From IMG/VR virus record IMGVR_UViG_2778261570_000004, positions 1 to 28,792 of that record: DNA of 28,792 nt; one strand, written 5' to 3'. The notes under the pieces are model-generated. The model saw nothing but the letters and a program-made list of their open reading frames with translations, did no database searches and had not been told where the DNA came from. A program made the translations under genes and the position numbers. Within the stretch, counting starts at the first letter, position 1; every line of letters begins with the position of its first letter. This DNA is from a virus. Taxonomy: Duplodnaviria; Heunggongvirae; Uroviricota; Caudoviricetes. Shown one piece after another: positions 1 through 28,792 of this stretch.

Positions 1-55
<55 letters not shown>

Positions 56-157
56 CCTCACCGAAGCAGGTTACTACTGCTTTGAGGCGCGCAGTGCCGC
101 TGAAGCCATAAAAGCTATCACGGAATATGTTTGTCTTGATTAAACGGAGAAATCGTT

Positions 158-358
158 TTGCGTTTACTTAACGTGGCTGAACTTATCCCTGCTGGTGCTA
201 ACGTTGTTGCTCGCCGTCGTTCCTGGCAGCAACCATTGTGTGTTGAGTTGTTGAAACACAGCAATGGAACAATAGAGGCTCGGAATATTGTCACTGGTGA
301 TAAGGTTCACATTACCCCGGAAAGTACAGGCGCTGATGATTGGGAGTTTGTACATTGA
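158..358 (+). CDS. hypothetical small protein (66 aa, TTG start)
   Basis: ORF from track; GGAGA about 8 nt upstream of TTG; no recognisable motif; overlaps next ORF. Confidence 0.3.
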   Translation: MRLLNVAELIPAGANVVARRRSWQQPLCVELLKHSNGTIEARNIVTGDKVHITPESTGADDWEFVH

Positions 359-654
359 GCAAAAAATATCATGTGAACCTGGCGTTTGCCGATGACGCCG
401 GGAGGACGCGGAGCATTACGCTCAACACCGCCCGCAAGGTGGTAACAGCGCCTTTAATCCGGGAAGCCCTCAGGGAGCTGGAAATGGGGGAGAACTCGAC
501 CCTTTTGTCGGTTAGTTGGTTAGGGAAAATGTCAGAGAAGGAATACGTAGACGGAGTTACTCCAATGACAGCCATGAGGCTGCTTTCATTGCTGCAATGG
601 GCTATCGTACCGGTATGCATCGTGTATTTTATCTACCAGGCAATGACACAATAA
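355..654 (+). CDS. small protein with C-terminal hydrophobic anchor (about 99 aa; track ORF 340..654 in same frame)
   Basis: Preferred TTG at 355 preceded by GGGAG; C-terminal LLSLLQWAIVPVCIVYFIY segment; followed by intrinsic terminator. Confidence 0.4.
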   Translation: MSKKYHVNLAFADDAGRTRSITLNTARKVVTAPLIREALRELEMGENSTLLSVSWLGKMSEKEYVDGVTPMTAMRLLSLLQWAIVPVCIVYFIYQAMTQ

Positions 655-660
655 CCGCTC

Positions 661-690
661 AAAAACCCGCCGATTAGCGGGTTTTTTGTT
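661..690 (+). terminator. rho-independent terminator
   Basis: CCCGC-cgatta-GCGGG stem-loop followed by TTTTTT. Confidence 0.6.
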
Positions 691-726
691 TATCACATCT
701 TTCGATCTTGTTCTCATACTAATAAA

Positions 727-747
727 ATATGTTAGAAAACTAATTTT
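727..747. promoter_or_regulatory. operator-like motif copy 1 (ATATGTTAGAAAACTAATTTT) overlapping promoter-like AT-rich region
   Basis: Member of a motif family recurring at least 9 times in the window; sits about 20 bp upstream of the 757 ORF. Confidence 0.5.
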
Positions 748-756
748 GCAAAAACA

Positions 757-1977
757 ATGGGAACTGCAATGAGTCAACAAACTGATACTTCTAATCTGGA
801 AATCATCTCAGCCGCGATTGAAACGCTGCGGACACAGATCGCCCTTATTCAAAAGCGGAATCCGGGGGATGACCTGTCCAGACGGTTACATGAGAGCGTC
901 ATTGCCACGACTGATAACCTGGTCGCGGAGATCAACCAGCTACTTGAGGAAGGGACGGTTGATTACAACAAGCTGGTGGATCAGTTTGAGGAATATCAAC
1001 AAGCTGTTAATGATGGCTTGCTCCGTTTTTCACGAGTCACAGGCGTATCAGCGACAGTTGAAAGTCTTGGCGATGCTGTTAATCAATTTGCCGCGAGTAT
1101 GCGTAGTGAGATCGGCAATCTGGAAGCGCGTCTTGAACAGGCAAACACACTGCGCAAATCCGCAGAAGCCGATTTGAGTCGTTACAAAAAAGACTATCCA
1201 GCCAGCCTGTCAAAACGACTGGATGTTGCGGAGAAGGATAACCGTGCGCTGAAAAGAGAGCGTCGGGAACTAAAAGAGCGTTTAACAGAGCTGAATCAGC
1301 AGTGCATTAAGTATCAAGGCGAAGGTGTCACACTGCGTAAAAAGTTAGCAGCAGCGCAGAACATTATTGAAACGCTGAAACGAGAGTGTTCACAGCTTGG
1401 TCATGATCTGAACCGCGCTTGTGGTATGGGACAAAGGCCAGAGACATTCCCGCTCATGTATGACGGGGTGGATGCTATTGCCTATATCCATGAGTACCCG
1501 CATGGTCTGGTTGCGGAGACTGGTCAGCGTGGTGAAGCTCTGTTGACGGCTAATTACCATCAACAAATTAGAACCAACCGCCTGCTGACGATGGATGTGA
1601 TCCCATCAGTATGGGGAACGCCGCTTTACTATCGCCTGCCCGGCTTCGAAACGGACTGGAATACCGATATAGACGAATGCCTGGCAGATAAAATTATGGC
1701 GTACCTGGAGACTGATTTCCCGCGCCTGCATCGCCGGATTATGGACTCTAAGGATGCGCCGATCGATGAATTGAAAATGCGCCCAGAGACGTTGGAAGCT
1801 ATCAAACAGACTGCGTTTGATACCGTATTCAGCGTGGCCTGTATCCCAAGTAGTTTTCATGAAAGCATCCCCTTTATGCAGGGCGACCGTCGTCAAGAAA
1901 TTATTGATGCCTGCCGGGTGTGGGCTAACGAATGGGACAAGAAGAATGGGGGCGTAGAAGATCTTTATGGGAAATAA
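757..1977 (+). CDS. coiled-coil protein of unknown function (406 aa; start may be ATG at 769)
   Basis: Long ORF; N-terminal half heptad-rich with charged residues, C-terminal globular region; bracketed by operator-like motifs. Confidence 0.6.
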   Translation: MGTAMSQQTDTSNLEIISAAIETLRTQIALIQKRNPGDDLSRRLHESVIATTDNLVAEINQLLEEGTVDYNKLVDQFEEYQQAVNDGLLRFSRVTGVSATVESLGDAVNQFAASMRSEIGNLEARLEQANTLRKSAEADLSRYKKDYPASLSKRLDVAEKDNRALKRERRELKERLTELNQQCIKYQGEGVTLRKKLAAAQNIIETLKRECSQLGHDLNRACGMGQRPETFPLMYDGVDAIAYIHEYPHGLVAETGQRGEALLTANYHQQIRTNRLLTMDVIPSVWGTPLYYRLPGFETDWNTDIDECLADKIMAYLETDFPRLHRRIMDSKDAPIDELKMRPETLEAIKQTAFDTVFSVACIPSSFHESIPFMQGDRRQEIIDACRVWANEWDKKNGGVEDLYGK

Positions 1978-1996
1978 TATGTTAGAAATCTAATTT
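1977..1996. promoter_or_regulatory. operator-like motif copy 2 (ATATGTTAGAAATCTAATTT)
   Basis: Same motif family, immediately after the stop of the 757..1977 ORF. Confidence 0.45.
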
Positions 1997-2132
1997 CATT
2001 AAAAGAACATATTGATTGTGAGAGTAACTTAACTTAGAATTTTCCTTGCTGGTGGAGCGTTGCCACATTTCGCTTGCTGGGCTTGATAGTCACTTATTGG
2101 TTGTTGTTCGCCCACCAGCAAATAACAAATTA

Positions 2133-2150
2133 AAGTGTTAGAAAATTACA
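2133..2150. promoter_or_regulatory. operator-like motif copy 3 (AAGTGTTAGAAAATTACA)
   Basis: Same motif core GTTAGAAAA. Confidence 0.4.
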
Positions 2151-2634
2151 TGCATACAGGGACTCGCTTTGGCACCGAGCAAGCCAAAGTTCAGCAGGTT
2201 TAGTGCGTAAAGTGGTTTCAGAGAGAGCACTTTACGGAGTAAACAACAAGACATGTTGAGCCACGGAAGGTCTTTTTAAGATGTTCATTGATGATGGTCC
2301 GGCAGAGAGTAACGGGACTCGCCGCATCGAATCATCATCAATGCACATCCTCAACATTAAGGAGGCATAGGGATTTTTTTGTGGCGATTACCTTTTGCCC
2401 TAAGTCTCCTTAATGTTGCGGTAATGCACCTATGCGGATGCGGCCTTGCATTGTGTCTTGAAAGAATGGGGTAAGGCCGGGGATATCCCCAGGGGGAGGC
2501 ACCCCCGCTGCAACGAACAGCCACAGACGGCAGTCGAGTGATGGAAACGTGCAAAGACTTTAAACCTCGTTACGGCTGGCGTGGCAAACGCGACAACCGA
2601 GACAGAGCGGTGACGGGCGGAGAGAGTGCCGCAT

Positions 2635-2756
2635 CAAGAAAGAAGCCGACTTGTGATCCCTTTCTGCGGGCATTTGAAAGTGAATCCAGCTCAGGCAGTC
2701 GGCTTCTTTCTTGTGTGAGATGTAGCGTATTTGCCCATCTTCGGGTGGGCTTTTTT
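2635..2756 (+). ncRNA. candidate structured small RNA: 17-bp perfect inverted repeat hairpin followed by intrinsic terminator
   Basis: CAAGAAAGAAGCCGACT (2635-2651) pairs perfectly with AGTCGGCTTCTTTCTTG (2697-2713); GCCCA-loop-TGGGC plus T6 at 2733-2756; no credible CDS. Confidence 0.35.
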
Positions 2757-2930
2757 AGGGTTTTCGTCATGGTTAGCGACTTTGCGGCGGTTTAGAACCC
2801 GACCATTAAAGTAAATGCAAACGATGATCTGATGATGGTAGCGGCCTAAGAAGCCTGACGCCACGGGGTATGAGTCGTCCCCCGTCAAAAAATCGACCGC
2901 AGAGTGTCCCCGTCTGTGTATTAGGGAACG

Positions 2931-3026
2931 GGGAGGCATAACAGGCAAGGGCGCTGGTGTGATTAACCAGATGAATGAGAAGGGTCAGGTCTTTCTGGTC
3001 AGCGCCCTTACCTGTTACGTCCCTCC
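2931..3026. repeat. long imperfect hairpin, module copy 1 (ACAGGCAAGGGCGCTG / CAGCGCCCTTACCTGTT)
   Basis: About 26-bp stem with one G-U position; shares ACAGG-AAGGG / CCCTTACC-GTTG arms with copies at 3373, 3583 and 4993. Confidence 0.45.
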
Positions 3027-3216
3027 CGCGTAACAGCCATTGATTAATGGCTTTCTGGGATAACATCCTACTACGGGTATATCCCGTCATGCTGAAGGCG
3101 CTAATCACGCTGGAAGCCAGGGTTGTGCATCCCCTGTTACCGAATTGCAGCCAGGGCGCGGTGCGCCGAAAAGCATACGGAGGTGGAAGCCCTCGCCGGA
3201 GACGTACCCGGCAAGT

Positions 3217-3292
3217 GATGGTGTAGCTCAGCGGTTAGAGCGGTTGACTGTTAATCAACGGGTCGATGGTTCAAATCCATCCACCATCGCCA
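3217..3292 (+). tRNA. tRNA-Asn (anticodon GTT)
   Basis: Manual cloverleaf: acceptor GATGGTG/CACCATC, D-arm GCTC..GAGC, anticodon loop CTGTTAA, T-arm GATGG-TTCAAAT-CCATC, encoded CCA. Confidence 0.85.
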
Positions 3293-3294
3293 AT

Positions 3295-3370
3295 GCCGGT
3301 TTAGCTCAGTTGGTAGAGCGCCTGCCTTGTAAGCAGGATGTCAGCGGTTCGAGTCCGTTAATCGGCACCA
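3295..3370 (+). tRNA. tRNA-Thr (anticodon TGT)
   Basis: Manual cloverleaf: acceptor GCCGGTT/AATCGGC (one G-U), anticodon stem CCTGC/GCAGG with loop CTTGTAA, T-loop TTCGAGT, encoded CCA. Confidence 0.85.
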
Positions 3371-3372
3371 GC

Positions 3373-3460
3373 ACAACAGGTAAGGGTATTTTGCGACGTC
3401 GGAGATCGCCGAGCTTGGCAGAGGGTTCGAATCCCTACGAAGTACCCTTACCGTTGTGAT
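3373..3460. repeat. hairpin module copy 2, containing a T-arm-like GGTTCGAATCC (tRNA-like remnant)
   Basis: Arms ACAACAGGTAAGGG / CCCTTACCGTTGTG; internal AGGGTTCGAATCCCT; does not fold as a canonical 76-nt tRNA. Confidence 0.4.
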
Positions 3461-3582
3461 GAATGCGCAGGCTGATGCGCGAAAGACATTGCAGCTATTG
3501 CGGAAAAGAGCTGTTCGGCGGGGCAATTAAACGCCCGTGAGAGTCTGAAATAACCGCAAGCCGGAGATCAGCACCGGTCATC

Positions 3583-3657
3583 ACAACACAACAGGTAAGG
3601 GCATTCTCCCTTATGGGGCTTGGCTTAAATGCATCGAGTGCTCTTACCGTTGTGATG
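3583..3657. repeat. hairpin module copy 3
   Basis: CATCACAACACAACAGGTAAGGG ... CTCTTACCGTTGTGATG. Confidence 0.4.
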
Positions 3658-4018
3658 AAGTGCAGCTCTTTGAAGCAACCAGAAGATAAGCATCTGGCTT
3701 CACAACATAAACCGCAGGAACGACCAATAAACGGTAGTCCGTATGGAGAACACCCCGTTGAGGAAGAGGCCTGGCCGGAACCGTAACCGGCACTATAACG
3801 TTGAGAACACTGGCGTAACGGGTTCATATCCCAATCTACAGGTCCACCAGGAATGCTCTTTCCGTTGCGGTGAATGCGGCTAAGCGCACGCGGAACAGTT
3901 AAAACAATCCTCCTTAATGGTTAAACATTCCGACGTTAATTGTTAACTGGTTAACGTCACCGGGAGGCACTCGGCACCGCAATCTAATAAATATGTCACT
4001 TTTATTGAGGGATAACCA

Positions 4019-4453
4019 ATGTTCGGTAAATTGTTCGGCAAGAAAGTCGCTTCTGCAAAAGTAGAGCTGAAAAAAGTTGAGAATCGCGATCTGATGGAGG
4101 CCATCATCGGTGGCTGTTTGTTGGTGTCTGCCGCTGATGGTGAAATCGAAAAAGAAGAAACAGCGAAACTTGATCAGCTTGTCCGCTCTAATCCGCGTCT
4201 TAGTCATTTTGGTAACGAAATTACTGCAACAATTACCCGCTTTACCGAGCAACTGGAAGCTGGCTTCCGTGTTGGTCGCATGAATATCCTTCGCGAAATT
4301 GAAGATATCAAAAACGATCCAAAAGAAGCGGAAGAAGTATTCGTTAACATGCTGACAATTGCAGAAGCGGACGGTGAAATCGAGCCAGCAGAACACAAAG
4401 TACTGGAAGAAGTAGGCCGTCGTTTAGGTCTTCGTGTGGAAGATTATCTGTAA
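4019..4453 (+). CDS. TerB-like protein (tellurite-resistance TerB family; resembles P1 TciA)
   Basis: Repeated ADGEIE...E motif (SAADGEIEKEE, AEADGEIEPAEH) typical of TerB; SD GAGGGA before ATG. Confidence 0.65.
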   Translation: MFGKLFGKKVASAKVELKKVENRDLMEAIIGGCLLVSAADGEIEKEETAKLDQLVRSNPRLSHFGNEITATITRFTEQLEAGFRVGRMNILREIEDIKNDPKEAEEVFVNMLTIAEADGEIEPAEHKVLEEVGRRLGLRVEDYL

Positions 4454-4617
4454 TGGCAAGCAAGGCACGTATCGCAATCGCCATTGGTTTTCTCTTGCTG
4501 TCCGTGCTGGTGGATTTCACCAGCACAATCCTGTCAGTTTTATCGGACGGGGCGTTGGTGGCAGTAGCTGTAACATTGGTATGGCCGATATTAAAAACAG
4601 CTTCTAAGGATCAGTGA
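4453..4617 (+). CDS. small hydrophobic peptide (54 aa), translationally coupled (TAATG)
   Basis: MASKARIAIAIGFLLLSVLVDF...; stop/start overlap with TerB-like gene; below track size cutoff. Confidence 0.45.
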   Translation: MASKARIAIAIGFLLLSVLVDFTSTILSVLSDGALVAVAVTLVWPILKTASKDQ

Positions 4618-4724
4618 TGGGCTTCTGGGATTTTGCTGACAAGCATCCAATTGTTCTCGTTGTCATTGCTGGCATAGTTGTAGGCGGTATTGCTGGCGTC
4701 ATAGAAGCACTCAGGAAACAGTAA
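4617..4724 (+). CDS. small hydrophobic peptide (35 aa), translationally coupled (TGATG)
   Basis: MGFWDFADKHPIVLVVIAGIVVGGIAGVIEALRKQ; stop 4 nt before the tRNA. Confidence 0.4.
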   Translation: MGFWDFADKHPIVLVVIAGIVVGGIAGVIEALRKQ

Positions 4725-4727
4725 TCC

Positions 4728-4803
4728 GGCCCTTTAGCTCAGTGGTTAGAGCTGGCGACTCATAATCGCACGGTCACCGGTTCAAGTCCGGTAGGGGCCA
4801 CCA
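4728..4803 (+). tRNA. tRNA with anticodon CAT, ileX-like (Ile2 if lysidine-modified, otherwise Met)
   Basis: Acceptor GGCCCTT/AGGGGCC, anticodon loop CTCATAA, T-arm CCGG-TTCAAGT-CCGG, encoded CCA; strongly resembles E. coli ileX as recalled. Confidence 0.85.
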
Positions 4804-4992
4804 TATTTGGTTGTAACACGGCGTCTGGCACATGCGTCGTTAGCGGTCTGGTGACGTTAAAAGGGGGGAACCTTGCCCCTAGCTCAGGCAACGAACCAGG
4901 TAGCCGGAATGTGCAAGCCACCGTTTGTTGTTTCTCGGGTAAAGGGATTCACCATCCTGGCGATTCGGTGTGACAGCCGGGAAGAGTACGGC

Positions 4993-5045
4993 GCACAACA
5001 GGAAAAGGCGTTTAATTAACGTGAGCGCCGTTTCCGTTGTGGTAA
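4993..5045. repeat. hairpin module copy 5 (ACAACAGGAAAAGGCG / CGCCGTTTCCGTTGTGG)
   Basis: Same arm family as 2931, 3373, 3583. Confidence 0.35.
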
Positions 5046-5262
5046 TTGCGGCTATGCGCTCGTGACGAAGCCATTTTCATTCACTACGTTCTGATAAGTG
5101 ACGTCGCCAGGAGTGGCTAACCTGGCAGGTGGAGGCACCACCGCCACAACTCCTTTCAATTCATCATATAGCCGCTCAGGCTGTAACCCTTAATTAATAC
5201 GAAGTTTCGACATCTCTATCGGTTTAACCGAGGGATGGTCGCGCGTGTAAAAAGGAGACGTT

Positions 5263-5838
5263 ATGTTAACGGCGAACGATAACGCGTATGCAGAAGCAGA
5301 TCTCATATTCAGTGACTTCATCGGTCAGCGGGAACGCTGGACACAAAAGCGAGAGGAACTTTATGCCTCGTTAGTTCGCAAAGGTGTCAACATTGAAACC
5401 GCTCAAAGCGGCGATATGACGGTAGTCAGTGTTGGATTACATGGTGTGAGCGTGTCCGCAGCCAATCATGAGCCATACGTAGCGTTATCCGAGTCGATGG
5501 CAAGGCTAATTAAGTTTCTGAAGCAAACAGAAGCCAATAATGTTTTCATCGCCAAAAAGAACATCAATTTTTCTGCCGCCATGTTCTGGATGATGAAGGG
5601 GCTGGATGCCCGCCGGGCATCATGGCCTAAAGGGAGCTATTTATCGATGTTCCGTGGCAGCATTGGCAGCAAAGAAAAGCTCTTCGAATTCTTGCCGGAA
5701 GAGGCATTCGATATTGTGGAAGGGTGCGATGTGATGGTTATGCCTCGCCTGGTAATGATGAATGGGGATTTACAGGCGCAGACAGACTGGTTCGCAACTG
5801 GCGTGGATATTATCGCAACTGACTGGGAGGCATTCTGA
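5263..5838 (+). CDS. hypothetical protein with C-terminal DUF2829-like domain (191 aa)
   Basis: SD AAGGAG; C-terminal AAMFWMMKGLDARRASWPKGSYL...QTDWFATGVDIIATDWEAF resembles the DUF2829 pattern. Confidence 0.6.
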   Translation: MLTANDNAYAEADLIFSDFIGQRERWTQKREELYASLVRKGVNIETAQSGDMTVVSVGLHGVSVSAANHEPYVALSESMARLIKFLKQTEANNVFIAKKNINFSAAMFWMMKGLDARRASWPKGSYLSMFRGSIGSKEKLFEFLPEEAFDIVEGCDVMVMPRLVMMNGDLQAQTDWFATGVDIIATDWEAF

Positions 5839-6230
5839 TGTACGAGACAACAAAATTAAGCATTCACGAAGTCTCCAACGTGGAGTGGAATATCGTCACC
5901 TGTAAGATTGTATCGTGTAATGCTGCGCGTACTGATGCAGGCCATAAGAGCACGATAACAGGCTACATGGTAATGGCTTATAGGGGATTGAGAGTTCGCT
6001 TTATCTGGAAAGCTCGGCAATTGACACCATTCAGAGAGCCGTCAATGCCATTAGAGGTAGAACAGGATTATTTAAGCCTGCCGGAAATAGACGGTGCAAC
6101 GCTGGTGGATTCTGATGGTCGTAAGGCTGATTTTGAAGTCAGCTTAAAGGTGGCGCAGGCCGTAATTAATAACTCACGTGGTAAGTGGATCGCTAAGGTA
6201 AAACACGTCGTTCGCTTATCTCGCTGGTAG
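5838..6230 (+). CDS. hypothetical protein (130 aa), coupled to upstream gene (ATGA overlap)
   Basis: ORF with start overlapping preceding stop. Confidence 0.5.
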   Translation: MYETTKLSIHEVSNVEWNIVTCKIVSCNAARTDAGHKSTITGYMVMAYRGLRVRFIWKARQLTPFREPSMPLEVEQDYLSLPEIDGATLVDSDGRKADFEVSLKVAQAVINNSRGKWIAKVKHVVRLSRW

Positions 6231-6338
6231 TGTTAGATGAATGGAATTAATTTTCTAATATAACCAACTTTTTGCCAGTCTATACAGAAATAACATTCTC
6301 ATTATCATCCCCTCGGTCATTTCCTGCCCGGGGGATTA

Positions 6339-6731
6339 ATGGAGCATATCAGCAGCGCAGAAATTGCGGATATCATGATTAGGGCTGACTGCTATCTGAC
6401 AGTCACCGAAATTACCACTCTAGCTAAAGAAAAATATCCTCACCTTCATGTTTCACGCGTAAGTGTAACCAACATCATTCGGCATTTTGTGCGGTCAAGC
6501 CGAGCTATTTGTGAGCTTGATGATCGTGTTTACCCACGGAAATACTGGTTGCATGGCCTGAACGGATATCAGTTCAAGGTGCGCGGGCGCACCCCTGAAT
6601 ACGGCAGTTTGCTGGTTAAAAACTGTAGCCGGAAGTCTGCAGAACTGGCGCGACAAGAGCAGCGCAAGCTGGTGGACATGGCTAATAAGCTGTGGAATGC
6701 CGCAGTTAAAAAGCGTGGTGTTGCTTTATGA
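6339..6731 (+). CDS. hypothetical protein immediately upstream of terminase genes (130 aa)
   Basis: ORF; 4-nt overlap with terminase small subunit gene; position analogous to a late-gene activator in P1-type phages, not verified. Confidence 0.55.
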   Translation: MEHISSAEIADIMIRADCYLTVTEITTLAKEKYPHLHVSRVSVTNIIRHFVRSSRAICELDDRVYPRKYWLHGLNGYQFKVRGRTPEYGSLLVKNCSRKSAELARQEQRKLVDMANKLWNAAVKKRGVAL

Positions 6732-8092
6732 GCCTTGTTAATTGGGAAGAGCACCGCGCCAAATTTATAGCGTTGCGTGAAGAAAAAGGGATCACCGTAA
6801 AGGAATACTGCGAGCAACACGACCTTAGCTTCAATACCGCCAGAAAGCATCTCAATATGAAAAAAAATGAGGTGCGGTCGCAGGTGAAGACTACAAAAAA
6901 AAGCACCAAATCACCTGAAAAAAAACGGGCAGGAAGAGCAAAAAAAAGGCCAGAAGAGGGTACAGAAACAACAAAATTTACAGAAACTGACAATTCACAG
7001 AGCGGAAGTTCTTTCCGGAGCATGCCGAGAAAGAAAACTTCGGATCATAAAAATAACGACAATAATAACAATGAGATAAAAGAATCTGTCAGGAGATCAT
7101 TGCGCGAAAAAATGGCGAAAATGATCCCCACCGAAGATAAATGCGCCTCAAAAATCGAGGGATCTTCAGCAATGATCCCTGGCGGTGCTGTGCAGCGTGC
7201 CACGTTGCCCACTACGAGTGTGGCTCGCGACATGATGAAGAACGGCGCAGAAGAGCACCTGCGGTTAGCAATTCAAATGGCGCAAGAACGCGCACTTCAG
7301 TACCAAAGCATTGTTGATCAGGAGGCCGAACGCCTACAGGCGGAGATAGACGCCCTGGGTGATGAACAGCCAGAAGGAATGCACCCTGGGCAGCGACTTC
7401 TCGGTCTAATCAGTGACGCGGCCTACTACATGAACGATTTTATCAGTAGGTTGGCAGCGATATATCAGTCCGAACAAAAGCTGCGACAGGGTGATGAAAA
7501 ACTTCGTCAGGGTGCTCGCCAGCAAGCATTCAGAGAGGCCGAGGCCAGAGAAAAACTCGAATTAGCACGCCTACAGGCCGAACAGCGTGGCAAAGAGATT
7601 GAATATCGCATTGGCGCTGACGCACGCGCAGCCAGAGTTATCGCCGCCGCTATACGTATGCGTGAGCGCGAGGAGCTGGACGATATCGGTGTTGCTGAAT
7701 ACATCGAGCGTCAGGGTGTCAGTGTCCCGGCTATCCTCGCGGCGCGCGCGGCGAAAGCTATCACTCTTCTCGAACCTCCAGTTTCTGACATCAATGATGT
7801 TGATGATGAACAGCTGGACAAAGAAGCGAAGGAGTTTGCATCGCTTCAGGCTAACCATCCGCAATGGCTGGCAGAGCGCCGGGCGGATGTGGCAACCATT
7901 GTTGAAGATCTGGGGTGCGGAGATTACGACCACAATGGCGAGCGTAAGGCTGGGGAATTCGAGGCCAACGATGAAGAGTTGGACATTGACCCTTCGGCAA
8001 CGGCTGAAATTTACGGTGATTATGATGCATCAGATGCAGGGTATGACGCCGGAGATGATGATATTGCGATAGAACCGCCGGAGGATGACTAA
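6728..8092 (+). CDS. terminase small subunit-like protein (PacA-like)
   Basis: N-terminal HTH-like segment, Lys-rich linker, coiled coil, acidic C-terminal tail; TAATG-coupled to large subunit. Confidence 0.6.
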   Translation: MSLVNWEEHRAKFIALREEKGITVKEYCEQHDLSFNTARKHLNMKKNEVRSQVKTTKKSTKSPEKKRAGRAKKRPEEGTETTKFTETDNSQSGSSFRSMPRKKTSDHKNNDNNNNEIKESVRRSLREKMAKMIPTEDKCASKIEGSSAMIPGGAVQRATLPTTSVARDMMKNGAEEHLRLAIQMAQERALQYQSIVDQEAERLQAEIDALGDEQPEGMHPGQRLLGLISDAAYYMNDFISRLAAIYQSEQKLRQGDEKLRQGARQQAFREAEAREKLELARLQAEQRGKEIEYRIGADARAARVIAAAIRMREREELDDIGVAEYIERQGVSVPAILAARAAKAITLLEPPVSDINDVDDEQLDKEAKEFASLQANHPQWLAERRADVATIVEDLGCGDYDHNGERKAGEFEANDEELDIDPSATAEIYGDYDASDAGYDAGDDDIAIEPPEDD

Positions 8093-9600
8093 TGGCTGGT
8101 GGGCGCAAGATTAAATGCGTCACCAGCGATCCACGCTGGCGCGATATGGTAATCAAATACCGCTACAACTTTACCCAGGCTGTTGTTGATATATTCGGGA
8201 TGTTTCCCTCCCACCAGCAGCAGGAGATTATCCAGTCCGTACAGCAAAAAGGGAGCAGAACCACTGTTACCTCTGGTCACGGTACAGGGAAATCGTCGCT
8301 AACGGCTATGTTGTTGCTGATTTATTTGATTCTGTTCCCCGATGCCCGTGTCATCATTGTTGCTAACAAAATAGGTCAGGTTAAGACAGGTGTATTCAAA
8401 TACGTTAAACAGTATTGGGCGAATGCCGTTAAGCGTCATGGGTGGTTACAGACCTATTTTGTCCTGTCTGACACCATGTTTTATGAACGCTCTCGAAAGG
8501 GGATCTGGGAAGTTCTCTGCAAAGGCTATCGACTCGGTAACGAAGAAGCTCTGGCGGGGGAGCACGCGGCACATTTGCTTCTAATTCTGGATGAAGCATC
8601 AGGTATATCTGATAAAGCGATCGGCGTAATGACTGGCGCTCTGACTGAAGAAGATAACCGAATGTTGATGCTATCCCAGCCAACAAGGCCAAGTGGTTAT
8701 TTCTACGATTCGCACCATTCTCAAGCTAAAACCCCAGACAACCCGAAAGGGATCTGGACAGCAATTGTTCTTAACTCAGAAGAATCACCGTTCGTCACAC
8801 CACAATTCATCAGGCAGAAACTCCTGGAATATGGCGGGCGCGATTCTATTGAGTACATGGTCAAGGTTCTTGGTCAGTTTCCTCGGGAGATTAACGGCTA
8901 TTTGCTTGGTCGTGATGAATGCGATCGCGCTGCGCGGCGCAAGGTGTTGTTGGAGAAAAACTGGGGATGGGTGGCTACTGCTGACGTTGGTAACGGGCGA
9001 GACAAGTCAGTTCTTAATATCTGTAAAGTGTCTGGTCACCGGGAAAAGCGGCGTGTTGTTAACTTTAAGGTAATGGAAATGCCAGGGACTATGGACCCGC
9101 TGGCTTTTGCTGACTTTATATACAACGAATGCACGCCGGATAAATACCCGAATATTACAATCGCGGTTGACGCAGACGGTTTTGGTTCAGATACCTGTGC
9201 GCAGCTGGTGCGCCGTGGGGCTAATCCGGTACGGATTCGGTGGGGGAAACCCATGTTTTCGAACAAAGACAAGGAGCGTTTTGTTAACCAGCGTGCCTAC
9301 GCAAATATTATGGCTCGTGATGCCATAAAGTCAGGTCGTATGCGAATAGACAGCGACCCTAAAACGGCAGAGCAAGCGTCAAAAATCCCCTTTTTACTTA
9401 ATGAAGAAGGGAAGATGGCGATGATGCGCAAGGAGCACATGCGGCAAAAGCTGAACATCAAATCACCTGACCGATGGGATACCTACTGCTTTACAATGCT
9501 GGTGGACTATGTTCCTGCTAATGAAGATATCGGCGCTGAAATGGCTACCTTCCGCGATCAGGTTCTTGCAGATGTAGAAATGCCAGATCTGGATATTTGA
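8092..9600 (+). CDS. terminase large subunit (PacB-like)
   Basis: Walker A SGHGTGKSS, Walker B LLLILDEAS, C-terminal acidic nuclease-like segment ITIAVDADGFGSD. Confidence 0.8.
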   Translation: MAGGRKIKCVTSDPRWRDMVIKYRYNFTQAVVDIFGMFPSHQQQEIIQSVQQKGSRTTVTSGHGTGKSSLTAMLLLIYLILFPDARVIIVANKIGQVKTGVFKYVKQYWANAVKRHGWLQTYFVLSDTMFYERSRKGIWEVLCKGYRLGNEEALAGEHAAHLLLILDEASGISDKAIGVMTGALTEEDNRMLMLSQPTRPSGYFYDSHHSQAKTPDNPKGIWTAIVLNSEESPFVTPQFIRQKLLEYGGRDSIEYMVKVLGQFPREINGYLLGRDECDRAARRKVLLEKNWGWVATADVGNGRDKSVLNICKVSGHREKRRVVNFKVMEMPGTMDPLAFADFIYNECTPDKYPNITIAVDADGFGSDTCAQLVRRGANPVRIRWGKPMFSNKDKERFVNQRAYANIMARDAIKSGRMRIDSDPKTAEQASKIPFLLNEEGKMAMMRKEHMRQKLNIKSPDRWDTYCFTMLVDYVPANEDIGAEMATFRDQVLADVEMPDLDI

Positions 9601-9645
9601 CATCCTCCACGCCCTGAAGGACGGGGTTTTACGGCGCACCGGATA

Positions 9646-9667
9646 AAGCCCCGGCAATGCGGGGCTT
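9646..9667. terminator. hairpin between convergent genes (AAGCCCCG-gcaatg-CGGGGCTT)
   Basis: Perfect 8-bp GC-rich stem; no strong T-run on either strand. Confidence 0.4.
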
Positions 9668-9671
9668 GTGA

Positions 9672-10709
9672 TTACCAGAGTTTAGCGGCGTGCTGTGTTT
9701 GGGAGAAAGTGAACCCGTAACGTTCTTCTATGGTTTTACCGTATCTTTTCCGCGCGTCTGTCAGTTTTATGCCTGTCAGGTCATCTCCGGATGTCATCAT
9801 TACGTCTAACAAATCCAGATCCATTTTATTCAGTCTCGCCATCGCTTCGCGTGCTGTCTGTATTTTACGCTCAATGATATGGCGAATAGCCGGATCGGCT
9901 TCCTCAAGCATTTTGGCTGATTTGTTCTTTAAGCTCTCATTGCGGATGTCGATGTTTCGCAAGATGTATGACTTCGCAACATAGCTTGGTTGGTGTTTCT
10001 CCAGATCGCGAACGCGATAGAGACTAAAGTCACCAAGCAGGCCGCAAGGTATCGACTCAACCCCAGAATAAATAGTAATGCTGCGACGTTCGCCGACATT
10101 ATTAACAACGGGCACTGTGGTGTTCGGAAGTTTTGCGAACACTAAGGCTCCGTGTGCGCCTACCCTGAATCGTGACAGAGCATTGCTGCCTTCAATGTTT
10201 GTTGTAAGCACTACATCTGTGTATCCATCTTTGCGCGCCCGGTAAACTTCCCCTTCAGGTTCTGATGCGAAAAAACGGCGCTCTTCTTCAAGTGCACCAA
10301 CAATCTGCGAAAATATCTTGTTTTTCAGGCTTTTCTTTATAATTGCATCATATTTTTTGAGCAGATTTTCGCGCGTAAATGAGCGGGTGGTGGTCGCGCT
10401 TTGCACAACAATATGCGTGCTTTGATTTGTGTCCTCGATAATGAATGGGATCGGAGAATATACAGACTCAACAATGTTAGACGCTTTGCCGTCAGCGTTA
10501 CGGCACAAGTCAACAAAGGCTTTCCATTCTGTGAGGCACTTTTCAGCTTCTTCTAGCACATTCTGATCATGTGTTAGTGCAACATGGCGGAATTCCTCGC
10601 CGGAATAACTGGTATCATGGAAAACAGAGTTTGCGACCACCAGCTCTTTCCACCGTTCAGCGGTTTGCAGGAACCGTTTGTACTCTTTCTCGATCGACTT
10701 CTTACTCAT
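9672..10709 (-). CDS. hypothetical protein (345 aa) at the position occupied by the c1 repressor in P1; candidate master repressor
   Basis: Long ORF convergent with terminase, divergent from recombinase; operator-like motif 15-35 bp upstream of its start; no motif recognised by eye. Confidence 0.55.
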   Translation of the reverse strand: MSKKSIEKEYKRFLQTAERWKELVVANSVFHDTSYSGEEFRHVALTHDQNVLEEAEKCLTEWKAFVDLCRNADGKASNIVESVYSPIPFIIEDTNQSTHIVVQSATTTRSFTRENLLKKYDAIIKKSLKNKIFSQIVGALEEERRFFASEPEGEVYRARKDGYTDVVLTTNIEGSNALSRFRVGAHGALVFAKLPNTTVPVVNNVGERRSITIYSGVESIPCGLLGDFSLYRVRDLEKHQPSYVAKSYILRNIDIRNESLKNKSAKMLEEADPAIRHIIERKIQTAREAMARLNKMDLDLLDVMMTSGDDLTGIKLTDARKRYGKTIEERYGFTFSQTQHAAKLW

Positions 10710-10723
10710 TATTCCTACTCGAT

Positions 10724-10744
10724 TTAGTTTTCTAACATAAAATT
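10724..10744. promoter_or_regulatory. operator-like motif copy 4 (reverse orientation, TTTAGTTTTCTAACATAAAAT)
   Basis: Same motif family; directly upstream of the 345-aa gene. Confidence 0.45.
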
Positions 10745-10910
10745 ACTATGACAAATCTATGCCGAATAACAGGGTGAGTAAAGGATCAAGATGCATTTTT
10801 TTATCATCAAATTTAGAAAATTCTGCTTAAAAACTGCCAGGCATAACTTAAAGCCCACACCAGCAATGCATTGCCCATCTGCGCGGAAAGGAAAAAAATT
10901 CCTAAATTTC

Positions 10911-10942
10911 TAACTTTAGATAATTGGCATTATTTAAAGTTA
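10911..10942. other. rox-like recombination site (TAACTTTAGATAAT-TGGC-ATTATTTAAAGTTA)
   Basis: 14-4-14 palindrome with one arm mismatch; matches the rox target of Dre as recalled at 31 of 32 positions; about 150 bp upstream of the recombinase gene. Confidence 0.8.
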
Positions 10943-11094
10943 GGCTATAATTATGGGTAGATGATCAGTATTGACATCACTGAAAATACGTGCCTCGAAT
11001 CAAAGGCTTGAATCTTGAAAATTAACTTATAGCTACCCTGTCATTTTTATATTTTTCGCGTAGCGTCATCTGTATATAGAGGTTAAATAGTTTC

Positions 11095-12123
11095 ATGAGT
11101 GAATTAATTATCTCTGGCAGCTCCGGTGGTTTTCTGCGCAACATTGGCAAAGAGTACCAGGAGGCCGCAGAAAACTTTATGCGGTTCATGAATGACCAGG
11201 GGGCTTACGCGCCGAATACTTTGCGCGATCTCCGGTTAGTGTTTCACTCCTGGGCGAGATGGTGTCACGCTCGCCAGCTCGCCTGGTTCCCGATCTCACC
11301 AGAGATGGCCCGCGAGTATTTTCTTCAGCTGCATGATGCTGATCTGGCTTCGACCACCATTGATAAGCACTACGCCATGCTTAACATGCTGCTTTCGCAT
11401 TGTGGCCTTCCGCCACTTTCGGATGATAAAAGTGTTTCTCTGGCTATGCGGCGCATCCGGCGTGAAGCGGCAACTGAAAAAGGCGAACGAACAGGCCAGG
11501 CTATACCGCTGCGGTGGGACGATCTGAAACTGCTCGACGTCCTGTTGTCCAGGTCAGAACGGCTGGTGGACCTGCGCAACCGGGCTTTTCTCTTTGTTGC
11601 ATACAATACGCTGATGCGTATGTCGGAAATCTCGCGTATTCGTGTAGGAGATCTGGATCAAACAGGTGACACTGTCACGCTACATATTTCACACACGAAG
11701 ACAATAACGACCGCCGCCGGGATTGATAAGGTGCTTTCCCGTCGCACTACCGCTGTGCTGAATGACTGGCTGGATGTTTCCGGGCTTCGCGAACATCCTG
11801 ACGCAGTGTTGTTCCCGCCGATACACCGTAGCAATAAGGCCAGGATCACGACAACGCCCCTTACTGCACCTGCAATGGAGAAAATATTCAGCGACGCCTG
11901 GGTGTTGCTGAATAAAAGAGATGCTACGCCAAACAAAGGAAGATACCGGACGTGGACCGGGCATAGTGCACGCGTCGGGGCCGCTATTGATATGGCTGAA
12001 AAGCAGGTGTCTATGGTGGAGATCATGCAGGAAGGAACCTGGAAGAAACCGGAAACACTTATGCGGTATCTTCGCCGTGGCGGCGTGTCTGTGGGGGCTA
12101 ATAGCCGCCTGATGGATTCGTAA
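11095..12123 (+). CDS. dre: Cre-family tyrosine recombinase, Dre-like
   Basis: Alignable by eye to P1 Cre (HSWARWC, SVSLAMRRIRRE, RNRAFLFVAYNTLMRMSEISRIRVGDL, WTGHSARVGAAIDMA, LMRYL catalytic Tyr); adjacent rox-like site. Confidence 0.85.
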   Translation: MSELIISGSSGGFLRNIGKEYQEAAENFMRFMNDQGAYAPNTLRDLRLVFHSWARWCHARQLAWFPISPEMAREYFLQLHDADLASTTIDKHYAMLNMLLSHCGLPPLSDDKSVSLAMRRIRREAATEKGERTGQAIPLRWDDLKLLDVLLSRSERLVDLRNRAFLFVAYNTLMRMSEISRIRVGDLDQTGDTVTLHISHTKTITTAAGIDKVLSRRTTAVLNDWLDVSGLREHPDAVLFPPIHRSNKARITTTPLTAPAMEKIFSDAWVLLNKRDATPNKGRYRTWTGHSARVGAAIDMAEKQVSMVEIMQEGTWKKPETLMRYLRRGGVSVGANSRLMDS

Positions 12124-12143
12124 ATTAAAATTCTAACACATCT
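12123..12143. promoter_or_regulatory. operator-like motif copy 5 (reverse orientation)
   Basis: AAATTAAAATTCTAACACATC just after recombinase stop and about 55 bp before the next operon. Confidence 0.4.
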
Positions 12144-12196
12144 TTTTAGATTAACGCCTTTGCTGTAAAGTACCCTCGCCTATTTAGGAGGGTGCT

Positions 12197-12541
12197 TTGC
12201 AGAGTCAAATCACGGAATCAAGACGCTTCAAGGTGGATGGTTACACCGTAACCTTCGCCGCTGGTGTTAAGAACAGTCATGCTGTCGTTGTGTTCGGCAT
12301 CATGACCGGGCTTGAGGCCGTCCCTGTGTTTACCCTCGAAAAAAACTGGCGAAATCTGGAGGAAGCAGAAAGCTACGTCCGGAAAGTAACCATCATTGCC
12401 GCCGAAAAACTCCTGGCCCACTATCAGGAAAATTATCGCACTATGGTCGAGAAGATTAATCTCGCTTTCACTCGCCCCACTACCGGCTTTATTGCACCGG
12501 ATACTAATGCCGGTCGATATCCTGCAAGGGGGCGTCGGTGA
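12197..12541 (+). CDS. hypothetical protein (114 aa, TTG start)
   Basis: AGGAGG 5 nt upstream of TTG; first gene of a tightly coupled six-gene operon. Confidence 0.5.
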   Translation: MQSQITESRRFKVDGYTVTFAAGVKNSHAVVVFGIMTGLEAVPVFTLEKNWRNLEEAESYVRKVTIIAAEKLLAHYQENYRTMVEKINLAFTRPTTGFIAPDTNAGRYPARGRR

Positions 12542-13014
12542 AAACTTATTACCCATCTCTGAATTGTTACCCGTCTTCCTATCCAGAATTATCCGGGAAG
12601 CTGTTAGCTCTATTAGCTAAAGCACCTACGGAATGGTTTAAGCCAGTCGTTATCAATCCACACTTCCTGGGTTACGGATCTGTTCGCACTCGTAACGAAC
12701 TCAAAAACCTACTGGCGCATGGATTCATTCGACACCGTGCCGGGAAAGGCTATCAGTTAGCGATTGCGCCAGAAGAGGCCGTGCGGCTATTCGCATATCG
12801 TGACAGCCAGACAAAAGCTCGGGTAATAGCTCAAATACTTCATAACGGCAGCACCTATGCCCGCCAGTTTGGCGGCGACACGTCGCAGTTCTTGCGGGCG
12901 GTGCGATCGCTGGAGGAGCAAGGAGTTATTGAAAGTTCCTGTCTTCCTGTTCCTACCGTTCCACATATCAAACGTCGGGTTTACACCTTCACGCAGAGAG
13001 CTAAAAAACAATGA
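12538..13014 (+). CDS. hypothetical protein, possible winged-helix DNA-binding (158 aa, GTG start)
   Basis: GTGA overlap with upstream gene, ATGA overlap with downstream gene; basic helix-rich segments. Confidence 0.5.
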   Translation: MKTYYPSLNCYPSSYPELSGKLLALLAKAPTEWFKPVVINPHFLGYGSVRTRNELKNLLAHGFIRHRAGKGYQLAIAPEEAVRLFAYRDSQTKARVIAQILHNGSTYARQFGGDTSQFLRAVRSLEEQGVIESSCLPVPTVPHIKRRVYTFTQRAKKQ

Positions 13015-13505
13015 TTTACGTAAAAGTGAAACGCCTACATCCGGCAGCAAAACTTCCAGCTTATGCCACCTCCGGATCGGCGGCGATGGATTTTGAGGCT
13101 GTTGAAATAAAACCATGCGTCGATAGCAATGGTGCAATTTCCTCAAGCTGGTGGGTGTATACCGGACTGGCTATGGAGATCCCGCCCGGCTGGTGTCTGA
13201 AACTCTATCCGCGATCAGGATTGGGCTGCAAAAAACATACTCGCCTGGCTAACTGCGTAGGAATTATCGACTCCGATTATCGCGGCGAAATCATGGCAAA
13301 ACTGATTACTGATCCAGGCGGGGAAGGCGTTTGTCTCAAGCCTGGAATGGCTGTCATGCAAGGAATTTTTGAGCGTGTTGAACAAGTCTCACTAGTCGAG
13401 GTTGAGGAACTCAACGAAACGGAGCGTGGTGCTGGTGGCTTTGGTAGCACATCGGAAGGCCACTTTGAAATTAAGCGTTCACCGCTTCAGTACGAAAAGT
13501 TATAA
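13011..13505 (+). CDS. dut: dUTPase homolog (trimeric Dut family) with divergent motif IV
   Basis: Motifs SGSAAMDF, YPRSGLG, GIIDSDYRGE, RGAGGFGSTSEG present; motif IV reads GMAVMQ where E. coli Dut has GERIAQ. Confidence 0.7.
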   Translation: MIYVKVKRLHPAAKLPAYATSGSAAMDFEAVEIKPCVDSNGAISSSWWVYTGLAMEIPPGWCLKLYPRSGLGCKKHTRLANCVGIIDSDYRGEIMAKLITDPGGEGVCLKPGMAVMQGIFERVEQVSLVEVEELNETERGAGGFGSTSEGHFEIKRSPLQYEKL

Positions 13506-13519
13506 GCAGAGAAAAGACT

Positions 13520-13960
13520 ATGAATAACATGGCAACGAAAGAGCTTTTTAAGTTCCGTCCCAAATACAAAGCTCACAAAAAAAATGGAACCACGGTCATC
13601 ATTACGGATGACAACGGCGTGATGATTAATCTTACCGGGAGCGTAACTATTTCTGCTGGTGGCATCACCACCCAGCAAGAAGAAATCGACCTTGAAGCAG
13701 CCGACTTTTCAGACGCGCTGATGTGGCTGAAGGAAGGCAAGAAAGTTGCTCGACGCGGGTGGAACGGCGAAAACCAATTCTGCTGGCTGGTTCCTGAAGG
13801 ACAGTACCCGGCACGAATGGAAGCCATTAAGGGATATTTCCCCGGCGACCTCGTTCCGTATGGTGCTTATTTCGCCTTAAAAAATGCACAAGGTGTAGTT
13901 GTTCCGTGGGTGCCTTCAGTTGGCGACCTGCTGGCCTGTGACTGGTTTGTTGTGGAGTGA
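13520..13960 (+). CDS. DUF2829-like protein (146 aa)
   Basis: C-terminal ALMWLKEGKKVARRGWNG...PWVPSVGDLLACDWFVVE matches the DUF2829 pattern as recalled. Confidence 0.6.
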   Translation: MNNMATKELFKFRPKYKAHKKNGTTVIITDDNGVMINLTGSVTISAGGITTQQEEIDLEAADFSDALMWLKEGKKVARRGWNGENQFCWLVPEGQYPARMEAIKGYFPGDLVPYGAYFALKNAQGVVVPWVPSVGDLLACDWFVVE

Positions 13961-13966
13961 TTTGAC

Positions 13967-14734
13967 ATGGAAAGCACTAAAACAATTCAATACCGCTTGC
14001 GTAATGGCCTGCTGGTGGCTGTTAACGCCGACATGTCACTGCCGTTTGACACGATTGAACGCACTATCATGACGTATCTCGGCTTTAATGAAGAGCTGAA
14101 TGAAGAGCATGGCGTAGCTATATGGAGTGATGCAGACAGCGGCGTTCGTCGTTACATCACCGCCAGGGGCAAAGACTACTCTCTGGAAGAACTGTTTGCC
14201 CTTGCGCAGTCTTTCGAATGTGTAGCATTAGACCTGTTTAATGATCCTGCTATAGCGCAACGACTTATACGCGAGCTTGGGCTATCCGTTACACCAATTA
14301 TATTTAAAAATGGCAGCCTGACTGGCACATGGCGCGTAGAACGCATCTCAAACTACCTTCCATATAACCGACAGTTAAATGGAGTAATCTCCGGCGTTAA
14401 CCAGCCCGTAGCGTGTGAAAATGTAAACCTGGTTGTCGCTGTTTTGGCAACCGCATGTCGTGTTATCGGTTTGGCTAAACAGGCATTTATTCATTTCCCA
14501 AATGGTGCAGAAGGTAGCGCAGAGATTATCGCGTGTGATTTCGAATTTACCTGGATGCTACGCGAATATCTGGACCAAACAGTATTCCGTGCCGAAGAAC
14601 TGGATATGTATATCACGTCAACGATTCCAGACGATGTGCGAGCTGAAGCAATCGCTACAGCCAGGGCGAAATGCCGTGCGGCGATTGCAGAACAGGCCAA
14701 AGAAGAAGTTAAGGAAGTGGCAGATGGCGACTAA
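13967..14734 (+). CDS. hypothetical protein (255 aa)
   Basis: ORF; SD-like AAGGAAG for the next gene lies in its 3' end. Confidence 0.55.
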   Translation: MESTKTIQYRLRNGLLVAVNADMSLPFDTIERTIMTYLGFNEELNEEHGVAIWSDADSGVRRYITARGKDYSLEELFALAQSFECVALDLFNDPAIAQRLIRELGLSVTPIIFKNGSLTGTWRVERISNYLPYNRQLNGVISGVNQPVACENVNLVVAVLATACRVIGLAKQAFIHFPNGAEGSAEIIACDFEFTWMLREYLDQTVFRAEELDMYITSTIPDDVRAEAIATARAKCRAAIAEQAKEEVKEVADGD

Positions 14735-15818
14735 GAGCAATATTTATAAAGATCCGCGCTGGCTGTCGCTGGTGGAGAAATATAAAGACAATTGGGTACT
14801 GGCAGCAAAAGAATTGTTTGATATTGATTTAAGCCACCAGCAACAACAAATTGTTGAAGCTATACAGCCCAATAATGCAAAAGCTACTGTCACCACTCCG
14901 TATGGGATCGGACGACCGCAAGTGCTTGCTGTTATTAGTACCCTTTATACGATTATGTATCCTGATTCCCGGACAGTAATTGTTTATCCAAAATCAAATG
15001 TTTGCAAAAGAGGAATTGTTGCATATGTGTGGCAATGTTGGGAGGCATTGCTGAAAAAACAACCTTTTATCATTGAGTATTTTAAGGTCGGTGATAGCGG
15101 TCTGATGTTCAATGAATTTTGGGGAATGTGCTTTTGTAACTTCCGCCTTAACTATGAAGATAGCATTGCAGGTCACTACGCCGACCATCTTTTATTCATT
15201 ATTGTGGATTCCGCACATATCAGCGATCGGGCATACAGCATTGTGTGGGCAAGCATGACTAGTGGTGATTCACGCATATTGCTCACTTCAATTCCGTCAC
15301 CAGAGGAAATAGGCTTTTTTTATGATTCACATCATGGACGTGCTTTAGCTGAAGATAATCCGAGTGGTGTATATAAAGCCATTAAGCTGAGTGCGGAGGA
15401 TTCACCATTTATTACCCAAGAATATCTTGATCATTTTGCCGAAAGGTATGGCGGGCGAAATAGTGATGACTATCGTCGTATGATTCTTGGTGAGTTCCCT
15501 GGTATTAGGGAGGCTGTTCTTGAATCAGATATGCCGAAGACAATGCGCTTTTCGATGCCTGATGGTAGTGAATGGACAATACCATTACGAGTGATAGCCC
15601 GGCATCATGCGCAGCACCACGCCAAAAAACATGGCGTCACGACATTAGAATGGTTGAAATCGCACACCATTCCACTCTTCACTGCAGATCACAATGCTAT
15701 CGTTGAGTGGGCAAAAACAATTCCGTGGGAGAATGTCGCTGAATACGCCCACATGCTAAAACCGCCGAAAGACAGGCAAGAAATTAGCTGGCTGACAGCA
15801 GAAAAAATCATTGAGTGA
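14724..15818 (+). CDS. terminase large subunit paralog with degenerate Walker A/B and no nuclease domain (364 aa; track ORF 14433 is an upstream frame extension)
   Basis: By-eye alignment to the 8092 protein: DPRW, SHQQQ, FFYDSHH, YGGR conserved; GHGTGKS becomes PYGIGRP, ILDEAS becomes IVDSAH; unrelated C-terminus. Confidence 0.65.
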   Translation: MATKSNIYKDPRWLSLVEKYKDNWVLAAKELFDIDLSHQQQQIVEAIQPNNAKATVTTPYGIGRPQVLAVISTLYTIMYPDSRTVIVYPKSNVCKRGIVAYVWQCWEALLKKQPFIIEYFKVGDSGLMFNEFWGMCFCNFRLNYEDSIAGHYADHLLFIIVDSAHISDRAYSIVWASMTSGDSRILLTSIPSPEEIGFFYDSHHGRALAEDNPSGVYKAIKLSAEDSPFITQEYLDHFAERYGGRNSDDYRRMILGEFPGIREAVLESDMPKTMRFSMPDGSEWTIPLRVIARHHAQHHAKKHGVTTLEWLKSHTIPLFTADHNAIVEWAKTIPWENVAEYAHMLKPPKDRQEISWLTAEKIIE

Positions 15819-15853
15819 TAGTAAGAAGCCCGCCTGGTTGAGCGGGCTTCTTT

Positions 15854-16234
15854 TCAAATATTGGAACCATATAGTTCACGTAGTTTTTTCGCTACTGAAG
15901 ATACGGGGATTTCACCAGTTGCAGCCCCCACTGCAAGCTCCACCAGCACGGGATCATCATATACCTGTATACCGTTACGGCGTAGAAATAGCAGCGCACT
16001 GTTTAGCGCGGTACGCTTATTGGCATCATTGAATATATGCCCTCTCGCCGTAGCCACCAGGTAGGTGGCGGAGACTTCGAAAAGGTCGGTGATCTCTTCG
16101 TAGGCAACTCTGGCCTGAACTCTCCCGATAATGGCCTCTGCCCTACCCGGATCTGACATTCCCGGCAGGCCGCCGTAGCGGCTTATATTCGCATCATGAA
16201 GCGCAATAAGTTCTTCCGGTGATATATGCCTCAT
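15854..16234 (-). CDS. doc: Doc toxin (Fic/Doc family)
   Basis: Near-identical over most of its length to P1 Doc as recalled ([39 protein letters not shown]...). Confidence 0.9.
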
Positions 16235-16455
16235 TATCGGTTAACCAGTTCCTTGTTGGTGGAGTCCAGGGTGTCAAACAGGGATGCAAATTCGGCATCC
16301 AGCGCCGCTTTTTTGTAGGCTTCAAAAGTAGCCTTGCTGACAATTACTGCTGGCTCACGGCCTCTGCGGGTGATTTCAACCTCTTCCCCGGCTTCAACAT
16401 TGTTGAGCACTTCAGAAAGGTTGCCACGCGCGGTACGGAAGTTAATGGATTGCAT
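16234..16455 (-). CDS. phd: Phd antitoxin (prevent host death)
   Basis: [49 protein letters not shown]... matches P1 Phd; start/stop overlap with doc. Confidence 0.9.
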
Positions 16456-16464
16456 AAACACCTC

Positions 16465-16486
16465 GTGTACTCGTTATGTGTACACA
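16465..16486. promoter_or_regulatory. phd-doc operator-like palindromes (GTGTACTC and TGTGTACACA)
   Basis: Two GTGTAC-containing palindromic sites immediately upstream of phd. Confidence 0.5.
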
Positions 16487-16527
16487 ATTATAAACTTCAC
16501 AGGCATAAAGCACCAGCACTTTGCAGC

Positions 16528-16917
16528 TTAAATAACCGGACAATCATCAAATTCCCCACTTCGGGCATCATTGATGACATGAGTGATCACACCAAAAACA
16601 GCATTACTGCCCGTGTATCCATCGTCATCTACTGGTAACGCCTCTTTCTTCCCGGTGCTTAAGTCCTCCAGGTGCTGGCGCGGATACTTCCTGTATCTCT
16701 TTATGCGATATTCACCCTCCATAGCGCACACAAGCAGAGAACCATCAACCGGAGTAAGCGAGGAATCAACCACCAGCAAAGCACCCTGCAATATTCCCTC
16801 ACGGTGATGGCTATCAGCTGCCCGCATGAAGTAGGTCGCTGAAGGATGTCTAATTATCTGCTGATCAAGAGAAATTCGGCTTTCAACATAATCCGCCGCA
16901 GGAGAAGGGAAGCCCAT
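16528..16917 (-). CDS. humD: UmuD-like protein (HumD)
   Basis: UmuD-family motifs (FPSPAADY, ATYFMRA); lies between hot and phd-doc as in P1. Confidence 0.75.
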   Translation of the reverse strand: MGFPSPAADYVESRISLDQQIIRHPSATYFMRAADSHHREGILQGALLVVDSSLTPVDGSLLVCAMEGEYRIKRYRKYPRQHLEDLSTGKKEALPVDDDGYTGSNAVFGVITHVINDARSGEFDDCPVI

Positions 16918-16937
16918 AGCGTTTTACCTCAATGATA

Positions 16938-16953
16938 CTGTTTATTCATACAG
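16938..16953. promoter_or_regulatory. LexA box (CTGT-N8-ACAG)
   Basis: taCTGTTTATTCATACAGta, 20-35 bp upstream of the humD start. Confidence 0.7.
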
Positions 16954-17040
16954 TATACATTGAAAAGGCATAGTTTGTGAAAGCGGGGTTTGTAGGCGCG
17001 CCACGCTGGGGGCTAATCACATTTCTCCCCCATCTTGCCG

Positions 17041-17292
17041 TTATTTTTTTGGTGCATCCTCGTTCTGATACACCGGATCGCTCCCTTTTGGCAACTGGAG
17101 GCTTAACTGCCGGTAGTGCCGTAGCCGTTCCATGAAATAGGCGCGCAGGTTTTCCGGTTGCTCACGGGCCACCTGCTCTGCAATCACAGGTATATTCAGC
17201 CGTTCTTTGTAAGCAACGCCGCTGGCGGCAAGGTCTACGTTCACCTTGTCTCGCTCTTCCTGGCTTTTAGCTGCTATATTTCGATCTGACAC
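17041..17292 (-). CDS. hot: Hot, homolog of DNA polymerase III theta subunit
   Basis: [43 protein letters not shown] matches the HolE/theta family. Confidence 0.75.
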
Positions 17293-17324
17293 AAGAAACC
17301 TCCAGGAGTTAGTGGATCAGGCAC

Positions 17325-17675
17325 ATGCACAATAACGTTCTCAATGTTAGCCGTTCAATTCAGACAATCAGAGACTGCACCAGTGTGGTGGCATCAATCC
17401 CATTGCGAAACAGCATAGACGAACTGCAAATTCGTGTATTGAATCCGAATCAGGCTAATAAGCAATTGCGCTTTATTTTGACGCTGAAAAGTGAAACAGA
17501 GGGGATAAAGCACAGCGTAAAAGTGTTTTCTGAGGCCATTCTGCTTAATGGGAAGCTCCGGCATCTGGTAAGGCCAGAACGTCAATATCCTGACGTCCTG
17601 GCGCGTGAAAAAGACCTTCTTTCTGAAGTTCAGGATAGGGTGATCGATTTCGTCAAATGCTATCCCCTGCATTGA
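17325..17675 (+). CDS. hypothetical protein (116 aa), weakly supported
   Basis: ORF in the 367-bp gap between the leftward operon and hot; no convincing SD. Confidence 0.3.
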   Translation: MHNNVLNVSRSIQTIRDCTSVVASIPLRNSIDELQIRVLNPNQANKQLRFILTLKSETEGIKHSVKVFSEAILLNGKLRHLVRPERQYPDVLAREKDLLSEVQDRVIDFVKCYPLH

Positions 17676-17944
17676 GGGCAGGTGTTCCCTTCCGCAAAGT
17701 AGGGAAAATTGCTATCAAGTTCATCACACCATCTGCGATGGTCGTAGCACCAAAACGCCTCCCACGGTGCACGGAAATACTTCATCCACCAGGACACTCG
17801 ATCAGGTATATCTGCTGGTGGCAGTTCTTCTGGCAATAATTTGCCTGATAATTCCCTTTCCGCCCGCGACAGCATTTTTTTGAGGCTCGCGTTCTCTTTT
17901 TCAAGCTCATCTACGCGCACCTGTAATTCAGCTTTCGTTGGCAT
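17660..17944 (-). CDS. hypothetical small protein with C-terminal CPQC motif (about 94 aa)
   Basis: Start moved to the internal ATG preceded by GAGGTGG; N-terminal coiled-coil-like segment. Confidence 0.45.
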   Translation of the reverse strand: MPTKAELQVRVDELEKENASLKKMLSRAERELSGKLLPEELPPADIPDRVSWWMKYFRAPWEAFWCYDHRRWCDELDSNFPYFAEGNTCPQCRG

Positions 17945-18944
17945 GGTCCACCTCATGCTTTTCAGCCACCAGCGGCAATAAAGCCCTGGCCATCTTATGA
18001 ACCAATAGTGCATCAATAATGCCAAGCGTATGCCCCGGCTTAATGTTTAATGCCGCCTCAAGGCGACACCTTTCCAGACCACTTTTCTCGGCTTGTTTAT
18101 GATGATCTGGTGTAATAACGTCGCCCAAAACACGGCTAATTCTTTCTCGTAATTGCTGGGTGCCAGCACACTTGATCGCTGTATCGTGGAGACGGTTAAC
18201 CAGTTCGCGATAAACATGCGGCTTAATGCGGATACGTTCACCGGTGACGCCCTTTCCTGGCGCTGGCACCGAACTATCCGGAATATCCGGATAGTTGCCT
18301 GCCAGTCTACGCAACACAGCCTTAACGGCCTCAATACGGTCATCATCGCAACTTTCCGCCGTATCTATGCGGTCGAGCATGATGATGGCGTTATCAATAT
18401 CAGGATTGCCGGTCCACTCATTACCGCGATTGGATTCGGCAGCCTGGTTACCAGATGCGGGTTGATTGTCGGCCTTACCCAGCCTGTCGTCGCTGCATGA
18501 ATGCCCTTCCAGCCAGGCCAATGCTTGTCGCATGAAATACGCAATATGTTTGCCGTGGTAATCGTCTTCATCGATGTGAAAAGCGATACTGCGGATGTAT
18601 TCAATTGCGTTTTCGATGGCCTCTAACGCTATCGGCGCTGGCGGAGTGGTATATAATTTTCGACATTTGTATATCCAACCGGCATGGTCAGGCGTGTCTG
18701 TAAAGCGCAAATCGTCTTCGTAGCACTCACGACTTCGTTCTTTCCATTCCGTCCACGGAACACCGCTATTCCAAGTGGGGCGAGTGCAGGACTGATACAG
18801 AACAGGCTCTGCTTCCAGCGATGCCAGAGCAATTCGTGCCAGTTCTTCCGCTTCTTCTGCTGGCAGTACAACGTTGCTACCAGGTCCGTATGTTTCGCGC
18901 CACTGTTTGATTGTCAGCAGTCGCTCTTTGGTTATAGTGGTCAT
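17928..18944 (-). CDS. hypothetical protein (338 aa)
   Basis: ORF; C-terminal segment AGTQQLRERISRVL resembles a segment of the 25916 protein. Confidence 0.6.
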   Translation of the reverse strand: MTTITKERLLTIKQWRETYGPGSNVVLPAEEAEELARIALASLEAEPVLYQSCTRPTWNSGVPWTEWKERSRECYEDDLRFTDTPDHAGWIYKCRKLYTTPPAPIALEAIENAIEYIRSIAFHIDEDDYHGKHIAYFMRQALAWLEGHSCSDDRLGKADNQPASGNQAAESNRGNEWTGNPDIDNAIIMLDRIDTAESCDDDRIEAVKAVLRRLAGNYPDIPDSSVPAPGKGVTGERIRIKPHVYRELVNRLHDTAIKCAGTQQLRERISRVLGDVITPDHHKQAEKSGLERCRLEAALNIKPGHTLGIIDALLVHKMARALLPLVAEKHEVDHANES

Positions 18945-19150
18945 TTATTAATCCTCAAAACTTTATGCCCGGGTGCAAAAGCACGCGTTTTGTCTTTGCT
19001 TATTCGCCAGCCATCCTTACGCGCCTCTTTTGCACAGCCAGTCCATGACGTACCGATATATTCACCGAAGTCTGGCGTTTGATATTTACCATTTGTACAC
19101 TGGCGACAATCACAATAGAGATGCATTGTGTAACTTGCGGCAATAGCCAT
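18941..19150 (-). CDS. small Cys-containing protein (about 69 aa)
   Basis: ORF with CDCRQC motif; start chosen just after upstream stop. Confidence 0.45.
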   Translation of the reverse strand: MAIAASYTMHLYCDCRQCTNGKYQTPDFGEYIGTSWTGCAKEARKDGWRISKDKTRAFAPGHKVLRINK

Positions 19151-19151
19151 A

Positions 19152-19850
19152 TCAGTCTCCTTTGATGCCAATGTTTACAGCCTGGCAAGCCTCTTTGAGC
19201 ACCCAGTCAACCGCGTCTTTCCATGCTCCGGTTTCGACTGGCGGATTCTCACGCTTAACCTGTTCATAAAAGCGCACGGCTTTAACCAGTCCTTCCGGTA
19301 CTACTGGTGATGGCTGTTTAGCTTCTAAATCAGCAATTCTGTCAACCACGGCATCTACGGCATCTGAAAAGCCGAACCAGTTACTCCACTCCGGCCTATC
19401 CCCGGTTGCTGCAAAGTACATATCAGCTAAAGCAGACTCAGCATGGTCACGCTCGTTAATGAGTTGCTCTTCGCTTTTCTCCAGTTCAGCAATACGCTTA
19501 CTTCCATCCGAGAGAACACCTTCGTAATACTCGCGCTGCTCGTTGAGTTTTGATTTTGTCTCCTCAAGCTCAACTCTCAGCTTCCCAACCGTAAGAGCAA
19601 TATCCTCGTTCTCCTGGTCGCGGCGTTTTATGTATTGCTGGTTTCTTTCCCGTTCATCCAGTAGTGCCAGCACGGTTTCTGGTCCGGCCAGAAATTTGAA
19701 GGCGTTGAGCGCATCAATATCCACACCGTAATCTTTAAGTTCCTGTTCGCTTATCAGATCATCATCAACTGGCAACATTAACAGGCGTTCCATTGCCGGA
19801 ATTGCACGTTCTGCCGCCTCACGCAGTGCCTGATAGTTAATTTTGGTCAT
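19152..19850 (-). CDS. Ead/Ea22-like coiled-coil protein, paralog 1
   Basis: N-terminal NYQALREAAERA motif as recalled for the Ead/Ea22 family. Confidence 0.6.
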   Translation of the reverse strand: MTKINYQALREAAERAIPAMERLLMLPVDDDLISEQELKDYGVDIDALNAFKFLAGPETVLALLDERERNQQYIKRRDQENEDIALTVGKLRVELEETKSKLNEQREYYEGVLSDGSKRIAELEKSEEQLINERDHAESALADMYFAATGDRPEWSNWFGFSDAVDAVVDRIADLEAKQPSPVVPEGLVKAVRFYEQVKRENPPVETGAWKDAVDWVLKEACQAVNIGIKGD

Positions 19851-19851
19851 A

Positions 19852-20151
19852 TCACATCACCCTGAAGCCGTTGCATTTACGTAAAAAATCGCAGATATAG
19901 CCCTTCATTTTTTCGTGCCAATCTCGATCATTCCCATTGCACCAACCATCAGGTGGAGTCCAGTTTTCTATCAGAGCAGCCATTTTCTTTGCTTTCGCCG
20001 GAGTAGCTGTTGCGGTATCGCAGTAATGACGAGTGTCAACCAACGTATCCATACCATCGATATCAAGTACGCAAAACCATGTGTGATTCGGCATTTCAAC
20101 AGATGGTATTTGTTGCCCGCGTCGACGTTTATCAATAAGACATACAGTCAC
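19852..20151 (-). CDS. hypothetical protein (99 aa)
   Basis: ORF, tightly packed in operon. Confidence 0.5.
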   Translation of the reverse strand: MTVCLIDKRRRGQQIPSVEMPNHTWFCVLDIDGMDTLVDTRHYCDTATATPAKAKKMAALIENWTPPDGWCNGNDRDWHEKMKGYICDFLRKCNGFRVM

Positions 20152-20828
20152 TGGTTGCCTCCTTTGCGAAGCTGGGCAGCAAAGTCAACTAACCACTCAG
20201 TCATTTCAACCTTCCCTACCAGGTCTGAACCAGGGTGCATACAGCAATCACTCTGCGCCGCTTTGAAATCCTTATACTCATATTCTTGGGCCACCAGATT
20301 TTTTGCAGCTTCTATAGCAGCATCCACCCCCTGCGCCCGAACTTCAGCCAGGAAAGCATCAGTGGTTGGCGTTTCAGGTATCTGTCTCCTCATCCGTTCT
20401 ATTGCATGATTGAACCCGAAGTCTTCCGCGAGAGATACGTCATCCATATTGTCATTGTCATCCTCAATATCCCGTGATTCTGGAATTGCAGACTTTATTC
20501 CCGCATTCTCCGCTGCCAGCGCCGCGCACTTGGCTTCAAGAGCGGCAACCACTTCCTGATGGTCTTTGTACTTAACGTATGAGCCGGAGATGTCATCACC
20601 TTCGGTGTTTAGCCATGCGTCATTGCAATTCACTGCGTAGGTTCTGATGCTGATGCTCTCCCGCCCCTGACAGACGCCAGGCCAGTCAATAAAGTATCCG
20701 CAATGCCTACCCTCAGACGTGCGCGCAGGATAAATGCCGTTATGACCCGGCAAAATATATGCTACCCATTCATCTTGCGTTGCCTGCTCCGCTGCCTCGC
20801 GCAACTCCTGATAGTTAGTTTCACTCAC
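20148..20828 (-). CDS. Ead/Ea22-like protein, paralog 2
   Basis: NYQELREAAEQATQDEW N-terminus; shares CAALAAENAG, TDAFLAEVRAQGV and AAQLRKGG segments with paralogs. Confidence 0.6.
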   Translation of the reverse strand: MSETNYQELREAAEQATQDEWVAYILPGHNGIYPARTSEGRHCGYFIDWPGVCQGRESISIRTYAVNCNDAWLNTEGDDISGSYVKYKDHQEVVAALEAKCAALAAENAGIKSAIPESRDIEDDNDNMDDVSLAEDFGFNHAIERMRRQIPETPTTDAFLAEVRAQGVDAAIEAAKNLVAQEYEYKDFKAAQSDCCMHPGSDLVGKVEMTEWLVDFAAQLRKGGNQ

Positions 20829-21015
20829 TATCTGCTCCTTCCGCTTTCTCTGCTTTATTCGCCATGATTTCCAGCTTTTGTGCTGCTGATGCCGCTAACA
20901 TTTGAAATTCTTCATCTGTTTCAACTGGAATTGGTACAAACCTGACTCCAATTTGAGCAAGGCTATGCGCCATCTCTAGACTTGCTCTTAACTCTGCTGG
21001 TGAGGCTTTATTCAT
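20821..21015 (-). CDS. hypothetical small protein (64 aa)
   Basis: ORF overlapping neighbour by 8 nt. Confidence 0.4.
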   Translation of the reverse strand: MNKASPAELRASLEMAHSLAQIGVRFVPIPVETDEEFQMLAASAAQKLEIMANKAEKAEGADSE

Positions 21016-21111
21016 TTGGCTTCCTCCTTCCGATACATCATGATTACCAGGCCTCCCTTTGTAGTAATGCGGATGGTGCTGCCTGGCTCCATGCTCATGC
21101 CTTTATCCCAA

Positions 21112-22107
21112 TCAGTTATTAAACGTGATTACTCCGCGCTCGATGGCGAAGTCAAAAAGCTGGTTAGCGGCTACGTAAAGGCGTATGCCATGTGCTTTTT
21201 CCCATGCCCGGACATCGTTTTCTGCGCTTCTGGCGCAGTCATCGCAAAGAGGAACAGCCCAGCGGTCGTGTTCGTTTAACGAGCGGGCGCGGTACATGAA
21301 CGGGTGGTTAACTTTGCCACCGCATCCGATGCACGGACGAGAAACCACAAACCGGAGATAAGCCGGGCTTTTACCGAGGACCGCTTTTGGTCGGCGCATA
21401 TAAAGCAGGCCGGAATCCTCATCTACAGACAGGTTGACGATCTGCTCTGCGGTTATGTCCACCAGCTCGCGGGTACTGTGCTCCCAGGTGATATCTGATT
21501 CTTTCAGCGTACCGGTAGGGATTTCAGTTTTTGGCTGACAAAATGCAATGCGACCGGCTTCATCTGGTAGCTCATCTTTCAGATTCCGGCGAATGGCCCA
21601 AAAAGTGAGTTCAACCATGCTCAGATCGCGATCTGGCGGAAGTTTTAACTCGCTGGCAGCCCAGTTCATAATCCAGTTGGCGCGATTCAGTGACAGTTGG
21701 TCTTCCAGCTTGCCGTATCCCTTCATCATGTATTCCGCATCATGCTTCCAGCACAGGCGAACGGCAGAACCGTTATAGAAATGGGTGGTTAGCTGGTGGC
21801 TGCAATCGCGCTTATCATGCGCCTGGCAATCGTGAATGTTGGTGCTAACCCAGTGAACGAGAGAATCCTCACCACCTAACGCGTTAAATACGCGCTCACT
21901 TTGAAAAAAGGGTGCCAGTGACTGGTTGGTAACCAGTGAATAATTCAGGTCAACGACACCATCAGGGGTGTTTTCAGCCTGTTCACGCGGCAATGGGGAT
22001 ATAAGAAAACGACGTCCTGCGCCGATGTAATTGCTGGTGGGCTTATCTACAGGAAAGACAGCCACACCAGTTTCATTTACGACATATGGGGTGATTATTG
22101 CACTCAT
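21112..22107 (-). CDS. hypothetical protein with C-terminal Cys cluster (331 aa)
   Basis: CIGCGG...PLCDDC putative zinc-binding C-terminus. Confidence 0.6.
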   Translation of the reverse strand: MSAIITPYVVNETGVAVFPVDKPTSNYIGAGRRFLISPLPREQAENTPDGVVDLNYSLVTNQSLAPFFQSERVFNALGGEDSLVHWVSTNIHDCQAHDKRDCSHQLTTHFYNGSAVRLCWKHDAEYMMKGYGKLEDQLSLNRANWIMNWAASELKLPPDRDLSMVELTFWAIRRNLKDELPDEAGRIAFCQPKTEIPTGTLKESDITWEHSTRELVDITAEQIVNLSVDEDSGLLYMRRPKAVLGKSPAYLRFVVSRPCIGCGGKVNHPFMYRARSLNEHDRWAVPLCDDCARSAENDVRAWEKAHGIRLYVAANQLFDFAIERGVITFNN

Positions 22108-22146
22108 AATGCATACCGACTCTGTTTTGTTCCGAGCGGTAAAATA

Positions 22147-22187
22147 ATATGTTAGAAAACTAAAATCAATGTTCTAACGTAATTTTG
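22147..22187. promoter_or_regulatory. operator-like motif pair (ATATGTTAGAAAACTAAAAT plus ATGTTCTAACGTAATTTTG)
   Basis: Two motif copies, GTTAGAA and inverted TTCTAAC, in the intergenic gap inside the leftward operon. Confidence 0.45.
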
Positions 22188-22205
22188 AGTGCGTAAATGA
22201 TTTGA

Positions 22206-22898
22206 TCAGACTTTAAGCTGCCCTCCCTTCACCTGCATTAGCGTCAGATTTCCGCAAAAAACCGCACCCGTGTCTATGTAGTGCTGATTCCAGTATGCTT
22301 TTGGTCTTCGTACCGGTGTGTGCCCAAAGATAAAGCGATCTGCGCCTGTGATTTCTCCACCAATGCCATCTATCGAATCACCGACGCGACTGCGCGACCA
22401 GACAACATCAAAAAGCGACACATCCTTACCGAACTGGTACTCTCCACCTGGATAGTCGGCATGGGCTATAACGATAGTTTCATGCCCGGTGTTCAACTCA
22501 ATGATATAGGGCAGACGTCTTACCAACTCCACCAGCGCCCTGGCTAATATTTCCTGATCAGCGTCCAGCATGAAGAACCATTGTCCGCCATTCATTAGCC
22601 AGTTATTCACGTTGCCATCAGGACTTAACGCATCGATCATTAATCGCTCGTGGTTTCCCATAACTGACCGAAACCAGGGCATCTGCAATAGCTCCAGGCA
22701 TTCAACATTTTCGGTGCCGCGATCGATAAGGTCGCCAACCGATATCAGTAAATCCTGCGCCGGGTCAAAATCCACACGATGGAGTTCGGACATCAGTCTG
22801 GTGTAGCAACCATGCAGATCACCAACAACCCATATGTTTCTGTAGCCAGAACCATCAATACGGCTATATAAATTCACTTCATGCATAGCCTGGATCAT
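22206..22898 (-). CDS. Ser/Thr protein phosphatase (lambda-PPase / calcineurin-like metallophosphoesterase)
   Basis: GDLHG, GDLIDRG and GNHE motifs; start set at the ATGA overlap with the upstream gene. Confidence 0.85.
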
Positions 22899-23206
22899 GC
22901 GGCAACCTTCTCCCGCAGCCAGATACAAACTGGACCATCTTCAGTGTCATGGATAGAGCCAACAAACCAGCCTTCACCCTCTGGTCGCTCCGGTTCCCAG
23001 GCGGCAATATCGGGTCCAGCTGCGTCCAGATCAAAATCATCTTCATCCATACTGCGAATAGTCCACTGAAGATTATTTTCCTTCATCCAGGCGTCAAATT
23101 CCTCAGTGGAAATATATTCACGACCTGCGCAAAACTTCTCATACTCCGGATGTGTCCAGCAGCCATATTCATCACGTTCTACCGGCATTTCTTTAATGAT
23201 GCTCAC
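22895..23206 (-). CDS. hypothetical acidic protein (103 aa)
   Basis: ORF, coupled. Confidence 0.5.
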
Positions 23207-23427
23207 TCTTCATCCTCCAAGTCGGCAACGGCCTCCATCACATCAGAACCGCGAATAACCTCAAAAGCACGGCAGGCCATTTCAAACACCTGTTGTTCTT
23301 GCGGATGCGGTGACTCCCAATACTTAAAACCAGGTCGATGCTCGTAACCCATCATGGAATAAAAATCGCCAGCAAGTTCAATCGCGGCATCAACAAGTTC
23401 GCGATTTGTCATCGTCTGTTCTGTCAT
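23203..23427 (-). CDS. hypothetical protein (74 aa)
   Basis: ORF, coupled. Confidence 0.45.
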   Translation of the reverse strand: MTEQTMTNRELVDAAIELAGDFYSMMGYEHRPGFKYWESPHPQEQQVFEMACRAFEVIRGSDVMEAVADLEDEE

Positions 23428-23699
23428 TTGGTTTTCTCCTGTCTGAACATCACTATCATCAGGTCGCCTTTTGTCGCTATTCTGGCTGTTGTGCCTGGTT
23501 CAATGCGGCTAAGCTCAAATGCGTCATAGAACGCTTCTAATGCCTTCTGGCGTAGTTCCTGTTTGCGCCGTTTTTTCCACTCTTTTAGGAAAATGGAACC
23601 CAGCCATCGCCAGGTACGGGACATGATGTAAAGCCAACCGAAAAGTGCCAGACCGGTATTTAGGGCCGTATCGATTGTTATCGTGGTGTCGATATTCAC
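23424..23699 (-). CDS. small membrane protein (91 aa)
   Basis: Hydrophobic segment LALFGWLYIMS followed by basic stretch. Confidence 0.45.
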   Translation of the reverse strand: MNIDTTITIDTALNTGLALFGWLYIMSRTWRWLGSIFLKEWKKRRKQELRQKALEAFYDAFELSRIEPGTTARIATKGDLMIVMFRQEKTK

Positions 23700-23944
23700 T
23701 GTGGTGGCTCCTGCTTTTCTGCCTTCAATACCATGCGAGAACCATCATCCAGCTCCCAATTAATTTCACCGCCTTCTGCCATGACAAGATGCCAAACGAG
23801 TTGTGCGGCCTCGTTGGTTACATCGCGACCGCGATCATTGCCGACACGACGTTTTGTTCCATCCCCTAAGTCACGCATTTTTGCCAACACGATGGTTTTT
23901 GATAGCGGTGAAAAACCAAGCTGTAGTCGTGCTGAATTGCTCAC
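23696..23944 (-). CDS. hypothetical protein (82 aa)
   Basis: ORF, coupled. Confidence 0.45.
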   Translation of the reverse strand: MSNSARLQLGFSPLSKTIVLAKMRDLGDGTKRRVGNDRGRDVTNEAAQLVWHLVMAEGGEINWELDDGSRMVLKAEKQEPPQ

Positions 23945-24606
23945 TGTTTCCCTCCCTTGCGAAGCTGGGCGGCTAACTCGTCACATATGTGCGTCAAGGA
24001 GCAAAGTTTGATTGATGGATGTTCGCGCATCATCTCAACCCCCTGCGCCCGTACTTCAGCTAGGAAAGCGTCGGTGGCTGGCATATTTCCTGTTGCCTTC
24101 ATGGCCTCCAAAATAACCAGAACGCCATCTCTCCCAACCTCCTCACAGATAACCTCAGTGTTGTCGCCAACAACATCGCAGAATGCCTGAACTGCTTTAC
24201 GAGCCAGCTCATTCTCCGCCACCAGCGCCGCGCGATTACCCTCCAGCTCTGCAATGCGCTGTTTTGCGGTATCAAGTTCAATCGATAATTTTTCCAACTG
24301 CTCTTTATGCTTCTTATATTCCTGATATGCGTGCCAGGACTGACCTTTGCGCACACTATCAGTAATATCAGTAATCTGTTCTGGTGTTAGCGTAGTCAGT
24401 GGCTGTGCTGGGAAAATCAGCACTTTCCCGGAATCCCAATCAAAACCAGCGTGAATTGACTGAACCTCAACTGAGGGTGTTGAACCAATGCTGCCAGGCG
24501 AATGAACAACGATCGTTACATCCATATCGCGACGATGGCTGTGGTTGTTGGACAAAATACGATTCACCAACTCAGAAAATTTGGAGAATTTCATGCGGAG
24601 CCTCAA
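23941..24606 (-). CDS. protein with Ea22-like C-terminal module, paralog 3
   Basis: C-terminal TDAFLAEVRAQGV...AAQLRKGGKQ shared with the 20148 protein. Confidence 0.55.
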   Translation of the reverse strand: MRLRMKFSKFSELVNRILSNNHSHRRDMDVTIVVHSPGSIGSTPSVEVQSIHAGFDWDSGKVLIFPAQPLTTLTPEQITDITDSVRKGQSWHAYQEYKKHKEQLEKLSIELDTAKQRIAELEGNRAALVAENELARKAVQAFCDVVGDNTEVICEEVGRDGVLVILEAMKATGNMPATDAFLAEVRAQGVEMMREHPSIKLCSLTHICDELAAQLRKGGKQ

Positions 24607-25013
24607 TATGCAAAATAGACCGTTGCCACGCCGTTATAGTGATCAAACGATACGGCGTTTACTTCATAGCTGGCAGGGAGCTTCGAGCCGAGAACATATC
24701 CGGGCCACGTTTTCCATGGAATTTCTCTGCTCTCACTATCCCCATATACCGTACATCCAAGTGAACCTACAGCCTCGTCAGAACGTTTGCCGCATGTTAT
24801 GAAACCTATATTTTTCTTGCCGGTCTTAATGGCGATTGGGTGAACACTGGCTGATGCATTGGCAGCACGCTGTGACTGTTGGTTTGCGATATTCGCAGAG
24901 TTCGCAGCAGCTACAGCAGCCGTGGTCGCGGCGGTAGATGCCACAATAACTGCTGAAGCCTGCGCCTGTTGGGTAATGGTCAGCAATGCCGCCACAAAAA
25001 TCATCTTCTTCAC
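24603..25013 (-). CDS. secreted protein with signal peptide (136 aa)
   Basis: MKKMIFVAALLTITQQAQA signal-like N-terminus, Ala/Thr-rich linker. Confidence 0.55.
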   Translation of the reverse strand: MKKMIFVAALLTITQQAQASAVIVASTAATTAAVAAANSANIANQQSQRAANASASVHPIAIKTGKKNIGFITCGKRSDEAVGSLGCTVYGDSESREIPWKTWPGYVLGSKLPASYEVNAVSFDHYNGVATVYFAY

Positions 25014-25612
25014 TTGTCAGCTCCTTTGCGAATCTGTTCCGCCCATTCTTCAAGGGATTTCTCCGCATATTCACCGGACAGGCCATCAATCGGGTGCGGT
25101 TCATTAGCCAACTCTTCTTTCGCTGACAGAATCATGCGCGTAACGTCGAAAACTTCACGTAAAGACTTATTGATAAATCCGTGGTTGAAAGCAGCAGCAA
25201 GACGGCTGGCGGTATAGTTAATCCCCTCGTTGCGTGCTTCCGAACGAATTTCAGCAAGGCATTTGCGAAACTCGGAAACGTACTGTTCGACGCTCATTCC
25301 CCAGCTAAGTGGACATTCATTGAATGTTTCGCCTTCGTGCTCTTCATCAGGTAGCTCTTTGGTAAAGAACTCACGTTCAATGGCGTGGAGTGTGTCAGCA
25401 AAACGACGTAAGTTACTCAAACCTGTCGTAATGGAGAATTCAGGAGCATCACATCCGACGCCCATCTGCTGATAAACGGCGGTTTTGAAGGCCTTAAGCC
25501 CCGCATTCTCCGCCGCCAGCGCAGCACACGCTTTCTCAAGTCGGGAAATTTCCGTTACATACTCAGCGTTACGCTCTGCCAGTTGTGCGGGCGTTAAACC
25601 TTCAGACTTCAT
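25010..25612 (-). CDS. coiled-coil protein sharing Ea22-like segment, paralog 4
   Basis: CAALAAENAGLK segment shared with the 20148 protein. Confidence 0.55.
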   Translation of the reverse strand: MKSEGLTPAQLAERNAEYVTEISRLEKACAALAAENAGLKAFKTAVYQQMGVGCDAPEFSITTGLSNLRRFADTLHAIEREFFTKELPDEEHEGETFNECPLSWGMSVEQYVSEFRKCLAEIRSEARNEGINYTASRLAAAFNHGFINKSLREVFDVTRMILSAKEELANEPHPIDGLSGEYAEKSLEEWAEQIRKGADK

Positions 25613-25919
25613 ACACTCTCCTTTCGAAATAAACGTACTGATTAATCATGCCCAGGGGCATTTCGAGTTTTTCCGCGATCTCACGGCGGGGAACACCACA
25701 CTGATGAAGCTGCCGTGCCAGTTCTATATCGCTCTGCCGGTATTTGGCTGACGGATGAAAGTCTCCTTTCAGAATCATGCTGATCCCCAACTCCCGCGCT
25801 TTAGTCCTGACGGCATCACCGGTACGACCGATCAGCTTCCCAATACTCTCGACCGTCATAGTTCCGGCGCACTGGCGGAGTATCATGATTTCTGCCCTTC
25901 CCCATCCCCGCCAGCTCAC
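25602..25919 (-). CDS. small HTH DNA-binding protein (105 aa)
   Basis: Two HTH-like segments (SIGKLIGRTGDAVRTKARELGI, IELARQLHQCGVPRREIAEKL). Confidence 0.5.
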   Translation of the reverse strand: MSWRGWGRAEIMILRQCAGTMTVESIGKLIGRTGDAVRTKARELGISMILKGDFHPSAKYRQSDIELARQLHQCGVPRREIAEKLEMPLGMINQYVYFERRVYEV

Positions 25920-26527
25920 GCAGAACTCCTTCTAACCAAAAGAACGCCATCTTCAGAAACAACGTTGCAGGACTTCAGGTAATTCATTGCCTCTTTCGGT
26001 AATGGATTCTTTGGATCGGCGTTTGCCAGGGATTTCGATAACCTCATGATAAATTTGATCATTACCTTCTGGCGGAGCTTGTGCTCATGAGATAAAGAAA
26101 GGTAATAGGAAATGGTATGGGCTAAACGCTCACGAAGCTGTTCTGTGCCGTGATATACAGCAGCGATATCACGCAGTGCATTGACCAGTTCCCGGTAAAT
26201 ATGCAGAGCAACCTGGCATTCAATGTTGGTTGGTGACTCATAAATTACAGTCAGCCCCAGCTTTTCAGCCAGCGCGTGCTCTGCACGAGCACCAATCGAT
26301 TCCTCCCATCGATTGAGCAAGTAGATCGCATCAGCAGAACGCACCATTGCCAGGCAAATATCCATGTATTCACTCTGACAAAGGCCACCAGGTAACACAG
26401 CTGGATTCAGAACGATATGCCCTTCAGCCATCAGCTCACTCGCTTTCGTATTAAACGCCGCACGGTTGTAATCTGGATAACCAGTCATCGGCCCCGCGAT
26501 GTAAATTTTCAAAACACGTTTCACCAT
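25916..26527 (-). CDS. DUF4406 / nucleoside 2-deoxyribosyltransferase-like domain protein
   Basis: KIYIAGPMTG...W.ES.GA..E pattern; start set at the ATG coupled to the upstream micro-ORF (track ORF extends to 26554). Confidence 0.6.
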   Translation of the reverse strand: MVKRVLKIYIAGPMTGYPDYNRAAFNTKASELMAEGHIVLNPAVLPGGLCQSEYMDICLAMVRSADAIYLLNRWEESIGARAEHALAEKLGLTVIYESPTNIECQVALHIYRELVNALRDIAAVYHGTEQLRERLAHTISYYLSLSHEHKLRQKVMIKFIMRLSKSLANADPKNPLPKEAMNYLKSCNVVSEDGVLLVRRSSA

Positions 26528-26682
26528 CAAAATTTCCCCAAAATCGTGACGCAAAACATCAGCACGGCAAAAAGCTCAATACCAAGTTCAAGTAGCGCCA
26601 ACGCCCCGAAAAACAGCACATAGAACAGGCCAATCTCATTCACAGATGGCTGGTGGATCGCACTTAAAGCTATAAGCATCAT
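26527..26682 (-). CDS. 51-aa hydrophobic peptide, first gene of the leftward operon
   Basis: GGAGG 5 nt upstream of ATG; TGATG coupling to next gene; below track cutoff. Confidence 0.35.
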   Translation of the reverse strand: MMLIALSAIHQPSVNEIGLFYVLFFGALALLELGIELFAVLMFCVTILGKF

Positions 26683-26720
26683 GTCCTCCAAACATTTATC
26701 AGTGATGATATTAATGTTTT

Positions 26721-26757
26721 GTGTTAGAAAATCAATTTTGAATATCTAACTATTTTG
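26721..26757. promoter_or_regulatory. operator-like motif pair in divergent promoter region
   Basis: GTGTTAGAAAATCAATTTT plus inverted ATCTAAC; between the leftward operon and the Ref-like gene. Confidence 0.45.
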
Positions 26758-26799
26758 ATCAATCATAGAAAAATCGTTGAAAAGTAAGAGACTGCCATC

Positions 26800-27378
26800 A
26801 TGCAGAAACAGAGTTATTGGGAGAAACAGAGACAAAAAGCCATGCAAAAATTGGCTGACCCGGCCTGGCGAGAGGAACAAAGGGCAAAGCGCCTTCAACA
26901 AGCTCAACGCCAGCAGCAGCGAGCGAGAGAAAAGGCCGCATCGCCTGAATATCGGCAAAAGAAAAATGAAAAAGCAAAGCAATATGAACAGCGGAGAAAA
27001 GATAAAGCTGTATCCGCTCCGCCCAAAAAAACACGCACGTCACGCGGCCTGAAAGGCAGATCACTCACAGCCGATGAACGCCGGATACAGACCGCTATCG
27101 GTACTCTCCCCTGCATTGCCTGCCATATTCACGGGCAACATAGCCCAGTGGTATCCCTGCACCATATCTTCGGGAGAACGGCAGAGAACGCGCATAAATA
27201 TGTCCTCCCTTTGTGTAAATGGCACCACCAGTACGCAGCGCCAGCCGAGGTCCGAGAACAATATCCCTGGCTGGTCCCTGTTCATGCTGACGGAAAAATA
27301 GGCGGAAAAGCAGATTTCATGCGGCACAATGCCGATGAAATGACGTTGTATCAGATGGCGATTGAATTGATAAATTAG
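26800..27378 (+). CDS. ref: Ref-like protein (basic disordered N-terminus plus Cys/His-rich HNH-like C-terminal domain)
   Basis: N-terminal 85 aa rich in K/R/Q; C-terminal CIACHIHGQH...HHIFGR...CKWHHQ; operator-like motifs on both sides. Confidence 0.5.
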   Translation: MQKQSYWEKQRQKAMQKLADPAWREEQRAKRLQQAQRQQQRAREKAASPEYRQKKNEKAKQYEQRRKDKAVSAPPKKTRTSRGLKGRSLTADERRIQTAIGTLPCIACHIHGQHSPVVSLHHIFGRTAENAHKYVLPLCKWHHQYAAPAEVREQYPWLVPVHADGKIGGKADFMRHNADEMTLYQMAIELIN

Positions 27379-27393
27379 TTTTCTAACATTTTA
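27373..27393. promoter_or_regulatory. operator-like motif copy (reverse orientation)
   Basis: AAATTAGTTTTCTAACATTTT overlapping the stop of the Ref-like gene. Confidence 0.4.
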
Positions 27394-27709
27394 AGTTGAA
27401 TTGTAAATTTCTCCGATGTACATTCACTACCGATTGGCACACCGGTCAACTTTTTGAGACAAACTGTTTAGTTTTTCGTATTATTGCCGCCGCTATACCT
27501 ATGGCGGTGCAATATAGGTGGCTGAAAAGCCCCCGTTGACTCACGGTGTTCCAGCCTTTATTGCGCCGCCACCAGACCGTGGAACAGTCGATGGCGGCTC
27601 CGAAAGCAAGGAGTCACTACACTATGAACAGCTACTGTCTTTTCCCATCACTCGTTGTCCGCCACTCACGCGATAATCTGCATTCTTTACTCGCGCTGGG
27701 GGTGTCAAA

Positions 27710-27877
27710 ATGACCGTTCGCTACCTCAACTTTCAAATCCAGAACATCACTGGCGGTTGCTATGACTGGTTTGTCACTCTCGGAAAAGAAGTGATCACCG
27801 GGAAGCTGGATGAAGTGAAAGCTAAAGCAATGGCCTACGCCTGCAAGCAAGCCCGGAAGAAATCCGCCAAAGCATAA
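27710..27877 (+). CDS. hypothetical 55-aa basic protein
   Basis: ATG preceded by GGGGGTG; followed by a strong intrinsic terminator; below track cutoff. Confidence 0.3.
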   Translation: MTVRYLNFQIQNITGGCYDWFVTLGKEVITGKLDEVKAKAMAYACKQARKKSAKA

Positions 27878-27982
27878 AATACTGACTGTTGCGCCATGGC
27901 ATTATCGTGGGGTATATTTCTACGGCACCTTAGAAAAACGGGTGCCGGGATTGGAACCCCGGATAATGTCAAAGGCGACACA

Positions 27983-28004
27983 GACGCCGAAAGCGTCTTT
28001 TTTT
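27983..28004 (+). terminator. rho-independent terminator (GACGC-cgaaa-GCGTC plus T7)
   Basis: Perfect 5-bp stem and run of seven T. Confidence 0.6.
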
Positions 28005-28189
28005 GTGTCATGCCATCGCACAGCCATACGTAGCGTTTAGCTCAGAGATCAATGGTAGTGCTGGCTGGGCTGCCGAAAGGCAGGCCGGTTCCCTTTGACG
28101 CCGGTAGTTCCAACCCAGTCAGTGCTACCGCCATTGAGATTGGAACCTCACGCGGTAGCTCCTTAACTTAGTCAAAGGAGGCTGCCAAT

Positions 28190-28405
28190 ATGGCTACTAT
28201 CCCTACCCCAACTCATTCTGAATTTATCTGGCGTTTCTATTCCTGCCAAAAACACCTGTATATCTGCGTCATGGCTGCTACCGAAGCAGAAGCTCGTTCA
28301 TACCTTCCTGAAGAACCCTGCATTTTTGCCGCACGCTTCACTCTTGATGCGATGGAGATCCTAAATTACTGGAATCTGCCAATGAACTGCGTGGAGGTGC
28401 ACTGA
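28190..28405 (+). CDS. hypothetical 71-aa protein at an icd-like position
   Basis: SD AAGGAGG 7 nt upstream of ATG; TGATG coupling to the downstream Rha-family gene. Confidence 0.45.
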   Translation: MATIPTPTHSEFIWRFYSCQKHLYICVMAATEAEARSYLPEEPCIFAARFTLDAMEILNYWNLPMNCVEVH

Positions 28406-28792
28406 TGAATCTGTCCATCTCTCAAAAAGCGACAATGACCAGTATTGAGATCGCGGAACTGGTAGGTAAGCGTCATGATAATGTGAAGCGTACCATTGAA
28501 GTATTAACTAAAGGTGGTGTCATTCAATTTCCTCAAATTGAGGAAATTGAAAATAAACAATCAGTTGGCCCTCGTCGATTTTCCAAGGCTTACATATTTG
28601 AAGGCGAACAAGGAAAACGAGACAGCATCATTGTCGTCGCGCAGCTCTCTCCGGAATTCACCGCCCGGCTGGTGGACCGCTGGCGCGAACTGGAGAATGC
28701 CCGGGTACAGTTAAAATCAAAAGCCGAAATCCTGGCTGAAATGGCGCAAATGCATCTTGAGCATGAACGCCGGATCAACGCCGTAAATGCCC
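28405..28792 (+). CDS. Rha-family phage regulatory / antirepressor-like protein, 3' end beyond window
   Basis: TMTSIEIAELVGKRHDNVKRTIEVL matches the Phage_pRha N-terminal motif; no stop codon before the window end. Confidence 0.7.
   Translation, partial: MNLSISQKATMTSIEIAELVGKRHDNVKRTIEVLTKGGVIQFPQIEEIENKQSVGPRRFSKAYIFEGEQGKRDSIIVVAQLSPEFTARLVDRWRELENARVQLKSKAEILAEMAQMHLEHERRINAVNA

What the first reader, a model, noticed from the sequence alone, without database searches (positions are those of the whole stretch)
27900..28405. immI-like arrangement: structured RNA region with repeated loop motif, 71-aa ORF, then Rha-family gene
GATTGGAACC occurs twice, each in the loop of a hairpin (27945-27962 and 28126-28157), and a partly complementary GTTCCAAC lies at 28107-28114. 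The region also contains a tRNA-like TAGCTCAG start and a GNRA hairpin. It sits directly upstream of a coupled 71-aa ORF and a Rha-type gene. This parallels the P1 c4-icd-ant unit, where a processed antisense RNA pairs with sites in the ant leader. Complementarity here is only 7 nt, so this is an analogy, not a match.
Basis: partly seen in the sequence, partly recalled or inferred. Interest (0 to 1): 0.55.

Follow-up and report, generated by a model that had tools for sequence, protein, structure and literature searches.

The report
P1-type C4 antisense RNA immunity module
This is a real but already known phage switch: a small antisense RNA (C4) covers the ribosome-binding site of the icd/antirepressor operon, and here it sits in a D6-like plasmid prophage of E. 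coli with its own recognition code.

Summary

- **RNA families.** Rfam places an isrK-type leader sRNA at 27925-28003 (62.7 bits, cutoff 50). It places a C4 antisense RNA at 28048-28135 (77.1 bits, cutoff 45).
- **Proteins.** The 71-aa ORF is 63% identical to P1 Icd. It overlaps the start of a Rha-family gene by one base.
- **Origin.** The window is 99% identical to E. coli phage-plasmids and 88.7% identical to phage D6.
- **Missed half of the recognition.** GTCAAAGG occurs at 27968 and at 28171, the second overlapping the icd Shine-Dalgarno. It pairs with the C4 loop CCTTTGAC. Pairing is therefore 7 + 8 nt, as in P1.
- **Covariation.** In 36 related leader sequences (35 distinct) all six sites change together. 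Paired cells are 99.8-100%, against 26-58% in slid controls. Six allele combinations exist. D6 differs from the window at both determinants, as P7 differs from P1.

The most likely mechanism is that processed C4 blocks icd translation, and with it the coupled antirepressor. The leader copies probably compete for C4. The TAGCTCAG "tRNA-like" string is not a tRNA. The RefSeq "ash family protein" ORF is most likely a translation of the C4 RNA gene. No expression data exist for this element.

Novelty: already known. Interest: low.

The parts
27889..27918 (+). Inferred promoter of the operon: -35 TTGCGC (27889-27894), 18-nt spacer, -10 TATATT (27913-27918)
   Evidence: Read from the sequence. The geometry is conserved in relatives (TTGCGC-18-TATGCT in alignment A2). 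In Gifsy-1 the same -10 TATATT sits the same distance upstream of isrK. The consensus scan did NOT list it, because the -35 matches only 3 of 6. Inference.
27925..28005 (+). Leader sRNA of isrK / seqA / c4-a1b1 type, carrying a1 and b1 and ending at an intrinsic terminator
   Evidence: Rfam isrK RF01394, 62.7 bits (cutoff 50), covering model positions 1-77. MFE fold gives three hairpins, z = -2.0. One compensatory pair lies in hairpin 1.
27951..27957 (+). a1: TTGGAAC, in the loop of hairpin 27945-27962; complementary to a'
   Evidence: The a1-a' helix has 4 of 7 pairs with changes on both sides and 99.6% of cells paired.
27968..27975 (+). b1: GTCAAAGG, in the single-stranded linker; complementary to b'
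   Evidence: The b1-b' helix has 3 of 8 pairs with changes on both sides and 100% of cells paired.
27982..28005 (+). Intrinsic terminator of the leader: AGACGCC-GAAA-GCGTCT followed by T7
   Evidence: Terminator scan. The stem is invariant in relatives. Downstream genes therefore need read-through, as documented for Gifsy-1 isrK (PMC4825925).
28048..28135 (+). C4 antisense RNA gene. The mature RNA is predicted as about 28054-28132, by alignment to the annotated 77-nt P1 C4
   Evidence: Rfam C4 RF01695, 77.1 bits (cutoff 45). MFE -46.5 kcal/mol, z = -5.0. In the three internal helices 13 of 27 pairs change on both sides, with 99.7-100% of cells paired. The ends are inferred from P1 coordinates.
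28092..28099 (+). b': CCTTTGAC in the 12-nt loop of C4 hairpin 2
28107..28113 (+). a': GTTCCAA in the single-stranded junction of C4
28140..28146 (+). a2: TTGGAAC, target of a' in the icd leader, presented in the loop of hairpin 28126-28157
   Evidence: The a'-a2 helix has 4 of 7 pairs with changes on both sides and 100% of cells paired.
28171..28181 (+). b2: GTCAAAGG (28171-28178), overlapping the icd Shine-Dalgarno AAGGAGG (28175-28181)
   Evidence: The b'-b2 helix has 3 of 8 pairs with changes on both sides and 100% of cells paired. P1 b2 overlaps the icd SD in the same way.
28190..28405 (+). icd homologue (71 aa), cell-division inhibitor and coupling ORF
   Evidence: 63% identity to P1 Icd, E = 6e-28. 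RefSeq annotates it 'host cell division inhibitor Icd-like protein'.
28405..28792 (+). 5' part of the Rha-family gene (putative antirepressor), translationally coupled to icd through TGATG; cut by the window end
   Evidence: Pfam Phage_pRha, 39.6 bits. The D6 orthologue is annotated 'anti-repressor Ant'. It is not homologous to P1 Ant1.
28052..28171 (+). 39-aa ORF annotated 'ash family protein' in RefSeq; most likely a translation of the C4 RNA gene
   Evidence: In P4 the Phage_ASH match (L087 8168-8584, minus strand) likewise covers the CI/C4 RNA. The ORF is nevertheless open in all relatives.

Best explanation
The region is the immI-type immunity module of a D6-like, P1-family phage-plasmid.

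1. One promoter near 27889-27918 starts transcription at about 27925.
2. Most transcripts probably stop at the leader terminator (27982-28005). This yields an ~80-nt sRNA that displays a1 (in a loop) and b1 (in a linker).
3. Read-through transcripts carry the C4 RNA, then a2, then b2 with the SD, then icd, then the Rha-type gene.
4. C4 is cut out of the precursor. In P1 this is done by RNase P.
5. C4 pairs in trans through its junction a' (GUUCCAA) with a2, and through its loop b' (CCUUUGAC) with b2. The second pairing covers the icd ribosome-binding site.
6. Blocking icd translation also shuts off the coupled downstream gene. In P1 this adds Rho-dependent polarity.
7. The resident prophage therefore keeps its own antirepressor silent, and also that of an incoming phage with the same a/b code.
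8. The upstream a1/b1 copies bind the same C4 surfaces. They probably act as a competitor or decoy, in cis in the precursor and in trans as the short sRNA, and so relieve repression, as shown for IsrK in Gifsy-1.

**Shown here:** family membership, structure, the bipartite complementarity, and its concerted covariation at all six sites.
**Inferred from P1, P7 and Gifsy-1:** processing, translational repression, coupling and polarity, antirepressor activity of the Rha protein, and the decoy role of the leader.
For: **Family and homology**
- Rfam C4 scores 77.1 bits and isrK 62.7 bits, both above gathering. The same pair of families is found in D6 and in IMG/VR relatives, in Gifsy-1 and in P4.
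- The layout matches the annotated P1 a1, b1, c4, a2, b2, icd, ant element by element.
- Icd is 63% identical to P1 Icd. The stop and start overlap as TGATG.

**Covariation in 36 leader sequences (35 distinct)**
- C4 helices plus a'-a2 and b'-b2: 99.9% of cells paired, 20 pairs changed on both sides. Slid controls give 26-50%.
- a1-a' and b1-b': 99.8% paired, 7 of 15 pairs changed on both sides. Slid controls give 32-58%.
- Window and D6 differ at exactly the two central bases of each of the six sites. P1 and P7 differ in the same way.
- Among the 27 sequences of alignment A2 that share the window-type C4 stem, four of the five recurrent polymorphisms in the C4 gene are the a'/b' dinucleotides. 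The fifth is 28119 in the closing stem.

**Energetics and folding**
- Cognate C4-target duplex energies are -21.8 to -24.3 kcal/mol. Non-cognate pairs give -5 to -21.
- The MFE of the whole read-through RNA pairs a1-a' and b1-b' in cis and sequesters the SD.

**Literature**
- C4 is needed for full repression of ant in P1 (PMC8198154, citing Citron & Schuster 1990).
- The C4 precursor is an RNase P substrate (Hartmann et al. 1995, as listed in PMC4919922).
- IsrK in trans raised anrP translation up to 171-fold across experiments. Mutations in its a1-equivalent loop (G28A, G31A) are compensated by C162U and C159U in the C4-equivalent region (PMC4825925).
- IsrK and STnc1160 are abundant in lysogens (PMC7067206).
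- D6-like plasmids were already reported to carry c4, icd and antirepressor homologues (PMC6799933).
Against: - There are no expression or processing data for this element.
- The promoter is weak by consensus, and the scan did not list it.
- The leader terminator looks strong, so C4, icd and ant depend on an unknown level of read-through.
- The effector is a Rha-family protein with no detectable similarity to P1 Ant1 or to Gifsy-1 AnrP, which has an ORF6N domain. Its antirepressor function is therefore assumed from position and annotation only.
- No P1-type C1 operator lies anywhere in the window at up to 3 mismatches, so control by the primary repressor is unknown.
- The ORF across C4 stays open in all relatives, and its Gifsy-1 counterpart orf45 is translated (PMC4825925). 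A coding contribution is not excluded.
- In a 99%-identical plasmid the Rha gene is annotated as a C-terminally truncated pseudogene. The window ends before this can be checked.
Confidence: 0.88

Rival explanations
1. Gifsy-1 / IsrK-centred reading. The main trans-acting regulator is the short leader sRNA. It activates translation of its own read-through mRNA by remodelling a cis structure in which the leader pairs with the C4-like segment. The C4 segment works mainly in cis, as part of a translated upstream ORF, and not as a processed trans repressor.
For: - The leader matches Rfam isrK, not c4-a1b1.
- The MFE of the full precursor pairs a1-a' and b1-b' in cis and buries the SD. This resembles 'structure A' of PMC4825925.
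- The ORF that starts at the AUGG of the C4 stem is open in all relatives. It corresponds to the translated orf45 of Gifsy-1 (PMC4825925).
Against: - a2 and b2 covary with a' and b' as tightly as a1 and b1 do. That is expected only if C4 also contacts the icd leader.
- icd has its own strong SD overlapped by b2.
- The C4 fold is very stable and covaries internally.
- The P1 homologue is a processed trans repressor.
- The two readings are largely compatible: a decoy for C4 amounts to an activator.
Confidence: 0.3
2. P4-type control. C4 acts mainly on transcription. By pairing with a1/b1 on the nascent leader it enforces termination at 27982-28005, giving autoregulation like P4 CI RNA on seqA and seqC. 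Translational blockage of icd is secondary.
For: - P4 carries the same isrK-type leader plus C4-family RNA.
- b1 ends in GG (27974-27975). These bases form the 5' arm of a GGCG...CGCC hairpin that shares CGCC with the terminator's 5' arm. The nascent RNA 27962-27992 folds this way at -5.6 kcal/mol.
- P1 has the analogous GCGG-ACAA-CCGC element before its leader terminator.
- IsrK in trans raised a transcriptional fusion 8-fold in Gifsy-1, and the authors raised this possibility (PMC4825925).
Against: - The putative antiterminator has only 4 bp and is absent from the MFE of the complete leader.
- It was not tested for covariation. The region is almost invariant.
- b2 overlaps the SD, as in P1, where translational repression is the established mode.
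Confidence: 0.2
3. The 28052-28171 segment encodes a small 'Ash family' protein, as RefSeq annotates, and the repeats are incidental.
For: Pfam Phage_ASH scores 32.2 bits against a cutoff of 26. PGAP annotates the ORF. The ORF is open in all relatives.
Against: - Substitutions are compensatory for RNA helices: 13 of 27 internal pairs change on both sides.
- The specificity changes alter the encoded residues freely (D/C, S/L, G/E).
- No SD precedes the ATG.
- The ATG is itself part of the conserved C4 stem in the Rfam consensus.
- In P4 the Phage_ASH match is the obsolete 'cI protein' CDS, which lies over the CI RNA.
- P1 c4 has a stop after 14 codons in this frame. This was read from the sequence by eye, because the script check failed.
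Confidence: 0.04
4. Chance repeats, or a decayed tRNA gene.
For: The string TAGCTCAG at 28038-28045 resembles the start of a tRNA D-arm.
Against: - No tRNA is found by ARAGORN or Rfam.
- In alignment A2 the 22 columns holding that string are a gap in the L005- and L034-type leaders.
- The 10-mer repeat has a chance expectation of 0.08.
- The sites covary.
Confidence: 0.01

Closest known systems
immI operon of phages P1 and P7 (c4 - icd - ant1/2)
   Same: - The order of elements is the same: a1, b1, leader hairpin with U-run, C4 RNA (b' in a loop, a' in a junction), a2, b2 over the icd SD, icd, then an overlapping downstream gene.
- C4 belongs to the same Rfam family.
- Icd is 63% identical.
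- The recognition elements have the same lengths, 7 + 8 nt.
- Heteroimmune alleles differ by central dinucleotides. P1 and P7 show this; window and D6 show it.
   Different: - The leader matches Rfam isrK, not c4-a1b1.
- The recognition sequences are unrelated: TTGGAAC/GTCAAAGG here, TTGACAG/GTTAGTGA in P1.
- The downstream gene is a Rha-family protein, not the ANT/KilAC-domain Ant1/2.
- No P1-type C1 operator was found.
- The module lies next to ref, not next to sim, kilA and repL.
- A second module of P1/P7 type sits next to the lytic replication gene elsewhere on the same plasmid type.
Phage D6 and D6-like plasmid prophages (for example pYU39_89)
   Same: - 88.7% identity over the whole 913-nt query, window 27880-28792.
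- The same gene order: ref - small ORFs - leader - C4 - icd - Rha/Ant.
- The literature already notes c4, icd and antirepressor homologues, and a second c4-icd region, in D6-like plasmids (PMC6799933).
   Different: D6 carries the other allele at both determinants, TTGAGAC/GTCTCAA and GCAAAAGG/CCTTTTGC. Predicted cross-pairing is weak: -8.8 and -14.8 against -21.8 kcal/mol for cognate pairs. The window's element is therefore predicted to be heteroimmune to D6 at immI.
Gifsy-1 isrK - STnc1160/orf45 - anrP locus (Salmonella)
   Same: - An isrK-type leader with a1 in the second hairpin loop, an intrinsic terminator that is read through, a C4-family RNA downstream, and b2 over the SD of the regulated gene.
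- Experimental proof that the short leader RNA activates the downstream gene, and that its loop pairs with the C4-equivalent segment (PMC4825925).
   Different: - There is no icd. The regulated gene anrP carries an ORF6N domain, not Rha.
- The published model treats the C4 region as part of orf45 and not as a C4 antisense RNA.
- The element is an integrated lambdoid prophage, not a plasmid prophage.
Satellite phage P4 immunity (seqA - CI RNA - seqC)
   Same: The same two Rfam families lie in the same order: isrK-type leader at L087 8615-8692 and C4 at 8420-8507. A processed small RNA pairs with sites upstream and downstream of itself (as summarised in PMC4825925).
   Different: P4 CI acts by causing premature transcription termination of the replication operon. 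There is no icd and no antirepressor. Here b2 overlaps an SD, which points to translational control.

Membership tests
C4 antisense RNA (Rfam RF01695; P1/P7 c4) | Matches the curated covariance model above its gathering score | tested here: met
   77.1 bits against a cutoff of 45, covering model positions 1-87, at 28048-28135.
C4 antisense RNA (Rfam RF01695; P1/P7 c4) | Long closing stem enclosing two hairpins, supported by compensatory changes | tested here: met
   In the three helices 13 of 27 pairs change on both sides, with 99.7-100% of cells paired. MFE z = -5.0.
C4 antisense RNA (Rfam RF01695; P1/P7 c4) | Two unpaired elements (a', b') complementary to a2 and b2 downstream, with b2 covering the RBS of the first ORF | tested here: met
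   a' 28107-28113 pairs with a2 28140-28146. b' 28092-28099 pairs with b2 28171-28178, which overlaps the SD at 28175-28181. Both helices are 100% paired and 7 of 15 pairs covary.
C4 antisense RNA (Rfam RF01695; P1/P7 c4) | Second copies of the targets (a1, b1) upstream of the C4 gene in the same transcript | tested here: met
   a1 is 27951-27957 and b1 is 27968-27975. Cells are 99.8% paired and 7 of 15 pairs covary.
C4 antisense RNA (Rfam RF01695; P1/P7 c4) | Released from the precursor by RNase P and acts in trans as a repressor | not testable with these tools
   Known for P1/P7 only (Hartmann et al. 1995, cited in PMC4919922; Citron & Schuster 1990, cited in PMC8198154). The stem followed by GCCA at 28130-28133 is compatible with RNase P processing.
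P1-type immI operon (c4-icd-ant) | icd homologue directly downstream of C4 | tested here: met
   63% identity to P1 Icd, E = 6e-28.
P1-type immI operon (c4-icd-ant) | Downstream gene translationally coupled to icd | tested here: met
   The stop and start overlap as TGATG at 28403-28407. P1 has an ATGA overlap. This shows the sequence arrangement only; the coupling itself was not measured.
P1-type immI operon (c4-icd-ant) | Downstream gene is an Ant1/2 homologue (ANT/KilAC domain) | tested here: not met
   The window gene and its D6 orthologue carry Phage_pRha. BLASTP against P1 Ant1 gives E = 0.15. Other isrK-type modules (L031, L034) do precede P1-Ant1-like genes.
P1-type immI operon (c4-icd-ant) | C1 operator at the operon promoter | tested here: not met
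   The P1 operator consensus ATTGCTCTAATAAATTT has no match at up to 3 mismatches in the window. No repeated 15-mer from the promoter region suggests another operator. The D6-type operator sequence is unknown to me.
isrK sRNA (Rfam RF01394) | Matches the covariance model above gathering, with three hairpins and the last one an intrinsic terminator | tested here: met
   62.7 bits against a cutoff of 50. The fold is and the terminator.
isrK sRNA (Rfam RF01394) | Terminator read-through gives an mRNA that the short form activates in trans; Hfq binding | not testable with these tools
   Shown only for Gifsy-1 (PMC4825925).
tRNA | Cloverleaf detected by ARAGORN or Rfam tRNA | tested here: not met
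   The only tRNAs in the window are at 3217-3292, 3295-3370 and 4728-4803.
Ash protein family (Pfam PF10554) | Protein-coding gene whose product matches the profile | tested here: inconclusive
   The profile match is above the cutoff, 32.2 against 26. However, the ORF coincides with the C4 RNA, and the P4 member of the family is the obsolete CDS over the CI RNA.

The most novel reading that the evidence does not exclude
The a and b determinants form a natural combinatorial code for RNA-based immunity.

- Among 83 related loci on near-identical backbones, the two-base cores of a and b reassort independently. The window/D6 alleles occur in all four combinations, and two further types exist.
- The upstream decoy sites always follow, with one exception (L035).
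- The 99%-identical plasmid NZ_CP066033 carries two mutually orthogonal C4 modules. PMC6799933 reports a second c4-icd region in the D6-like plasmid pYU39_89.

This would imply frequency-dependent diversification of immI specificity. It would also imply that the long-unexplained a1/b1 sites of P1 are functional C4-binding sites, an in-operon anti-antisense decoy. I could not check whether the D6 genome paper already describes this.
Probability: 0.45. Interest if true: 0.4.

Novelty: already known. Interest (0 to 1): 0.2.

Why it matters
The result identifies the window as carrying a working-looking secondary immunity switch of a widespread E. coli phage-plasmid. It also predicts which relatives the element is immune to.

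Three practical by-products follow:
1. RefSeq records of these plasmids annotate an 'ash family protein' where the C4 RNA gene lies, and they omit the RNA.
2. The natural allele series is a ready-made set of orthogonal RNA-RNA recognition pairs. It could be used to test the rules of C4 specificity.
3. The allele series could also test the role of the a1/b1 leader sites, which the P1 annotation still calls 'putative'.

None of this changes the known picture of immI.

Tried and rejected
- **tRNA reading of TAGCTCAG.** Rejected.
- **P1 C1 operator search.** No match. A search for promoter-region 15-mers repeated elsewhere in the window gave only four weak, non-colinear hits.
- **Consensus promoter scan.** It did not list the inferred promoter. 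The promoter therefore rests on conservation and on the position of the Rfam 5' end.
- **Genome-contig scan with Icd.** It returned no confirmed locus. All comparative loci come from IMG/VR and from named records.
- **Papers not held.** The D6 genome paper (Gilcrease & Casjens 2018), the P1 genome paper (Lobocka 2004) and Hartmann 1995 could not be read. What they say is cited only through other papers or from the GenBank annotation.
- **Anti-SD hairpin 28159-28180.** Predicted in the window, but only 91% paired and without covariation in relatives. It is not claimed as a conserved feature.
- **Leader antiterminator GGCG/CGCC.** Suggestive only.
- **Homology of the Rha protein to P1 Ant1 or Gifsy-1 AnrP.** None found.
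- **Failed script step.** One Python step failed on a missing file. The statement that P1 has a stop after 14 codons in the Ash frame was read by eye from the sequence.
Full report
**1. Observation**

- GATTGGAACC occurs at 27949-27958 and 28138-28147 and nowhere else in the window. Chance expectation is 0.08, and 0 of 100 shuffles gave two matches.
- The first copy lies in the loop of CCGGG/CCCGG (27945-27962). The second lies in the loop of UACCGC/GCGGUA (28126-28157). Both hairpins appear in minimum-free-energy folds.
- GTTCCAAC is at 28107-28114.
- GAAA tetraloops close C4 hairpin 1 and the leader terminator.
- The 71-aa ORF (28190-28405) ends in TGA. That TGA overlaps the ATG of a gene with a Phage_pRha domain.
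GTCAAAGG lies at 27968-27975 and 28171-28178, and its reverse complement lies at 28092-28099. These are the only three matches in 28.8 kb. The downstream copy overlaps the icd Shine-Dalgarno AAGGAGG.
- The 'tRNA-like' TAGCTCAG (28038-28045) is not part of any tRNA. In alignment A2 the 22 columns holding it are a gap in part of the family.

**2. What it is**

An Rfam scan at curated thresholds finds two RNAs in the region:

| Family | Coordinates | Score | Cutoff |
|---|---|---|---|
| isrK (RF01394) | 27925-28003 | 62.7 bits | 50 |
| C4 antisense RNA (RF01695) | 28048-28135 | 77.1 bits | 45 |

- **Source.** The 913-nt stretch 27880-28792 is 99% identical to several E. coli plasmids of 88-97 kb. 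It is 88.7% identical to phage D6. Nearly all matches lie on plasmids (559 of 570 places).
- **Annotation.** In those records the ORFs are annotated 'host cell division inhibitor Icd-like protein' and 'Rha family transcriptional regulator' or 'anti-repressor Ant'. The gene order is ref - small ORFs - icd - ant.
- **Icd.** The 71-aa protein is 63% identical to P1 Icd.
- **Layout against P1.** I aligned the region to the fully annotated P1 immI region, which lists a1, b1, the 77-nt c4 RNA, a2, b2, icd and ant1. The layout is the same.
- **Naming.** The elements I added are b1, b2 and b' in the 12-nt loop of C4 hairpin 2.
- **Extent of pairing.** Pairing is 7 + 8 nt, the lengths annotated for P1.

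**3. Evidence that the pairings are functional**

An Icd-based scan of IMG/VR returned 80 loci. With the loci fetched from named records this made 83, which gave 56 distinct leader sequences. A narrower slice of each (window 27906-28206 and its equivalents) gave the 36 sequences, 35 of them distinct, that make up alignment A2.

| Structure counted | Cells paired | Pairs changed on both sides | Slid controls |
|---|---|---|---|
| C4 helices + a'-a2 + b'-b2 | 99.9% | 20 (a'-a2: 4 of 7; b'-b2: 3 of 8) | 26-50% |
| a1-a' and b1-b' | 99.8% | 7 of 15 | 32-58% |

All six sites change together. The alleles are as follows (P1).

| Determinant | Target / C4 element | Seen in |
|---|---|---|
| a | TTGGAAC / GTTCCAA | window |
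| a | TTGAGAC / GTCTCAA | D6 |
| a | TTGGCCT (a1) and TTGGTCT (a2) / AGGCCAA, kept by a G-U pair | L034 type |
| a | TTGGTCT / AGACCAA | L005 type |
| a | TTGACAG / CTGTCAA | P1 |
| b | GTCAAAGG / CCTTTGAC | window |
| b | GCAAAAGG / CCTTTTGC | D6 |
| b | GTCTAAGG / CCTTGGAC | L034 type |
| b | GTTAGTGA / TCACTAAC | P1 |

- **Combinations.** Counts over the 83 loci were 26, 26, 18 (the window's combination), 5, 4 and 2, plus P1. One locus (L035) has an a1 that does not match its a' and a2.
- **Hot spots.** Among the 27 sequences of alignment A2 that share the window-type C4 stem, four of the five recurrent polymorphisms inside the C4 gene are the a'/b' dinucleotides. The fifth is 28119 in the closing stem. 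Overall 12 of 45 site positions are polymorphic against 20 of 220 elsewhere (Fisher p = 0.004).
- **Energetics.** Cognate duplex energies are -21.8 to -24.3 kcal/mol. The window C4 on D6 targets gives -8.8. On the same plasmid type's second module it gives -6.2.
- **Parallel with P1 and P7.** P1 has TTGACAG and GTTAGTG; P7 has TTAGCAG and GATTGTG. The complementary changes lie in c4. This is the classical basis of P1/P7 heteroimmunity (PMC6906374).

**4. Mechanism**

*Shown by sequence analysis:*
- A stable, covarying C4 fold (z = -5.0).
- Bipartite complementarity to a site that covers the icd RBS.
- A duplicate target pair in a leader that ends in an intrinsic terminator.

*Inferred from P1 and P7:*
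- C4 is excised from the read-through transcript by RNase P (Hartmann et al. 1995, reference 206 of PMC4919922).
- C4 then represses icd translation, and with it ant expression (Citron & Schuster 1990, via PMC8198154).
- By alignment to the annotated P1 C4, the mature RNA here would be about 28054-28132. The closing stem is followed by GCCA.

*Inferred from Gifsy-1:*
- The same isrK + C4 pair is present there, and c4-a1b1 overlaps isrK.
- The short leader RNA made from terminated transcripts relieves repression.
- IsrK in trans raised anrP translation up to 171-fold across experiments.
- Mutations in its a1-equivalent loop are compensated by changes in the C4-equivalent segment (PMC4825925).

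My fold of the whole 27925-28210 precursor pairs a1-a' and b1-b' in cis and buries the SD. This matches that paper's inactive 'structure A'. I therefore read a1/b1 as a decoy for C4, acting in cis and in trans.

A P4-like effect of C4 on termination at the leader terminator is possible but weakly supported.

**5. Differences from P1**

- The leader is of the isrK/P4-seqA type, not the c4-a1b1 type.
- The coupled gene is Rha-family and unrelated to P1 Ant1, which has an ANT/KilAC domain. It is also unrelated to Gifsy-1 AnrP, which has an ORF6N domain. Its antirepressor role is assumed.
- The same isrK-type leader + C4 cassette also precedes P1-type Icd + Ant1-like genes in other phage-plasmids. 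The RNA control unit is therefore modular.
- No P1-type C1 operator is present.
- The 99%-identical plasmid NZ_CP066033 carries a second module of P1/P7 type (c4-a1b1 + C4 + icd + Rha) next to the lytic replication gene. Its a determinant is P7-like and its b determinant is new. A second c4-icd region in D6-like plasmids was already noted in PMC6799933.

**6. Annotation point**

- RefSeq annotates an 'ash family protein' at 28052-28171, exactly over C4.
- In P4 the Phage_ASH match is the obsolete 'cI gene product' CDS. That CDS covers the Rfam C4 hit, which is the P4 CI RNA.
- The substitution pattern here is RNA-like.
- The ORF is nonetheless open in every relative. In the L034 type it runs in frame into icd. 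The Gifsy-1 counterpart orf45 is translated (PMC4825925). I rate a coding role unlikely but not excluded.

**7. Verdict**

This is a genuine immI-type C4 antisense module. It is homologous to P1/P7 c4-icd. It is already recognised in D6-like plasmids (PMC6799933; the D6 GenBank notes) and in curated RNA families (Weinberg et al. 2010, PMC2864571).

Novelty is 'already known' and interest is low. The modest added value lies in three things: the covariation evidence that a1/b1 are real C4 sites, the mix-and-match allele series, and the Ash mis-annotation.

Noticed in passing
window 28052-28171: RefSeq/PGAP annotates an 'ash family protein' here (Pfam Phage_ASH, 32.2 bits). The ORF coincides with the C4 RNA gene. 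In P4 the Phage_ASH match is the obsolete 'cI protein' CDS over the CI RNA. The Pfam family therefore looks like a translation of C4/CI RNA genes.
   Followed up: yes
NZ_CP066033.1 34932-36120 (L084 10933-12119, minus strand), outside the window: The 99%-identical plasmid carries a second module, c4-a1b1 + C4 + icd + Rha, next to the lytic replication gene. Its a determinant is P7-like (TTAGCAG/CTGCTAA) and its b determinant is new (ACGAATG/CATTCGT). It is predicted to be orthogonal to the window's module.
   Followed up: partly
L035 (IMGVR_UViG_2778261639_000014), leader: This is the only one of 83 loci in which a1 (TTGAGAC) does not match a' and a2 (GTTCCAA, TTGGAAC). It is probably a recombinant, and a natural test case for the role of a1.
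   Followed up: no
L031, L034, L039, L064, L079 (IMG/VR contigs, several of 91-103 kb): The same isrK-type leader + C4 cassette precedes a P1-type Icd (73 aa) and a P1-Ant1-like gene instead of Icd71 + Rha. The RNA control unit and the effector genes are exchanged independently.
   Followed up: partly
L034-type leaders (alignment A2): The ORF that starts at the AUGG of the C4 stem has no stop before icd and is in frame with it (...KEAAIMATIP). In the window it stops at TAG 28169-28171, just before b2 and the SD.
   Followed up: no
L086 (Gifsy-1) 34131-34214, minus strand: The published 'orf45'/STnc1160 region of Gifsy-1 is a bona fide Rfam C4 hit (69 bits). The isrK hit overlaps a c4-a1b1 hit. 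The PLoS Genetics paper does not mention phage P1 or RNase P (term search).
   Followed up: partly
window 3217-3292, 3295-3370, 4728-4803: Three tRNA genes on the + strand: Asn-GTT, Thr-TGT and Met-CAT.
   Followed up: no
window 26800-27378: A Ref-like RecA-dependent nuclease (PF16786, E = 7e-35) lies about 500 bp upstream of the module. In D6-like elements ref is the neighbour of this immI-like unit.
   Followed up: no
L002 3526-4236 (NZ_CP066033.1 93078-93788): In the 99%-identical plasmid the Rha-type gene is annotated as a pseudogene missing its C-terminus. D6 has a 313-aa version. The window ends before this can be checked.
   Followed up: no
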